Source: a virus
Virus record (IMG/VR): IMGVR_UViG_3300004805_000006
Span: 8,453-72,452 of that record
Length of the DNA: 64,000 nt
Strand: one strand, 5' to 3'
Part shown: in pieces, positions 1-64,000 of the stretch
Numbering within the stretch: position 1 is the first letter of the stretch
Layout: each line of letters begins with the position of its first letter
The notes under the pieces: model-generated
The model's input: only the letters and a program-made list of their open reading frames with translations
The model's database searches: none
What the model was told of the DNA's origin: nothing
Position numbers and translations under genes: made by a program

Positions 1-1
1 T

Positions 2-229
2 AGAGTTCATGATAAGAGAAAATGTGATGGTGAATTTTGTTCTATTCATAATCCATCAGATCATAAAATGAAAAATTATCCTACAAACTGGAGACAAGAT
101 AGATACTTAATGGAGAGGATATGCCCTTGTGGAGTAGGGCATCCTGATCCAGATGATCTAGCTTATAAAAGAAAATTTGGTTTACCTGATTCAGAAGGTA
201 TTCATGGTTGTTGTGGTTGTTGCTGTTAG
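2..229 (+). CDS. 5'-partial small Cys/His-rich phage protein (..CSIHNPSDH..ERICPCGVGHPDPDD..GCCGCCC)
   Basis: Open frame from window edge to TAG at 227-229, hand-translated; metal-binding-like motifs; not in the ORF track. Confidence 0.7.
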   Translation, partial: RVHDKRKCDGEFCSIHNPSDHKMKNYPTNWRQDRYLMERICPCGVGHPDPDDLAYKRKFGLPDSEGIHGCCGCCC

Positions 230-242
230 AATTAAATTTTTT

Positions 243-325
243 GGGGGGTTATACCGTAGGGGAAGCGGGCGTGGCTGTAGCCCACGCGTCTCACGGCTCG
301 GGTGGTTCGACTCCATCACTCCCCA
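243..325 (+). tRNA. tRNA-Tyr (GTA), CCA not encoded
   Basis: Acceptor GGGGGGT/ACTCCCC, anticodon arm CGTGG-CTGTAGC-CCACG, long variable arm, T arm GGTGG-TTCGACT-CCATC. Confidence 0.9.
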
Positions 326-595
326 CAAGTTTATTACTATTTTTTTAAAAAAATTAGATGGACATAATATACCATACCCTTGTCAAGGCACTCATATCCT
401 ACTAGGTAGCGCAAAGCAAATACCGAACGCATTAGAGTCAGAGCACATACGTAAGTATATATTATTATACCTAATAAAATAGTAATGGGCGTAGAGCGAG
501 TGGGGTTGGGGTGGGCGCGTTTAGCTATCTATATGGTAGCTAAACATAAGTTTTTAAATAAAATAGTTTTATAGTTTTAAAGAAAGGAAGTAATT

Positions 596-1045
596 ATGTA
601 TAATGAAGATAGAAATGCAAAATTAGTACTTAGGAGTGCAGAAAAAGACATTAAAAAATTGTTGAATATCAAAGTTGAAATAAAAACTAATGACGATTAT
701 GGTTATAACGAAAATATAGAAAATAAATATGTAGTAATTGAGGTTGCTACTAAATCAAAAATAGCAGCATTTTCTATGACAGGTCTTCCAGGTTGTTGTG
801 GAGTATGCGTATCACATTATTCTCATGTAGCAAACCGATTTCAAGGAAAAGGACTTGGTACGCTGCTATGTGGTATTAGAAAAGATATAGCCAAAACAAT
901 GAGATATAGTTGTCTATTATGTACTGATGTAGATGATAATTTACCTCAACAACGTATACTAGACAGGCATGGCTGGAAAAAAGTTCATAACTTTAAAAAT
1001 ATTAGAACTGATTCTATGGTAAATATTAATGTTGTGGATCTTTAA
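596..1045 (+). CDS. GNAT-like acetyltransferase
   Basis: Acetyl-CoA motif V..RFQGKGLGT and later 'RILDRHGW'; AAGGA RBS. Confidence 0.6.
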   Translation: MYNEDRNAKLVLRSAEKDIKKLLNIKVEIKTNDDYGYNENIENKYVVIEVATKSKIAAFSMTGLPGCCGVCVSHYSHVANRFQGKGLGTLLCGIRKDIAKTMRYSCLLCTDVDDNLPQQRILDRHGWKKVHNFKNIRTDSMVNINVVDL

Positions 1046-1067
1046 TAAACACTAAATTGGAGTAAAA

Positions 1068-1265
1068 ATGATATTAGACTCGATTAAAATATATAAAACA
1101 ATTATTAAATATTATGAAGATAATGTAACTACTCCATTTAAATCACCACATAAACCAGAATATTATACTATGACAGACTATCGTCCTGGTTATTATTTAG
1201 ATGATAATTTTGTTCTTCCTAATAATACTTATCATGGTGATAAATTGGAAGGATTGGGAAAATGA
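1068..1265 (+). CDS. hypothetical protein
   Basis: ORF with GGAG RBS; stop overlaps the next start. Confidence 0.5.
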   Translation: MILDSIKIYKTIIKYYEDNVTTPFKSPHKPEYYTMTDYRPGYYLDDNFVLPNNTYHGDKLEGLGK

Positions 1266-1435
1266 TTACACTTAGAGAAGATGTAATTTGCCCTATTGCG
1301 TGTGGTTCTTGCTGCATTGATTGCAAAGATCTTACTAAAGATGGTTGTGCAATTAAAGATAGAACAAAACGACCAATAGCTTGTAATGCATACATGTGTG
1401 GAGAAGGTAGTATGAAATTTAATGACATTGAATAA
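1262..1435 (+). CDS. small cysteine-cluster protein (YkgJ/CxxCxxCC-like), MITLREDVICPIACGSCCIDC...
   Basis: Hand-translated 57-aa ORF with CxxxCGxCC..C..C..RP..C..Y.C pattern; ATGA overlap with upstream ORF. Confidence 0.65.
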   Translation: MITLREDVICPIACGSCCIDCKDLTKDGCAIKDRTKRPIACNAYMCGEGSMKFNDIE

Positions 1436-1441
1436 TTTTAA

Positions 1442-1536
1442 TATAACGCAGTGAGGATTATGGTTACTTCAACAATCTATTAAATTGCAAGGGCATAGCC
1501 CTAGAAAAGACAACCATACCCAGTTATCTCGTTATA
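1442..1536 (+). ncRNA. structured RNA motif copy 1 (Y-RNA-like stem)
   Basis: Terminal stem TATAACG/CGTTATA, AGTGA..TTATCT internal loop, stem TATGGTT/AACCATA, GGTTACTTC motif shared with copy 2. Confidence 0.5.
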
Positions 1537-1549
1537 CATCTTTAAAAAA

Positions 1550-1635
1550 TTTATGAGTGTAGTGAGTTATTCGGTTACTTCAATAACTCATACTTATTAA
1601 AAAAAATCACCGATAACAATTATCTCACTCATAAA
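1550..1635 (+). ncRNA. structured RNA motif copy 2 (Y-RNA-like stem)
   Basis: Terminal stem TTTATGAGTG/CACTCATAAA, AGTGA..TTATCT loop, bulged stem GTTATTCGGT/ACCGATAAC, GGTTACTTC motif. Confidence 0.5.
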
Positions 1636-1796
1636 ACAAGAAATAAATTTTACTAAAGAGTAAATATAAAAATGAAAAAGTTTACGGATTTAATAAAAAA
1701 CTCACATAACGGTTAGCTTAATTCGGCTTAAAATATGGATTCGATTTTGTCCGTAGTCGTTAATAAACTTTTTCGAACTTCAAAAGGAGTTTTGCT

Positions 1797-2336
1797 ATGG
1801 AAATACTGCAATTAGCTCATAGATTTGCTGAACAAAAATATGGTGATTACAAAATTAAATTTACTAACAGACCATATTTAAGACACTTAGAAGAAACAGC
1901 ACAACTACTTTGGGAGTATACAGATGGAAATGCACCATATGACGAATATATAGCTGCTATATTCCATGATATTGTAGAAAATACTTCAACTACTTTAGAT
2001 GAAATAGGACAAGATTTTGGTGGAAAAACTATGGGAATAGTAATAGAATTAACAAACAATAACACACAAATGGAGATTGAAGGAAGAGATTTATATTTAG
2101 CTAAAAAAATTAATAATTTAACAGAAGAAGCTTTTACAATAAAACTTTGTAGTAGATTAAGTAATGTAGTTGAATTAGAAAATATTGCTATTCCTAATTA
2201 CTTTGTAAAAACCCAAATCAAAAATACACAGTATATTTTTGAACAACTTAATCGTACTTTAAGTGATTCACAACAAAGTTTAATTAGTAGAATTGAAAGT
2301 ATGCTTATGTTTTTACGGCTGAAAAGAAATCTTTAA
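1797..2336 (+). CDS. RelA/SpoT-type HD domain protein (small alarmone hydrolase/Mesh1-like), degenerate motifs
   Basis: RPYLRHL, AAIFHDIVENT, FG...V.ELT, IKL.SRL.N motifs. Confidence 0.8.
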   Translation: MEILQLAHRFAEQKYGDYKIKFTNRPYLRHLEETAQLLWEYTDGNAPYDEYIAAIFHDIVENTSTTLDEIGQDFGGKTMGIVIELTNNNTQMEIEGRDLYLAKKINNLTEEAFTIKLCSRLSNVVELENIAIPNYFVKTQIKNTQYIFEQLNRTLSDSQQSLISRIESMLMFLRLKRNL

Positions 2337-2337
2337 C

Positions 2338-2763
2338 ATGAGGCTATTAATTATGTCTGAAAATGATCAATATTATGAAAGCATAAATGGTGATGATGTA
2401 GATGTGGGAGAAGAATATTTCTATGACACATATGATAGAATCATAGATACAAACAGAGGTGATCAAGATATGGATACATTTGGAGAATTAGGTCCAGGAA
2501 GTATGGGATTTGCGTTTGCTGTAGCAGAGAGTCTTGCTGAAGATTTACACAATTCAGAATTAAATGATGATGATTGTAATTATCTTAAAGATGAATTTAG
2601 CTGTGAGTTTAACGTAGACGAAAATACAGATAGTGAAAATTGGGAAAAAGTTAGAAAAATTTCCTCATTACAATCACGACATAACGAAAGTAGTAGAATT
2701 AGACCATTCGAACAATACATTAATGACATATGTAGAGGTCGAAGACCGTTATTTGATGTATAG
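2338..2763 (+). CDS. acidic hypothetical protein
   Basis: 141-aa ORF in operon-like spacing. Confidence 0.55.
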   Translation: MRLLIMSENDQYYESINGDDVDVGEEYFYDTYDRIIDTNRGDQDMDTFGELGPGSMGFAFAVAESLAEDLHNSELNDDDCNYLKDEFSCEFNVDENTDSENWEKVRKISSLQSRHNESSRIRPFEQYINDICRGRRPLFDV

Positions 2764-2773
2764 GTAGAATATA

Positions 2774-3532
2774 ATGGCTAATATACAAATTATTGGAAAA
2801 AGAAATTCTAAATCTTGTAATGCAATATCCACTGAAGCTGATATACAACGATATACTGGTAAAAAAGTAGATGCTATTATAAATTATGGTTTAAGTGGAG
2901 AATATCTAGAATTATATTTTAAAAAGTATCCTTTAATTAAAGATATACCAATCATAAATAGATTTGTAGGACAATCTAAATACTCAGCAGTAAAATATGT
3001 AAAACAACATGGGATACTTGTACCAGAAACAAAATTATTTCTTTCAAAAACAGATGAAATTTCAGATTGGATTGAAAAAAAAGTTTACTCAAGTCAGGGT
3101 ATAGGAATTATAGCTGCTACAAAACGAGATAGAATACTAGGTAAATACTACCAAATGATGATAAAAGATAGACTATATGAACTTAGAGTTCACACATTTT
3201 TATGGGTACCTAAAAAAGATTGGGTAGTTCATAAACGTACTGGACCTATAGATCAGATAGCTTGGAACTTTCATCAAGGTGGACATTTCCAATATATGGA
3301 CACAAGTAATAAAGTATCTATTGAAGCTAGAAATATTTCTGAAAAGATTCTTAGTATAATTGGAATGTCTTTTGGAGCAGTAGATTTTATTGTGGATACC
3401 AGTATGAGGATTTATTTTATTGAAGTTAATTCTTCTCCTGGGTTTTCAGAATTTAGTAAAAATATTTATTTTGATGCTATGAGAAAATTAAAATTATTAT
3501 CAGTAGATGAGGTAATTAAATTTTCTCAGTAA
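2774..3532 (+). CDS. ATP-grasp (RimK-like) ligase
   Basis: VPET, SQGIGI, ELRVH, WNFHQGG, FGAVDF, FIEVNSSPG motifs. Confidence 0.8.
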   Translation: MANIQIIGKRNSKSCNAISTEADIQRYTGKKVDAIINYGLSGEYLELYFKKYPLIKDIPIINRFVGQSKYSAVKYVKQHGILVPETKLFLSKTDEISDWIEKKVYSSQGIGIIAATKRDRILGKYYQMMIKDRLYELRVHTFLWVPKKDWVVHKRTGPIDQIAWNFHQGGHFQYMDTSNKVSIEARNISEKILSIIGMSFGAVDFIVDTSMRIYFIEVNSSPGFSEFSKNIYFDAMRKLKLLSVDEVIKFSQ

Positions 3533-4047
3533 ATGGTGATTGTAATAGATTGATGGAGAAAAATTAGTTGTGCCGCTATACACAGAGTTTTAAGTATATA
3601 AATATTATAATTAAAATACGTTATACGCTTGTTGCAACAATTTTTTGTAGAAGTTATATATTACAATCATATCATGGAGACGAGTAGGCACATCACAACG
3701 TGATAACCGAAAATTTCTGTTCGCAACACCCGTTTGTGATGGAGAAATACTCTTTTTGATTTATATTTATTATTATTTAGTCATATCAAAAATTAGATAA
3801 TAGTTTATATAAAACTTATAAGAGTATGATCTGATCAGACATAGGTCGAGTGGGTTGGGGGTGGGGGCAGTATGTTTTATTAGTATTAAATGTCGGATTA
3901 TCGTACCAAAATATTGCGATATATCCGACGCAAGTTTAAATTTTTTTCGACCGATTAAAAAAATTGCTACTATTAACATTAGCAATGTTGATTAACGTAT
4001 TTTAACCTGGTCGTCATCGCCAAATTAGATGATAGAAAATTTAAAGT

Positions 4048-4369
4048 ATAGGTGGGAGGTGGGCTTAGGGGCAGCCAGACGAAAGTCTGCAGAATATTTA
4101 AATTCTGTACCTATAATGAGTTGCCCGCCATCATTGCAAAAGACTGGCGTTTAAGGAGATGGCAGTTATTTAGATTTGTTAGTGAATTTAAATAAACCTA
4201 TTTCCGTATACGTACTGCCTTGGTGAAGAGAGTAGACTTTACCAAGCCCAAACGCGTGTTATGTAACACACGACTTCACACAGTGTTTAACAAGATAGAT
4301 AATGTGTGTTGTGGGAGTGATAATCTTGTGGTAGAAGACAGGCATTTGGCGTAACAGCACACCACCTAT
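4048..4369 (+). ncRNA. large structured RNA containing a split mimic of the 23S rRNA GTPase-associated centre (H43/H44)
   Basis: Closing stem ATAGGTGG/CCACCTAT; GGAGGTGGGCTTAGGGGCAGCCA, CCTATAATGAGT and GCGTAACAGCACAC match consecutive segments of the bacterial 23S 1055-1104 consensus; many internal hairpins; GC-richer intergenic DNA. Confidence 0.7.
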
Positions 4370-4402
4370 TTTTTAATACTAAAATACTATAGGAGAAATA
4401 CT

Positions 4403-4588
4403 ATGATTGAAACTTTGAAATCAGCATTTAGGCGTAAAAAAAGAAAAAAACTAACTGAAAAAGATAAGTCAGATATTGTAATTAAAAAAATAATAAATGG
4501 TCAATCTACGGATCAAAAAGACTTACAAATTTTTGCTAACAATTCAGAGTATATCGAACAGAAATTACGGGAACTTACTACTAAATGA
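4403..4588 (+). CDS. small basic hypothetical protein
   Basis: AGGAG RBS; overlaps nadD start. Confidence 0.6.
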   Translation: MIETLKSAFRRKKRKKLTEKDKSDIVIKKIINGQSTDQKDLQIFANNSEYIEQKLRELTTK

Positions 4589-5217
4589 AAATACAAAAAA
4601 TAAAAACATTACTTTTTGGTGGTGCATTCGATCCTCCTCATAAAAGTCATTTAGATACTGCTATTGTAGCAATGGATTATCATGAATTTAGAAATTCTCC
4701 TGTAGAATTGTGGTTTGTTATGTGTAATTCAAATGAATTTGGTCATGAAGAACTTACATCAATAGAGTATCGTGAATCAATGCTAGAACAGCTTACCAGT
4801 TATATATCTAATTCTTATACATATATAGATAAAAAAAGTAAGGATGGTATATATGCTTCAGTAATAAAGCTTATAAGTAAATACCCTGAAAGAGAATTCT
4901 ACTACGTTATGGGAACAGACCAAGCTCGTAAAATAAGAGGATGGAGACATAGTAGAGATTTTTTAAAAACAATTCCAATTATAGTTGTTGCCAAATCTTA
5001 TATCCCAAAAGCTGGACTCTTTGACTGGTGCTTTAACCCACCACATATATTTATTAATTTTCCAAACGTAACTCACCATGAAAAAGATAATTCATATAGA
5101 TCGTCTAATATTAGAATGGAGTATAGAAAAAATCATAAACAAATTGATGAATTTAAGCCAGCTGGTATCTTATATGGTGTTCATAGGTACATTATGAAGC
5201 ATGGTTTATATAAATAA
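4585..5217 (+). CDS. nadD: nicotinate/nicotinamide mononucleotide adenylyltransferase
   Basis: LFGGAFDPPHKSH, MGTDQ...W and SSNIR motifs; C-terminal YIMKHGLY. Confidence 0.85.
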   Translation: MKIQKIKTLLFGGAFDPPHKSHLDTAIVAMDYHEFRNSPVELWFVMCNSNEFGHEELTSIEYRESMLEQLTSYISNSYTYIDKKSKDGIYASVIKLISKYPEREFYYVMGTDQARKIRGWRHSRDFLKTIPIIVVAKSYIPKAGLFDWCFNPPHIFINFPNVTHHEKDNSYRSSNIRMEYRKNHKQIDEFKPAGILYGVHRYIMKHGLYK

Positions 5218-5251
5218 TAAACTAACCTCTTAGTATTAAGAGACTCTATTA

Positions 5252-5375
5252 TGGGCAGTAACCCATAGCTGGTGCAGTGGTCATAAACACAAAGGGATTA
5301 TGGAGGTTCAAGTCCTTCGACACAAGCAGGTGCAGTGAGATCCCATTGGTATGAGTTCAATTCTCATTCTGTCAT
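5252..5375 (+). ncRNA. tRNA-like RNA or pseudo-tRNA with two T-arms
   Basis: GGAGG-TTCAAGT-CCTTC and ATGAG-TTCAATT-CTCAT T-arms; GGCAG/CTGTC terminal pairing. Confidence 0.35.
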
Positions 5376-5395
5376 TATACATAATGGAGGTAAAT

Positions 5396-5488
5396 ATGAC
5401 ATCTTTCTGGATCGGAGTATATGTTGGTCTTGTTGCTGGATCTTGTATAACTTTAATGATTATTATTATGAGAGGCGGCAGTCGATAA
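5396..5488 (+). CDS. small single-TM protein MTSFWIGVYVGLVAGSCITLMIIIMRGGSR
   Basis: GGAGG RBS, hydrophobic 30-aa ORF (hand-translated). Confidence 0.55.
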   Translation: MTSFWIGVYVGLVAGSCITLMIIIMRGGSR

Positions 5489-5801
5489 ATTATTCAAAAT
5501 GGTATCTAAAAAATGTAGATAGTAAAACCATAGACTTCATATTAGTATGTGTCTATGTTATACTTTTTAATACCTGGTTATGGTTTTGTAGCTATATGTT
5601 AAATCAAACAAATCTATTTATAAAATAGACATAATTAAAATTCAAATACATACAGGACGATATTATGAATGGAAAAACAAGAAAATAAAACAACAAATTA
5701 TTCACCTGATTACTTAGACAATATTGCAAGTGCTTATGTTTTTTATAAGGACTGGGAACTTGCAAAAGATATTGCTAGAATTAGACCTTCGTCTATAAAA
5801 A

Positions 5802-6044
5802 GTGATAAAGAAATTAAAGAGATTAATTATGATTGAAAAAAATGATAAAACTTATACTGGTATTGAAATGATATATCATATAGTATCATCAGAAAAAAAT
5901 AATTCAAATGTTAATATACCGACCCATATTAACTCTTATAAAAATAGAACTGTATCTACAAATCGTAAAGATGTAATTGTTAAATTACGTATGTCTATTA
6001 GAGAAATACCAGAAACATTAGTTACAACATCAACTGTATATTAA
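5802..6044 (+). CDS. hypothetical protein (start uncertain)
   Basis: ORF track; on the coding strand of the block. Confidence 0.4.
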   Translation: MIKKLKRLIMIEKNDKTYTGIEMIYHIVSSEKNNSNVNIPTHINSYKNRTVSTNRKDVIVKLRMSIREIPETLVTTSTVY

Positions 6045-6281
6045 TTGTAGAATAATTATTTTTATTTAGGGGAGAATAAATTTGAATCTACTTAAAATTT
6101 ATGAATATGTCTTTGGTACAAACTTAGTTGAGTATGATAATAAATCAACTGTACCACCACAAACTACATACCCAGTAGGATATTACACTAATTGATTGTC
6201 TATAGAACCTATAGACTATATAGATTTTGTAGAGAAGAAAAGAAAACCACATCATAGAAGAAGAAGAAAAGGCTGGGAGAA

Positions 6282-6701
6282 ATGAAAGATATTTGCATAT
6301 CTCGATTTGAAAAGTTGTTGCTATTAAAAATTATTAAGAAAGTAATAGTAGAAGGATTTGAGAAAGATTTGTCTAAACTTTACGAATTGATTTATAATCA
6401 AGCAGTATCACATCTTTCTGCTTTTCCTAACTACAGTATAGATAAGTACATAATACGTTGTTTCAACAATTGTGATTTAAAAATAATAAAAGGGGGTGAT
6501 AACATGGAAGCTTACCAAGAAAGAGTTATGAAGGAAAAAGAAGATTTGGATATTAAGATACATAAACTTGGTTTATTTCTATACCAAAATAAAGTATCCG
6601 AAGAAGAGACTAATCTTTTGGAAAAACAGTTAACTGCAATGGAAGAGTATTCTGATGTTCTAAGTGATAGAATTTTTCTTTTTGGTGGGGAAATTGAATG
6701 A
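6282..6701 (+). CDS. hypothetical two-part protein with internal start MEAYQERV (coiled-coil phage domain)
   Basis: GGGAG RBS; internal GGGGGTGAT RBS before MEAYQERV; N-half resembles 6698-6928. Confidence 0.6.
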   Translation: MKDICISRFEKLLLLKIIKKVIVEGFEKDLSKLYELIYNQAVSHLSAFPNYSIDKYIIRCFNNCDLKIIKGGDNMEAYQERVMKEKEDLDIKIHKLGLFLYQNKVSEEETNLLEKQLTAMEEYSDVLSDRIFLFGGEIE

Positions 6702-6928
6702 CACTTACTGGTTTTCAAACATGGATTTTAAAAAAGATATTTAAAAAAACTATAATACAAGGATATGCTGAAAAAAATATTACTACTATATATGGGCTTA
6801 TCCATGAAGCTGCAGAAGAGACATTTTATGAAGACAATTCTATGACTCTTGACAACTATCTTCGGCACTGCTTTAGTAAAAGTAGTAAACTTTATTTAGT
6901 CTCAGAAAAGAGATGGGATGAAAGTTGA
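6698..6928 (+). CDS. hypothetical protein
   Basis: ATGA overlap; similar to the N-half of the upstream ORF. Confidence 0.6.
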   Translation: MTLTGFQTWILKKIFKKTIIQGYAEKNITTIYGLIHEAAEETFYEDNSMTLDNYLRHCFSKSSKLYLVSEKRWDES

Positions 6929-7043
6929 TGTGATTGATGTATGTGTTTAAAATAAAAAAAAATTAAAGGAGAAAAATGAAAAAACTAATATTTGTTTTAT
7001 CTTTGTTAGTTGGGAATCCAGTGCATTAATAATTAGTTAGAGA

Positions 7044-7077
7044 TAGTAAGGTTGAGTTAGATAGATCAACCTTACTA
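7044..7077. terminator. 12-bp hairpin at the convergence of the + and - gene blocks
   Basis: TAGTAAGGTTGA/TCAACCTTACTA inverted repeat followed by (TAC)6. Confidence 0.6.
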
Positions 7078-7096
7078 CCCATTACTACTACTACTA

Positions 7097-7285
7097 CTAC
7101 TTACCGTATATTCTATGTCGTTGTGTTGGGTCAAACCATGCTGCTAACTCATAAAGTTGTCTACTATTAATAATTCCTTCTTGCTTCGCTAAACAAAGTA
7201 ACCTGCATATTTCTGTATTACACATATGGTGCGTAATTCTCAAAAGTAATAACTTTAATCTAGTATTCAATATCTGTAATTTCAT
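7097..7285 (-). CDS. hypothetical protein MKLQILNTRL...
   Basis: AGGAG RBS before ATG at 7285. Confidence 0.55.
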   Translation of the reverse strand: MKLQILNTRLKLLLLRITHHMCNTEICRLLCLAKQEGIINSRQLYELAAWFDPTQRHRIYGK

Positions 7286-7470
7286 AAATCTCCTATTAAT
7301 CCTCGCTTGACTTCTTCCTGTTGTTTCTGCTGTATCCAAACACCACTGATTTTTACTACGACTTCGGAGTTCTAATCCACGTTTTTTCCTACGTTTACTA
7401 CAGAACCGGCATGTTGTTTATTATGGTATTGTGGTTCTGTTTTTATGGTTCTGGTTTTGGTTTTTTTAAA

Positions 7471-7620
7471 ATTAAGGCGATTTTTTGTTCTACGGAACTA
7501 GCCTAAATTTTTGACCCTGAAAAATGCCGGTAACCATAATTTTTTTTTATTTTAAGGCGTTTTTTCATTCTAGGGAACCGAACTTTATTTTTTGACCCTG
7601 AAAATTTCCTGTAAAACTTA
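7471..7620. repeat. imperfect ~80-bp direct repeat in non-coding DNA
   Basis: TTAAGGCG..TTCTA(C/G)GGAAC..TTTTTGACCCTGAAAA occurs twice. Confidence 0.7.
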
Positions 7621-7632
7621 ATCAAATATTAT

Positions 7633-8268
7633 TTATTTTCTTCCAAAGGTCATGGTATAATATGTATTCCAGTCGCTAGTTGATTTACTTGCCCATCCAA
7701 ACCCAATAACATTTGATGTAGAACTCATGATAGCAGAACAGTGACCTGGACTATTAATCCAACCAGTCACCACGCTAGCCATATCGTATCCTGCTGCTAT
7801 ATTTTCACCAGTGGGTGTACCAGTAAACCCTGCTTTTGCGATTCTATCCCAGGGACTTGAGCCATCTAAACCGTAGTGGTCGAAGTAATTATTTGCTGCC
7901 ATATCGATAGAATGGTTGAGTGCAGCGGTAGTTAGCTGCTGATTATATGCAACTGAAGGAAGACCACCATTAGCACAGGGTGCACCATTAGCACGGTATT
8001 TATTTATTTCTGCTAAAATAGAAGCCTCACCTGAGCCGTACGCATCTACATCCTGTGATGGTTTGGTTGGTTCTAATGAATATATGTACCATGTTCCATT
8101 ACTGTTATGTTTTAATACTGCTTTATAATTTATTTTAGCGCCCTGATATTCTATATTAGATAAAGTAAGTGTTAAGTCTTCACTTAAAATAGCTACATCA
8201 TCTGCAAAACAAAGGGTAGTCATACTGATTAAAACTAAAAATACTAATTTGGTAAATAAATTTTTCAT
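7633..8268 (-). CDS. secreted CAP/SCP domain protein
   Basis: Signal peptide; INKYRA, AALNHSIDMA, YFDH, GENIAAG, W.NSPGHC. Confidence 0.9.
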   Translation of the reverse strand: MKNLFTKLVFLVLISMTTLCFADDVAILSEDLTLTLSNIEYQGAKINYKAVLKHNSNGTWYIYSLEPTKPSQDVDAYGSGEASILAEINKYRANGAPCANGGLPSVAYNQQLTTAALNHSIDMAANNYFDHYGLDGSSPWDRIAKAGFTGTPTGENIAAGYDMASVVTGWINSPGHCSAIMSSTSNVIGFGWASKSTSDWNTYYTMTFGRK

Positions 8269-8280
8269 TGTTACCTCCTA

Positions 8281-8859
8281 TTAATGTACAAATTTATGAA
8301 TACAAGTTACTAGATTACTATTAGACAATCCATCTGGAGTAAGAATGTTGTTGCCTAGAACATAATCATAATCATCTTTAAAAATATTATTATAACAAGT
8401 GTCCACTAGCTCAGAGCAGTAAAAATTAGAATTTTCGCTTTCAAATTTCCAATCATATTGAGCTTTTTCTTTTACCAATTCTTTTGCTTTGTCTATAGCA
8501 TACACTACCTGGTTATAAGTTACACTGGGTCGGTATAAAGCCAGACTGTCGCATCTGCAAAAATTCAAAATATCTTCTGAGTTTACTCCAGTACCGACCG
8601 CTTGAATTACATTGTTATCACCAACATAAATTGCTGCATGGCACCAGAATGACGATATAGACATTAATATAGTATCTAAGTAGCCATCATACCGGCGAAA
8701 AAGAATATCACCTGGCTTTATATCGTTAAGAATCATTCGTATTTCTTCACCTTTAATTTTGTGAAATTTTGGTTTATAGCTTAGAAATAGAGGACGCCAA
8801 CAACAATATAAATCCCCTGGAAATTTAAGCATCCATTTTGGAAGTTGTAATTTAAGCAT
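8281..8859 (-). CDS. permuted papain-like amidase (YiiX/YebB, NlpC/P60 superfamily)
   Basis: PGDILF, HAAIYVG, YD..F, FYCSELV, TPD motifs. Confidence 0.85.
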   Translation of the reverse strand: MLKLQLPKWMLKFPGDLYCCWRPLFLSYKPKFHKIKGEEIRMILNDIKPGDILFRRYDGYLDTILMSISSFWCHAAIYVGDNNVIQAVGTGVNSEDILNFCRCDSLALYRPSVTYNQVVYAIDKAKELVKEKAQYDWKFESENSNFYCSELVDTCYNNIFKDDYDYVLGNNILTPDGLSNSNLVTCIHKFVH

Positions 8860-8874
8860 TATGTTTCCTCCTTA

Positions 8875-9279
8875 TTATTTTATACTCATTGAATTATTAA
8901 TTGTATGCACTAGTAAACTAGTTATCTCATCAAACGAAAGTCCTCCATTAAGATACACCATATTAGCTACAGCGCCTAATGATTTCCATTGACTATCAGT
9001 AAATTTTTGACCTCCGTCTTCTCTTACTCTAACGAATATAGTCTTTGCAGGTCGTTTATTACTGTCATCAACTACTTCAGCAATTGAATATACTCCTGTC
9101 ATCTTAGGAGTAATAACGTACAAACATAGATCGCATTCTTGACGTTGTTTAATTTCTTCTTTCATGCATTCAGGAGTCCAGTCTTTAACTACTGGATTAA
9201 AATAATCTATTGTAAGATTAGGTATTAACTCATCACGCCATGTAGATTCATTACAAGTTCCACCTAAAAATATCTTCAT
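8875..9279 (-). CDS. nucleoside 2-deoxyribosyltransferase-like protein
   Basis: KIFLGGTC..S.WR, YFNP, YSIAE motifs. Confidence 0.75.
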   Translation of the reverse strand: MKIFLGGTCNESTWRDELIPNLTIDYFNPVVKDWTPECMKEEIKQRQECDLCLYVITPKMTGVYSIAEVVDDSNKRPAKTIFVRVREDGGQKFTDSQWKSLGAVANMVYLNGGLSFDEITSLLVHTINNSMSIK

Positions 9280-9296
9280 GATAATTTCTCCTTTAA

Positions 9297-9617
9297 TTAA
9301 AAATGTCCTGGTGACGCTGATACGGCTGATAGACCAATTCTTGCTACTGCTAATACAGTTCCAGCTGCGACTACATTGTTTGAATAAGTATATTTATCAA
9401 TGCGATCATTCCTATCACCATTATACCCACCCCCAAACAGTCCATATCCGTATCCCTGACTAGCGCTGTAAAAGTTACTCATACTAATAGGTCCAGTAAG
9501 AATACTACTCAAAGTTCTAGGAGCAGTATCTCCTAATGAAATTTGAGTATTAGCTGGTAAACCTAGTTCTACATTAATTTGTCCGAAGTCAATCGGACCT
9601 GAAGATTGAAGTGTCAT
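9297..9617 (-). CDS. putative virion/tail-fibre associated protein
   Basis: MTLQSSGPI.FG.IN.ELG...ISL..GPISMSNFY N-terminal motif typical of phage fibre/adhesin proteins. Confidence 0.55.
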   Translation of the reverse strand: MTLQSSGPIDFGQINVELGLPANTQISLGDTAPRTLSSILTGPISMSNFYSASQGYGYGLFGGGYNGDRNDRIDKYTYSNNVVAAGTVLAVARIGLSAVSASPGHF

Positions 9618-9650
9618 TTTAAGCTCCTTAGTAAATATATAACTACCTTA

Positions 9651-9740
9651 TCATTTTTCATTACTCATCACCCAAGTCATAGTTAGTATACCAACAAAAA
9701 ATCCAATAACCATTCCCATTATTAATCCTTCATAAAACAT
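9651..9740 (-). CDS. small single-TM protein
   Basis: AGGAGGT RBS; MFYEGLIMGMVIGFFVGILTMTWVMSNEK. Confidence 0.55.
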   Translation of the reverse strand: MFYEGLIMGMVIGFFVGILTMTWVMSNEK

Positions 9741-9763
9741 TTTTGCCACCTCCTATGTTAAAT

Positions 9764-9910
9764 TTAATGACTGTATCTTTTGTAAAGTTCGTTACGTAAT
9801 GAATCAAGTTGTGCTTCAAGTTGTTCTACTTGTCTTACTAGGCTTCTACATCTATAGAACAATGCTATAACAAATGAGATCAATACTACTATAATATCGT
9901 ATTCTATCAT
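9764..9910 (-). CDS. small TM plus coiled-coil protein
   Basis: 48-aa ORF; AGGAGG RBS lies inside the upstream HNH gene. Confidence 0.5.
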   Translation of the reverse strand: MIEYDIIVVLISFVIALFYRCRSLVRQVEQLEAQLDSLRNELYKRYSH

Positions 9911-10761
9911 AATTTGTACCTCCTATATAGTAATGCTTTATACCAAGCTGTATGCCACTCACGGTCAGTGTTAGCTCTAGCGTTGCAAGATCTACACACT
10001 GTTATTAAATTACTAGGACCACAATTCTTTTTGTTGTAGTCTATATGATGGATAGTTAATCCTGAATATTTTTTAGTGCATGCTGGATTAAGACATTTAT
10101 AGTCGTCACGTTCTTTAATGTAATTTTTGTATTCTTTATCCTTCCAAATTGGGCAGTATGGTTCAAAAGAAATACCTCCTTTCCAGTTTGGATGACCCAA
10201 TCCTGAAAACTGTATATTTTTACATGTTGGACATCTTCTTCCTTGCTGCCAATTAGACCAACTTATACTATGTATATGACCTTCAGGGCATTTACAATCT
10301 AATTTAATATGAGCGCCTATATATTCTTTAGATAATAATTCATAACCACTTTTAATAAAAGATTTTTTAATGTTCTCTAAAGTTAGTTTAATTTTTCCAT
10401 AACAAATTGAGCATCTCTGACCCATTCTCCAGTTATTAAAAGTAATACTACGTTCATGTCCATTAGAACATTTATAATATAATTTAGTACTACAGTCTAT
10501 ATATTCTTTAGAAAATAAAATATATCCATCTTTATTAAAACATTTTTTAATATAATCTAAAGTAAATTTAATATTATTATTACTACAATACGGGCATCTT
10601 TGTCCTGCTTTCCAGTGACCCCAAGTAATATTATGCTTATGACCATTGGAACATTGATAATTCAATTTAGTTTGAGCATTAGTATACTCATTAGATAATA
10701 ATTCATAACCACCATCTTCAAATGATTGTTTAACAAATTCATAAGTATGTTTTTTACCCAT
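9907..10761 (-). CDS. HNH endonuclease with N-terminal Zn-binding repeats (putative homing endonuclease) copy 1
   Basis: 3x GY.L.S.EY....KL.Y.C..GH....W..W..G.RC..C repeats, GHPNWKGG, HHIDYNK.N...NLITVCRSCN. Confidence 0.85.
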   Translation of the reverse strand: MGKKHTYEFVKQSFEDGGYELLSNEYTNAQTKLNYQCSNGHKHNITWGHWKAGQRCPYCSNNNIKFTLDYIKKCFNKDGYILFSKEYIDCSTKLYYKCSNGHERSITFNNWRMGQRCSICYGKIKLTLENIKKSFIKSGYELLSKEYIGAHIKLDCKCPEGHIHSISWSNWQQGRRCPTCKNIQFSGLGHPNWKGGISFEPYCPIWKDKEYKNYIKERDDYKCLNPACTKKYSGLTIHHIDYNKKNCGPSNLITVCRSCNARANTDREWHTAWYKALLYRRYKL

Positions 10762-11545
10762 CGATTCCACCATCCAAATCTATTTCACTTATGACCTCTA
10801 TTTTTGCTTTATCATAATCTACACGTTTACTAAAAACTCCCTCTAGTTCTTTTAGCAATGCATTTTTTATAGCTTTAAGATTTCCAAGTTTCATCACAAC
10901 CTCATCCAACTGTCCATCATCCAAAAGTAGATTTATAGTCTTGTCAATAACACATGCTGGATCAAATTTATTGGATGACGATAAACTTCTACAAGTAGCC
11001 TCCACCCTATCTACTATCATCAGAATAGCAGCTTCCAATCCTGTGGGTTTTGTAGTTTTATACCTGAAAGTATCTTCTACACCTTTACCAGACTTATCAA
11101 AAAAATATTGTAATATAGATGTTCCATGGTGTTGAGAAATTACTTCGATAACATCTCTTGGAAATTTGTGATCATTGATAAGTATCATTACTGAATCTGA
11201 CACATGCCTAGTAATAATATTGTAACTTATACTCGGTAATAATTTTAAATGAGGGTCTTCATCATCTTCAATATGGTTTTCAGTAAAGTATTTAGGATTA
11301 AATGTTTTTCCTATATCATGGTAAGTAGCTATGACTTTCATCTTCAGTACATTCAGACTTAAAGATAGTGCTATACCTTCTACTATTCCAGAAATTGTCT
11401 GTGAGTGATGATAAGTACCAGGACACTTATCTCTAAATCTTTGTAGCAATGGATACGATGGGTCCAGTAATAGTTGTAGATCTTTAGATTCTTTGGATTC
11501 TTTATCTTCAGTAATAGCACCATTTATAATTCGTTCTTCAGTCAT
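10754..11545 (-). CDS. HDIG phosphodiesterase (PgpH/7TM-HD catalytic domain, no TM region)
   Basis: PGTYHHS, YHDIGK, YFTEN, HV, QHHGT, FRY...P...EAAILMI.D.VEA motifs. Confidence 0.85.
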   Translation of the reverse strand: MTEERIINGAITEDKESKESKDLQLLLDPSYPLLQRFRDKCPGTYHHSQTISGIVEGIALSLSLNVLKMKVIATYHDIGKTFNPKYFTENHIEDDEDPHLKLLPSISYNIITRHVSDSVMILINDHKFPRDVIEVISQHHGTSILQYFFDKSGKGVEDTFRYKTTKPTGLEAAILMIVDRVEATCRSLSSSNKFDPACVIDKTINLLLDDGQLDEVVMKLGNLKAIKNALLKELEGVFSKRVDYDKAKIEVISEIDLDGGIDG

Positions 11546-11556
11546 AGCTACCTCCA

Positions 11557-11760
11557 TCATTTCCTACCCACTAGTTTACTAGCATTTTGTGTATTTAAAT
11601 CTTCTAATTGCTCACCACAATTTTTACATACTGCATTTGCAAATTCAACATTAGCTACTATATGACTTTCTTTACACTTAGGGCAGTACATACTTTTACC
11701 CTTTAGGTTTGATAGTTCTTGTTTTGGTGCTGGTTGTAGTCGTCCGTTATCTTTTAGCAT
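11557..11760 (-). CDS. small zinc-ribbon protein
   Basis: CPKC..CKNCG. Confidence 0.6.
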   Translation of the reverse strand: MLKDNGRLQPAPKQELSNLKGKSMYCPKCKESHIVANVEFANAVCKNCGEQLEDLNTQNASKLVGRK

Positions 11761-11771
11761 ATTTTTAACTC

Positions 11772-12308
11772 CTATATTAATCGAATTTCTTCTGGCATGG
11801 TATCAAAAAAACCAGGATCGCTTCCAATTTCTCTGATCATACCATTTTTTAAAGCCATTTTATTATCTTCAATAAAGAATTTATACTTTGGTTTATCACC
11901 CCATATTCTTAATCGTTCTCTTATAATCTTTTGTCCTAAATTCTCAGGTCCATTTATGATACTTTTTACTTGGCGCGGGAAAGTAAATCTTAGCCATTTC
12001 ATATAACCACAACGCATAAGTTCCCAAAGTAATTGGTCTCTTTTTTCTGAAAAATTATCACTTGTGGTTATATAAACTATACGCCACTCCGCATAATACT
12101 TCAAAATAACGTCCTGTATCTGACTAAAATCCCTATAATCTAAATTACAAACTAAAAGTCCGAAATCGCTTATGATGAACTGTACAGATACTCCTCTAAC
12201 CATGTTCATCTTTTTAAAGCTGACCTTGAATTGACTTAACATTACACCAGTATTAATTTCTAGCTCTTTTAAATCCATAGTACTCCTTGTGTGGGGCTTT
12301 CGCCCCAC
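11772..12308 (-). CDS. hypothetical protein
   Basis: 178-aa ORF in a contiguous operon. Confidence 0.6.
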   Translation of the reverse strand: MGRKPHTRSTMDLKELEINTGVMLSQFKVSFKKMNMVRGVSVQFIISDFGLLVCNLDYRDFSQIQDVILKYYAEWRIVYITTSDNFSEKRDQLLWELMRCGYMKWLRFTFPRQVKSIINGPENLGQKIIRERLRIWGDKPKYKFFIEDNKMALKNGMIREIGSDPGFFDTMPEEIRLI

Positions 12309-12312
12309 TATA

Positions 12313-14751
12313 TTAGTTAGCGGTTAAAGACACAAGTTCTTTATGTACTTCAGATTTTTTAATTACTTCTACGTCTTTAATATAGAAAGCAACCTTGGAC
12401 TGTAATACCGACACCAGTACTGTAGCATCCAAAGGTATGGCATCTCTTAGCAACTTCAATGCTAAAGGCGTAGCTATTTCTTTTTCAATACATCTTTTTA
12501 ATGGTCGGGCTCCAAAATCTTCATCTATACCATGTTTTAAAATATAAGACTTAATTTTTTTATCAAATTTTAATGTCAAATCTTTAAACTCAGTATCATT
12601 ATTCTTAAGATTTTCATTAAGTTTATAAAGTTCAATGTCTATAATTCTAATATAATCTTGTTTAGATAATGAATTAAAGTGAACAATAGAGTCAATTCTA
12701 TTTAAGAACTCAGGTTTAAATTTCTTTTTAATTGCTTTTTCAATTGCTTTAGTTTTCTTATCATCGGTTACTTTAGCAACATCTCCAAATCCTATAGTTT
12801 TTTTAACATCATCAACTTCAGACACACCTATATTAGAGGTCATAATAACTATAGTATCCTTAAATGATACCTTCTGACCTTTACCATCAGTAAGTCTTCC
12901 TTCCTCTAGAATCTGTAATAACAACTCATGCACTTTATGACTAGCCTTTTCTATCTCATCAAAAACAACTACGCTAAACGGGTTCTCCATTACTGCATTT
13001 GTAAGGGTACCTCCTTGCTCAAAACCTATGTATCCATTTGGACTATTATGCACAATAAAATCAAGTACATACGATACATCTTCTTCTACTGCTAAATCAT
13101 ATACTTTACCGGTATAGTTTATTATATCTATCTTTTTTATTTGTTTATAGATATAATTTTCATCAGCATACTCGTATAAATTTGTATTTTTTAAATACTC
13201 TTCTGTAACTTGACACACTGGATAAACTAAAGTATCTCCGGCTATTAAATCTTTAGCTTGAACCCATTTTAAATTATTAACATTAAATTGTTTATTATCT
13301 AAATTAGTTTTTGATTTTATAGCAAGTACTTCATGAGTTTTAGTCATGGTTTCTGAGATATTAGAATTTACTGTGGTGATTTCTATCATTTCACCTTTTT
13401 GATCATACTCATGAACAAATTCTACATTTCTACTTCGACCTTTATGAGTTATTACTTTATCACCTATGTTAATAGTTTCAATATTTTTTCTCTCTCCACT
13501 TTCCATAAGAACTTTAGTTCCTGGAACAAAACATCCAATTAATTTAGAGTACTCGTGGTCAGAAGAAAATTCTGAACAATCAATTGTAACTAAATTATCC
13601 CTGTCTTTAATCAGTTCATCTGCTAGAATCTTAGTTGTGAGACTTTTTCCAATACCAGTTGAGCCTGCAAATAAGAAAGATCCTATTGGTTTTATAGGAT
13701 CTTTCAACCCAACACTAGCCCTCTGAACCGCTTCTACAATTTGGTCTACCGCAGAATCTTGTCCTATAACAAACACCTTCATAGTGTCATTGAGTTTTAA
13801 AAGATCATCTTTAGACACGTCTTTAAAAGTTTTTTTATGCTTCTTTTTCTTTTTAGAATTTTGTTGTCCGGCATGAGAAGACATTCTATTCGGAGGTTGA
13901 TTTCTTTTGTTTTGTGGCTCATCATCTTCTGATTCTTCACTATTATCAGACATATTCTGTGCATTTTCATATGTAAGAAATGGGTTTGCATCGTGTGCTA
14001 ATAGATATACTTCATGCATTAAAATAGGAGGAGCAACTCTATTAGGAAGTCCCATATTATCTAGCATGATAAATAAGTCCTCACTATCAACTACGCACAC
14101 TGTTACCACATAAGTCTGAAAACTAGATCTATTATGGAAAAATTTATGACTTAGTATACTAGCTGCATCCTGCTCATTAAATTTTTTAACTTCCACGTAT
14201 CTATTGATTCGTTTCCACCACTGTTTAACTACAGTGAATTCAATGTCTTCAATGTTTTTAAGTTCGGATGGTAATTCTTTTTTTACTTTTTTAGTATCTT
14301 CTGGAATACTTTCAATAGTATCCTCAGGTTCTTGTTCATTAACATCATCATAGTAAGAAACATTCCATTGTTTATTTTCTGTAAGTGGTCGTTCTTCTTC
14401 ACTTAGTATATCTGTACTCTTAAGTTTAATTACTGAATTACGATTAATGACCAAGTTATCTGGATTTAATAATGGATTGAAGAATATGACTTGTGTCATA
14501 ACTTCTTCTCTAACCTGCATTAAGCTAGGTGGTAAATTAGCTTGCTGCTTAATATGAAACAATAGTTGATTAATATTAGCCACGCAGGTTGCAATTACAT
14601 AATCCTCATAAAAACTTCTATTAATGCTTCCCTTATCTCTTGCAAGATAAGCTAGTTTATCTTCTATTTCATTTTTAGGAATTTCCAGAACTAATATTTC
14701 AAATTCTGCTTCTTTAATCCATGCTTTATGTATTTTATAATTTTCTGACAT
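12313..14751 (-). CDS. ClpA/ClpB-family AAA+ ATPase (single D2-type AAA module, novel N-terminus), intein-containing
   Basis: VIGQD, GSFLFAGSTGIGKS, IDCSEF, LIG|SPNGYIG, VVFDEIEKA, GRLTD, PEFLNRID, GARPLKR. Confidence 0.9.
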   Translation of the reverse strand: MSENYKIHKAWIKEAEFEILVLEIPKNEIEDKLAYLARDKGSINRSFYEDYVIATCVANINQLLFHIKQQANLPPSLMQVREEVMTQVIFFNPLLNPDNLVINRNSVIKLKSTDILSEEERPLTENKQWNVSYYDDVNEQEPEDTIESIPEDTKKVKKELPSELKNIEDIEFTVVKQWWKRINRYVEVKKFNEQDAASILSHKFFHNRSSFQTYVVTVCVVDSEDLFIMLDNMGLPNRVAPPILMHEVYLLAHDANPFLTYENAQNMSDNSEESEDDEPQNKRNQPPNRMSSHAGQQNSKKKKKHKKTFKDVSKDDLLKLNDTMKVFVIGQDSAVDQIVEAVQRASVGLKDPIKPIGSFLFAGSTGIGKSLTTKILADELIKDRDNLVTIDCSEFSSDHEYSKLIGCFVPGTKVLMESGERKNIETINIGDKVITHKGRSRNVEFVHEYDQKGEMIEITTVNSNISETMTKTHEVLAIKSKTNLDNKQFNVNNLKWVQAKDLIAGDTLVYPVCQVTEEYLKNTNLYEYADENYIYKQIKKIDIINYTGKVYDLAVEEDVSYVLDFIVHNSPNGYIGFEQGGTLTNAVMENPFSVVVFDEIEKASHKVHELLLQILEEGRLTDGKGQKVSFKDTIVIMTSNIGVSEVDDVKKTIGFGDVAKVTDDKKTKAIEKAIKKKFKPEFLNRIDSIVHFNSLSKQDYIRIIDIELYKLNENLKNNDTEFKDLTLKFDKKIKSYILKHGIDEDFGARPLKRCIEKEIATPLALKLLRDAIPLDATVLVSVLQSKVAFYIKDVEVIKKSEVHKELVSLTAN
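13045..13533 (-). mobile_element. mini-intein (163 aa) in Clp ATPase
   Basis: CFVPGT...VYDLAVEE..IVHN followed by Ser; no endonuclease domain. Confidence 0.9.
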
Positions 14752-14764
14752 AGTTATATTTTCC

Positions 14765-15817
14765 TTATCGTTTACGGAATTTTTCATTACCAAATTTAAC
14801 CACATAGACAGCTTCTTGATAAGTCAGTTTATCCTGATCTGGGATAGGTCGTTTAGTATAGTTATTAAGCTCAAAAGCCTCTGTAGCTAATGATTCATAT
14901 TCTGCACCTTTAATGCATAATATACTCTGCAAAGCCACTTTCTGAACATCTGATATATATTCTGGTTCTCCAGTATTAATAGTCTCAGTCTTAGACTCAG
15001 GTATATTATTTACTGGTGGACTTGATATTGCAGGCGATGTTTTTGACATATTTTTCTTAGCCATTTCAATTCCTGGAGGTAATGGCATACTTCCTTTTGG
15101 TATTACTGGTGGTGTACTTTCAGTAGCTATTGACTCCATAAATGGTGATGGTGTTACAGGTGTTGTAGTTGCTGTAGGCACTATAGGTTCAACCGAAGCT
15201 GTCAGTGTAGGTGCTACAGGTGTAAATGGTACTACAGACGCTGTAAGAGCCATAGGAGCTATAGGTGTTACTACTGGGTTAGTTGGAAATGTACCAGATA
15301 CTGTTGTAGCCATAGGAGGAATAGTTGTATCCATCGGTGGAATTTGTGATGGGTACTTAGATGGTAAAGATGAAGATGCTTTTGTATTAATAGGTTTCAT
15401 AGAAGATGGTAATCCAAATTCTTTATGCCCACTATGTGTAGGAGAAGAAGAGCTATTACTATCATCATCATCGTCTAAGTATAATCCTACTCCCCATTTC
15501 TTACATGCGTCCTTTAGTGCTTTAGAGTAAGCAGATTTAAAAGCATTTCCTGCTTCGCCATTATCATTAGGAGCACCACCAAAACCTTCTTGTATAAAGG
15601 CTATTTTATTATCACAATTAAGTATAGTAACTTTTACTCTAACAATAACATTATTTCCTATAATGTCTTGAAATACAACTTCGCTTGACCAGTTTACTCC
15701 AAACACTTCATTCATTCTATCTGCTACATCCTGCCAACGAATGTAGGAATAAGTTCCACCTCTGCCTTTTCTAGTTGGTACATTGTCAAAATTTTTATAC
15801 AGTAGTTCGTTTTTCAT
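14765..15817 (-). CDS. Rad52/Rad22-family (Sak-like) single-strand annealing protein with Pro/Thr-rich linker
   Basis: R.GRGGTYSYI....V..RMNEVFG..WS, A.KSA.SKALK.A....GVGLYL. Confidence 0.85.
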   Translation of the reverse strand: MKNELLYKNFDNVPTRKGRGGTYSYIRWQDVADRMNEVFGVNWSSEVVFQDIIGNNVIVRVKVTILNCDNKIAFIQEGFGGAPNDNGEAGNAFKSAYSKALKDACKKWGVGLYLDDDDDSNSSSSPTHSGHKEFGLPSSMKPINTKASSSLPSKYPSQIPPMDTTIPPMATTVSGTFPTNPVVTPIAPMALTASVVPFTPVAPTLTASVEPIVPTATTTPVTPSPFMESIATESTPPVIPKGSMPLPPGIEMAKKNMSKTSPAISSPPVNNIPESKTETINTGEPEYISDVQKVALQSILCIKGAEYESLATEAFELNNYTKRPIPDQDKLTYQEAVYVVKFGNEKFRKR

Positions 15818-15877
15818 ACTATTCTCCTTTAAATGTTAACAGCTTAATTATTAAGTTAAAGTAACTTTCATACATGT

Positions 15878-15905
15878 AATATAATACACAACTTCTATTT
15901 GTCAA
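15878..15905 (-). promoter_or_regulatory. sigma70-like promoter TTGACA-N16-TATATT
   Basis: Conserved TTGACAAA-N9-TGTATTATATTA motif repeated in several intergenic gaps. Confidence 0.75.
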
Positions 15906-15909
15906 GTAA

Positions 15910-16338
15910 TTAACTCATCTCACTTTCATAGTGTTCTGATTTAGCAAACTGCCACTTATTAGTTTTCTTTAGTTGTTTACGAAATACTGAACTTGGAACT
16001 TGAATTCCATCAGTTCCTTCATCCATCCGTGGACGATTTTCTGGGTCTGATTGAATACCTAAACTATCATTACCTTCTTGGCAATTTGATTTTATTTCTT
16101 CTTGAGTAAATCTATTTTTTCGTTCTTCAAGATTGGACATTTCATCTATGTCTCTTACAGCTGTGTCAATAGGATTTTGATCTGTATTAGGATCGTCTCC
16201 TTTACGTACTGTATAATCGTTATCATCTCCAACAGATGTATGTAATTTTTGTCTTTGCCCGCCGAAATTAGAATGTGTAGCATCAGACTTATTATACATT
16301 ACTGGTGAATCATTTGGTGTTAGTACTGTAAAATTCAT
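15910..16338 (-). CDS. hypothetical protein
   Basis: AAGGAG RBS before ATG 16338. Confidence 0.6.
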   Translation of the reverse strand: MNFTVLTPNDSPVMYNKSDATHSNFGGQRQKLHTSVGDDNDYTVRKGDDPNTDQNPIDTAVRDIDEMSNLEERKNRFTQEEIKSNCQEGNDSLGIQSDPENRPRMDEGTDGIQVPSSVFRKQLKKTNKWQFAKSEHYESEMS

Positions 16339-16491
16339 AATTTTTCTCCTTAAATATACAATCAATATTTAATATTTCAAAATAACTACATGCTCTTTCT
16401 GATGGATTTTCTAAATCAAACATAATTTTTTTCACTTCTTCTGTGTTGCTCAAATTGATGACCTCCTTTAATTAAAAACATTAAAATACTT

Positions 16492-16850
16492 TGGAGATGC
16501 CGAGAGTCGAACTCGGGTCCACAATGCCGTTACTAAAAAGTTGACGATGATAGTTTAAAACTACTACATAGTTTTTTAAGAGAAACTACTAAACTCTATT
16601 TTACTAGTTTAAAACACTGTTAGATTCTGTTGCTAGGCTCTAACAAAGCCCCATGATAGTGCTTATTAAGCAGCCATCAAATAGTTGCTCTTAGATTTAA
16701 CAACACTAATTCCGTCATTAAGTGATCCACGAGCATAATCAACCATTTTTACTTTGCCATTTATATTTCTGAACAAGTGTTAACGTAGTTTGTTCCGTCT
16801 ACGCATCGAGTCTTTAGCTTCATACACCATGTCGAAACCATTACATCCCC
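16492..16850 (-). ncRNA. ssrA: tmRNA; tag (A)GKVKMVDYARGSLNDGISVVKSKSNYLMAA
   Basis: 5' GGGGATGTAATGGTTTCGAC; 3' CCGAGTTCGACTCTCGG-CATCTCC-A with G3:U70; ATAAAT-GGC resume context; tag ends AA-TAA-TAA (16666-16758). Confidence 0.95.
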
Positions 16851-16952
16851 ATAATATGGTGCTTCTATTTATATGCAGGTTACATAAAACATTAATAGAT
16901 AATCACTACTTTAGAATAATGATTATCTACTTATGTGTAACTTGATATAGTT

Positions 16953-16980
16953 AATATAATACATGTTTTACGTTTGTCAA
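16953..16980 (-). promoter_or_regulatory. sigma70-like promoter upstream of tmRNA
   Basis: TTGACA-N16-TATATT. Confidence 0.75.
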
Positions 16981-16990
16981 GTATTTAGTA

Positions 16991-17626
16991 TTAAAATTTT
17001 TCAATTCCCAAATTTACAATCTTTTTTTGAAAAACAATAAAGTAAGAATGATGCTTTCTAGCATTTTTTTGTCCATCAATTTGCCATTGCGGAGTAAGTC
17101 TGTTCTTCGCCAATAATATAAATAAATCTTTAGTATAGAAACCTAATTTTTCAGCATAGTTTATAATAAAATTATGACTTATATATTGTTTACCACTACT
17201 TACTTTATCTTGGCATTTAGTTATTAAAATGCCATTTGAAGTTAATATCCTTTTAAATTCAGTTAAAGATTTTTTGTAAAATATAAATAATTCTTTTTCG
17301 GTCGGGTAACATCCGAATCTATTTACCATTTCATTCTGTCCATCTTTTTTATTAATTAATGAAGGACCAGTGGTACTAAGAAAAGGTGGATCAAATATCA
17401 TTGTTTTAATACTACTATCTTTTAAAGGTAAAGCTTCAGCCATTGCCGCAATAACGCCTGGCTTCTGAGGATATATATCAAATTTATATTTAGGTTCCTT
17501 TATTCCATGTTTATAAAACTTACCTGTACTATATGTAGGATCTAGTTCTATATCCCCTTCACAGTGCAGTTGTAGTATCCATTTGATAATCTGGTGTTGG
17601 TCATAGCTAATACTTTTGACATACAT
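16991..17626 (-). CDS. phage DNA amino-methyltransferase
   Basis: LDPTYSTGKFY SAM-binding motif, FDPPF catalytic motif, RIL...GIL..KCQD. Confidence 0.8.
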   Translation of the reverse strand: MYVKSISYDQHQIIKWILQLHCEGDIELDPTYSTGKFYKHGIKEPKYKFDIYPQKPGVIAAMAEALPLKDSSIKTMIFDPPFLSTTGPSLINKKDGQNEMVNRFGCYPTEKELFIFYKKSLTEFKRILTSNGILITKCQDKVSSGKQYISHNFIINYAEKLGFYTKDLFILLAKNRLTPQWQIDGQKNARKHHSYFIVFQKKIVNLGIEKF

Positions 17627-17640
17627 AATAGTAATTCCTA

Positions 17641-18498
17641 TTAATTGGAGGGTTGTTGGCAGGTAACTTTAGGTAAGTTTTTAATATACATTTGGACTAA
17701 GTTATTAAAATTTTTAGACTCTTTATATTTTAAATCGCCATAAGAATCTAATCTTATTATATTAACTTCAACATTATTAATTATATTGTATATAGCCGAC
17801 TTTAATTTTTTAAGTTCTTCTGTAGTATCATTTTCTCCTTCTATAAGTAGTTGATTTAAAATAATATCTACACCATACCACTGTTTAAATTGATTAAGTA
17901 AGTGCAGGTCACTAATTGGAGTATTAGCTCTACTAGCTGGCATAAGTAAATTTCTATTATGAAATCTATTTAATGAATAGAATAATTGTAAATTACTAAC
18001 TTTATTTTTTTGAGGATTAATTCTATAGTTAAAACAATCATCATTTAATAAAGCAAGCTGATGCGGCCATCCTGGTTTAACTTCAGGTAACATGGTTGTT
18101 ATATGTATACTGTCTATTCCTATAGCTGCACCAGCATCTGTTACTGACCAACTTATTATTTTATTTGAAATGTGTCTTAATTCAATAGGATCTATTAAAA
18201 ATGCGTCTCCCATCCCACTCCAATCAAGCCTAATATATTTTTTTCTGAGTTCAGGTTTAAGCTTTATTTCATTAGATACCGCAATTTTTATATTTTCAAA
18301 TACTTGTTTAGAGCTAAGTTCTTGATAAGGATAATTTTGTATTGTTAAATAACAATATTTACATCCTAAAGAACATCCAACTGATGATGAAATAGATACT
18401 GTAAACATACTAGTATTAGTTTCTGATGTTTTTATAATTGTTTCTGATCCATCATCATGAATATACTTACTATTATCTTCAGTCCTATAAACTTTCAT
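17641..18498 (-). CDS. RlmN/Cfr-like radical SAM protein (divergent, short C-terminus)
   Basis: ISSSVGCSLGCKYC, SGMGDA (cf. MGMGEP), LIEGENDT. Confidence 0.75.
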   Translation of the reverse strand: MKVYRTEDNSKYIHDDGSETIIKTSETNTSMFTVSISSSVGCSLGCKYCYLTIQNYPYQELSSKQVFENIKIAVSNEIKLKPELRKKYIRLDWSGMGDAFLIDPIELRHISNKIISWSVTDAGAAIGIDSIHITTMLPEVKPGWPHQLALLNDDCFNYRINPQKNKVSNLQLFYSLNRFHNRNLLMPASRANTPISDLHLLNQFKQWYGVDIILNQLLIEGENDTTEELKKLKSAIYNIINNVEVNIIRLDSYGDLKYKESKNFNNLVQMYIKNLPKVTCQQPSN

Positions 18499-18528
18499 AA
18501 TCAATCCTTTATTTAAGTGTTTACTTAC

Positions 18529-18556
18529 TATATAGTACATGTTTTCTATTTGTCAA
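18529..18556 (-). promoter_or_regulatory. sigma70-like promoter
   Basis: TTGACA-N16-TATATA. Confidence 0.7.
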
Positions 18557-18560
18557 GTAG

Positions 18561-18872
18561 TTATAATATTTGTATTCCTTCTTCATTTACTTTAATATTA
18601 TAATATTTTTGAGCACCCATACGATAATCTATTTTATTTTTACGTAATTCTTCTACATAATCTATTTTAGATTGCTTAATTATGCCGCGCCCGAAAAAAA
18701 TTCCTTCTGGGTCGTTTTGATAATCCCATATACCATATAATTCTTCTTTACCATCCTTATCAGTAATTGCTTCTAAAGAAAATCCAAGTGGATGAAAAAA
18801 TTTTCTATTCACCTCTTGTAAAAATCCTAATTTTTCAAATTCTTCTACATCAACTAATTTAATATCTTCCAT
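18561..18872 (-). CDS. conserved phage hypothetical protein (MEDIKLV...)
   Basis: AGGAGG RBS; the upstream extension in the ORF track overlaps tRNA-Gly. Confidence 0.7.
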   Translation of the reverse strand: MEDIKLVDVEEFEKLGFLQEVNRKFFHPLGFSLEAITDKDGKEELYGIWDYQNDPEGIFFGRGIIKQSKIDYVEELRKNKIDYRMGAQKYYNIKVNEEGIQIL

Positions 18873-18891
18873 TGCCTTTTCCTCCTTGTTG

Positions 18892-18964
18892 AGCGGGTAG
18901 CAGAACTTGAATCTGCACCATAGAGATTGGAAATCTCTTGTTCCACCAGTTGAACTATACCCGC
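18892..18964 (-). tRNA. tRNA-Gly (TCC)
   Basis: GCGGGTA/TACCCGC acceptor; AGAGA-TTTCCAA-TCTCT anticodon arm; GCAGA-TTCAAGT-TCTGC T arm. Confidence 0.92.
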
Positions 18965-18972
18965 ATATTGTT

Positions 18973-19359
18973 TTAAAATAATGGTAATCCACCAGTTACT
19001 TCATCTATTCTTGAAATTAACCCAGGACCAACTGCTACAGATGTGTATGTAGGAATTCCATGAAACTCAGTTTTACCTATATCTTTAATTAAAGAACATG
19101 GTAGATCTTTAGATTTTGCTTTATCATATATAGCTATTAGTTCTTCTTCTGAGTTAACATAAACACAAATTTTAGTAAATGATTCATTCAGCCACTCTCT
19201 AATTTCTGATGTAGGAGTGTAAATCCATCTAACTTCATCAGTCTTTGTAAGATAGTTAGTAATTGCTGCAGCCATAGATGCGTGTGCCACCTGTGACGCT
19301 AATTTCCCGGTACGCATCTTTAAATCTTTTCTTATTACTATAACTTGTTTTGTTTCCAT
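18973..19359 (-). CDS. pth2: peptidyl-tRNA hydrolase Pth2 (archaeal/eukaryotic type)
   Basis: KQVIVIRKDLKM..GK.ASQVAHAS, KICV, D.GKTEF, AVGP, IDEVTG.LPL. Confidence 0.92.
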   Translation of the reverse strand: METKQVIVIRKDLKMRTGKLASQVAHASMAAAITNYLTKTDEVRWIYTPTSEIREWLNESFTKICVYVNSEEELIAIYDKAKSKDLPCSLIKDIGKTEFHGIPTYTSVAVGPGLISRIDEVTGGLPLF

Positions 19360-19692
19360 TTAAATTTCCTCTGATAGTAACACACTACTAAGGTTTTCAA
19401 ATTTATCATTGAATTCAGTTTCTTCTCTTACAAATACTTTTTTTCTTCGCATATACATTGTCATAACTTGACCTTCAAATCCATTAGTAGCATTTACTAT
19501 ACCTTTACTAACTAGTTCATATACATTACCTGTTTTCTTATGAATGAAATTATTTACCCAACAATCTATACCATATTTTTTAAGGGTCTCTATTTCTACT
19601 TCATTAGCCAGTTGTTTCAATGCAGTGTATAATGCTGAACTATTTGGCAGTCCTATTTGTTCCATCAATTCCCTTAATCGCTCGTCTCTCAT
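19360..19692 (-). CDS. hypothetical protein with DUF1653-like C-terminus
   Basis: HKKTGNVY....NATN....Y....FVRE..EF..KF. Confidence 0.6.
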   Translation of the reverse strand: MRDERLRELMEQIGLPNSSALYTALKQLANEVEIETLKKYGIDCWVNNFIHKKTGNVYELVSKGIVNATNGFEGQVMTMYMRRKKVFVREETEFNDKFENLSSVLLSEEI

Positions 19693-19721
19693 ATCTTTTT
19701 TCCTTAGTATTAAAATTAATG

Positions 19722-19814
19722 TGGCTCCAGAGAGAGGGGACGATCCTCCATACCGTTCGAGACGGGTTATACTAGATTAACAGTCTAGCCACTTACCAAT
19801 TAGTGTACCCTGGA
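19722..19814 (-). tRNA. tRNA-Asn (GTT) with unusually long variable arm, CCA encoded
   Basis: TCCAGGG/CTCTGGA acceptor, G73, CCA; CTAGA-CTGTTAA-TCTAG anticodon arm. Confidence 0.85.
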
Positions 19815-19821
19815 ATATTGT

Positions 19822-20181
19822 TTAAAAGAAATAAATAGCTGGTAATTTTTCTAACTTAGTTCTAGCTTCCTCTAATGCTTCTATAAATGTTTTTAACCCA
19901 TCTTCACGAAGTATGAATTCACTTTCTATTTTAATACTTCCCGTAAATAAAATTTTAAAGGCACACTTTATTCTATATAAAAAATCCATAATACTATTAT
20001 GAGTATGATTATATGAAGACCAAGATAAATTTTTATAAAAATTAATAAAAATCATTTGAAGTTCAGTATCTTTTTCAATATCTATTGTCATGTCGCAATC
20101 AACACTTCCACATTCACACATTGCTCTATACATGACTGAATTTGTATTTTCGCATACTTTCATTACTTTATTGGATATCAT
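19822..20181 (-). CDS. hypothetical protein
   Basis: GGAG RBS; CECG motif. Confidence 0.6.
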   Translation of the reverse strand: MISNKVMKVCENTNSVMYRAMCECGSVDCDMTIDIEKDTELQMIFINFYKNLSWSSYNHTHNSIMDFLYRIKCAFKILFTGSIKIESEFILREDGLKTFIEALEEARTKLEKLPAIYFF

Positions 20182-20206
20182 TTAATCTCCCAATTAAAAA
20201 TTTTTG

Positions 20207-20290
20207 CGGAAGGCAAAGGACTCGAACCTTTAGAGCTGTTACACTCACTTGTTTAGCAAACAAGCTTCTTACCTATTAGAATTAGCTTCC
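20207..20290 (-). tRNA. tRNA-Ser (GCT)
   Basis: CTTGT-TTGCTAA-ACAAG anticodon arm, long variable arm, AAAGG-TTCGAGT-CCTTT T arm, G73. Confidence 0.88.
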
Positions 20291-20503
20291 TTATTTAAAA
20301 AAATTCATTATATATTTTAAAATATTTTCATCCAAGATAGTATATTCATCAAATATGAATATCAAAGTTAATGTAACAATAGGACCTATAATAAGCACTG
20401 CTATATTAATACCTAATAAAAATCCTTTCCATGCTATTTTTTCTTCTTCTGATAAATGTTTGTTAAAAATTCCTTTGGATATTTTTTTTAATGTTATATA
20501 CAT
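20291..20503 (-). CDS. small membrane protein
   Basis: Single hydrophobic segment. Confidence 0.5.
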   Translation of the reverse strand: MYITLKKISKGIFNKHLSEEEKIAWKGFLLGINIAVLIIGPIVTLTLIFIFDEYTILDENILKYIMNFFK

Positions 20504-20859
20504 GAGAGCCTCTTTATCTCATTTAAAAAATCACCATACCCAAATGGTTTATCAAACCAACTATCAAATCCTGCAAGATGGAAATTACTGCTATTAATAA
20601 GGTCACTATATCCAGATAATGCTATTATTTTTACTTCTTTGTCTATCTCCCTGATTTTTAAACAAAATTCTAATCCATTCATTTTAGTTAAACCTATATC
20701 GGTTATTATTAAATCGTATTTACCAGGTTCAAAAAGTTCTAACGCTTCTTCTGCAGACCCAACATCATCTAATAATTCTATTCCAGCTATATGTCTAACA
20801 ATAGAACGTAATAATATTCTACCACTTTCATCATCTTCTACAATTAGAATTTTTTTCAT
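20494..20859 (-). CDS. single-domain response regulator (CheY-like)
   Basis: ILIVEDD, DLIITDIGL..MNG, IIALSG, KP. Confidence 0.92.
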   Translation of the reverse strand: MKKILIVEDDESGRILLRSIVRHIAGIELLDDVGSAEEALELFEPGKYDLIITDIGLTKMNGLEFCLKIREIDKEVKIIALSGYSDLINSSNFHLAGFDSWFDKPFGYGDFLNEIKRLSCI

Positions 20860-20882
20860 GACTACCTCCTAATTTAATTTTA

Positions 20883-20954
20883 AGTCCGTGACATGGATCG
20901 AACCTGCATGAACCATTTTCGTAAAATGGGGCTACTCCTTTTAGCTACACGGAC
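20883..20954 (-). tRNA. tRNA-Arg (ACG)
   Basis: GTCCGTG/CACGGAC acceptor; CCATT-TTACGAA-AATGG anticodon arm; GGTTCGAT. Confidence 0.85.
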
Positions 20955-20959
20955 ATTAG

Positions 20960-21039
20960 TACCCAAGAGAAGATTTGAACTTCCATACCTATTGGCACAG
21001 TTTCTAAGACTGCTGGCTATACCGTTCGCCTACTTGGGC
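20960..21039 (-). tRNA. tRNA-Leu (TAG)
   Basis: GCCCAAG/CTTGGGT acceptor; GCAGT-CTTAGAA-ACTGT anticodon arm; variable arm. Confidence 0.88.
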
Positions 21040-21060
21040 ATTTTATATATATAATATTTT

Positions 21061-21130
21061 ATGCGGGAGAGGGAATCAAACCCCCTAAAACTGATTTATG
21101 AGACCAGTACGAATATCAATTCTTCCCGCA
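21061..21130 (-). tRNA. tRNA-Met/Ile2 (CAT), degenerate D arm and T loop
   Basis: TGCGGGA/TCCCGCA acceptor; CTGGT-CTCATAA-ATCAG anticodon arm; T loop TTTGATT. Confidence 0.65.
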
Positions 21131-21134
21131 ATAT

Positions 21135-21533
21135 CTATTCAAAATCTAAATCCATGCCAGGATTAGTAATTGATTCTTCTACTAATTTTTTAGTGAACGC
21201 AAATTCTGGTGAATCATATAATTCTTGCATATCTAAAGTTAAATAACTACTTGTTTCCTTTTTCTTATCACTTGCTCCTGGGCAACCCATCTTTTTTCCT
21301 TTACGCATAACACAACTTCTAATCTTTGCTTTAGTTGCGTCAGAAAACTTTGAACGGTTTAAAAGCCTAAGTGCTGCTGTATAATGAATACAATCAGGAA
21401 CTGGAAAACTGCGTTCAGGACCACAATAAGTACTTGATTTTAAAGCTTTTCTATCCTTAGTAGTTAAAACTTTAGCTATTTCTAAAGCCTTCTGTGCCCT
21501 CTTAATGGCTGAATTTAAACTATCTATTTCCAT
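21135..21533 (-). CDS. basic phage protein (GPERSFPVPD..H..AAL motif)
   Basis: AAGGAGG RBS; R..L..S.YCGP.RSFP.PD motif of the kind seen in phage head/protease-associated domains. Confidence 0.65.
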   Translation of the reverse strand: MEIDSLNSAIKRAQKALEIAKVLTTKDRKALKSSTYCGPERSFPVPDCIHYTAALRLLNRSKFSDATKAKIRSCVMRKGKKMGCPGASDKKKETSSYLTLDMQELYDSPEFAFTKKLVEESITNPGMDLDFE

Positions 21534-21549
21534 ATTTCCTCCTTAAATA

Positions 21550-21579
21550 AAGGTAGAGAGGATAATATCTCTCTACCTT
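21550..21579 (-). terminator. hairpin downstream of the micro-ORF array
   Basis: AAGGTAGAGAG/CTCTCTACCTT 11-bp stem. Confidence 0.55.
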
Positions 21580-21603
21580 GTAAGGTTACATTATTATTTC
21601 AAA

Positions 21604-21642
21604 TCATTTTGGTTTCGGTTTCGGTTTTGCCTTGCATCCCAT
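21604..21642 (-). CDS. micropeptide MGCKAKPKPKPK
   Basis: AAAGGAGGTGAT SD, ATG, TGA; part of an 81-bp tandem unit. Confidence 0.7.
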   Translation of the reverse strand: MGCKAKPKPKPK

Positions 21643-21684
21643 TAATCAATCACCTCCTTTTCCATTATTTAATAATATTAAAAA

Positions 21685-21723
21685 TCATTTGGGTTTTGGT
21701 TTCGGTTTTGCCTTGCATCCCAT
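21685..21723 (-). CDS. micropeptide MGCKAKPKPKPK
   Basis: AAAGGAGGTGAT SD; differs from the neighbouring copy only at synonymous Pro codons. Confidence 0.7.
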   Translation of the reverse strand: MGCKAKPKPKPK

Positions 21724-21765
21724 TAATCAATCACCTCCTTTTCCATTATTTAATAATATTAAAAA

Positions 21766-21816
21766 TCATTTGGGTTTTGGTTTTGGTTTTGGTACTGGTT
21801 TTGTAGTTCCGCCCAT
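21766..21816 (-). CDS. micropeptide MGGTTKPVPKPKPKPK
   Basis: AGGAGGTGA SD immediately after the methyltransferase stop codon. Confidence 0.7.
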   Translation of the reverse strand: MGGTTKPVPKPKPKPK

Positions 21817-21833
21817 TATAAGTCACCTCCTAA

Positions 21834-22418
21834 TTAATATTTATTAAAAATGTTTTGAAAAGCTTCATAATATGGACCAGGTGTTTGTTTATCTATCCAC
21901 CCTATCATTCTTCCCCCACGACTTAATATTCTAGAACAAGCCGTAGACATATCCGCTATTAATGGTAATGTTTCATCGTCAATTATATTATAACAGTCTA
22001 TAAAAATAAAATCATATTTTTTATTTGTTTGATAAGCATACTCAATGCCGTCAGAATGTAAAATTCTATGTTTTTCTGGAGTATATGATAAATCTAATCC
22101 TCTATCTTCTTCTTTTATCTTACCACATACCTTTATAACATCCATATTATTTTCTACTGTAGTTACATGCGTAACCTTAGGAAATGTTAATAGATACCTA
22201 GAAACTATACCTAACCCTAAACCTACGTCTAAACAATTTCCTTTTGGAAAGTCAGATATCTGACGCATATAATCTACAAGTTCGCCTTCAGCACAACATA
22301 GAGTATGACCCGTACCCACCTCAAGAAATAGTTCTCTGTTCATTTTATAAACTCTAGCTTTGCCATGTTCAGCTATCATTTCACCATCTTTAAAATAAAT
22401 AAGTCCCTTTTTAGTCAT
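21834..22418 (-). CDS. class I SAM-dependent methyltransferase (spermidine-synthase-like fold)
   Basis: LDVGLGLG, VTTVE, DG.EY, YDFIFID. Confidence 0.8.
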   Translation of the reverse strand: MTKKGLIYFKDGEMIAEHGKARVYKMNRELFLEVGTGHTLCCAEGELVDYMRQISDFPKGNCLDVGLGLGIVSRYLLTFPKVTHVTTVENNMDVIKVCGKIKEEDRGLDLSYTPEKHRILHSDGIEYAYQTNKKYDFIFIDCYNIIDDETLPLIADMSTACSRILSRGGRMIGWIDKQTPGPYYEAFQNIFNKY

Positions 22419-22436
22419 TATAACTCCTAAAAATAT

Positions 22437-22730
22437 CTATTCTACTCGTGGTTTAGTAATATCAATTGGTTTATCAAACTTTAGATCAATTGTTAAAAGT
22501 ACACCACCTTTAAGTATTGGGTCTTTGACATCACCACTCTCTAAAGTTTCAATAATATGAGCGTAATACCCAACATTAATATTAGATTTTTTAGATATTG
22601 GTATATAAATATCTAGAGCAGCATTAACTTCTGACCTAACCCAATTAGCCCAAGCCTGTATTTTTTCTTCTTCGGTTAATTCACTAATATTTTGAACTAC
22701 ATCCATTTCCTGATCAGATACTTCTACCAT
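22437..22730 (-). CDS. hypothetical protein
   Basis: AAGGAG RBS. Confidence 0.6.
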   Translation of the reverse strand: MVEVSDQEMDVVQNISELTEEEKIQAWANWVRSEVNAALDIYIPISKKSNINVGYYAHIIETLESGDVKDPILKGGVLLTIDLKFDKPIDITKPRVE

Positions 22731-23218
22731 GATTGATCTCCTTTATCTACTTGTTTACCCTGTTTAGACATTTCTTTTTCTTGGTCATAAACATCATTAA
22801 CTAATGTAGCAAGTTTAAACTTCCAATCTGGATCATCTACATTACACTGTTGTTCCATTCTAAAATCTGATAAATCATGAGGCAAAAGTTTAATTTTATC
22901 TTGCTCGTCGATAAAAATATGTCTTAATTCATGTGACATAATTCTTTTTCTATCTGCGGCATTAGCTAATTCCCAAGTTTTTTGATCAAAAACAATAATA
23001 ACATCATACCCATCTGTCGCAATATCATCCTTAGAGAAGAATTTAATTTTATCAGATGATACTTCAGCGCTTGCTAATATTACTTCACCTTGTTTAATTC
23101 TTCGTTTAGTATCAAAAATTAATTTAATTTTTAATTGCGCCAAATTAGGAAATCTTTCTTCCATTACCGATAAAAAAACTTCAACTACATCATCATCAAC
23201 ATCTGTAAATCTAATCAT
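22724..23218 (-). CDS. putative phage metallopeptidase
   Basis: HELRH (HExxH) followed by HD...F. Confidence 0.7.
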   Translation of the reverse strand: MIRFTDVDDDVVEVFLSVMEERFPNLAQLKIKLIFDTKRRIKQGEVILASAEVSSDKIKFFSKDDIATDGYDVIIVFDQKTWELANAADRKRIMSHELRHIFIDEQDKIKLLPHDLSDFRMEQQCNVDDPDWKFKLATLVNDVYDQEKEMSKQGKQVDKGDQSW

Positions 23219-23231
23219 AATCCTTCTCCTT

Positions 23232-23480
23232 TTAAACGTGATAGTTAGCATTAATATGATTTTTAAGTTCTAGTAGACTATCTACTAACCTATAACTCAT
23301 ATCAACTTGTTTTTTATTTTTTTCGTCGCTATTAGCATTTAATTGTTTTTCTATTATAATGCCACCAGAAAAAGAGTTTCCACTTTTATCGTAGCAAAGA
23401 CGAATAGATTTGCCATTTTTTAATTTTTTTATTCTAACTCTTCCACCATTATTTACACATTCTTCGAAATCCTTCCTCAT
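23232..23480 (-). CDS. hypothetical protein
   Basis: AGGAGG RBS. Confidence 0.6.
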   Translation of the reverse strand: MRKDFEECVNNGGRVRIKKLKNGKSIRLCYDKSGNSFSGGIIIEKQLNANSDEKNKKQVDMSYRLVDSLLELKNHINANYHV

Positions 23481-23539
23481 TCCAATCCTCCTAAAGTTAA
23501 TTATTAATATTTACTATTGGTTAATTCTAACTTATCTTA

Positions 23540-23567
23540 AAGATAAGCATCATTTACTAAATGTCAA
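23540..23567 (-). promoter_or_regulatory. sigma70-like promoter (variant)
   Basis: TTGACA-N16-TATCTT. Confidence 0.5.
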
Positions 23568-23910
23568 GGTTTAAATTATAAAAAATTTCAGTATTAAATG
23601 GTGCAGATATAGCATTAGGAATTAAACTTTTAATAATAGCTGAAGCTGGAATATTCCATGAGTGGATTATAGTAATAGCTGTATTATTAAAATTACGTGG
23701 ATTATTTTTTAAAAATTTTGCCACATCAATACCCTTACCATTACCTTTACCAAGATCGTTGTCTAGGAATAAGTAATCAAATTTATAACACTGCAAATAT
23801 TCTATAGCATTAATAGCATTTTCAGTTATTTTTAAATTGTATTGTCCAAAACGTTCTACAAAAAATCTTACCCTAAATACATCATCTTCAAGTACCATTA
23901 TGTGTGTCAT
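23557..23910 (-). CDS. receiver-fold protein (cyclic-phosphate-processing receiver-like)
   Basis: VLEDD..R, LFLDNDLG, G.DVA, IIHSWN. Confidence 0.75.
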   Translation of the reverse strand: MTHIMVLEDDVFRVRFFVERFGQYNLKITENAINAIEYLQCYKFDYLFLDNDLGKGNGKGIDVAKFLKNNPRNFNNTAITIIHSWNIPASAIIKSLIPNAISAPFNTEIFYNLNLDI

Positions 23911-24715
23911 GTATTTTACCTGTTATATTGGTAATATTGGTAATAGTAGAAATAAATAAATCACTTTTTTTAATTTGCACGGCTTTTAAAAACACATCTA
24001 GTACTTTACCATCTTTAGTTACAAATTGTGTTTCTATTTCTCCTACTCCAGTTTCTTTTATCTGTTTATATTTTAATTCACCCACACGTTCAAATTCATC
24101 ATCTGTTAAGTAATATAATCGCGTAGATTTATTTAATAATTCTTCTTTAGTATAACCAAGTAAATCTAAAAGATACTGATTAGTATTAATTAATATTCTT
24201 TTACCACTATTACCCTCTATAAGTACTATACCTATAGGAGTAGCATTAAATAATGCATCTAAAGTTGCTTCTCTACATGTTAGATCTTCTAAAGCTTTCT
24301 TTTCTACTGTTATATCTTTTAATACATGTATAAAACCTAAAAGTTGATTACTATGAGAATAAATAGGGGATACAGTTACATCAAACCAACCAGTTAATTT
24401 TTTTATATAAATATCTTTTACTATTCTACTTGGTTTACATACGCTATAATCATAAATACTTAGGCTTGACAAAACATCTTGTGGATAAACCTGTATTTCT
24501 TCGTAACAAATCTTGTCATAAAGTTCCTCTTTACTCTTTTTTAATCTTGTAGATAAAATCTCATTAACAAATTTTATTTCAAGTTTATTATTTATTATAT
24601 AGATACATTCTGGTATTGCATCTAAAGCGTATTCCCACATCTTTGCCTGGTCTCTAAGATACCCATTTTTAGTCAGTGCCTCAGTTAGTTCTCTAAGTTT
24701 TTTTAGTTCGTCCAT
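23888..24715 (-). CDS. tandem PAS domain protein with no output domain
   Basis: Two PAS/PAC repeats: LDAIPE.I..FVN..KDIT and FNATPIG..N...LLGY.KEEL..KDG..NIT. Confidence 0.85.
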   Translation of the reverse strand: MDELKKLRELTEALTKNGYLRDQAKMWEYALDAIPECIYIINNKLEIKFVNEILSTRLKKSKEELYDKICYEEIQVYPQDVLSSLSIYDYSVCKPSRIVKDIYIKKLTGWFDVTVSPIYSHSNQLLGFIHVLKDITVEKKALEDLTCREATLDALFNATPIGIVLIEGNSGKRILINTNQYLLDLLGYTKEELLNKSTRLYYLTDDEFERVGELKYKQIKETGVGEIETQFVTKDGKVLDVFLKAVQIKKSDLFISTITNITNITGKIHDTHNGT

Positions 24716-24744
24716 AATCTTTGATTTCCTTTTATGGGCTAGAC

Positions 24745-25209
24745 CTAGTTTTTAATCATACGGAGTATAATGCCCATAACACCGCTACCAATAAATCCAG
24801 CTATAAGACTCCAAATTCCTAGTTTAACAGTTAAAGTAACAACTGTATTACTAAGTGGAACAATAATTTCTTTTTTATACATTTTAAGTTCATCATCATT
24901 TTTTTCTGCTTTAGTTTCTATTTTTTTAATTAATTCTTTTAAATCGCCTATATCATCTTTACACTCACTTCGAAGATTGACCATTTCTACATACCTTAAT
25001 GATTCTATTTGATCGTTTAATTTTTCAACACTTATTAGAACATGTTTAAACCAAGCTTTTTTTAAATCCTCACCACCTAAATTACTTGAATAAGGGTCAT
25101 TAGCATTTGATGGAAATGTACTATTAGGTTTAGAAACAACATCAAGTAGATCTTGCATTTCTATATCTAGTGTCACAACATTTGATTTTCCTTTAGGTCT
25201 TTCAGCCAT
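24745..25209 (-). CDS. coiled-coil protein with C-terminal TM helix
   Basis: Heptad-rich centre, hydrophobic C-terminus. Confidence 0.65.
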   Translation of the reverse strand: MAERPKGKSNVVTLDIEMQDLLDVVSKPNSTFPSNANDPYSSNLGGEDLKKAWFKHVLISVEKLNDQIESLRYVEMVNLRSECKDDIGDLKELIKKIETKAEKNDDELKMYKKEIIVPLSNTVVTLTVKLGIWSLIAGFIGSGVMGIILRMIKN

Positions 25210-25224
25210 TTGACACCTAATCCC

Positions 25225-25416
25225 TTATATATATTTTAAATCACTTCCACATAATGGACAAAACTTTATAGGTATACCATATTTATGAACTTGAGTAAAT
25301 CCTGGTTCTTCTGTTAATTCTATCCAGTGTAGGATCCAGCCATATGCTGGATCCAACTGAAAAATATTTGGATTACTACATTTTTTTAAAGTTTCCCAAT
25401 CCTCACAATTACACAT
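25225..25416 (-). CDS. small Zn-binding protein
   Basis: CNC..IKFCPLCG. Confidence 0.6.
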   Translation of the reverse strand: MCNCEDWETLKKCSNPNIFQLDPAYGWILHWIELTEEPGFTQVHKYGIPIKFCPLCGSDLKYI

Positions 25417-25431
25417 ATATTTCCTATGTAA

Positions 25432-25971
25432 CTATTTAAGTATTCCACCAGAATATGGTGTTTCGAAATCATACTTACCACCAAGCGATCTCCAACCTTC
25501 AGTAGGCCAATTCTTGAAAGACTGGTTAAGAGCTACAATACTCTCTGCAGACCTATCTTTAGTATCCATAACATCAAATTTTGGAGGATCAATTTGAGCA
25601 CCTTCATTATTATTTGACATTGTCATTCTAATGAACTGATCATCTCTTACATATTTAATTGAATCTCCCCAAATATGTGGATTATGATTTACATTCATAC
25701 TACGAGAAGCTACATTACTACCAATTCCAGTATCCTCAGTAAGTACATTCCAGTCTTCCGACTCACCTTTAGCCTTAAAAGCCATAGTATTGGTTCTTGT
25801 ATAATCACTAGTTAATCTAGCACCTGTATTCATAGACCCAAAATTAGACATTTTCATATCAAAAGTTCGTCTAATAGCTACGTCTACTCCTGCCCGTGCC
25901 CCATCTAGATCTGGTTCTCTAACACCAGTCTGTGGGATCTGATAAAAATCAAAATAAAATTGCTCTGCCAT
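25432..25971 (-). CDS. hypothetical protein
   Basis: AGGAGG RBS, 179 aa. Confidence 0.7.
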   Translation of the reverse strand: MAEQFYFDFYQIPQTGVREPDLDGARAGVDVAIRRTFDMKMSNFGSMNTGARLTSDYTRTNTMAFKAKGESEDWNVLTEDTGIGSNVASRSMNVNHNPHIWGDSIKYVRDDQFIRMTMSNNNEGAQIDPPKFDVMDTKDRSAESIVALNQSFKNWPTEGWRSLGGKYDFETPYSGGILK

Positions 25972-26045
25972 TTTTAATTCCTCCTGTTTATGGGGTGTAA
26001 TTATAACCCTCTATTATTCTATATAGTACAAAAATACAAATATGT

Positions 26046-27074
26046 TCAATCTGTTGATCTTCTTTTTTGTAACATAGTTTCGTACTGTATATCTGTAAAA
26101 CCAAATAGTCTAATTTCTAGGCTACTATTATTAATTAAATACAAAGCATTATCATCATATGTTTTTAAAGATAACACAACAATTTCCTTAACTCCGGCAT
26201 TTATAATTTCTTTAATACAATTAGAACATGGTATTGAACAGTACATATACATTGTAGAACCTTTAGTATATATTCCATTTTTTGCAGCATTTAAAATTGT
26301 ATTAACTTCGGCATGTGATGCTATACACATGTGTAATCCTTCTATAGAAGAAAACTCCAATAAGTGCCTAGGACATTTATCTTTTGTATCATTATCTTTG
26401 ATATACTCATTGTAATTATCAGAAAAAACTTTATCAATATTCCATCTATTATCACATCTTGGAACTCCTGAAGGTGGTCCATTGTAACCTGTGGAAATAA
26501 TACTTTTATCTCGCACTAAAATAGCTCCAATTCTTCTAGATAAACATTTAGAATTTCTAGCTACTTGTCTACATATATTATAAAAATATTCATCCCAGTT
26601 ATTAATTGCTGAGTCTGTAATTGAGTAACCAAACGAAGCAGATTTATCTGATACAGACAAAGTGTCAATAACCATTTGATCAGTTACTTTATTAAGTGAG
26701 GTTCTAAAATACTTAGCAGCTACTTCTTTATGTATATCTCTAGGAGATCTAATAAGGTCATTAAAAGAAGATGTTCCAGAAGCTATCATAACTTTTATAA
26801 CTAAGCTTATAACAAATTTATCTATATTATCATCAACTGGAAATTTGTGCAGAATTGTTTTAATAACTCTATCTGAACAATCAGTATATGATGATCCTAA
26901 CGCTGATGATGTCTTTATAATATTAATAGCATCAGTTATTAATTCTACACTGTAAGTAACAAATATATTATTTATTTCCTCCATAATGAGCTTATCTCTT
27001 AAATCACCATAATAAAAATCATAAGTTTGTTTAAATTCATCATCTATAATTAACTCCATTAGATTATTCTCCAT
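26046..27074 (-). CDS. dCMP deaminase with long N-terminal extension
   Basis: S.C..R.IGA, STGYNG, HAE.N, PC..C motifs. Confidence 0.88.
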   Translation of the reverse strand: MENNLMELIIDDEFKQTYDFYYGDLRDKLIMEEINNIFVTYSVELITDAINIIKTSSALGSSYTDCSDRVIKTILHKFPVDDNIDKFVISLVIKVMIASGTSSFNDLIRSPRDIHKEVAAKYFRTSLNKVTDQMVIDTLSVSDKSASFGYSITDSAINNWDEYFYNICRQVARNSKCLSRRIGAILVRDKSIISTGYNGPPSGVPRCDNRWNIDKVFSDNYNEYIKDNDTKDKCPRHLLEFSSIEGLHMCIASHAEVNTILNAAKNGIYTKGSTMYMYCSIPCSNCIKEIINAGVKEIVVLSLKTYDDNALYLINNSSLEIRLFGFTDIQYETMLQKRRSTD

Positions 27075-27330
27075 TATTAAGTTCTTCTTCATTGATAGAA
27101 GGAACCCATGATAAATCTATATTGTCTATATTATCAAGCATTACTTGCTTACTGTATTCATCATTATACTGCATTAAAATCATTCTATCTGCATCTTGGC
27201 AAGCTAAGCATTTAATATCTATTACTATAGTAGCTTCTTTATTCATTGGCTTAAATGAACACATACCCATAGCTCCACAGTCACATTCATAATGTATAAT
27301 ATTATTTTCGTGTTTTTTAATTTTAATCAT
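27064..27330 (-). CDS. small Cys-rich protein
   Basis: CDCG..C..C..C. Confidence 0.55.
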   Translation of the reverse strand: MIKIKKHENNIIHYECDCGAMGMCSFKPMNKEATIVIDIKCLACQDADRMILMQYNDEYSKQVMLDNIDNIDLSWVPSINEEELNNGE

Positions 27331-27361
27331 AGTAGTTCCTTACTATAACAAGGTTAGTTAA

Positions 27362-28639
27362 TTACAGATCTTTTCTAAGTCTAAAAAGCCTAGGAAATCT
27401 CATTCTTCCATTGGCTCCCCATTCTTGATGTTTAATTTCTACCGTACTTCCCATTAATTCCCATGGATTATCTGTATATTCTCGTCTAAAATCTAATGAA
27501 TAACCAGAACCAACTTTGCATTCTATACCATTTTCTTGCATAACCCATATTTTATTAAGTAATTTTTCAGTGCATAATTTACCATCTTTTACAACAGTGA
27601 AATTATCATTATACTCTATTTTTGTAACTACACAATCAGAAATAACTTCTACTTGATTAGACAATTCTCCAATCAAACTTCGTTTAAGTTTAAGTAGGGC
27701 ATTAGACCGCTTATAGTCATAAAGATTATTAGGATCTCTTAGCATTATACCTTCATATCCTTGTTCAAAAGCTTCTTCTACTTTATCTATAATTTCATAA
27801 AAATTTATAATGCCTCTATTAACAACTTTAATATGAGTAGCTTCTAATTCTGTTATTTCATTTATAACTTCTACATAATTTGGTTTTTCGCCTGCCAAAA
27901 AATTTTCAGCATTACCACCTACAAATAAATGATATTCCATTTCAGGAACTTGCCCCTTAGTAAAAGCCATAACAGGACCTTGAACTTCTTCAAATGTTAA
28001 TCCATGTTTATATAATTCACCATCAAAGAAAGTCCACCCTTTACTATTATATATAAGTTCTAGTTGAGGTTTTATATGGTCAACTGTAAGAAGTTCCTTA
28101 CCTTTACGAGAGTATAAAGTCCACTTACCATCACCATTTCTTATAGCTACGCACCTTAAACCATCTAGTTTATACGATACATACCATTGTGGTAATTTAT
28201 GCCCTGACTTAGTTGGATCATAAGTATTAGAAAGTTGAACATTAAATTGTTTTATTATTCCAGGAAGTAATTTTAATACAGCTTTAGAACTTATACCAGA
28301 TTTCCAGTTTTTATTTATTACACCTACCAATAATTCTTGAGAACCGGCATTCAATTTTTCAAGTAATGCAACTACTAATTCCCTATTTTGTTTAGCTGAG
28401 TTAGAATGTTCACAGAATGTAAGTACAGACTGAGCTTGGTAAAATAATTCTCCAAGATCAAGCTCAGATGGTAGAGGCATATCTTTAGGCTTAATACTTA
28501 CATTAAATAAAACAAAATTATCATATGTTAATCTTAAAAGCTCTCTAAGTTCTGGGCAATCATAACTAATGAGTACATCTTGCTTTTCAGAAGGTTTAGT
28601 TGTATTCCTTAAATCACTAAGAAGATTTTCAAATTTCAT
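27362..28639 (-). CDS. ATP-dependent DNA ligase
   Basis: KLDGLR, SRKG, DGELY, EGIMLR, KRS..LLKLK, KVGSG, RFP. Confidence 0.95.
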   Translation of the reverse strand: MKFENLLSDLRNTTKPSEKQDVLISYDCPELRELLRLTYDNFVLFNVSIKPKDMPLPSELDLGELFYQAQSVLTFCEHSNSAKQNRELVVALLEKLNAGSQELLVGVINKNWKSGISSKAVLKLLPGIIKQFNVQLSNTYDPTKSGHKLPQWYVSYKLDGLRCVAIRNGDGKWTLYSRKGKELLTVDHIKPQLELIYNSKGWTFFDGELYKHGLTFEEVQGPVMAFTKGQVPEMEYHLFVGGNAENFLAGEKPNYVEVINEITELEATHIKVVNRGIINFYEIIDKVEEAFEQGYEGIMLRDPNNLYDYKRSNALLKLKRSLIGELSNQVEVISDCVVTKIEYNDNFTVVKDGKLCTEKLLNKIWVMQENGIECKVGSGYSLDFRREYTDNPWELMGSTVEIKHQEWGANGRMRFPRLFRLRKDL

Positions 28640-28664
28640 AGCATACTCCTTATTTAGAACATTA

Positions 28665-28698
28665 TTAAATACCACCACTTAAAAGTAGTGGTATTTAA
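28665..28698 (-). terminator. intergenic hairpin
   Basis: TTAAATACCAC/GTGGTATTTAA stem. Confidence 0.5.
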
Positions 28699-28707
28699 AT
28701 TAATATA

Positions 28708-28968
28708 TTACTTCTTTTTCTTTTTATAAGCTTCTTCATTACCTACAGTATTTTCTATTGCTATACCCAAGGACAACATAGCACAAGTTTGGCTAAGTTT
28801 AAGTTCAATATAATTAGTTTGGTCTGCTAAAAAAGCAGAAGTATTTTTCATTACTAAATTTTTACAATTAGGGCATACAGTTTCTATCAACGGTCCAAAC
28901 ATTTTTGTATTAGACTTATGACAGTAGTAGTTTTTTCTACAAGAAAAACAACGTAGTTTAATTTCCAT
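28708..28968 (-). CDS. small Zn-ribbon protein
   Basis: CFSC..CPNC. Confidence 0.6.
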   Translation of the reverse strand: MEIKLRCFSCRKNYYCHKSNTKMFGPLIETVCPNCKNLVMKNTSAFLADQTNYIELKLSQTCAMLSLGIAIENTVGNEEAYKKKKK

Positions 28969-28972
28969 TATA

Positions 28973-29350
28973 TTATTCCTTATTGGCAGTAGTTAAAAAC
29001 CTACTTAAATCGCCTGTTAAAGGATGTTTAGTATCTGTTGTTCTAGCATAAGCTTTATAATCCTCTAATGAAGGTGTTTTAAACTCATTTGAATTTGAAT
29101 TAATTTGAGCAGTATCTTTACCCATAGAATTTTTAAGTACCTTAAGTTCTCTTTTTAAATTTTGTTTATATTTCTGTTGGTCTTCATAACCAATTTTAAT
29201 AGTAGAAACAGCATACTTAATTTTTAATTTATCTTTATCATAAAGATACTCTTCACAAATACGTGGTTTATTAATTGCAACACCTATATTTTTAACCGTA
29301 CATATATGATTTTTCATATTACCACACACATTACATTTTACTTTAGCCAT
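28973..29350 (-). CDS. hypothetical Cys-containing protein
   Basis: AGGAGG RBS; downstream of a promoter. Confidence 0.65.
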   Translation of the reverse strand: MAKVKCNVCGNMKNHICTVKNIGVAINKPRICEEYLYDKDKLKIKYAVSTIKIGYEDQQKYKQNLKRELKVLKNSMGKDTAQINSNSNEFKTPSLEDYKAYARTTDTKHPLTGDLSRFLTTANKE

Positions 29351-29391
29351 AATTCCTCCTAGTTTATAGTTGTTTATTCCTTGTTGAACGT

Positions 29392-29419
29392 AATATAATA
29401 CATAAAATCAGTTTGTCAA
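29392..29419 (-). promoter_or_regulatory. sigma70-like promoter
   Basis: TTGACA-N16-TATATT. Confidence 0.75.
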
Positions 29420-29434
29420 GTGCTATTGTAATAT

Positions 29435-30031
29435 TTATCTATTAGCAACACCTACATGTCTTAAAATATCATACCAATCATACACACGTTTAAACTTACT
29501 ACCGTCTATATAATCAGTATTCCAAGGTTTATCCATTAATAGAAGACCTTTTCTCCAACGTTTTTTGTAACGTAACATAGATTCTAAATGACTATGAAGA
29601 TCATCTACATACATATCTAAACTATATCTTCTACCTAAAATACCTTTAGGTTGAGTATGCCCTACCACAGCAAGTTCGTCGAAAGGTACATTATTTTTTC
29701 TTAACCACTTAAAAGTCATTGATTGATTTTGTTTAGGTCTAGATGTTATAAAGTATAATTTATGACCTGCTCTTCTAAGTTTATGCAAAACTTCTACTGC
29801 ACCTTCTATAGGTTTGGCTTTAAATTGAAAATCTTTATCATTGGCAATGTTATCCATATCCTCAATTATTTTGGCATTTAATTCTTCATCGCGGCTAAAA
29901 AGACATTTTGCAAATCCGTAATGAATAAAACAACCTATTGGCCATTCTATACCATAAGTACTTTCTAAATGTATTTCAAATTCAGAAGTTAAATCTACAA
30001 CTACCTCGTCTAGATCGAATCCTAGTCTCAT
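29435..30031 (-). CDS. 5'(3')-deoxyribonucleotidase (HAD, NT5C family)
   Basis: DLDEV, ITSR, T..WL, K, YVDD, PWN. Confidence 0.85.
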   Translation of the reverse strand: MRLGFDLDEVVVDLTSEFEIHLESTYGIEWPIGCFIHYGFAKCLFSRDEELNAKIIEDMDNIANDKDFQFKAKPIEGAVEVLHKLRRAGHKLYFITSRPKQNQSMTFKWLRKNNVPFDELAVVGHTQPKGILGRRYSLDMYVDDLHSHLESMLRYKKRWRKGLLLMDKPWNTDYIDGSKFKRVYDWYDILRHVGVANR

Positions 30032-30059
30032 TTTTTATCCCCCATAATTTGTATTTAGT

Positions 30060-33000
30060 CTATCCACATCGGCTATATCCACAAGTACAACTTATACAAC
30101 CCTCATAAAATTTCATAGATTTTTCACCACATTCTGGGCAGACCATACCATGTACATCATGTTCTTTAACAAATCTACCTAAAAATTTTGTAATATGAAA
30201 TACAAAAGTACCAACTATAGCCTCTAATTCACTTAATCCTTTAACTATCGTAAATACATCTACATTATGTCTAAGAAGTAATCCAAGCATACGACAAATT
30301 TTAACAGGATTTTTTTGCCCTGCATACTTCTTTTTCGTCTCTTCTACAAAATAATTATTTATATTTTTGAATACCGCTATTTCCTCTAGTTTTTCAAGAG
30401 CATTAAAAGTCAAAACATTATCTTCTCTATTATTAGTATTTACAAATATCGCAAACGGTCTAGTACATGCTCTATCTTTAAAAGCTACATGAAGATAATA
30501 TTTTTTTCCATCGGATTTTAAAATATATCCTTTAGCTGGATATTCTTCAGGTAATTGTATATCACTAGTTATAATATCACCATTTTTTTGTTCTTCAAAA
30601 ACTTCTAAAAATTCAGTTTGTTGCTTTTCTACAGACTTTTCTTGTTCTTTTTTCTGTATTTCCAATACTGCTATAGATGTTCCTTCTCTATAAGTAGTAC
30701 ATCCCTTAACTCCATAAGAATGAATATCACCATACAATGATTTGAAACTATCAAAAGAAATATCATTAGGTAAGTTTATAGTTTTAGATATTCCTTGATC
30801 AGTATATGACGATACTAGCTTCAATACTTTAAGATGCTCTTCCACACTTAATTCCATCGCTGTAGCAGTTTCTGTAAAACCACGCTCAAGTGCTATTTTA
30901 TAACCATAATCCATAATAGTTATTTTTTCACATAGACCAGTATTACTATCTATTCTGAATTTACCATCTGTTGAAATAAGTACTACCTCATCAGCTACCT
31001 TTTCTTCTTTAAAGTATTCAGTTTCAAACCATTCTCCTATATGAACATTAGGATATTTAAAATCTACTGCTTTACCTTCTGACCTATTCCACCTAGTAAA
31101 TTCACGAGCAAACACCGGTTCAACTCCTCCAGATATATTACCTGCTACAATAGACAAAGTATTATGTGTAATAAATCCATTGGCTACATATGTTTGAGAA
31201 GAATCATTAACAGAGATGTCCTGCACGTGTTTTAATATATTGCTATTATTTATAGTAGAAATGGTATCTAAAAACATATTATTTTCTATAAACCAATTAT
31301 AATTATCTTTTTTAATTTTTCTTCTATAAATACTATTAGTAACACAAATAATACCTTTATCAAGATATTTTTTAATAAAAGTATCTCGTGAAAAAATATG
31401 ATGTTCCTTTGGTAATAATAGAACAGGTTCAAAATTTCTTCCAACATATTTTATATCTATTTTTTTTGAGTCTACACCCATTAATTTACATAGTTTTCTA
31501 GAATTAAAAACACTTAATTCTATTCTTATAGCATTAAAATTAGATTTAGTTTTTCTATGTAATATTTCTATTTCTTTTCCTACAGTTTGTTCAGTATATA
31601 TATGTGAAGGTATTCCTATACCTAAAAGGATAGTGTGTAATTGATTAGCCATTTTTTCTGATACTGTAGTAAATCTAACACATTGTTTAGAGATATTAAA
31701 TCCACCATCACCTAAAAAATAACCTTTAATAAAACTATAAATTATATTTCTATTGCTACACATAATAATTTTAGGTATAAAAGCATTTGATGACCCATTT
31801 TTTACACATATATTTTTATCAAACCACTCTCTAATTTCTTTAGAATTTACTTCGATACGTAAACTATTAGTATCATCTCTTTTTCTAATTATAATTCTAG
31901 TATACTTATCACTAAAACAAGATGTTATTAATTTTGTTATATATTCTTCTTCATCAGTATGTATTTGAAAATATAATCTATTATTACAAAACCATCCTTC
32001 TGCCATATAAAAACCTAAAAGTTCAGCTAAATTCTCGTTCATGTCTGTAGTATTAATGTCATTAAATATAAAATCTTTTTTCATAACAACAACATCATCT
32101 ACTAATATATCTTTTAATTCCTTCCATATATATTCACCATTATTATTTATAGTTCTTACTTTATGTGGTAATGTTCCTTCTATACTATATCCATTATGAG
32201 TAGTTATTTTTACAGTTTTTGAGTACCCTTTATCATACCATCCTTTAAAAGATGAATTTTTAAAATCTGAAGATAATTCAAGACTATCTGTATATAGTGA
32301 TATTTCCTTAGAATCACTTATTTCCAAACAACCTTTAGAAGTTGATATTAAAGTATCGTCAACCAAACAACCAGTCGGAGCAATTGCACTCAGTGCTGAA
32401 TGACGTAATCCATGCTTCTTTATTAAATCAATTACTTCTTTGGATAGTGTACCATTTTTAACATACCCACACTCAATTAATTCTGGACTATATAATTCAA
32501 AAGGACCCTTTTCTTTAGCCAATAAAGCAGAACTCTTATACGCTTGGTTAATAAATTCCTTTAAAATAACATCAAGAACATCTAAACATTCCTCTCCACC
32601 ATAGCGAAGATTCATCATCATCATTAACGAACCTATGCCCATCAATCCTATACCTATCTTTCTTTTTAACTTGGCAGCTTGTTCATACATTGGTAATGGA
32701 TATGATGAAATTTCTATAACATTGTCTAGAGCATTTACCATAATATCAATGGCTTCTTTAAATTCAATTAAACAGAATTTATTTTTGTCCACGTCAAAAA
32801 ATTTAGTAAGATTAAGAGATCCTAAATTACATACATCACCCAATTCTATAGCTTTACCATTTACATATTCAATTCCTGTATGTCCGAAGATTTCTCCACA
32901 TTGTAATGTACTTAATCCATTGCATATAACAGATCCATAATCTTTTTGTGTTAAACAATATACATCTTCTTTACCAACAAATTCTATAAATTTTATAGGA

Positions 33001-34922
33001 TCATAAAATGATTGTTTATAAGGTTCATGGTGTTCTCTCCAACTATCAAATTTATTATTTTTATAAGGCAACATAAACCCAATTTCTTTCATAAATATAT
33101 CGCGACTAATACTACAAAGTATTAATTCGTATTGATCTCTACACCAATATTCCTTCATACCACCTTTACCATCAGGTAGTTTTCTATAACCAGCTTTACG
33201 TCTAAAATATATACTAGAACGTATACCAAAATTAGATAATAAAATTTGTACATCTTTCAATAATGTCGGTTCAGAACTACTAAGTCTTATAGAACACCTA
33301 GATTTAATATCCACTGCAACCGTACCATCAGATTGAAATAATCCTTGTAGATATCCAATAACCATTTCTTTACTGCCTTTAAAAATATAATCTGGAACAT
33401 TCTTTTTTATATTAAGTAAATTAAAACTATCAAAAATTCTGTATAAAACAGCTGATCTTACTTCAAACATATCTTTTTGTTTAATGTATTGTTTAGATAT
33501 AATTACGTTTGAATAATCACCGCCATATTGAAGAATTAAACTATTAATGGTATTAGTAATTTCATCGATTAAACAGTTATCCTTTCCCCATAATCTTGCA
33601 ATAACAACATTACTTTTACAATTATCAATTTTATTCCAGCCATTATAAATAGTACCATCTCCAGTAATTAATCCGATTAATCTACCAAAATCATAATTAC
33701 CATTTTCTCCAAAGCCACACTCACCCGAACAAATTCTTAATTTATCACCTACAATTAAATCTTTTAATTGTTTATCACCAATATCTGTAGAAAATCCATG
33801 ATATTCTGTAGCTTTAATTTCATATCCTGAATTAGTTGTGATCTTATATACATCTTTATTACCAGTCTTGTATACATTAGAAGCTAATAATCTTGTAGTT
33901 CCTAAATTACCATTAATTTTTCTATTGTCAACATAAACTATATTATCTTTCCCATCAATATAAAGATCATGTATTCTTTCCATACCTTTAGATGTGTGTA
34001 GTAACATATCTCCAGTAAAGCATGGGTTAGTTGATAACATATCACCATTTAGATAGCTAATATTATTCATCTTTCTAGCATTATCTATAAACAAGATCCC
34101 CGGTTCATTCCGAGTATAGCTATTTCTAAGTAAAAGCTCCCATAGATAATCAGCTCTTACTGTTTTATAAATAACAACTGGGAATCCTTTTTCTGCCCAC
34201 TTCTCAAAATTACCATCCCATAATTCATCATACCTTTCAAAATTAATATCTGGAAACCATAAGTCCCAATCCATATCATTCTGTACTGCATACATGAACG
34301 CATCAGAAATTAACACTGACATATTCATCTTGGTTAGTTTATTCGGTGTAGCTTTAGCAACAATAAAACTCTCAATGTCTGGGTGATTAATACTCATTGT
34401 AACCATTGTAGCACCCTTACGAATGGACTTCTTTGTTGGAATTCCCTGATAACTATCATTCTTGTCCACACTTCCTGACGTTATAACCTCAGATACCTTG
34501 TCAAAAATTTCAAGGAATTTGATACTACCAGGACTCCCTACTCCTATTTTCCTAATCAAAGTTTTTGCTGGTCTAAAAAAGTTAGCGCAAAAACCCACTC
34601 CACCTTCACTCTTCAGAGTATAAGAGAATTTGCCTAACATATCCAGAATACCCTCTAAAGAGTCTGGATTTTTTGTAACCGACTCTATGAAACAATTGAA
34701 TAAAGTTAACCCTTCCTCAGAAACTCCAATATTAGCATTTATTCTCCCACCAAAAAGTACTTTAAAATCCATCAGCATATCAAAAAGTTTTTTGTTTTTT
34801 ATTTTTTCATCTTTAAATATATTATTTGATAATCTACTACAAAATTCTTTATAAGATTCATCTTTATACTGGTATTTATCAGACCATATTTTTCTCTGAA
34901 ATGGATCAATTAATGTATTCAT
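30060..34922 (-). CDS. nrdJ: class II (B12-dependent) ribonucleotide reductase with two inteins
   Basis: NCF, GGVG, GEPG-like NEPG, TNP|CGE, CNLGSLNL, APTG|T, SKTIN, KG.T.YR, C-terminal CPEC..C..CG Zn module; no beta subunit nearby. Confidence 0.92.
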   Translation of the reverse strand: MNTLIDPFQRKIWSDKYQYKDESYKEFCSRLSNNIFKDEKIKNKKLFDMLMDFKVLFGGRINANIGVSEEGLTLFNCFIESVTKNPDSLEGILDMLGKFSYTLKSEGGVGFCANFFRPAKTLIRKIGVGSPGSIKFLEIFDKVSEVITSGSVDKNDSYQGIPTKKSIRKGATMVTMSINHPDIESFIVAKATPNKLTKMNMSVLISDAFMYAVQNDMDWDLWFPDINFERYDELWDGNFEKWAEKGFPVVIYKTVRADYLWELLLRNSYTRNEPGILFIDNARKMNNISYLNGDMLSTNPCFTGDMLLHTSKGMERIHDLYIDGKDNIVYVDNRKINGNLGTTRLLASNVYKTGNKDVYKITTNSGYEIKATEYHGFSTDIGDKQLKDLIVGDKLRICSGECGFGENGNYDFGRLIGLITGDGTIYNGWNKIDNCKSNVVIARLWGKDNCLIDEITNTINSLILQYGGDYSNVIISKQYIKQKDMFEVRSAVLYRIFDSFNLLNIKKNVPDYIFKGSKEMVIGYLQGLFQSDGTVAVDIKSRCSIRLSSSEPTLLKDVQILLSNFGIRSSIYFRRKAGYRKLPDGKGGMKEYWCRDQYELILCSISRDIFMKEIGFMLPYKNNKFDSWREHHEPYKQSFYDPIKFIEFVGKEDVYCLTQKDYGSVICNGLSTLQCGEIFGHTGIEYVNGKAIELGDVCNLGSLNLTKFFDVDKNKFCLIEFKEAIDIMVNALDNVIEISSYPLPMYEQAAKLKRKIGIGLMGIGSLMMMMNLRYGGEECLDVLDVILKEFINQAYKSSALLAKEKGPFELYSPELIECGYVKNGTLSKEVIDLIKKHGLRHSALSAIAPTGCLVDDTLISTSKGCLEISDSKEISLYTDSLELSSDFKNSSFKGWYDKGYSKTVKITTHNGYSIEGTLPHKVRTINNNGEYIWKELKDILVDDVVVMKKDFIFNDINTTDMNENLAELLGFYMAEGWFCNNRLYFQIHTDEEEYITKLITSCFSDKYTRIIIRKRDDTNSLRIEVNSKEIREWFDKNICVKNGSSNAFIPKIIMCSNRNIIYSFIKGYFLGDGGFNISKQCVRFTTVSEKMANQLHTILLGIGIPSHIYTEQTVGKEIEILHRKTKSNFNAIRIELSVFNSRKLCKLMGVDSKKIDIKYVGRNFEPVLLLPKEHHIFSRDTFIKKYLDKGIICVTNSIYRRKIKKDNYNWFIENNMFLDTISTINNSNILKHVQDISVNDSSQTYVANGFITHNTLSIVAGNISGGVEPVFAREFTRWNRSEGKAVDFKYPNVHIGEWFETEYFKEEKVADEVVLISTDGKFRIDSNTGLCEKITIMDYGYKIALERGFTETATAMELSVEEHLKVLKLVSSYTDQGISKTINLPNDISFDSFKSLYGDIHSYGVKGCTTYREGTSIAVLEIQKKEQEKSVEKQQTEFLEVFEEQKNGDIITSDIQLPEEYPAKGYILKSDGKKYYLHVAFKDRACTRPFAIFVNTNNREDNVLTFNALEKLEEIAVFKNINNYFVEETKKKYAGQKNPVKICRMLGLLLRHNVDVFTIVKGLSELEAIVGTFVFHITKFLGRFVKEHDVHGMVCPECGEKSMKFYEGCISCTCGYSRCG
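31161..32369 (-). mobile_element. intein with LAGLIDADG endonuclease (403 aa) in RNR
   Basis: APTG|CLVDD..LLGFYMAEG..FIKGYFLGDG..THN|T. Confidence 0.92.
32901..34022 (-). mobile_element. intein with LAGLIDADG endonuclease (374 aa) in RNR active site, C-terminal Gln
   Basis: TNP|CFTGD..LIGLITGDG..YLQGLFQSDG..STLQ|CGE. Confidence 0.92.
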
Positions 34923-34978
34923 AGTTCTCCTATTAATTATATTTAGAGCCACCACATTAGTAGTGGCTCATATCAATC

Positions 34979-35422
34979 TTATCTACCAGTATGTCCAAAC
35001 CCACCAGTTCCTCTATCTGTAGTATCAAGAGAATCTGTTTCCATAAAATAACCAGTATATACAGGAGAGAACTTCATCTGCGCTATAGCGTCTCCCTTTA
35101 CTATACTGATATCCTCATCACCTAGATTAACAAGTATGACCATTAATTCTCCTCTATATTGAGAATCAATAGTGCCTGGAGTATTTAAAACTGTTAATCC
35201 TTTCTTCCAAGCCAGACCACTCCTAGGTCTAATCTGTGCCTCAAACCCATCAGGAACAGCTATCTTCAGTCCAGTCTTAGCTAGGACCCTATGTCCTGGC
35301 TTGATTGTATAATCCTCGATTGTCCTCAAAGAGCATGCGCAGTCCCCAAATTTTTCATAAACAGGGAACACTGCATCTACGTGTGTCTTTACACAAAAAA
35401 TCTTTAAGCCATTTGAATTCAT
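34979..35422 (-). CDS. dut: trimeric dUTPase
   Basis: RPRSGLA, GTIDSQYRGE, IAQ, RGTGGFGHTG. Confidence 0.95.
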   Translation of the reverse strand: MNSNGLKIFCVKTHVDAVFPVYEKFGDCACSLRTIEDYTIKPGHRVLAKTGLKIAVPDGFEAQIRPRSGLAWKKGLTVLNTPGTIDSQYRGELMVILVNLGDEDISIVKGDAIAQMKFSPVYTGYFMETDSLDTTDRGTGGFGHTGR

Positions 35423-35433
35423 GTTGTCTCTCC

Positions 35434-36483
35434 TTAATATTTGTATTTGTATCTCATGTACATCAACGCCTGATACCAGGCTATGTGCCACTCACGGTCA
35501 GTATTTGCTATAGTATTACAACTACCACATAAGGTTATTACGTTAATAGGACTACAACTTTTCTTATTATAGTCAATATGGTGAATATGGAGTCTTGAAT
35601 CTTTTTTATTACAAGTAGGATTTAAGCACTTATTACCATCTCTAAGTCTTATATCTTTCTTGTATTCCTTATCACTCCAAATTGGACAGTAAGGTTCGTA
35701 AGAAGTTCCTCCGTTCCAAACTGGATTTCCTGGACCAGTTTGTCTTATAGACTGTCTAATACGAGAACAAAATGGACACTTATATCCGTGAGACCAATCA
35801 TGCCATGTAATGCTATGTTCATGACCTTCAGAACATCTATAATATAGTTTAGTTTTATTATTAACATACTTTTCAGACAACAAAGTATAACCTTCATTCT
35901 TAAAAGATTCTCTTACCTGGTCTAAAGTAAGTTTAATTGTACCATAACACATAAAACATCTATGACCTCGTTGCCATGCGTTCCAAATAATATTATGTTC
36001 ATGCCCCTTAGGGCATCTATAATCCAATTTAGTAGTACTATTAACATATTCTGTAGATAATAAAGTATACCCTTTACTTTCAAAAGATTCTCTAACTTGT
36101 TCAAACGTAGGCTTAGTATTTCCAAAGCAAGTGATACATCTATGACAACGTTGCCAACAACTCCATGAAATACTATGTTCATGCCCTTTAGGACATCTAT
36201 AATCTAACTTCATTAGAGAATTAATATACTCCGTAGACAATAAAGTATATCCTTCATTTTCAAAAGATTCCTTAATATATTCTAAATTAAGCTTAGTATT
36301 TCCAGCACAAGTTGAACACCTATTTCCTTTTTTCCAATTAGTCCAAATCATACTATGTTCATGACCTTTAGAGCATCTATAATCCAATTTTGTACTACTA
36401 TTAATATAGTCATCTGATAAAAGAGTATACCCTCCACTCTCAAAAGACTCCTTTACAAACTCATAAGTTAATTTTTCTGGCAT
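35434..36483 (-). CDS. HNH endonuclease with 4 Zn-binding repeats, copy 2
   Basis: Same repeat and HNH architecture as 9907-10761. Confidence 0.85.
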   Translation of the reverse strand: MPEKLTYEFVKESFESGGYTLLSDDYINSSTKLDYRCSKGHEHSMIWTNWKKGNRCSTCAGNTKLNLEYIKESFENEGYTLLSTEYINSLMKLDYRCPKGHEHSISWSCWQRCHRCITCFGNTKPTFEQVRESFESKGYTLLSTEYVNSTTKLDYRCPKGHEHNIIWNAWQRGHRCFMCYGTIKLTLDQVRESFKNEGYTLLSEKYVNNKTKLYYRCSEGHEHSITWHDWSHGYKCPFCSRIRQSIRQTGPGNPVWNGGTSYEPYCPIWSDKEYKKDIRLRDGNKCLNPTCNKKDSRLHIHHIDYNKKSCSPINVITLCGSCNTIANTDREWHIAWYQALMYMRYKYKY

Positions 36484-37376
36484 GATGCCTCTTTGTACTT
36501 CATAAATTTAAAGTTACCACAATCAAAAATTCTATCAAAACCTAGCGCCTGGGCTAGCGCAAACTCAGTCATCGTATTTATTTTCTCTACGCCAAGATCC
36601 GTTTCTTTAGCGGCTCTGAGTCTTAAAACATCTCTACGAAAAGCGAAACGATGAACTCTATTTGTGAACCCAGGAACCTTTAAATAGAAGTAATTAGGAT
36701 CTGTAATCTTTTCTAATTCGAATCCTATTTGTCTGTACAAATTACCTGTCGGGCTCCAGCGCTTATCTGCAAATGTAAGTATCGTAGTCCATTCATAATT
36801 CTTTTCAAAGTAGCTCATAAGCTTACCTGCTGCACCTATACAACGATATTTGCTATCAGTACAAAATCGTATCAGTTCAAAATTTCCTTCTGTACGAATT
36901 TTGTTTCCTTTAGCTCTGGATAATACACCAAAAGTCATGACTGAAATAAGTTCATCTGAGTCTTTTTTAAATAATCCTAGCTTAACTCTAGACCCCCCGT
37001 TACCTTGTATATGAAATTTGTTTACAAAATCCGATGATCTCCTAGTAGGTATTTCTCTAATGACACATTTCCTAGCAAAAACTTTCTCACCTTCATTTTT
37101 TCCTAACAGATTTCTTACTCTAGATATCACTATGTCTTTCTTATTCATATATTCATCCTCAAAGATAACATAGAATTTATATCCCTCTGCTAAATATTTT
37201 TCTTGTTTTACTTTATGATGTGTTCTATGCAACCCTGAAGCAGCATCACAGAAATCCTTAAATACACAATACTCGAATATTAGTTTCCTATCTTCTATCA
37301 AAATATCCCCTGACTCATTAACTATAAAGCATATTTCAAGTTTGTCAATATCCTCTTTAAAATTTTCTATACTCAT
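36468..37376 (-). CDS. Hef-like homing endonuclease / Mom-type GNAT-fold protein
   Basis: IFEDE, ARKC..EI, HIQG, SVMTF, ELIRFC, GAAGKL, TFAD.RWS..G.LY..GF. Confidence 0.65.
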   Translation of the reverse strand: MSIENFKEDIDKLEICFIVNESGDILIEDRKLIFEYCVFKDFCDAASGLHRTHHKVKQEKYLAEGYKFYVIFEDEYMNKKDIVISRVRNLLGKNEGEKVFARKCVIREIPTRRSSDFVNKFHIQGNGGSRVKLGLFKKDSDELISVMTFGVLSRAKGNKIRTEGNFELIRFCTDSKYRCIGAAGKLMSYFEKNYEWTTILTFADKRWSPTGNLYRQIGFELEKITDPNYFYLKVPGFTNRVHRFAFRRDVLRLRAAKETDLGVEKINTMTEFALAQALGFDRIFDCGNFKFMKYKEASCQKN

Positions 37377-38241
37377 ATTTATATCTCCTATACATTAACG
37401 CTTGATACCAGGCTGTATGCCACTCACGGTTAGTATTTGCTCTACTATTACAACTACCACATAAAGTTATTACGTTACTAGGACTACAACTTTTTTTGTT
37501 GTAGTCAATATGGTGAATATGAAGTCTATGATCCTTTTTATTACATGTTGGATTAAGACACTTATTACCGTCTCGATCCCTAATATACTGCTTGTATTCT
37601 TTATCACTCCAAATTGGGCAATAAGGTTCATAGGAAAGTCCACCTTTCCATTGTGGATTGCCAGAACCAGAAACTTTGATAGAATATTCAATATCAGCAC
37701 AAGTAGGACATCTTATTCCTTGTTGCCAGCTATTCCATATCATAGAATTATTATGACCTTCTGGACATTGGTAATCTAATTTACTCTTACCATTAATATA
37801 TATATTAGATAATAAAATATAATTATCTTTTTCAAAGAGTGCTCTAACCTGCTCTATGGTAAGTTTAATATTATTATTAATACAGTATGAACACCTCTGT
37901 CCTTTTTGCCAATTGCTCCACCCAATACTATGCTCATGACCTTCAGAACACCTATAATCTAATTTCGATCTATTGTTAATATAATGTTCAGATAATAATA
38001 CATAATTTTCTTTACTAAACGATTTCCTAATGTGGTCTATAGTAGGCTTAGCTAAACCGGAACATGTTGGACATCTTTGACCTTGTTTCCATGCATACCA
38101 TACTATACTATGTTTGTGACCTTTAGGGCACTCATAATTTAGCCTGCTTCCACTATTAATATATTCTTTAGAAATTAAAGTATAACCACAACTTTCAAAA
38201 GATTGTTTTACAAATTCATAAGTTAATTTTACCCCTCTCAT
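37357..38241 (-). CDS. HNH endonuclease with 3 Zn-binding repeats, copy 3
   Basis: Same architecture as 9907-10761. Confidence 0.85.
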   Translation of the reverse strand: MRGVKLTYEFVKQSFESCGYTLISKEYINSGSRLNYECPKGHKHSIVWYAWKQGQRCPTCSGLAKPTIDHIRKSFSKENYVLLSEHYINNRSKLDYRCSEGHEHSIGWSNWQKGQRCSYCINNNIKLTIEQVRALFEKDNYILLSNIYINGKSKLDYQCPEGHNNSMIWNSWQQGIRCPTCADIEYSIKVSGSGNPQWKGGLSYEPYCPIWSDKEYKQYIRDRDGNKCLNPTCNKKDHRLHIHHIDYNKKSCSPSNVITLCGSCNSRANTNREWHTAWYQALMYRRYKYEYRKF

Positions 38242-41200
38242 TCTTGACCACCTCCACATTTACTACATATCAACTTTGATCCATATTTTTCATCAAAAAC
38301 AAATTTCATTTCATTATGACCGCATTTTTGTTCATTGACTTTATTTTCACATAAGCCTTTAAGCCACGATTTACCGATTAAAGCTTCTGTTTCCATTGGA
38401 ATTTCAGTAAAATACTTACCAAATCCTTCTTTTATTGATTTAACTATTATTTCTGAAACTTCATATCTTTGATCATCTCTAACTTCAACTATAATTTCAT
38501 CATGCACACATAACAAAAGTTTTGCATCATAATCTTTAAGTCTATCTACCACTAAAATCATAGCTTCTTTTATCGTATCTGCATCGGCACCCTGTATACC
38601 TGAATTCATACCTTGTCTTTCAATACCACTTTGAATCATTTTCCTATCAGGATGATTAAACTCTGGCATATTATAATAACGCTTTCTACCACTTACAGTA
38701 GTACTATATCTATTAACAACAGCATCATGACCAGCTTTATCTAAGTATTTCTTAACGCCCTTATATCTATTGAAATACTTATTTATCATGATTTCTGACT
38801 CACGCTTCCCAATTTTTAATCTTTTAGAAAGACCCATAGAAGACATTCCATAACAATTATGAACAATAAAACCATTAGCCAAAAAATATTGATGGTTTTC
38901 TATAGATAAATCATATACCTTTTTAATCCCCTTTGATGTAATAGACTCTATTGGTAAAGGTACTATACCATTTTTATAAATAAGATTAAAAAAATCATCA
39001 TATTCTGATAGCTCTTTAAAATATACATTACCTACATGATCAGAATATCTACTACTATAAAATCTATCTTTAAGCTGTTTACTTGTATTACGATTACTCA
39101 TTATATTCTTCATTCTATCTACATTACTATTTATAAAATATGCTGAGCTATTATAAATATTTTTATTAATCGCCAAATTATTTTTTCTATTAGTTAAAAA
39201 TCCTATTCGGTCCATAAAAGTAAAACTTCCTTCATTAGATACAATGGATAAACAATAATATTTATCTGGATACCCATTTCTATTCTCTGATGTTATAGAG
39301 GATAATATTCCAAAATTTAATAACATTAATTGTATATCCTTAACTAATATTTTGGACTTACTACTATATTGGATTACATAGCTATTTCCCCTTGATTTTA
39401 TGGTACCATCACCTTCAAATAACCATTTTAAAAATTCTATTTGATACTCCATTTTAGATTCTTTAATGCATTTAGGAATACTTATTTCTTTTGTTTTATC
39501 AATATTTTTTATATTTAAAATATTTACCAACCACTCTGAAAACAATATAGAATTTATTGAGTATCTAGCGTATTTATCATTAGGTTTAGAAACTCTATTA
39601 CCAAATAAATTATATAATAATGTATCTATTTTATGTATAAATTCTTTATCTGACTTACTAAAGCCAAATGATACCACACTATAAGTTTCTCTATTTCTTA
39701 CTTTAATAACACAACCTTCAGCTATAAAAAGCCCTAAAAAAGCTGCCCACTCTATAGTTAATTTTTTAGGTAATACTAAAGCTTTATAATTAGTATTTTT
39801 ATAAGTTTCAAAATTATCAAAGTAAACATCATTTTTAGGAAATAAATTAGAACCTTTTTTTATACATATTGAATCTTTAGTTATATCTAAATTTTTTAAT
39901 TTGGTATCAACATATTCTCCTAAATAATTTACAACTTTAACTAAATGGTCTTCGGTAACTTCCATTGAGTAACCATATTTAGTTATAATTTCAAATACTT
40001 CTTTTTCTCCCATGTATTGTTTATCAATAACTATATTTTTACCTATATCATGTGCAACTTCTTCACCTAATTTAATATCTTTTATTATTTTTATACCGTG
40101 ATTTGTTATTATATTTGTATCTTCTATTGTACACAGACCAAAATTGATCGCCTTGGCTGCATTCCTCATATTCTTATCAACTTTATCATAAGTAACATCA
40201 AAAATTTCAGATGCAGTTCTAGTATGAAGATCTTGTCCTGTAGCATACGCGTCAATAAATACTGGATCTTTAGAAAGATTTCCAAGAATTCTTAGTTCTG
40301 CACCAGCTTGATCAGCTGTAATTAAGGAGTACCCTGGTGCTGCAATAAAACATGATCTATATCTTTGTTGTTTAGGTATATTCTGAAGATTAGGACTTGA
40401 AGAACTCATTCTACCTGTCGATACCATTTGACGGAAATCAGTATGTAATCTTCCAGTATACTTACTAATCTTAGCTAATAAAGTTTCTGAATAAGTAGAA
40501 ATTAATTTATTAGCTTTTCTATAATCTAATATTGCGTCAATTATAGGAAGACCAGCATGTTTTTCTAGAGAGGCAAAATCCGTTTTCTCAATATTTAATC
40601 CATATTTGACTAAAGATTTTTTCAATTGCGCATTACTATCTATATTGACTAGTGATACTCCAAATAAGGTATTTTGATCTTCTACTTTAGCTAATATATT
40701 TCTTATAATACCACCTACTTCAACTCGTTCTTTTTCTACATCTTTCATAATAATACGCCATTTTTCTGTATCAATATGGATACCATTTAATTCCATCTCA
40801 CATAAGGGTTTAATGAATTCAAATTCTAGCCGCGCCGCATTTTCTAAACCTTCCTTTATGACCGTAGACCATTGAAGATCTCTAATTAGATGTAAAGGAG
40901 TAACATCATTTGCTGCATATATTAACTGGAAGTCTTCATACTTTTGACCATAATCTGAGAAAGTAGTTCTTGGTTCTTTAGACATATATAATCCTAAATG
41001 TTTAAGTACTATAGCTGCTAAACTAGCCTTAGTAAATGGAAGACCCAGTGTAGACAGTTGTTCTACTAACATAGTATCATATATATTAGTTAAGTAGTAC
41101 CCTCTACTCCTCTTAATTATTTTCATATCGTATGCTGCATTTTGTAATATACGCATCTTTGTAGGGTCTGTCAATAGAGGGTCTAAAACTTCTGGGTGTA

Positions 41201-41438
41201 GACTACTATGCTCAGTATCATGTCTAACATCAAAGACAAAAACTTTATTTGTAACACCAACTTGTAATAGGGTCCATTTAGCCTCGTATGGATCTAAGGC
41301 AGTGGTTTCAGTATCTATAGCATGGATAGGGTAGTTATTCAAAAAGGACATAGCCTTACGCGCCTCGTCCTCATTTGTGACATAAGTATAATTTGGAATA
41401 GGAAGTGTTGCTTGATTTTGTTCTATAATAGATGGCAT
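38238..41438 (-). CDS. polA: family A DNA polymerase (3'-5' exonuclease plus polymerase), intein-containing
   Basis: DTET exonuclease motif, TGRMSS..PNLQNIP, AD...AELR, R..AK..NFG|YG, IQG..AD, VHDE. Confidence 0.95.
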   Translation of the reverse strand: MPSIIEQNQATLPIPNYTYVTNEDEARKAMSFLNNYPIHAIDTETTALDPYEAKWTLLQVGVTNKVFVFDVRHDTEHSSLHPEVLDPLLTDPTKMRILQNAAYDMKIIKRSRGYYLTNIYDTMLVEQLSTLGLPFTKASLAAIVLKHLGLYMSKEPRTTFSDYGQKYEDFQLIYAANDVTPLHLIRDLQWSTVIKEGLENAARLEFEFIKPLCEMELNGIHIDTEKWRIIMKDVEKERVEVGGIIRNILAKVEDQNTLFGVSLVNIDSNAQLKKSLVKYGLNIEKTDFASLEKHAGLPIIDAILDYRKANKLISTYSETLLAKISKYTGRLHTDFRQMVSTGRMSSSSPNLQNIPKQQRYRSCFIAAPGYSLITADQAGAELRILGNLSKDPVFIDAYATGQDLHTRTASEIFDVTYDKVDKNMRNAAKAINFGLCTIEDTNIITNHGIKIIKDIKLGEEVAHDIGKNIVIDKQYMGEKEVFEIITKYGYSMEVTEDHLVKVVNYLGEYVDTKLKNLDITKDSICIKKGSNLFPKNDVYFDNFETYKNTNYKALVLPKKLTIEWAAFLGLFIAEGCVIKVRNRETYSVVSFGFSKSDKEFIHKIDTLLYNLFGNRVSKPNDKYARYSINSILFSEWLVNILNIKNIDKTKEISIPKCIKESKMEYQIEFLKWLFEGDGTIKSRGNSYVIQYSSKSKILVKDIQLMLLNFGILSSITSENRNGYPDKYYCLSIVSNEGSFTFMDRIGFLTNRKNNLAINKNIYNSSAYFINSNVDRMKNIMSNRNTSKQLKDRFYSSRYSDHVGNVYFKELSEYDDFFNLIYKNGIVPLPIESITSKGIKKVYDLSIENHQYFLANGFIVHNCYGMSSMGLSKRLKIGKRESEIMINKYFNRYKGVKKYLDKAGHDAVVNRYSTTVSGRKRYYNMPEFNHPDRKMIQSGIERQGMNSGIQGADADTIKEAMILVVDRLKDYDAKLLLCVHDEIIVEVRDDQRYEVSEIIVKSIKEGFGKYFTEIPMETEALIGKSWLKGLCENKVNEQKCGHNEMKFVFDEKYGSKLICSKCGGGQE
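38856..40133 (-). mobile_element. intein with LAGLIDADG endonuclease (426 aa) in PolA motif B
   Basis: NFGL|CTIED..FLGLFIAEG..LFEGDG..VHN|CYG. Confidence 0.92.
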
Positions 41439-42496
41439 TAGTTTCTCCCATTTGATTCTGCTATAATATCTGAAACTTTGAACATATAATTATACCATTT
41501 ATGCTCAGCAAGTTTACCTTGTTCATATATAGGAACTGTTAACACGTCAAGTACTTTTGAATATTTACGCGCTTCGCCAACTTTTTTTGCACGTTTAATA
41601 CATCCTACAAAAAGACCTGTGATACCTATACGCATACTTTCTACTGGTACTGATTTAATATTAACAAATATATCTATAGATTCTTTAAAATTACCATTAT
41701 TTAAAGACTTAAATAATTCAATTACTTGTGGATCAGCATCGTTAATTCCAGATTGACAAATTTCTTTTCCTGCAGCTAAGGTCCAAGAGCCTTCTATAGC
41801 TATTTGGCTTAAACAAACTAAAGCGTTTCCTGGAGCACCATCTGCCTCTTCTGAAATAAGGTTTAAAATATCTTGATTATATTGAAATCCTTCAAACTCA
41901 CATACATTTTTTAAAAGATCATTCATAATTGTAGTTTCTACTCTTTTAAATTCTAAAGAAAAACATCTTCTTAAAAAAGCTTCTCCAGCATCTTTTGCTT
42001 TACTTCTTAATTTTTCGGGTTGATTTGTACAGAAAATAAAATAAACATGTTCATATCCATACTCTATGGGTTTTAACAAAAGATCTTTTGCTGCAGTTGT
42101 AAGTTCATGAGCTTCATCAAATATTAATATTTTAAACCTAGTATTAAATGGAGCCATAGGTAAATCCCTGACTATAGAGTCTACGTAATCTTTTCCTCCA
42201 GATTGACCTACATTAATTTCTTTTACATCAATATTATTTCCTTCAAGAATAGTTCGACAAGAATTACATTGTAAACATGGATTAGAACTTATACCATTAG
42301 TCTCACAATTTAATCCTAGAGCTATAATCTTTGCTGCAGTTGTTTTACCACATCCTGATCCGCCTGTAAATAATTGAGTATGTGGAACTTTATTAGAGTC
42401 CAATGAATTTTTAATAATTCTTTTATTTGTATCATTGCCTATAAGTTCATCTATTGTGCAAGGTCTATAAACAACATTTAAGTCATTAGACCCCAT
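41438..42496 (-). CDS. dnaX: DNA polymerase III gamma/tau-like clamp loader subunit
   Basis: YRP, G.SGCGKTT, C..PC..C..C Zn module, DEAH.L, LLK..E. Confidence 0.9.
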   Translation of the reverse strand: MGSNDLNVVYRPCTIDELIGNDTNKRIIKNSLDSNKVPHTQLFTGGSGCGKTTAAKIIALGLNCETNGISSNPCLQCNSCRTILEGNNIDVKEINVGQSGGKDYVDSIVRDLPMAPFNTRFKILIFDEAHELTTAAKDLLLKPIEYGYEHVYFIFCTNQPEKLRSKAKDAGEAFLRRCFSLEFKRVETTIMNDLLKNVCEFEGFQYNQDILNLISEEADGAPGNALVCLSQIAIEGSWTLAAGKEICQSGINDADPQVIELFKSLNNGNFKESIDIFVNIKSVPVESMRIGITGLFVGCIKRAKKVGEARKYSKVLDVLTVPIYEQGKLAEHKWYNYMFKVSDIIAESNGRN

Positions 42497-42542
42497 TTTA
42501 GTTTCGCGTCTAATAATCATAATACCTCCTTTCCTTTTACTA

Positions 42543-42570
42543 AATATAAGACCTATTACTTATTTGTCAA
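42543..42570 (-). promoter_or_regulatory. sigma70-like promoter for the replication operon
   Basis: TTGACA-N16-TATATT. Confidence 0.7.
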
Positions 42571-44969
42571 GATGCTAGTAAATAAATTCTTTTTTCACTA
42601 TTAATTTCATCACCACGTTTTTCTTCTATTATAATCGCTCCCCATGGAGTAGCTATGAATATTACATTTCCATTATTATGCTTAGATGTTCCTTCTGTTA
42701 CATAAATATCAGATATATAAGATGATCTTAATACACTATATTTTTTAGATATATATTCATAGCCCCCGCCGCTATTATAAACAGCACATAATTTAGCTGC
42801 TTGAAATATGTCATTTATACTGGCACCTCTACTTACAGTATATGTGGAAGGTGAAGGATCATAATGTCGTACTCTAATCCAATCTATTTCAATCTTTGGC
42901 TGATAATAGTCATTACAAAAAGTAAATATTAATTGCCTATAAGCAGGATCAGTTAATATTCCAGATGAAACTAAAGTTTCTCCATCATAATTAGACATTT
43001 GGTAGTTAAGAGTTTCAACAAATGTATGAGTTTTAAAGGAATAACTAGTAAGTTTGGTTCCATATTTTATACCTTGATTTGAAGCAGATGATAAATAATG
43101 AGGAGTTTCCGTAGGGCAACCTATATAAACCATAGCACCACCATTAAAACCAACTTCCCAATCTAAATCTGAATCATAATTATGCCCAGTAGCAGGAGGA
43201 ACTGTTCTAAAACTATATTCAATAACACTATTACTAAATACATCTGAACTTATTAAAGATATAGGATAACTATTACTATAAGTATTTAGTCTAAGTATAC
43301 TATTAGAAATAGTATACGTATTGTTAGCATATCCACTATTAGCAAATGTCCAATTGTTAGATAAAGTAGATTCATTAAAATCATCAAATAAAGTAAAAGT
43401 ATCTTTTTGACTAGATTTAGTTTTAACATCAGGATTACCATAAAGAATATAAAATTTTTCGGTGCCTTTAGAAAGTTTAACCCATATTTTAGGAGGAGTA
43501 ATATAATTCCAAGATTCAATATAGTAAAATACAGCTACGCCTTTATCGTCAACTATTCTTATATCAGCACCTTCTTTTTGAGATTGTCTATATATTTCAT
43601 CAGGTTGTGTCATGGGTATTTCAAACAAAAATTGGTAATTATTTTCTGGTATAGGAGATAACAATTCTACTAGTCTATTATACTCCCAACCAAAAATATT
43701 GTCATCCAGTCCTATTACATTATTAAATGGATTTACTGTATAATAATAATCACCAGTTGAAGTCTGAAAACATTTTGTTATATCATCTTTAATTATATAT
43801 TCTCTTGCCCCGTCAGAAAATTTATATCTATCAACGCCAGATACTGTAGACGCACATAGATAATCACCACTTCCATGCAAATAATTAACATCGTTAGCTG
43901 TTATAAATGGATAACTTCTATACTCTTCTAAAAATAATGTTCCACTAATAGTATCTACTGAACCTCTGTATATACCTGAATTAGTTGTAGCGACATAAAA
44001 ATAATCACTATTAGCCCATATAGAGTTTGCACCATCAACAAGTGATATAGAATTTGTTAATATTTCTGAGGATGAATTATATATTTCTACACCTTGTTTT
44101 GTAGCTTTATAGATATATGGGTCGTTGTACCATATATTTCTTTTTCTATTTGAATAAAAAGTTGATATTACTTTAAATATTCCAGGTACTATAAATTTAT
44201 GTATTGTCTTACTTCCAGATATAGTAATTATACCACCGGTAGCCATAATATCTTCAGTTTTATAACTAATAATGACTATACCAGATCCTCCAGTACCAGT
44301 AACTCCAGAACCACTTCTCTCTGATCCACCTCCACCACCACCAGTATTAGCTATTCCAGGTGTAGCATTAGCTTTGGATCCATTACCTCCACCTCCTTTA
44401 CCACCTATTCCAGGAGTTCCAGAGTAATATGTAGAGCCACCTCCTCCACCACCAATCCAACGAACACCGTCTATATCTACTCCAGCATTTGATGATATCA
44501 ATAAATCAGAATATAAATTTGTACCATCACCACCCTTACCACCAGCATTATATGTACCATTTACTCCATCAGTTCCAGCCCCACCTCCGCCACCTTGACC
44601 ATAATATGATGAAGAATATCCAGTTCCGCCCTTATTACCTCCCACTCTAAGTGCTACTCCAGGATAACCTGTTTTTGTAGCACCACCACCAGAACCACCA
44701 TTATTACCATTAAAATTACTATCATCTCCTCCAGCACCGCCACCTAAAGATACTATATTGTCAAAATATGAGTATTGACCGTTTATATGATGGGTAGTTC
44801 CTCCTATACCTACAAACACATAATATTCAGCAACATGCACTAAATAGTCGCTTACATAAGTAACACCACCAGCACCACCACCTGCTCCATGGTAAAGTGT
44901 GGCACCGCCGCACCCACCACCTGCAACTACTAAAACTTCTACATAACCGTCAATATCTGTTAATGCCAA
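42567..44969 (-). CDS. virion structural protein: glycine-rich domain plus DUF2341-like domain
   Basis: VLVVAGGG..GGGAGG repeats; DIR..D......YIE.W....WVK...YGNP..FDDF. Confidence 0.75.
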   Translation of the reverse strand: MALTDIDGYVEVLVVAGGGCGGATLYHGAGGGAGGVTYVSDYLVHVAEYYVFVGIGGTTHHINGQYSYFDNIVSLGGGAGGDDSNFNGNNGGSGGGATKTGYPGVALRVGGNKGGTGYSSSYYGQGGGGGAGTDGVNGTYNAGGKGGDGTNLYSDLLISSNAGVDIDGVRWIGGGGGGSTYYSGTPGIGGKGGGGNGSKANATPGIANTGGGGGGSERSGSGVTGTGGSGIVIISYKTEDIMATGGIITISGSKTIHKFIVPGIFKVISTFYSNRKRNIWYNDPYIYKATKQGVEIYNSSSEILTNSISLVDGANSIWANSDYFYVATTNSGIYRGSVDTISGTLFLEEYRSYPFITANDVNYLHGSGDYLCASTVSGVDRYKFSDGAREYIIKDDITKCFQTSTGDYYYTVNPFNNVIGLDDNIFGWEYNRLVELLSPIPENNYQFLFEIPMTQPDEIYRQSQKEGADIRIVDDKGVAVFYYIESWNYITPPKIWVKLSKGTEKFYILYGNPDVKTKSSQKDTFTLFDDFNESTLSNNWTFANSGYANNTYTISNSILRLNTYSNSYPISLISSDVFSNSVIEYSFRTVPPATGHNYDSDLDWEVGFNGGAMVYIGCPTETPHYLSSASNQGIKYGTKLTSYSFKTHTFVETLNYQMSNYDGETLVSSGILTDPAYRQLIFTFCNDYYQPKIEIDWIRVRHYDPSPSTYTVSRGASINDIFQAAKLCAVYNSGGGYEYISKKYSVLRSSYISDIYVTEGTSKHNNGNVIFIATPWGAIIIEEKRGDEINSEKRIYLLAS

Positions 44970-45458
44970 TTATTCCTCCCTATTCCTATTAAGTTTAAAA
45001 TTATTAAGTAATTCATAAACATGGCATAAAACACCTGCACCACTGTAAACAGGAATTATATAATTAACTATAGCTTTTACTTGCTGAACTGAATCTTCTG
45101 GGCACATAGAAAAACCTGACATTTGTATACAACTAATATCAGAATAACTACTTCCTATATATAAAACATTATCTGGGGCTATACTATATCGTTGAAGAAT
45201 TTGATTGTAAACTTCTTTTTTATTTTTTTCAGCAAAGAAAAAAGGTATATTTCTTTTTTTACTAAGTGAAGCATTAATATTAGCATCAGATGATAAAAAA
45301 GCAAATCCCCAATCCTTCTTAATAAGATTTATAGCTTCAAAATCTTTCATGTAAAATTGCTTAAACATAACGGTATTTAATTCACCATAACCTACTAGGT
45401 GTTCAGTAATTATCCCATCAATTTCACTGATAATAAGTTTAATATTACCAAAATCCAT
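44970..45458 (-). CDS. KdsC/YrbI-like HAD phosphatase (catalytic motifs altered)
   Basis: IKLIISEIDGIIT (cf. DVDGVLT), F..KD, YIG....D, GAGV. Confidence 0.75.
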   Translation of the reverse strand: MDFGNIKLIISEIDGIITEHLVGYGELNTVMFKQFYMKDFEAINLIKKDWGFAFLSSDANINASLSKKRNIPFFFAEKNKKEVYNQILQRYSIAPDNVLYIGSSYSDISCIQMSGFSMCPEDSVQQVKAIVNYIIPVYSGAGVLCHVYELLNNFKLNRNREE

Positions 45459-45484
45459 ATGTGTTTCTCCTTTTCCACTATAAA

Positions 45485-46597
45485 TTATTTTTTAGTATTA
45501 AAAAATTCCTTTATAATATCACATATAAATGTAACTTCTTCTTCCAATAATGTAGGATGCATTGGTAAAGATAATAAAGTATCTGAAAGGTTATCTGAAA
45601 TTGGGCAAATGGAATAAAAATTTTTGTACATAGTTTGTTGATGACATGGTTTTGGATAATGCAAACTAGTAGAAATATTATTTTTATTGAGAAAATCTTT
45701 TAATAAATCTCTAGTAATTTTATCTTCACATTTTAATTCATACAAATGAAATACTGGTTTTATTTCATCAGTTTTCATAAGCGGAGTTTTAACATTAGCT
45801 ACATCCTTAAGTTGTTGGTAATACCAATTAGCTACTTTTACACGATGATTATTCCAGTAATCTAAAGTCGCTAAACCATAAGACAAAAACTTAGCGTTAA
45901 TTGTATCTAAACGAGAATTGAGTCCAACATGAGAGTAGTCAAACCATGAACCAGATGATCTACCTACATTGCCCATCTCGCGGACATAGTTAGCTATAAA
46001 TTCCTCATTAGTAACTACTGCTCCACCTTGACCTAAACCACCCAAATTTTTTGTCGGGTAAAAAGAATAACATCCTACTGCATCAAAAGATCCAGTACGC
46101 TTACCTTTATAAATAGCACCAGCAGACTGAGCACAATCTTCCACTATAAATAATTCATAAGTTTCAGCAAGACCCATTATCCCATCCATATCAGCAGGAT
46201 AACCATATAAATGTACCGGAATAATAGCTCTAGTTTTAGTGGTAATTGCATCTTCTATGCTTTCTGCGTCGATAGTGTATGTTTCTGGATTAGGATCAAC
46301 AAACACTGGTTTAGCCCCAGTATGAGATACTGCAAATGCAGTAGCAATATATGTATTAGCTGGAACTATAACTTCATCTCCAACACCTATACCTAAAGCT
46401 TTTAAAGATAACCATAAAGCATCTGTACCTGATCCTACTCCTACTGCGTATTTAGTACCACAGTATTTAGCAAAACTATCTTCAAATTCTTCTAGAGCTT
46501 TACCACCTACAAATTGACCATGCTTAATAAGATCAATTAAAGGAGTAACATCTAAATTTTCATATTGTTTTTCTAAATCTACAAAATTAATTTTCAT
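45485..46597 (-). CDS. DegT/DnrJ/EryC1/StrS sugar aminotransferase
   Basis: SGTDAL, PVHLYG, EDCAQS, SFYPTKNLG, LSLPM. Confidence 0.95.
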   Translation of the reverse strand: MKINFVDLEKQYENLDVTPLIDLIKHGQFVGGKALEEFEDSFAKYCGTKYAVGVGSGTDALWLSLKALGIGVGDEVIVPANTYIATAFAVSHTGAKPVFVDPNPETYTIDAESIEDAITTKTRAIIPVHLYGYPADMDGIMGLAETYELFIVEDCAQSAGAIYKGKRTGSFDAVGCYSFYPTKNLGGLGQGGAVVTNEEFIANYVREMGNVGRSSGSWFDYSHVGLNSRLDTINAKFLSYGLATLDYWNNHRVKVANWYYQQLKDVANVKTPLMKTDEIKPVFHLYELKCEDKITRDLLKDFLNKNNISTSLHYPKPCHQQTMYKNFYSICPISDNLSDTLLSLPMHPTLLEEEVTFICDIIKEFFNTKK

Positions 46598-46757
46598 TAT
46601 TTTTACCCCGCAATTTATTTTTTTTATTGACTACTTTTATTAACTTGCCTCCACACTCTGAACATTTCGTACCATAATCATGATCAGCATTATAAATTTC
46701 CATACCACAGCCACCAATACATCTATAATCCAAAGTTGATTCTTTAAATGTCTTCAT
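46587..46757 (-). CDS. small Zn-ribbon protein
   Basis: Hand-translated 56 aa, YRCIGGC..CSECGG; GAGG RBS. Confidence 0.55.
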   Translation of the reverse strand: MKTFKESTLDYRCIGGCGMEIYNADHDYGTKCSECGGKLIKVVNKKNKLRGKNNEN

Positions 46758-47434
46758 ATTTTTTCTCCTCTTCCACAGACGCTATTACCATTTTCCATCA
46801 ATATCCAGTTAGTTACTGTAAAATATTCTTTTAATTTATCTTTCCAAAATTCCTCAGAATGTTTCTGAGTATGAAATCCACCATCAGCCCAGTCATTAAA
46901 AGGTAATGCAAAAATAAAATCACCACCAATTTTTAAAACTCTTTTTATTTCTAATAAAGATTTATTTAAATCACCTACATGTTCAATAGTTTCCAGTGCA
47001 TATACTCTATCAAAGATATCATTTTTAAATTCTATATCTTCTGAAAACATTGTGTAGCGTTTAATATTTTTTATATTAAGTAATTCTAAATGTTTTATTG
47101 TAAGTTTTGTTATATCAGTTGATATATCCGTTACAGATAACCTCATTTCTGGAAAATTTAATGCTTTATATAAACTAAATCTACCAAAATGACCTCCTAT
47201 CTCTAACACTTCACCATAAGTTAATGGAAATTCTTTTTCACATAGTAATTCGTGCCATTCAATATTAGTAATACTTTTACAAAAATCAGTATCTTTTTCT
47301 AATATCTTACTTTTAGATATACACCAGTCATTATTATTGGCACTAAAATTATGAACTTCTTGCCAAATTTCTTTATTAAAACCTTTATGTATTAATTCCA
47401 TGGCATTTTCTAAACTATTTATGTTTATTGACAT
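46754..47434 (-). CDS. class I SAM-dependent methyltransferase
   Basis: VLEIGG..G, FD....ETIEHV, RVLK.GG. Confidence 0.85.
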   Translation of the reverse strand: MSININSLENAMELIHKGFNKEIWQEVHNFSANNNDWCISKSKILEKDTDFCKSITNIEWHELLCEKEFPLTYGEVLEIGGHFGRFSLYKALNFPEMRLSVTDISTDITKLTIKHLELLNIKNIKRYTMFSEDIEFKNDIFDRVYALETIEHVGDLNKSLLEIKRVLKIGGDFIFALPFNDWADGGFHTQKHSEEFWKDKLKEYFTVTNWILMENGNSVCGRGEKI

Positions 47435-48720
47435 TATATTTTCTCCAATGATTTTATTCTATATTCTAATTCATCATTTTTAAATTTTAATTCTTGTATA
47501 GCTTTTATCATAGATGATATAAATTCACAGTATCTTAAACCATATTTATCTGAGTCTTTATCGTAAATTATTCCAGCAAAATCATTGGTAGTTTTATTAA
47601 ATTTATATACTGCATCTTCAACATCTTGAGCAAGTAGTCCGTAATGTGTCCTATTATGCATATGTTTATGCTCTATGCTCTGCTTTATTTCACTTCTTTC
47701 ACCATTATTATTTACTTCAACTTTAACAATTTCTTCAACTGAAGTATAGTCTTTTTGTTTATATGATACAGGTTTAAGCTCACATATAAAAGATAATCCT
47801 AAATCTGATTCTTTAATATTTTCTTTTTCTCTAGCATCAGAAGTTTGTATTGTAGCATTAGTAGCATAAATATCATTATACCTTAAAGAAGATGTTCCTA
47901 AATCTGTAATATTATCTGCTCCAGGACAAATATTTCTTCCTTCAGTTAATTTCATAGTTACTACTGGAGAACCATTAGACACATTAGCTGTATAAAAATT
48001 AATTTCTCCCCCGCAGTTAGCACCGCTTACTCCTTTTATATTAGCAATAATGTTACATGGCTGTTTCCAATTTGTAGTATATGCAAACCACTCAAGTTGG
48101 GCTAATCTATCACCATCATAAACTGTTGTTGGACTACTTAAACTACCTCTAGACTTATAAGTATCTACCATAGGACAGTTATCGGCTACTGAACCAGCAT
48201 ACCATATTTGAAGTCCACCCCAATCATTTTGCACATAATAACAATACTTATTATTAAAAAATTTTACTTTTTGAACGCCATCTATATTGAATTGAATATA
48301 AGCATCGGAACCATTGTCATATATTTCTATAGAAGAGTCATCTTTATTTATTAAGGAGTGTATATGATTTCCCATCGCTAATTTATCATTTGTTTCTCCT
48401 ACATCACCATTATTATATAGTGTTTCAAATGTTACATGAGAATTTATTCCCCCAATGATATCGTCATCAATATGAAAATGTTTTGGAATATCAGTATAAG
48501 CTATAACACTATATTTTACATCCATAATATCTCCATATAAAATATCACTGCCTATTGCAAGCTCAACTAAAGTATTACCATCATTATATAAAGAATTTTC
48601 TACAGACCCATAATAATCAATACCAGAACAAGTAGCTTTTATTTGACTTCCGAAATTAAAAGTATTAGTTAAATCTCCACAAATAGAAAAAGAATTAGAA
48701 TTTATATACATAGCTAACAT
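47434..48720 (-). CDS. tail fibre/spike protein with C-terminal intramolecular chaperone (S74)
   Basis: TSDAREK.NI...LKPVSY..HYGLLAQDV..LRY.EF...IKAIQEL. Confidence 0.88.
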   Translation of the reverse strand: MLAMYINSNSFSICGDLTNTFNFGSQIKATCSGIDYYGSVENSLYNDGNTLVELAIGSDILYGDIMDVKYSVIAYTDIPKHFHIDDDIIGGINSHVTFETLYNNGDVGETNDKLAMGNHIHSLINKDDSSIEIYDNGSDAYIQFNIDGVQKVKFFNNKYCYYVQNDWGGLQIWYAGSVADNCPMVDTYKSRGSLSSPTTVYDGDRLAQLEWFAYTTNWKQPCNIIANIKGVSGANCGGEINFYTANVSNGSPVVTMKLTEGRNICPGADNITDLGTSSLRYNDIYATNATIQTSDAREKENIKESDLGLSFICELKPVSYKQKDYTSVEEIVKVEVNNNGERSEIKQSIEHKHMHNRTHYGLLAQDVEDAVYKFNKTTNDFAGIIYDKDSDKYGLRYCEFISSMIKAIQELKFKNDELEYRIKSLEKI

Positions 48721-48735
48721 AATATTACCTCCAAA

Positions 48736-49371
48736 TTAATTTAATTTTTTTTCTCTACACACAAAGAAAAAATGTTTAGTTCCATATTTACTTTCTATTA
48801 CGTCTGGATAAGAACTTTCTACTGATATATCTCTAAAAAATAATTTTAAAATTTCCACGTAATTATTCACAGTTCTATATATAGCAGAGTATTCACTTTC
48901 TAATTCATTTGAATAAACATTTATATACTCATCACTACCACTCATAGAACATGGAGTTCTTACTATTAATTCTTTAGATTTTATTTTACTTAATAAATTA
49001 CATAAATCTTTACTTTCAAATATATAAGGAAACATGCCCAATGAAATAGTTAAATCAGTACAAGGAAAATCTATTAATGTAGTAAAATCTTGAACCTTTG
49101 TTATTAAATTTCTCTGTTCGCCCCACCTATCTTCAAGTTTTAGTAATAATGGTTGCGATATATCATACCCATAGAATAATTCTATGTCTGTAAATTCTCT
49201 GAGAGCTATTAATAAATAACCATCTGCACAACCTATGTCTATTACTGATTTTATAGAATCTATATTATTCATAATAAAATTAAAATCAATTAATCTACGT
49301 TGCTTAACATTAGGGTATTTAGGATAAGCGCCTCTACTCTTCCAAAAATTTTTAGCTACGTTGTAACTCAT
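48736..49371 (-). CDS. class I SAM-dependent methyltransferase
   Basis: VIDIGCADG, GYDIS. Confidence 0.8.
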   Translation of the reverse strand: MSYNVAKNFWKSRGAYPKYPNVKQRRLIDFNFIMNNIDSIKSVIDIGCADGYLLIALREFTDIELFYGYDISQPLLLKLEDRWGEQRNLITKVQDFTTLIDFPCTDLTISLGMFPYIFESKDLCNLLSKIKSKELIVRTPCSMSGSDEYINVYSNELESEYSAIYRTVNNYVEILKLFFRDISVESSYPDVIESKYGTKHFFFVCREKKLN

Positions 49372-49747
49372 CTCTTATTTCCGTTCCACTAAATAGATAA
49401 CCTTCAGATCGTGGTATAAACTCGGTTTCTATATTAAATTTTTTTGCCCAATTTAAAACATCTGGATTTCCTGATACTAACATATCAAATTCTGGTAAAC
49501 CAAGTAAGTCTATTTTTTTAGTTAATACCCCAAAAATTCTATAAATTTTTACATTATTATGTAATGAAAATAAATCCTTTAATATATTAAGTACTATATC
49601 TGGGTTAGTGACTGGATTATCTGGTATATCCTCACTAACACCTACAATAACTCTTTCATACTTAGACATTAAATTTAAAATAGTTCTAGCATGTCCAAGA
49701 TGCGGTGGATGAAATTTTCCAGGAAAAAATACTGTTTTATCTATCAT
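49352..49747 (-). CDS. HIGH-motif nucleotidyltransferase (cytidylyltransferase-like)
   Basis: PGKFHPPHLGH, SGTEIR. Confidence 0.8.
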   Translation of the reverse strand: MIDKTVFFPGKFHPPHLGHARTILNLMSKYERVIVGVSEDIPDNPVTNPDIVLNILKDLFSLHNNVKIYRIFGVLTKKIDLLGLPEFDMLVSGNPDVLNWAKKFNIETEFIPRSEGYLFSGTEIRDELQRS

Positions 49748-50745
49748 GCTGTCTCCTTAATAAAATTATAAATAACATTGTATGCATGTGGCAATGAATA
49801 ATAATCTTCATCGAACCACTCTAAAAAAAGTTCTCTTTGAATTTTTTTATATAAATCATAATCATTTTTAAGAAATGCTATTTTCTCTGTTAAATTACTA
49901 GTTGTTACACATTTAAACGACTTTATACCAGGAGGTTGCCATAGTCTAACTTCAACCTGAGATAGTATATCATCTATCATGGAATCTTTAGTAATAGTTC
50001 CAGGCATAAGTATAGGAATGCTTCCAAATAATAATGCGTCTTGGTAACAACTACTACCCATAGTCATAAAAAATTTACAAACATCAGTACAATACTTACT
50101 ACCTATAGGTCCATTAAATTGTTCTGGAAGCATTTCTATACCATTAACATGCCAATCACTAGTATATTTTTTATACCATACTTTATGAAACGGTATAAAT
50201 ATTCCGTCTAAGGGTATATTTATACCATTCCAAATACCAGTACCTATTAAAATAACATCATTCCATCTATCTATATCATTAAAAGACATACTATAATACA
50301 TAATACTTAATTTTGGCCACTTAGCATTTATAATACTTCTTCCATCATTAAGTAATTTTATAGCATTTTCATAATGACGTTTTTGAAAAGTTACCAATAA
50401 TGACTTACCATAAGTTAAACAATTTTCAGGTAAATCATTAGCAAATAAATCATGCTCTATGTCTATGAATCCTACTCTAGGCTTCACATTCTTTTGAAAA
50501 TATCTAAATTCAGGCATCGTAGCGCTATGTGTAGCCCATAAAATATAATCATATTTTTCAAATATATGTCTTTTACAGAATCCTGCGTTCATAAACTGCT
50601 TTGCATCTATACCATAACTATTTACTGCTTGAATAGCCTGCGGTATTATTTCTATATTTTTGGACTGTAAAAATTTAATTATATGGGCATTAACACATAG
50701 TTCAGATTTGGAAAATATATACAGTAGTTTAATCTTTTTATTCAT
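49744..50745 (-). CDS. hypothetical protein, possible polysaccharide/glycosyl transferase
   Basis: IEH and SS...DALLFG.P motifs reminiscent of GT-B capsule enzymes; context. Confidence 0.45.
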   Translation of the reverse strand: MNKKIKLLYIFSKSELCVNAHIIKFLQSKNIEIIPQAIQAVNSYGIDAKQFMNAGFCKRHIFEKYDYILWATHSATMPEFRYFQKNVKPRVGFIDIEHDLFANDLPENCLTYGKSLLVTFQKRHYENAIKLLNDGRSIINAKWPKLSIMYYSMSFNDIDRWNDVILIGTGIWNGINIPLDGIFIPFHKVWYKKYTSDWHVNGIEMLPEQFNGPIGSKYCTDVCKFFMTMGSSCYQDALLFGSIPILMPGTITKDSMIDDILSQVEVRLWQPPGIKSFKCVTTSNLTEKIAFLKNDYDLYKKIQRELFLEWFDEDYYSLPHAYNVIYNFIKETA

Positions 50746-51365
50746 TTTTTAATCGATGCTAAAAAAGTTTCTGCTATTTCAGTTAATAAATATTTCTCTT
50801 TAGGTAAAGCATGTCTATCTAAACCTACCCTATTAACTTTTAATGGCTTACATGGAACTCCTGCCCATACTATAGCTGCAGGTGATTCACCTTTATAAAC
50901 ACCATTTGCTCCTACTATACAGAAATCTCCTAGCTTAGCAAATGGGTGAGTAGAACAATTAAGACCCATATAACAGTAACGTCCTATCTCAGAATGCCCA
51001 CCTATAATTGCCCCAGTATGAAGAACTACTCTTTCAGCGAGCTTGGCATCATGACCTACATGAGACTTAGCCATAAGATAACAACCTTTACTTACTAAAG
51101 TTCTATCAGTAAAAAGTGGTGTATTAATAGTAACATACTCTCTTATTTCCACATTGTCACCTATCTCAATAATACCACCTCCATCCTTAGCCCCATTAGG
51201 ATGTTCTCCAGGTAGTCCTATAGATGCTGAATATATTCTACAATTATTTCCTATTTTAACTCTATCAGATATATATGTAAACGGACCTATGTAAGTTCCA
51301 TAACCTATATCTGTTGTCTCTACCACTGATGTTGGATGAATAAATGTATTGTAAGTACTAACCAT
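50742..51365 (-). CDS. hexapeptide-repeat acyltransferase (LpxA/WbpD-like)
   Basis: IHPTSVV, IGDNVEIREYVTI, HVGHD, AGVP. Confidence 0.88.
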   Translation of the reverse strand: MVSTYNTFIHPTSVVETTDIGYGTYIGPFTYISDRVKIGNNCRIYSASIGLPGEHPNGAKDGGGIIEIGDNVEIREYVTINTPLFTDRTLVSKGCYLMAKSHVGHDAKLAERVVLHTGAIIGGHSEIGRYCYMGLNCSTHPFAKLGDFCIVGANGVYKGESPAAIVWAGVPCKPLKVNRVGLDRHALPKEKYLLTEIAETFLASIKK

Positions 51366-51377
51366 ATTCCTCTCCTT

Positions 51378-52196
51378 TTAAAAACACCAAAGTTTATTAG
51401 TTTCACCATCTTGAGCATTAAAATACGTATCCTGATTAACATGTCTATTATACCAGTCCGCAATATATTTTGGATGGGCACCACTAAAAATTTTAGCACC
51501 AACAGAATCAAATGCGTATGTAAAAGATCTAGGAGATGCTATCTTACCACCCTCATATACATTACTATACTGATATAGATCATCGGCTTTTTTAGCTTTC
51601 ATACCCAATGCTTTTGGATCTCTACAATTACCATAATGATAAATACTGGCTCCACAATTAATATTGCGTCCTGAATGAGCTGGAAAACCATCTGCCCACA
51701 CTAAATCATCAGCACAACCATTATTCCTGTGTAAAAGTCTAATGCCGGTAGAGTGCCTCCAGAGGCGTGTATGCTGTTTATACCAAGCAGGTCCCTCAAT
51801 ATAATGAGTTGGAACTCCATAGAAGTGAATAACATTAAACGCAATAGCCGGAATCTCCATACTAACTGCTTTTCTAATCTGGTCAAAGTCGTTTTCATTT
51901 AGAACCTCATCAGCATCTATAGCGAGAATATAAGCATCGATTGGCATTTTGTCAAGTAGGAAATTCTTTTCATTTGCCCACATTTGTCTATTATGTTGCC
52001 AATCCTTTACAAATAACTTTATTCTACCTTTACCATATTCATTCTGAAGAGAATACAAAATATCTAAAGTTCCATCCGTAGAACTTCCATCATTAATGTA
52101 TATGTCATCACATAGACCCATCATACATCTTATAGTAGATTCTACACAATAGTCGAGTATAACACACTGATGAGTTATTAGATGCGCGGATATCAT
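51378..52196 (-). CDS. GT2 family glycosyltransferase
   Basis: DGSSTDGT, IDADE, YHYG. Confidence 0.85.
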   Translation of the reverse strand: MISAHLITHQCVILDYCVESTIRCMMGLCDDIYINDGSSTDGTLDILYSLQNEYGKGRIKLFVKDWQHNRQMWANEKNFLLDKMPIDAYILAIDADEVLNENDFDQIRKAVSMEIPAIAFNVIHFYGVPTHYIEGPAWYKQHTRLWRHSTGIRLLHRNNGCADDLVWADGFPAHSGRNINCGASIYHYGNCRDPKALGMKAKKADDLYQYSNVYEGGKIASPRSFTYAFDSVGAKIFSGAHPKYIADWYNRHVNQDTYFNAQDGETNKLWCF

Positions 52197-53206
52197 ACTT
52201 TTTTCCACCAGCCATTGTCAGATAATGATTTTTGAGCCGCGACTAAAACTTTAACTACGTTCACCCCAACATCACCATTACTTAGAGGCTGTCTATTTTC
52301 TTCTATACACGAAATGAATTCTTGGCACTCTTTAACCAATGGCTCCCATGTTTCTATATAAGGATAGACTACATCTCCATACTTATAGCTTAAAAGATGT
52401 CTTGAATAATCCAAATAGGTTTCAGACTGAAGCTTGCTTAAGTCCACTGTTTTATTGTATATAGCTATTGTTTTGTTAATAGAGTCACATACAGCCATTT
52501 GTTTATCGCCTACTACAACAGTACTCCTTACTTTATGAGGATCTAGCCAACTAAGATGAAGATGAGCTTTGATATCATCACCATAATCCATTATTACAAA
52601 TGCTACATCTTCAACATTGGTTAATACATTCTTCATTCCAAATGCTGATACACTGTTACATGTTCTATCTAAAAGAAAATCTATGATAGAAATATCATGT
52701 GGTAAAAGATCCGAAAGAACCCCACAAGATTGTATTTGACCAAGGTTTAATCTTTGTGTGTAAACATAATGAACCTTTCCAAAGGCTTCACTATTTATAA
52801 TTTCTTTTAGCTTTAAAATTTCCGGTGCGTACAAAAAAATATGACCCACCATAACTATTAAATTTTTACTTTTAGCATACTTAACTATAGCTTCTGCTTC
52901 TTCCAAACTTGTAGCAATAGGTTTTTCTACAAATATATGTTTATCATGTTGAAGAGCTTTCATTGCTATTTCAAAATGATTTTTCGGTGGTGTAGCAATA
53001 ACAACACCTTTAACTTCGTCTCTATCAAGACACTTTTCCCAATCTGTATCAAAATAAACTCCCCTATAGATCTTCTGCTTTGTAAAATTTATCAAAGATT
53101 CTTTGTCTAAGTCAAAAACTCCAGAAAGAACATTAAGACTATTTAAAGTTCTTAACAAATTCTTTCCCCATATGCCGCATCCTACTTGAACTATTTTAGT
53201 ATTCAT
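52193..53206 (-). CDS. Gfo/Idh/MocA oxidoreductase (WbpB/WlbA-like)
   Basis: GCGIWG, IATP..H, VEKP, MVGH, DL.PHD. Confidence 0.92.
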   Translation of the reverse strand: MNTKIVQVGCGIWGKNLLRTLNSLNVLSGVFDLDKESLINFTKQKIYRGVYFDTDWEKCLDRDEVKGVVIATPPKNHFEIAMKALQHDKHIFVEKPIATSLEEAEAIVKYAKSKNLIVMVGHIFLYAPEILKLKEIINSEAFGKVHYVYTQRLNLGQIQSCGVLSDLLPHDISIIDFLLDRTCNSVSAFGMKNVLTNVEDVAFVIMDYGDDIKAHLHLSWLDPHKVRSTVVVGDKQMAVCDSINKTIAIYNKTVDLSKLQSETYLDYSRHLLSYKYGDVVYPYIETWEPLVKECQEFISCIEENRQPLSNGDVGVNVVKVLVAAQKSLSDNGWWKKV

Positions 53207-54050
53207 ATTTATATCTCCTATACATCAGTGCTTGATACCATGCTGTGTGCCACTCACGATCTTTATTTGCCCTAGCATTACAACTCCTACATACTGTGAT
53301 AAGATTTTTAGGACTACAGCTTTTCTTGTTGTAGTCTATGTGGTGGATAGCAATAATATTATCTTTTTTCCAACAACCAGGATTAAGACATCTATTTCCA
53401 TCTCTTAATTTTATATCTTCCTTATAATCTTTGTCACTCCAAATTGGACAGTATGGCTCATAAGAAGTTCCACCATTCCAGTTTGGATGCCCTGAACCTG
53501 AAAATTTTATATCAGCACAAGTTGGACATCTTTTACCCTTTTTCCAATTAATCCAAACCATAGAATGTTCATGATTATTAGAACATATATAATCTAACTT
53601 AGTATGGTTGTTAATGTATTTTTTAGATAAAAGAATATAACCTTCCTTATTAAAAGATTGTTTTACATACTCTATAGTAAGATTAACATTACCAGCACAA
53701 GTTAAACATCGACTACCTTGTTTCCAATTATCCCATACTATACTATGTTTGTGACCTTTAGGGCATTCATAATTTAGCCTGCTTCCACTATTAATGTATT
53801 CCTTAGAAACTAAAGTATAACCTTCACTCTCAAAAGATTGTTTTACAAATTCATAAGTTAATTTAATATCCGCACAAGTTGGACATCTTTTTCCTTGTTT
53901 CCAACTATCCCAAACAGTACTATGCTCATGATCATAAGTGCATCTATAGTATAGTTTATTTTTACTACCGGTATACTCTTCCGATAGAAGAGTATACCCA
54001 TATTTCTCAAATTCTGATCTTATATATTCTATATTAAGTTTAGTCCCCAT
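53196..54050 (-). CDS. HNH endonuclease with 3 Zn-binding repeats, copy 4
   Basis: Same architecture as 9907-10761. Confidence 0.85.
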   Translation of the reverse strand: MGTKLNIEYIRSEFEKYGYTLLSEEYTGSKNKLYYRCTYDHEHSTVWDSWKQGKRCPTCADIKLTYEFVKQSFESEGYTLVSKEYINSGSRLNYECPKGHKHSIVWDNWKQGSRCLTCAGNVNLTIEYVKQSFNKEGYILLSKKYINNHTKLDYICSNNHEHSMVWINWKKGKRCPTCADIKFSGSGHPNWNGGTSYEPYCPIWSDKDYKEDIKLRDGNRCLNPGCWKKDNIIAIHHIDYNKKSCSPKNLITVCRSCNARANKDREWHTAWYQALMYRRYKYEY

Positions 54051-54690
54051 CTGGCCAGATATTTTTGCCTCCTTCCTGTTTTTCTAAAGCCATCAAACTA
54101 TTGTAAAGAGTATTCATCTTATCCAAAGTATACTCCATCCTTCCTTTCCAATATAAATTGAAATGATTCAGATCAAATTTCATACAAACAACAGATCCAC
54201 GCAGACCTATAATGGGTTCATGAACATATTTAACAGTATGTATTCGTGGATAATCATTTCTTAGTAATCTTAATTGTACATCAGGATACCACTTAACTTC
54301 TGTATACTCATTTTTCATTTCTAAATCTAACCAGTGCCTTCTTGGAAAGTGAAAACCATCTACTTTACTATTCTGATTATCGTCTATAAGTTTCAATAAG
54401 TTTTCACCAAACTCTTTTGATATGGTTTCATCTGGTGCCATATTGAAGCTCCAATCTGAAAAATCCTTTACCCATGAAAATAGAGTATTTTGAGCTTTGC
54501 CAAAGTTTTCAAATTTAAAATCTTTAACATGACACCCATGTGCTTTAGCTATTTCTCTGGTATTATCAGTTGTAGTATTATCCACAAGTATGTAGCTATC
54601 ACCAACGTAGGGTAATATAGATTCTAACATGTTACTTATACAATGAGCCTCATTCTTTACAAATACACTGTGTATTAATCTATGCTTCAT
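54040..54690 (-). CDS. GT2 family glycosyltransferase
   Basis: KNEA, D..TTDNT, PDE, YPD.QLRL, VHE. Confidence 0.8.
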   Translation of the reverse strand: MKHRLIHSVFVKNEAHCISNMLESILPYVGDSYILVDNTTTDNTREIAKAHGCHVKDFKFENFGKAQNTLFSWVKDFSDWSFNMAPDETISKEFGENLLKLIDDNQNSKVDGFHFPRRHWLDLEMKNEYTEVKWYPDVQLRLLRNDYPRIHTVKYVHEPIIGLRGSVVCMKFDLNHFNLYWKGRMEYTLDKMNTLYNSLMALEKQEGGKNIWPDGD

Positions 54691-54694
54691 AAAA

Positions 54695-55285
54695 TTACTC
54701 CTCTACCTTATCGCAGGATAGTTTAATCAAATAATGGTCTTCACCAGAAGCATTTTTAAGTGTTTCTAGCGTTGTACTATACATATCAGCAACTTGCCAG
54801 AATCTAGTAAGAATTGAAAACATATTATGACCATTATGATCATTGTAAGAACGAGTAAAAACATATAGTGCATTAGACATTTTTGTAAATGCGTGTAAAT
54901 AATTTAAAAGATCGACTGTATAAATATGTTGCAAACAAATTGAACAGAATATAACATCTACTTTTTTAGTAGCAAGCTCATCCCAGTCTGTAAAACATTC
55001 AATGTTGGTACGTCTCCGATAAGCTTTAGTAGACCTAAGCATATTAATCATATTTTCAAAATCAAAAGCATATACTTTCTCGAATTTCTTACTTAACTGT
55101 ATTGTGTTCCTGCCCACTCCACATCCGAAATCCAGAATTGTTCCCTTTTCTGTTATAACGTTTATGAATTTATCATATTCCTTATATAGACTATGAATAC
55201 TGCTAGCTGTACCAGTTAATATTTCTTTTGGTGCATTAATTTCAGTAGCGTCTGTCCAAACATTGTATGTTCCTTTTAATTCCAT
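54695..55285 (-). CDS. class I SAM-dependent methyltransferase
   Basis: LDFGCGVGR, CLQHI. Confidence 0.85.
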   Translation of the reverse strand: MELKGTYNVWTDATEINAPKEILTGTASSIHSLYKEYDKFINVITEKGTILDFGCGVGRNTIQLSKKFEKVYAFDFENMINMLRSTKAYRRRTNIECFTDWDELATKKVDVIFCSICLQHIYTVDLLNYLHAFTKMSNALYVFTRSYNDHNGHNMFSILTRFWQVADMYSTTLETLKNASGEDHYLIKLSCDKVEE

Positions 55286-55303
55286 AATTAGTTCTCCTCT
55301 TTA

Positions 55304-55822
55304 TTAAAATTTAATGAATTTTACTGTCATATTATAACCATCTCTTGTCCAACTCATCTCACTCAAACCACTCTTTTCACAGACATATTTAAAAAGTCTT
55401 CTATCATATTGAGTATAATGTATATTATAATCATAATCCTGACCACCACCCAAAAGCCAATTAAAGTAGTGAGTTATAGGTACGTCAAACATATCAGTCC
55501 TATTTTCATCTTTTCTTTTTATGTAATCGGTGGCTATGGCTTCTAAATTAGGAAGTCTAAATTCTATAGCGCCTCCAGTTTTTAAAACACGTACCCATTC
55601 CTTAAGCACTAAATCTACCTCAGAAATTTTAAAATGTTCTATAATATCTGATGCTAAAATATAATCAAAGTGTTCATCGTTAAATCTAGATAAATCTTTT
55701 ACATCTCCTACTTCATCTATATGTACAAGATTTTCTCTTATATCAAAATTTATACATTTATATCCTGGTGGATATTCTTTATAGGTTCTATTTCCTGATC
55801 CTATGTTTAAAGTTAATAGCAT
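55304..55822 (-). CDS. class I SAM-dependent methyltransferase (type 11-like)
   Basis: LNIGSG, IIEH, W.RVLK.GG, PN. Confidence 0.85.
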   Translation of the reverse strand: MLLTLNIGSGNRTYKEYPPGYKCINFDIRENLVHIDEVGDVKDLSRFNDEHFDYILASDIIEHFKISEVDLVLKEWVRVLKTGGAIEFRLPNLEAIATDYIKRKDENRTDMFDVPITHYFNWLLGGGQDYDYNIHYTQYDRRLFKYVCEKSGLSEMSWTRDGYNMTVKFIKF

Positions 55823-55830
55823 AATCCTCC

Positions 55831-56451
55831 TTAGTAATTACTCATAATATCATTTAAATATATACATTCTTTTAATCCAAATAATTCCTTCTTTTTAGGT
55901 GGTTTTAACATAGGTTGTATTTTTTTAAATGGCGCCGAAAAACTTATTAAAGCTTCATTTTTATTATATGACTCCATATAAATAAAGAATACTATATCAT
56001 TCTTTACACTATTGTATATGGAATCTATACCTCCTTTAGTATTTTTATTAGATTTTTGAAATGTCCAACTTATACCACAATAATTTTTTGTAAATGAGTT
56101 ACATGTTTTGACGTGGAAGTCTAATAAATCTTTGTTGATAGGGCTATAACGTAGATCTTCAGACCAGTCTTTCTTCCTAGATTTATAAATAGTAAAGTCT
56201 GGTAATATGAATGGATAGTTTAAATACTCTGTTAGAAAATAAGCTACAAATAATTCTCCCATCTTACCCATTATCGTATCATCTATAGGTTTAGAAGCAT
56301 TTCTATTTTTAGTATAGTAATCTATAGATTGTCCTCTATCAACCATTAGTGTATGGGCAAAATTAACACTTGTAGTAAGAGTATTTTTAAATAAAGAGTC
56401 CTCTATTTTTACAATGGTATTAAAAAATTGTATATTATCTTCAAGGTACAT
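55831..56451 (-). CDS. putative PD-(D/E)XK-like nuclease
   Basis: GKMGE..V, PDF, DL, HVKT; adjacent to a Dam-type methylase. Confidence 0.5.
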   Translation of the reverse strand: MYLEDNIQFFNTIVKIEDSLFKNTLTTSVNFAHTLMVDRGQSIDYYTKNRNASKPIDDTIMGKMGELFVAYFLTEYLNYPFILPDFTIYKSRKKDWSEDLRYSPINKDLLDFHVKTCNSFTKNYCGISWTFQKSNKNTKGGIDSIYNSVKNDIVFFIYMESYNKNEALISFSAPFKKIQPMLKPPKKKELFGLKECIYLNDIMSNY

Positions 56452-56462
56452 AATAAATTTCC

Positions 56463-57302
56463 TTAAAAATTGCTTATTAAAAGTTCTTGTTTACCGCGAG
56501 ATGTATTTATAGAATAGTTAACACCATTTAAATATTCTATATTAGCCCATCTTTTATACATGTTTTCTATTTCATCGCAAAAATCATATGATAATAACCA
56601 TAAATGATGTGTTCTTTTTAGTAAATTAGCTAATCTATAATGTTGATCGTTAGAAAATCCAAACTGATATAAGTCATTTCCTTTTACATAGTATGGAGGA
56701 TCTAAATATAAAAACGATCTTTCTTTATCATCCAAAATTAAAGCCGAGTAATCAAAGCATGTACATGTTGAATGTCTAAGAATATTTTTAGAAAATAATT
56801 TATTATAAAAATCTATCTTCTTACATATGTATTCTGGTGACCATCTACATGCTATATCATAAATAGATTTCTGTTTCTTTCCACCTAAAGGTCCTCCAGA
56901 TTTAGTTCCTAATCCAGAATAAGAAGTTTGATGGATAGCTATTTTATAAAACCCATGTAAAACTTTTTCATCGTCTGTTAAATCTCTGGGTAGATTATTC
57001 ATTAAAACATTTTTTATATGATAAAATGCTTCTACTGAAGGTTTAAAATACATAACTAATTTTTTTAATTCTTCTGGTCTATTAATGACACTATACCATA
57101 TACTAGCAATACCACAGTCATAATCATTTATCCAAAATTTATCAATGTTAAAATCAAGTGTTTTTAATCCTATACTTCCACCACCAAAAAATGGTTCTCT
57201 ATATTCCTTTATTTCATCATTATTATTAAAAACTTCTTGTATTTTAGGTAATATTAATGTGGACAATTTATTTTTTCCGCCAGGGTATCTAAAAAATCCC
57301 AT
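56463..57302 (-). CDS. Dam/D12-class DNA adenine methyltransferase
   Basis: RYPGGK, EPFFGGGS, IND, YLDPPY, LSYD, ELLISN. Confidence 0.92.
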   Translation of the reverse strand: MGFFRYPGGKNKLSTLILPKIQEVFNNNDEIKEYREPFFGGGSIGLKTLDFNIDKFWINDYDCGIASIWYSVINRPEELKKLVMYFKPSVEAFYHIKNVLMNNLPRDLTDDEKVLHGFYKIAIHQTSYSGLGTKSGGPLGGKKQKSIYDIACRWSPEYICKKIDFYNKLFSKNILRHSTCTCFDYSALILDDKERSFLYLDPPYYVKGNDLYQFGFSNDQHYRLANLLKRTHHLWLLSYDFCDEIENMYKRWANIEYLNGVNYSINTSRGKQELLISNF

Positions 57303-57303
57303 A

Positions 57304-60300
57304 TTACACACTCCTTATTCCATCAATAATTCTTTGACCTATTACTTTCCAATTTAAAGTTTCACCGATATATTTTTGTAATTTTTTTCCACGTGCAATA
57401 GATTCATTCTGATCATCATAAACAGATCTCATAAGTTGAGAAGCATGTTTTTCGCTAGGAAAAGCCCAATACTGGTCTAAACTATACCATCTTGAATTAC
57501 TTGAAGCTATTCCATTCAATATGTAACTACCACCATCTTCTACAAACTCATCATCTATATCAACTGAAATACTACATACAAGATCTTTATAATCCTCGAT
57601 AATTTCTTTTTTAGTTATTAAAACACCAAATCCACCTGTTATTTTTTTCTTATACCTACTCTTAACTCTTTTAGCTTTAACATCTAAAATAGTATCAAAC
57701 TCCTCATCAGAAATTGAAAATATATAACTAATCCTACCATCGGTTCTTTTACTTCTTCTTAAAGATGGTACAATATTCAATGAAAGTAATACATCTCTCA
57801 AATCTGTAGACAAAGAAAATGAAGCTGTTTCAGCAGAACATTCTGGATTTATTCTTTTCATATTCAAACTTTTATTTTTATATCCTTCCTTTCTAATATG
57901 CCCATCCCCATCCCAATAACCACGAATAAGATCTATATTAAAAAAATTATATTTAATTTTATTAGATATAAATTTATCATGACTTCCTGTACCAAAATTA
58001 CTCATAAAAAACTCAATTAATTCTTTACCATAAAAAATAATTTCACACCCGTTTCTGTCAACTAAATCTCGTTCATATATATGGCTTATATGTTTTCCAA
58101 AAAATTCCTCCATATATGTTTTACATTTATTAGCTAAAGTAAATTTTTCATTTATATTAAAAGAAAATCCAATATATGTTCTATGTTTAGAAACATAACC
58201 TTCTGCTAGGTATAATCCACATAAATATAATAATCTACTTAAAGACTCGCCTTCAAATTCAATTCCATTTATATTTATTTTACTATCGAATATATCTAAT
58301 TTTGATGGTGTTGGTACATATAAATAATCATTTGCATTTATATCACAAACTTTTTTATTAACTGGTATACTATTTTCCACTACATAAAGTTTATGTTGCC
58401 CAGTAAGTTCTACTGGGTCGGACATAGAGTAATATTTTATAGAATACATATCTTCTTCTTCTTTTATAGGTCTAAATTCTACTTTATTTATATTTTTTAG
58501 TTTAAGATTTTTATTATAAATACTAATACCTTCCTGTAAACTACTAGCTTTTAGATAGCCACTTTCTGTTTTTACTAATGAATTCAAAGACATACACCAC
58601 GGCATACCGTGACAGCATACTTCTACAAAATCTACCAAATAACTATTATCTTCCTTCAAATATTCAGTAGAGCCACCAAAATTAGTAGCAATTACTGGGT
58701 TACCTGCAGCACCAGCAGTAGCAGTTGATAAACCAAATCCCTCACCTCTATCTAAAGTTATATAACAATCTCCTCTAGCATGTAAACCTTTCATCTCGTC
58801 ATCACTTAGCATATCTAGCACTAAATAAATAGGTGGATATGAATACCCTTCCATAGGACAAGCATGTTTTAATCTTCTAATAGTGGTTCGTATTGCATCT
58901 TTTTCTCCATCACTATAATCACTTCTATGTGTTTTCATTACAAGAGCTACATCTTCACCTCTCCTAAAAGTTCTCCAATATGTTTTTATTGTAGATAAGA
59001 CATTCTTTCGCTCAGTATTACCAGAAAAAAGTATTTTACCATTTCTTTCCACTAGCATTGTATGATTCTTAACAGAAGCACAATAAACATAACCATCATA
59101 ATCAATTTCATCTAATCTTGCACGACTTAAAGAAGGTTCATTTTGGTGTTTATTAACAGATATCGTATATTGTAACCTTGTACCTTTTATTAATCTTCCA
59201 TCTATCATTCCATATTTGTTCTTAGTTGGGTCACAAGTAGAAATAGACCCTGAAAATCCAACTTTTAATAAGCACTCTTGAACATCTTCTGCTAATTTTT
59301 TAGAAGTAGTAGTGTATTTCATCCAACTACCATTCTTTGAAAAACTACCATCGCCTTTAATTAATGAATTAAGAAAAATCTTAATCTGGTCAGAACTTAA
59401 ATCCTTTAACCATGTAGGAATAAATTTTTCATAACATTTACCAAATTCAAGTAAATAAAAATATAAATATTTTGAATTAAATAAAATGTCTTTATTGTTA
59501 TGATTTACTGGAGTAAAACCCATTCTTTCTATACATTCCCAAATTTCTTTTTTATACTGCTCACTCTTTAACTGAGTTATTACTACTCTATAATAATTAG
59601 TAGATTTTTCGAGTGAACCTTCAGATAAATACCATCCAAAAAATTCTAAAAAATCATCCATCCGAATCTTTTTTGAATCAATAGTAACATCTTCTTTATT
59701 GCAAAGATAAAAAAATTCTTCTTCTTGACCTTCCCAAATACAATTCTTTTTGGATCTATATATATTACTAACTTTTAATTTACCATCTGTAGTTTTTGCT
59801 AAAAGTTCATTTAAAGGTTTAAGTTGCCATGATTCATCATATTTAGTTTTAACAACCATTTTATGATCTGGTGTTACACACACATCATATTGACCACCAC
59901 TATTTAAATGTAGCATTTTATCTTTTCTTCTAAATTTTACTATTTTATCAGGTTTATGATATTCTAATTTATCATTTTCTTTATTTAAAGTTGCAATTTC
60001 ATCTTCATATAATAAATCTTTAAAATATTTAAAACCTCCTTTAGTTAAAACTCTAGTTTGTTCATCATAACACCACTGACCTATAAAATAAAACATATAT
60101 GTTTCATCAGCAACACCATTAATATTATAAGGTTCTATATCTTTAAATTCATTTATATCCATAACATGTGGAACATTAACAATTGGAACTGTAACACCAC
60201 TTTCTTTAAACACACCAACATTCCAATCACATCCTACCATACATAGATCAGCAGTATCGTTAATATATTTAGCCCACGAATGATGTAATTTACTAGTTTC

Positions 60301-60585
60301 CCAAATAGTAAATCCTGCAAAAAATTTTCCTCGTTCTTTATGTTGAGCCCACCATTCAGGAGTTAGTTGACAAAATATAATATTATAATCAATATCTTTA
60401 TCTATAAGAGATCTAATAATTTTTCCATCTTCACCTAAGTCTGGTCTAGCTGGTTCAAATGATACAGTTTTAATAGTAAGTGGTATTCCTAGTTTATATA
60501 GTGCAATTATATTTTTCCTAGCCGCCGCAGCATATCCACTACCGTCTTCTACACACGAAATAAATTTTATGCCTTTTATTTCCAT
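57304..60585 (-). CDS. GT4-type glycosyltransferase with two inteins
   Basis: SGYA, WET, W|TERKN, RGEGFGL, GNPVIAT..GG. Confidence 0.88.
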   Translation of the reverse strand: MEIKGIKFISCVEDGSGYAAAARKNIIALYKLGIPLTIKTVSFEPARPDLGEDGKIIRSLIDKDIDYNIIFCQLTPEWWAQHKERGKFFAGFTIWETSKLHHSWAKYINDTADLCMVGCDWNVGVFKESGVTVPIVNVPHVMDINEFKDIEPYNINGVADETYMFYFIGQWCYDEQTRVLTKGGFKYFKDLLYEDEIATLNKENDKLEYHKPDKIVKFRRKDKMLHLNSGGQYDVCVTPDHKMVVKTKYDESWQLKPLNELLAKTTDGKLKVSNIYRSKKNCIWEGQEEEFFYLCNKEDVTIDSKKIRMDDFLEFFGWYLSEGSLEKSTNYYRVVITQLKSEQYKKEIWECIERMGFTPVNHNNKDILFNSKYLYFYLLEFGKCYEKFIPTWLKDLSSDQIKIFLNSLIKGDGSFSKNGSWMKYTTTSKKLAEDVQECLLKVGFSGSISTCDPTKNKYGMIDGRLIKGTRLQYTISVNKHQNEPSLSRARLDEIDYDGYVYCASVKNHTMLVERNGKILFSGNTERKNVLSTIKTYWRTFRRGEDVALVMKTHRSDYSDGEKDAIRTTIRRLKHACPMEGYSYPPIYLVLDMLSDDEMKGLHARGDCYITLDRGEGFGLSTATAGAAGNPVIATNFGGSTEYLKEDNSYLVDFVEVCCHGMPWCMSLNSLVKTESGYLKASSLQEGISIYNKNLKLKNINKVEFRPIKEEEDMYSIKYYSMSDPVELTGQHKLYVVENSIPVNKKVCDINANDYLYVPTPSKLDIFDSKININGIEFEGESLSRLLYLCGLYLAEGYVSKHRTYIGFSFNINEKFTLANKCKTYMEEFFGKHISHIYERDLVDRNGCEIIFYGKELIEFFMSNFGTGSHDKFISNKIKYNFFNIDLIRGYWDGDGHIRKEGYKNKSLNMKRINPECSAETASFSLSTDLRDVLLSLNIVPSLRRSKRTDGRISYIFSISDEEFDTILDVKAKRVKSRYKKKITGGFGVLITKKEIIEDYKDLVCSISVDIDDEFVEDGGSYILNGIASSNSRWYSLDQYWAFPSEKHASQLMRSVYDDQNESIARGKKLQKYIGETLNWKVIGQRIIDGIRSV
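57496..58596 (-). mobile_element. intein with LAGLIDADG endonuclease (367 aa) in glycosyltransferase
   Basis: MPW|CMSLN..LCGLYLAEG..GYWDGDG..ASSN|SRW. Confidence 0.85.
59017..60072 (-). mobile_element. intein with LAGLIDADG endonuclease (352 aa) in glycosyltransferase
   Basis: GQW|CYDEQT..VTPDH..FFGWYLSEG..GDG..FSGN|TER. Confidence 0.9.
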
Positions 60586-60636
60586 CTATATTCCTCCTCC
60601 ATTTAACATTTACTCTATTTAATCACTGATACAACT

Positions 60637-60664
60637 AATATAATACATAATATCAATTTGTCAA
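60637..60664 (-). promoter_or_regulatory. sigma70-like promoter for the glycosylation operon
   Basis: TTGACA-N16-TATATT. Confidence 0.75.
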
Positions 60665-60679
60665 TACTAAGTTTAAATA

Positions 60680-60711
60680 AAAATAAGGGTCAATAATATG
60701 ACCCTTATTTT
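60680..60711. terminator. intrinsic terminator (bidirectional form)
   Basis: AAAATAAGGGTCA/TGACCCTTATTTT. Confidence 0.75.
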
Positions 60712-60718
60712 AATCATT

Positions 60719-62311
60719 TCATACTTCTGGCAATAACTCTGGGTGCTCACATTGTTCAATAACACTGTCTATAAAAGTGTGCCATTGTTTTAATCTATGT
60801 CTATGTCTTTGTATAAACATATTTCTTAATGTCTTGTAATTAACGCAAACCAATCTAGTCTGCAAAAATCCCTCAGGTAAATTCCATTTTACCCTCTCTA
60901 AACTATCACCTATAAGTAAACCTTTTTCAGTGAAATTACTTGTTTCTTCTTTAAGTATTTCATTAAAAATATCTATTTGTCGGCTGTCTGTCCCATCTTC
61001 AAAATCATATGGTAAAAGTTGTCTCTTTTGAATAGTATGCATAGTTGAATTACCAGACCAAGTTATTTTATTATTTCTTCTTACCATTATTACATGATTA
61101 GGAACTTCAACACAATAAATATTACCACTATATGGTTCTTTTAATATATTATTTTTTAATACATATGAATATAATGTTTTATGTTTTGAAATACTCCATA
61201 CAATATTTCTCTTACCTATCATTTTCTGATGCACTCTTATATTAGAGTTAGACCCTATCTTTAACCATAATTCTTGCATATTATCTATAAGTGTCTTACT
61301 TATAGATATGTAAATATGATGACCGTTAGTTATACATCCATCACCCATCATTATCCACTTCTCAAACAAAATTAATTTATCTACTGGAAGATTAAGTATC
61401 CAAGTAGGTATATATTTATGAAGTGCTCCTTTTTGATTTTCTAAATACCTATATAATTGTTTTGAATGTATAAGCCACTTTACATCATTACCTTTACTTT
61501 GTTTACACACTTTAAAAGGAAATACTTTAAAAAATTCATCTATTTCATTATAATTAATTGATTTTTTAGACTGACATACGCCTATAATATAATTACTTTT
61601 TTTTAAATAGTTATATAAATACCCTTCAGAAATAAATATACCCATAAATTTTAACATTACATCGGTATTTATAAATATATCCTCAGAACCAAGATGATTT
61701 TTTATTTTTGGTATACATATCTGATTTATATTGTTACCAGCCCATATACCGCCTTTCGGTATAGCATGATTATGTGTAAAATTAACAGCTTTTAGTAGTC
61801 TTAAACTAGACCCCCTTCTATTTTTAACTACCATATTATGATTAGGAGTAACTTTTAAATCATAACTACGTCCTTTAAACCTAATCATATCACCTTGATA
61901 AAAAGATGATATATAATTAGTAATATATTGATACTCTATAAATTTATTAGTCATATTTAAAGTACATACTTTATCTCCCATGTGCACATCTTTAAATAAT
62001 TTCCAACCGCTATTCGTAAGAATTTCTGTAATATCATCATAGCATTCACTTTGTTTTGTAGCTAAACGATAAGTATCAAATTCACTCCACCATCCTCTAG
62101 GAGCCTCAACTTCAACCCACATTTGAATAGATTCTAAAAATTTATTATGTCCTCCATCCATTTTATGCTGTATAGTAGCTTTACTACTCAACTTTTTAAA
62201 ACGTTCTGCTGTCCACCAGTCCTTGAAAGTTATTTCTCTATCTTTAAAAGATAATGATAACCCATAAAGTGATTCTTCATACCCACATTCTTTCATTATT
62301 CTTACTTTCAT
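60719..62311 (-). CDS. ThyX-like (flavin-dependent thymidylate synthase fold) protein, intein-containing
   Basis: H.KFLE, EFDTYR, QSE|STMH, LP.G, NYKTLRN...QR..HRL..W. Confidence 0.65.
   Translation of the reverse strand: MKVRIMKECGYEESLYGLSLSFKDREITFKDWWTAERFKKLSSKATIQHKMDGGHNKFLESIQMWVEVEAPRGWWSEFDTYRLATKQSECYDDITEILTNSGWKLFKDVHMGDKVCTLNMTNKFIEYQYITNYISSFYQGDMIRFKGRSYDLKVTPNHNMVVKNRRGSSLRLLKAVNFTHNHAIPKGGIWAGNNINQICIPKIKNHLGSEDIFINTDVMLKFMGIFISEGYLYNYLKKSNYIIGVCQSKKSINYNEIDEFFKVFPFKVCKQSKGNDVKWLIHSKQLYRYLENQKGALHKYIPTWILNLPVDKLILFEKWIMMGDGCITNGHHIYISISKTLIDNMQELWLKIGSNSNIRVHQKMIGKRNIVWSISKHKTLYSYVLKNNILKEPYSGNIYCVEVPNHVIMVRRNNKITWSGNSTMHTIQKRQLLPYDFEDGTDSRQIDIFNEILKEETSNFTEKGLLIGDSLERVKWNLPEGFLQTRLVCVNYKTLRNMFIQRHRHRLKQWHTFIDSVIEQCEHPELLPEV
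61049..62044 (-). mobile_element. intein with LAGLIDADG endonuclease (332 aa) in ThyX-like gene
   Basis: QSE|CYDD..VTPNH..FMGIFISEG..GDG..WSGN|STMH. Confidence 0.9.
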
Positions 62312-62319
62312 TATACCTC

Positions 62320-64000
62320 CTAAAAACTTTCTGTTTCAATTATCTTATTAGTTTCAGCTTTAACTACTTCACCAGCCATTAAACTTTTATAAGCAGAATC
62401 AAATATAGTTAACCATTTAGGAACAATGTGTGAAGACCAATCCATTTGCGTAGTAGCCCAACTATATGCATTTTCTGTACGTCTTTTAACTTCCTCAGAA
62501 TTTGAATATATTTCTTTCATTATTCTAATCATATCTTCAACATCAACTAAAGGTCGTACAACCTCATTATCATTTGGTACTACAGTAAATAAACTTGGAT
62601 TTGACCCACTCTTTACTAGCCATCCACGATCTTCTGTAATAAATTCAGGCATCATAGTATTTCCTGGCATAATAACTGGAGTTTTAGTAGCCATGGACTC
62701 AATCCATGAATTATGCACAACTACATTTTCAGCAATAAAATCGTTAGTATTAGCTACCTGTATATCAATTAGTTTACCGCAATATTTTTCTACTTTTATC
62801 TTCTTTATAGGTAAAATTAAATAATCATCATTAATTTTTGCTGACTCATTATCTATATTTAAATCATAATTTTTATCACAGTTTCTAGGAAATAAAAGTT
62901 GATCTCCTACTAAAAGATTTTCAGCTTTTTTCCATGTGTAATTACCATTATCTAAAGTAAGAAAACCATGTTCAGGTGATGATTTTATTGGGATATTAGA
63001 CATCCAAGTAGTAATATTATATAAACTATCATCATGATATTTGGACATTATGGCTTGAACTTCGTTATAAGTACCATTAGATGATAATACTTTATCCATA
63101 ACCGTTAAATCTTTAATACACTTTATTCCAGAATCAGTATAAATATTAGTTTCAGGATGAAGGCAAAACCCAAAACCTTCACCTAAAGTTGTGCTGATAA
63201 CACAATCACTAGCATTATATATCAAGTTAACGATATTCCTTGGATAACCTTGGTTAGGTCCGAAATTTTCAGGAAAAATAACATCATTTACTGTACTAAG
63301 CCCATAAGATTTAACAATCTCTGGTAGATCCCAACCCTGATCTTTTTTAGCACAATTATGAGCTATAAAACCACCATTAACGCAGTAAGACTCATCGTCT
63401 ACTACTGACATATTGTATACAGATCCAGTGTAATCAGATGGTTTTATTGAGTGTATCCTACAAGCAACGTAGCCATCTATAAAAAAATGATAATATTCTT
63501 TATTTACTTTAGTAAGTTTAAAATCATCAATCTCTAAATTTAAGTATAGTCTTTCTAAATCTGAATGTATGGTAGCCATAAAACCATTAAAACTACTTCC
63601 GTCTGGTCTATACGTATCTCGTATCGACATGAAAAATTTTCTTCTAAGAAGACCATCTCTTACTAACGTTATTAAATCTAAAGATACTGAACTGTATGCA
63701 ATAAATCTATCTGTGTAGTGACCATCACCATCAAACATTCCAGTAATTAACCCAAAAAATTTATCATCAGATAAAAAATTGAACCATTCTGGATATTTTT
63801 TAGTATGAGCTGAATGACCAAATAAAGATTTAAAAAATTTTGCTAAAGTAGAACTACATACTGTAAGTTGTGTAGTATTTTTTTCAGGAAAATGTCTAAC
63901 TATAGTAGTAAGACCGAATATATTTTTTATATTACTAACTACAAAATCTACATACTTAACTTCTTTTATATTAAAAGTAAATTGTACAGTATCCATAGTT
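62320..64000 (-). CDS. 5'-truncated GT4-type glycosyltransferase with at least two inteins
   Basis: YNASD..STT.GEGFG|SW.E.MA...PV; frame open to the window edge. Confidence 0.85.
   Translation of the reverse strand, partial: TMDTVQFTFNIKEVKYVDFVVSNIKNIFGLTTIVRHFPEKNTTQLTVCSSTLAKFFKSLFGHSAHTKKYPEWFNFLSDDKFFGLITGMFDGDGHYTDRFIAYSSVSLDLITLVRDGLLRRKFFMSIRDTYRPDGSSFNGFMATIHSDLERLYLNLEIDDFKLTKVNKEYYHFFIDGYVACRIHSIKPSDYTGSVYNMSVVDDESYCVNGGFIAHNCAKKDQGWDLPEIVKSYGLSTVNDVIFPENFGPNQGYPRNIVNLIYNASDCVISTTLGEGFGFCLHPETNIYTDSGIKCIKDLTVMDKVLSSNGTYNEVQAIMSKYHDDSLYNITTWMSNIPIKSSPEHGFLTLDNGNYTWKKAENLLVGDQLLFPRNCDKNYDLNIDNESAKINDDYLILPIKKIKVEKYCGKLIDIQVANTNDFIAENVVVHNSWIESMATKTPVIMPGNTMMPEFITEDRGWLVKSGSNPSLFTVVPNDNEVVRPLVDVEDMIRIMKEIYSNSEEVKRRTENAYSWATTQMDWSSHIVPKWLTIFDSAYKSLMAGEVVKAETNKIIETESF
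62710..63165 (-). mobile_element. mini-intein (152 aa) in glycosyltransferase
   Basis: GEGFGF|CLHPET..SPEH..VVHN|SWIE. Confidence 0.9.
63355..64000 (-). mobile_element. intein (partial) with LAGLIDADG endonuclease in glycosyltransferase
   Basis: GMFDGDG..VYNMSV..IAHN|CAK. Confidence 0.88.

Follow-up and report, generated by a model that had tools for sequence, protein, structure and literature searches.

Three minus-strand open reading frames (ORFs) in the window, that is, the whole 64,000-nucleotide stretch of DNA that was analysed, are best explained as translated and tandemly amplified members of a class of phage (Lys-Pro)n, or (KP)n, micro-genes whose products would act as polyamine-like polycations. 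We put the probability of this explanation as a whole at roughly 40%. Its components differ in strength. Judging from sequence data, the three ORFs are very probably real genes, and they quite probably belong to a phage class that is widespread and so far unannotated; a role of the peptides as counter-ions (polycations) of nucleic acids, which is deduced from gene contexts, is tentative and lies well below even odds. If the peptides are made, their genes would be among the shortest of any phage, and a recurrent class would have been left out entirely by current annotation.

Organisation of the micro-ORF array and its surroundings

An earlier note on this DNA described three minus-strand micro-ORFs, each led by an SD site, within an 81-bp tandem repeat, and all of the sequence features it described were present (Table 1). 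Each repeat unit covers the end of one ORF, an AT-rich spacer and an SD together with the beginning of the ORF that follows, and the distance from SD to ATG amounts to 6-7 nt in all three micro-ORFs. The 9-mer AGGAGGTGA occurs exactly three times in the 64 kb, each time at one micro-ORF, and the pattern (AARCCN)3AARTGA was found three times within the window compared to 0 of 100 shuffles. As proposed, the first SD lies right behind the upstream gene, starting 2 nt past the TAA stop codon (21836-21834) of a 194-aa ORF, and micro-ORFs 2 and 3 encode identical peptides while differing synonymously at two Pro codons (CCA/CCG and CCC/CCA). Clusters of GGAGGTG at 44300-44600 were considered as further SD sites and dismissed, as they are located inside a Gly-rich 800-aa gene.

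Table 1 Features of the array and its neighbourhood in the window
Feature	Position	Strand	Remarks
Micro-ORF 1, MGGTTKPVPKPKPKPK	21766..21816	-	16 aa; ATG at 21816; TGA stop
Micro-ORF 2, MGCKAKPKPKPK	21685..21723	-	12 aa; TGA stop
Micro-ORF 3, MGCKAKPKPKPK	21604..21642	-	12 aa; TGA stop
SD of micro-ORF 1, AGGAGGTGA	21823-21831	-	
SD of micro-ORF 2, AGGAGGTGA	21731-21739	-	
SD of micro-ORF 3, AGGAGGTGA	21650-21658	-	
Tandem repeat, 81-bp unit	21601..21791		TRF: 2.4 copies, 97% matches, score 361
194-aa spermidine-synthase-fold (SpeE-like) class I transferase gene	21834..22418	-	Directly upstream of array
Conserved 97-aa gene	22437..22730	-	Upstream neighbour of enzyme gene; synteny by tblastn
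Hairpin	21550..21579	-	11-bp stem (arms 21579-21569 / 21560-21550), 8-nt loop, then TATTT
Conserved 132-aa gene	21135..21533	-	phrog_16160, function unknown; downstream syntenic neighbour of enzyme gene
tRNA-Leu, Arg, Ser, Asn, Gly	18891-21039	-	ARAGORN
tmRNA	16492-16850	-	ARAGORN

The 11-bp hairpin reported past the array was confirmed as a stable structure (-20.4 kcal/mol, z = -4.0; 0 of 200 shuffles were as stable). A simple terminator scan did not call it because the T-run is too short. It probably marks the end of the cassette, as an element that resembles a terminator or stabilises the RNA, and a related locus, L003, carries a hairpin with a longer stem at the same place. Contig breaks near the hairpin were discarded as a termination signal, since they were also present in a DNA run. 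The array itself exhibited no RNA structure beyond that of shuffles (z = -0.33) and no match to an Rfam family, and an alternative terminator or antiterminator fold overlapping the micro-ORFs was not found; the hairpin alone is stable.

The array is inserted between the 194-aa gene and the 132-aa gene, which are adjacent in L003, L005, L014, L064, L065 and L067. The 97-aa gene had no match in Pfam or PHROG, and its synteny was traced by tblastn in L003, L004, L005, L006, L014, L064, L066 and L067. Given the position and strand of the tRNA genes, the array is located upstream of the tRNA cluster; the earlier placement at the head of this cluster thus holds as to order, but not as to direct adjacency, the 132-aa gene lying in between. 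The array is not part of a packaging module, recognisable lysis genes are not found nearby, and blastn of the array region against 50,697 phage records gave no match. The window derives from a freshwater jumbo phage, of which it is a fragment.

In two RNA-library runs, contigs link the interior of the enzyme gene with micro-ORFs 1 and 2 and with the 3' flank beyond them; this RNA support consists of assembled contigs, and the libraries may contain DNA. Two DNA runs and two RNA-library runs yielded contigs in which one 81-bp unit is missing. The copy number is three in the window and one in L003, with a two-copy form in DNA and RNA-library contigs that may result from collapse of the repeat by the assembler. 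A depth spike at 21751-21832 was rejected as a signal, as it arose from repeats of other organisms.

Comparable micro-ORFs in other phages

Pattern scans of IMG/VR, a search that had been suggested for other phages, retrieved comparable ORFs from about 25 unrelated phage lineages in our own grouping. Their common build comprises an SD, Met, Gly or Ala, 0-6 residues, (Lys-Pro)3-9 and a short tail, encoded in free-standing ORFs of 12-28 aa. About a third carry Cys at one end and several have a Tyr end. The three ORFs of the window conform to this build. Across the class, the phages range from 30 to 67% in G+C and use different codons, and TGA, TAA and TAG all serve as stops. A scan for ATG-GGN-TGY followed by 3-18 nt and (KP)2.7 yielded 13 loci, all of them in frame (13/13), with free-standing ORFs of 12-24 aa at nine. 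Scans anchored on Met-Gly and on the SD were in frame at 53 of 88 and 42 of 55 loci, respectively; counted by lineage, again in our own grouping, the latter was in frame in about 29 of 39 (p = 2e-7 against one third). The exact-type pattern MGCKA... had no match in IMG/VR.

Variation within eight families was dominated by silent changes, with 44 synonymous-only versus 18 residue-changing codon columns, which indicates purifying selection on the peptide, and the length differences seen in three of these families (3, 6 and 9 nt) are all multiples of three. For MGCNCGK, five synonymous and no replacement columns were counted, and the ends GGGY and KPC are likewise conserved. The family of the window exhibited three synonymous-only columns and one conservative exchange (Ala/Ser). 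As a control, the MGC pattern was run over 596 Gb of prokaryote genomes and gave 64 loci, 47 of which all represent the C-terminus of the same protein from Oscillospiraceae. The remaining 17 were out of frame in 13 cases, and none of the four in-frame loci was an SD-led micro-ORF; such micro-ORFs were thus not found in the 596 Gb of bacterial genomes.

Ten class peptides of 20-28 aa were all missing from a collection of 15 billion proteins (0/10 present), and the same ten had no family in PHROGs (best E 0.11). Together with the 44 versus 18 codon columns, this supports the earlier suggestion that real micro-genes are missed by ORF tracks. The literature searches gave no paper on phage Lys-Pro micropeptides, although catalogues in supplements could hold such ORFs, and the terms sought on this topic do not occur in one review (PMC11323111).

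Several candidates were removed from the set of free-standing ORFs: a long open frame encloses L071/L076, and larger ORFs in another frame enclose L078/L079, L180/L221, L155, L164 and L231. For L265, tblastn with the portal protein led to lambda-like phages of 46% identity or less, which are too distant for a comparison of micro-ORFs.

The window's ORFs might instead not be genes at all, the 81-bp repeat being an AAACC-type microsatellite with chance SD and ATG strings and a role as DNA or RNA, or none. The sequence is indeed of low complexity, its copies are recent duplicates, and slippage in the hexamer register could account for the differences between copies 2 and 3. Moreover, the 3' flank after the stop is as conserved between the window and L003 as the ORF, so that conservation in this region extends beyond the ORF. 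The frame statistics, the synonymous excess and in-frame indels in eight families and the absence from bacteria nevertheless argue for coding, as does the recurrence of one peptide type across such a range of G+C and codons; the lack of an RNA family or of excess structure likewise stands against a role as RNA. We thus consider a non-genic origin highly improbable.

Coding is also favoured by L003, the enzyme of which is 77% identical to that of the window. The earlier note had named frameshifts or loss of the SD or ATG in relatives as counting against its reading; L003 retains one peptide copy with SD, ATG, frame and stop, the orthologue of micro-ORF 2 being MGCKSKPKPKPK.

The upstream SpeE-like protein

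The gene in front of the array had been described as a class I methyltransferase. Its assignment to the class I transferases was borne out, whereas a plain methylase was not: the 194-aa protein matched Pfam Spermine_synth (PF01564) with 27.2 bits (cut-off 22.9), and none of the generic methyltransferase families in Pfam scored above its own cut-off. The AlphaFold model (pLDDT 90.6) comprises N-terminal beta strands and a Rossmann core. Top Foldseek matches in the PDB were the spermidine synthases 3o4f, 1uir and 1inl (TMq 0.6-0.7), and all of the top ten were SpeE or aminopropyltransferases (E = 1.6e-9 to 1.8e-8). A profile search matched E. coli SpeE at 4e-9, with GlGlG over GGGDG and idcyD over sDCTDP; VEI(D/N), the DG positions and the D-C-x-D motif align with the E. 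coli enzyme. The protein differs from SpeE in length, counting 194 aa compared to about 264-336 aa in the matched chains.

In SpeE, the Asp of GGGDG selects decarboxylated SAM, and the Asp of the sDCTDP-type motif acts on the amine. The former position is occupied by Leu69, and Leu is invariant among the 36 sequences aligned; the latter Asp is retained as Asp141, invariant in the same 36 sequences, while the second Asp of the motif, present in the consensus, corresponds to Asn144 in the window's protein. Since the Asp of GGGDG is missing, the members of this short SpeE-fold family may not be spermidine synthases despite their label. Foldseek matches also included the SpeE-fold rRNA m4(2)C methyltransferase 8vyd, so that methyl transfer by the 194-aa protein is equally possible.

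A gene for AdoMetDC (PF02675) was absent from the record of this fragment (G000, 30% complete) and from the records of five relatives, two of them 100% complete; the same search was positive in 7 of 14 genomes used as a control. Decarboxylated SAM, for which AdoMetDC would be the source, may also be supplied by the host. According to one report (PMC9992855), a functional phage SpdSyn is paired with AdoMetDC.

Against 50,697 phage records, tblastn of the enzyme retrieved one distant methyltransferase (29.6% identity). Because a single-protein scan of IMG/VR returned a giant-virus MAG only (28% identity), relatives were then sought with alignment-based queries. Homologues with a length of about 194 aa number at least 174, most of them with a precomputed PF01564 annotation, which makes this a large family of short SpeE-fold proteins in big phages.

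Co-occurrence of enzyme and peptide

The earlier note had proposed a RiPP-like pair of precursor and methylase. A related possibility is that the SpeE-like transferase methylates or aminopropylates the Lys epsilon-amines or the N-terminus of the peptides, which would give a peptide-polyamine hybrid. The SD of micro-ORF 1 next to the enzyme stop, an order of enzyme and peptide that is kept in L003, the RNA-library contigs joining both genes and the retained Asp141 with its role toward amines would all be in line with such a pairing. The distribution of the two genes, however, is not. A KP peptide was present at only one of 18 other enzyme loci with a readable downstream region, namely L003, a count that is restricted to the matches listed and leaves out P0001-P0030, relatives of 64-98% identity. 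A metagenome scan contributed at least five enzyme loci, three of them with a readable downstream region. Conversely, the peptide scans fetched 181 loci, and a single one of them, again the L003 contig, encodes the enzyme; the suggested search in other phages thus recovered the peptide class, but hardly ever the enzyme beside it. The earlier note had named a lack of joint occurrence of methylase and array elsewhere as counting against its reading, and this is largely what was observed.

Three enzyme loci of identical synteny have an empty slot, and two (L005 and L065) harbour a different small ORF of 45-54 aa that is very basic and rich in Gly, Lys and Arg. A (KP)3K stretch did not occur anywhere in G002, G003 and G004, which encode enzyme homologues of 51%, 54% and 32% identity, respectively; G004, which carries the most distant homologue, is a complete 296-kb genome. 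In addition, the window's peptides of 12-16 aa are nearly all repeat and lack a leader/core architecture, and the second motif Asp is replaced by Asn144. The idea of a RiPP/methylase pair is weakened by these observations, and modification of the peptides by the enzyme appears quite unlikely. On sequence grounds, the enzyme is a neighbour of the peptide array rather than its obligate partner, and the unit of SD, ORF and hairpin is an accessory cassette in a variable slot that reaches from the SpeE-like gene to the 132-aa gene.

The ORFs of L005 and L065 resemble the DUF5320 (PF17253) type and share with the KP array the slot, the small size and a basic composition rich in Gly, Lys and Pro. They differ in having no (KP)n run. 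Their identity as DUF5320 was not accepted, the Pfam matches being sub-threshold (E = 0.15 and 0.46).

Gene context and possible function of the Lys-Pro peptides

Terminase, portal, scaffold or capsid/major-head genes lie directly beside the peptide ORF in nine lineages (L059, L070, L075, L204, the L176 family, the L241 family, L246, the L248/L265 family and L225), a raw context count that is not controlled for the over-representation of head modules, which arises because short IMG/VR contigs are recognised via hallmark structural genes. Endolysin or tail-lysozyme genes follow directly or are found nearby in four lineages (L252, L238, L202 and L250), and the ORF overlaps the start of a lysis-related gene in L252 and L238. 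Other neighbours are tail genes (L189, L194, L215) and an exonuclease or polymerase gene (L144, L260); some further lineages adjoin genes of unknown function. Ten longer phage proteins that start with (KP)n were inspected for a clue from fused domains and set aside, as none had a functional PHROG label.

The following gene starts before several of the micro-ORFs have ended (TAATG, ATGA), which raises the question of whether translation as such matters rather than its product, be it through coupling, unfolding of the mRNA, arrest by the nascent peptide or attenuation in response to Lys or Pro. The ORF ends at or a few nt from the next start in L075, L189, L229, L238, L252, L202 and L241, and a hairpin is located 3' of the ORF in the window, L003, the L174 family and L204. 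With strong SDs, 12-28 codons and a run of two codon types, the ORFs also resemble attenuator leaders and bicistronic mini-cistrons. However, the window's array is followed by 27 nt and the hairpin, with no coupled start codon downstream, and neither an antiterminator fold nor array structure was detected. Three tandem copies would be unexpected for a leader, the genes that follow have nothing to do with the metabolism of Lys or Pro, and the KP peptides are conserved at the peptide level, including non-repeat residues that persist through synonymous changes (the five versus zero columns of MGCNCGK, the GGGY and KPC ends). A cis-acting function of this kind therefore seems unlikely.

The lysis-gene neighbours, together with a net charge of about +5, would be compatible with a free peptide that binds LPS, teichoic acids or membranes and aids lysis or entry, similar to polycationic endolysin tags. 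The peptides possess neither a hydrophobic or amphipathic face nor a signal peptide, the window's array is remote from recognisable lysis genes and most lineages have the ORF outside lysis modules, which makes action on the envelope very unlikely.

Action on the ribosome had been suggested by analogy to apidaecin and oncocin, and would imply that the peptides shut off or reprogram host translation. Like apidaecin, oncocin and Bac7, they are short and consist of alternating basic-Pro repeats, and all three window copies end in TGA. The known peptides are eukaryotic, secreted and rich in Arg, and aromatic or Leu residues occupy conserved positions in them. The window's three peptides share none of these features: they contain Lys and no Arg, and no aromatic residue, so that the idea lacks support from the pharmacophore. 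Furthermore, stops across the class are mixed, and the phage needs the same ribosomes. We regard such a function as scarcely probable.

Among the three functions put forward in the earlier note, a nucleic-acid-condensing peptide fits the gene contexts best. Under the coding reading, the peptide would leave the ribosome and shed its Met, which would give GCKAKPKPKPK and GGTTKPVPKPKPKPK. With Pro after every Lys, these products should resist trypsin-like proteases and general aminopeptidases. Lys-Pro bonds resist trypsin, and standard proteomics would thus have missed the peptides. Each would represent a gene-encoded, polyamine-like multivalent cation of about +5 net charge that neutralises bound nucleic acid; the most plausible target would be the DNA of the phage while it is condensed or packaged. 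The perfect SD and two to three tandem copies would raise the dose, and the terminal Cys, where present, could form disulfide dimers of higher valence. A point against a polycation role is the very large number of peptides that each capsid would have to take up for a jumbo genome to be neutralised.

Small multivalent cations are also represented by the polyamines of phage heads, adenovirus mu/VII, baculovirus P6.9 and protamines, and the terminal Cys of KP peptides could cross-link as in protamines. In contrast to mu/VII, P6.9 and protamines, the KP peptides employ Lys-Pro rather than Arg and are direct products of micro-ORFs of 12-28 aa instead of being cut from precursors. To our knowledge, no such peptide has been described from tailed phages. 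Alternating Lys-Pro in an extended, rigid cationic chain is likewise a property of the S/TPKK and K-P-A tails of histone H1 and of the (Lys-Pro)n rod of TonB; in H1 and TonB, however, the motif forms part of a large protein, while the products discussed here consist of little else than the repeat.

More speculatively, and with a low probability in our estimate, tailed phages of many lineages might produce protease-resistant (Lys-Pro)n counter-ions of 12-28 residues that enter the capsid along with the genome and determine the force of packaging, the pressure in the capsid or ejection; in the jumbo phage of the window, where the gene is tripled, the SpeE-fold enzyme in front of it may in addition convert the peptide into a hybrid with polyamine character by alkylating its lysines. 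The position of class members beside packaging genes raises the question of whether such phages supply DNA counter-ions of their own or depend on host polyamines and Mg2+ only. A polycation role would further be in line with the window's array following an enzyme with a polyamine-synthase fold, and with the same slot being filled by another very basic small ORF in L005 and L065.

A tandem array of lysine-proline micro-ORFs

Behind the gene of a 194-aa SpeE-like enzyme (SpeE, spermidine synthase), analysis of ORFs, tandem repeats (TRF) and folding bore out every detail that the earlier note had read from the sequence, i.e., the micro-ORFs, their Shine–Dalgarno (SD) sites, the repeat and the hairpin (see table). 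The first SD, AGGAGGTGA, starts 2 bases past the TAA of the enzyme gene. This 9-mer occurs three times in the 64 kb and is confined to the array, which consists of 2.4 copies of an 81-bp unit with 97% matches. The pattern (AARCCN)3AARTGA was likewise found three times in the window, as compared to 0 of 100 shuffles, and copies 2 and 3 differ within the ORF in two Pro codons only. The hairpin folds with –20.4 kcal/mol (z = –4.0 against shuffles); its T-run is too short for a simple terminator scan to pick it up. Past the hairpin lie, on the same strand, the genes of a 132-aa protein, five tRNAs and a tmRNA. An Rfam search of the array gave no match. The source record is a 72-kb IMG/VR virus (estimated 30% complete, 30% G+C), and near-identical DNA was present in freshwater and lake metagenomes of 11 studies.

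Several features of the surroundings were recorded as well. An outer helix predicted around the hairpin takes in the ribosome site (AAGGAGG) of the 132-aa gene, whose translation could possibly be masked in this way. The tRNA-like match directly past this gene is absent from the ARAGORN list. The tmRNA gene lies downstream of the tRNA cluster. A GGAGGTG cluster within the 800-aa ORF was rejected as a set of ribosome sites, since the strings arise from the Gly-rich part of that ORF.

Coordinates of features in the window and in related loci
Feature	Location	Strand	Remarks
Enzyme ORF, 194 aa	22418..21834	-	ends in TAA
Micro-ORF 1	21816..21766	-	16 codons, MGGTTKPVPKPKPKPK, TGA; ATG 6 nt after AGGAGGTGA
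Micro-ORF 2	21723..21685	-	12 codons, MGCKAKPKPKPK, TGA; ATG 7 nt after AGGAGGTGA
Micro-ORF 3	21642..21604	-	12 codons, MGCKAKPKPKPK, TGA; ATG 7 nt after AGGAGGTGA
Hairpin	21579-21550	-	11-bp stem; starts 24 bases past last micro-ORF stop
Predicted outer helix	21534-21606	-	5 bp, CCUUA + UAAGG
tRNA-like match	21061-21130	-	28.8 bits; Rfam cut-off 29 bits
Phage tmRNA gene	16492-16850	-	30-residue tag
Two stand-alone receiver domains (Response_reg, cREC_REC) and double-PAS protein	20494-20859, 23557-23910, 23888-24715	-	near array
PhageMetallopep protein	22724-23251		near array
800-aa ORF	42567-44969	-	long Gly-rich N-terminal part
Slot ORF	L005:3589-3753		very basic, Gly/Lys/Arg(/Cys)-rich
Slot ORF	L065:587-724		very basic, Gly/Lys/Arg(/Cys)-rich
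Split homologue of 132-aa gene	L014:3645-5083		residues 3-52 and 51-129 match ~1.05 kb apart
(KP)n-tagged protein	L253:5349-6707
(KP)n-tagged protein	L264:2-1564

Evidence for coding

A relative, L003, retains the translation signals intact: SD (AGGGGGTGA), ATG, frame, length and TGA. Compared with the window copies, three codon columns show synonymous changes only and one an Ala/Ser exchange. Neither a frameshift nor loss of SD or ATG was thus seen in this relative, which favours coding, even if its conservation alone is modest evidence because the 3′ flank is conserved too.

A scan of IMG/VR for ATG-GGN-TGY, a gap of any length from 3 to 18 nt, and KPKPKP yielded 13 loci, all in frame (expected: one third). 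Nine of them carried free-standing ORFs of 12–24 aa (e.g., MGCKPKPKPKPR, MGCNCGKGKPKPKPKPTK, MGCKRKPKPKPKKPRK, MGCGGSRKPKPKPKPK), with an SD-like purine run 5–10 nt upstream in six of their seven peptide types. As a control, the same pattern was run over prokaryote genomes (596 Gb) and matched 64 loci. Of these, 47 correspond to the C-terminal tail of a single Oscillospiraceae protein; 13 of the remaining 17 were out of frame, and the four in-frame loci included no SD-led micro-ORF. The Oscillospiraceae protein (Gemmiger, Faecalibacterium and others; ~250–300 aa; L080–L143, e.g., L128) bears the conserved tail ...GMGCF(L/M)S(R/K)EKPKPKP(V/A/Q)FTN(N/S/A/D), with a second copy in two loci.

Requiring Met-Gly only, 53 of 88 matches were in frame. 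An SD-anchored scan (GGAGG-N4-10-ATG, residues 2–8 unconstrained) gave 42 of 55 in frame, corresponding to about 29 of 39 lineages in our own grouping (p = 2e-7), and added ~18 families of 12–28 aa from phages of 32–67% G+C. Selection on the peptide was evident in eight multi-member families, where 44 variable codon columns were synonymous-only and 18 residue-changing (p ~4e-14; by our estimate about one quarter would be synonymous for Lys/Pro codons). Length differences in three families amounted to 3, 6 and 9 nt, and the non-repeat ends MGCNCGK, GGGY and KPC were kept through synonymous changes. In one study, two RNA-library runs gave contigs reaching from within the enzyme gene across ORFs 1 and 2 and into the 3′ flank. 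This fits co-transcription, although these are contigs only and DNA carry-over is possible.

Taking all lines together, we put the probability that the micro-ORFs are coding at roughly 85%, and chance or non-coding sequence appears very unlikely. Frame statistics, synonymous excess and L003 hence uphold the real micro-genes proposed in the earlier note, in a class that recurs across phages far more broadly than that note saw. No known family accommodates the peptides: none of ten class members of 20–28 aa was present in a collection of 15 billion proteins, PHROGs contained no family for these ten, and the literature searched contained no description of phage Lys-Pro micropeptides.

Ala or Gly predominates at residue 2, the core is (KP)3-9, and several families end in Tyr. 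Cys occurs in 6 of 18 clean families of the SD-anchored sample (about three expected by our estimate), mostly no more than three residues from either end, and is thus frequent, but not defining; in the window one copy lacks it and two bear it. Copy number is three in the window versus one in L003. A form lacking exactly one 81-bp unit appeared in two DNA runs, each from a different study, and in the RNA libraries, in all cases as contigs; it may be a true polymorphism or a repeat collapsed by the assembler.

Enzyme and peptides as neighbours

The enzyme gene forms a conserved unit with a 97-aa gene and the 132-aa gene, the latter of which adjoins it in six other loci. Between enzyme gene and 132-aa gene, the slot is occupied by a single MGCKSKPKPKPK ORF and a hairpin in L003 (enzyme 77% identical) and by a different Gly/Lys/Arg-rich ORF of 45–54 aa with sub-threshold DUF5320 matches in L005 and L065; it is empty in L014, L064 and L067. 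Both L005 and L065 ORFs start MP(G/R)(K/G)DGTGPDGKGPK. Downstream DNA could be read at 18 other enzyme loci, and L003 alone among them carried a (KP)n ORF; its contig was also the only one of 181 peptide-scan loci with the enzyme. No (KP)3K-coding stretch was found anywhere in the records of two larger relatives, nor in a complete 296-kb genome with a distant enzyme homologue (32% identity). Peptide and enzyme thus largely fail to co-occur elsewhere. The core finding, real micropeptide genes, stands; their pairing as precursors with a "methylase" falls, and an enzyme–substrate pair limited to the window lineage is rather unlikely. The array, independent of the enzyme, is most readily viewed as an accessory cassette placed in a variable slot. 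In L014, the split 132-aa homologue shows a stop after ...FSY and then structured-looking sequence, possibly an intron or homing-endonuclease insertion.

A divergent SpeE-fold transferase

Instead of the generic class I methyltransferase suggested before, Pfam assigned the enzyme to Spermine_synth (27.2 bits, cut-off 22.9); the PHROGs label was "methyltransferase" (1.8e-7). At least 174 homologues of nearly equal length were found, with contigs reaching 330 kb. A structure model from a 36-homologue alignment (pLDDT 90.6) had spermidine synthases and aminopropyltransferases as closest PDB neighbours (TMq 0.6–0.7), with a SpeE-fold rRNA m4(2)C methyltransferase lower in the list. In profile alignments with E. 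coli SpeE, the invariant G-L-G-L-G of the family falls on GGGDG, so that Leu69 takes the position of the SpeE Asp, and I-D-C-Y-D falls on S-D-C-T-D-P. Asp141 is invariant, whereas the second Asp of the motif is Asn144 in the window protein. No AdoMetDC gene was detected in the window's fragment or in the records of five relatives (two complete), while the control search was positive in 7 of 14 genomes. The only functional phage spermidine synthase encountered in the literature searched clusters with AdoMetDC (PMC9992855). We therefore use the label "SpeE-fold transferase", leaving donor and acceptor unspecified. Within the SpeE fold, the enzyme is a divergent member departing from one of the defining motifs.

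Gene neighbourhoods and proposed role

PHROGs calls on adjoining ORFs placed the peptide between the large terminase subunit and portal (L070), directly behind terminase (L075, L204) or directly ahead of it (L241 family), between portal and scaffold (L059) or protease-capsid fusion (L248/L265), after portal/adaptor (L246), directly ahead of the major head protein (L176 family) and after a head protein (L225). Nine of ~24 lineages touch packaging or head genes, an association that is suggestive only, since short viral contigs are recognised by those same genes. Elsewhere, tail proteins follow the peptide (L189, L194) or a weak tape-measure-like match precedes it (L215); it also adjoins an exonuclease or polymerase-like gene (L144, L260), follows a 2OG oxygenase (L227) and lies among genes without assigned function (L072 and L229 families, L251, L069). 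Other copies lie just before endolysin (L252, L238), near it (L202) or behind a tail lysozyme (L250); that the peptide aids lysis by acting on the envelope is nevertheless improbable. Stop–start overlaps with the next gene in other phages would suit a cis-acting mini-cistron, an unlikely reading that the window layout does not support; nor does the array RNA, which shows no excess of structure over shuffles (z = –0.33).

The product would be a free oligocation with a net charge of about +5. Proline after lysine blocks trypsin-like enzymes and general aminopeptidases, and its position after every Lys should shield the peptide from both. Known Lys-Pro rods are extended chains; by analogy, the alternation should keep the peptide extended. 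A multivalent cation of this size would be expected to condense DNA, and tandem amplification together with a perfect SD would fit a product needed in bulk. Based on cation size, adjacency to packaging genes in many phages, the neighbour of polyamine-synthase fold and bulk dosage, we tentatively favour a role as nucleic-acid counter-ion; a PrAMP-like ribosome binder is highly improbable. Polyamines and small basic DNA-condensing peptides of other viruses would be closest in function. Unlike these, the class is Lys-Pro, 12–28 aa long, directly encoded and found in tailed phages.

Longer phage proteins of 284–1074 aa (L253, L264, L259, L244, L145) carry this Met-Ala/Gly-x-(KP)n tag at their N-terminus. 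PHROGs gave no function for them; L253 and L264 share ...LPGTLTG...GPGVNAPEVLRG past the tag.
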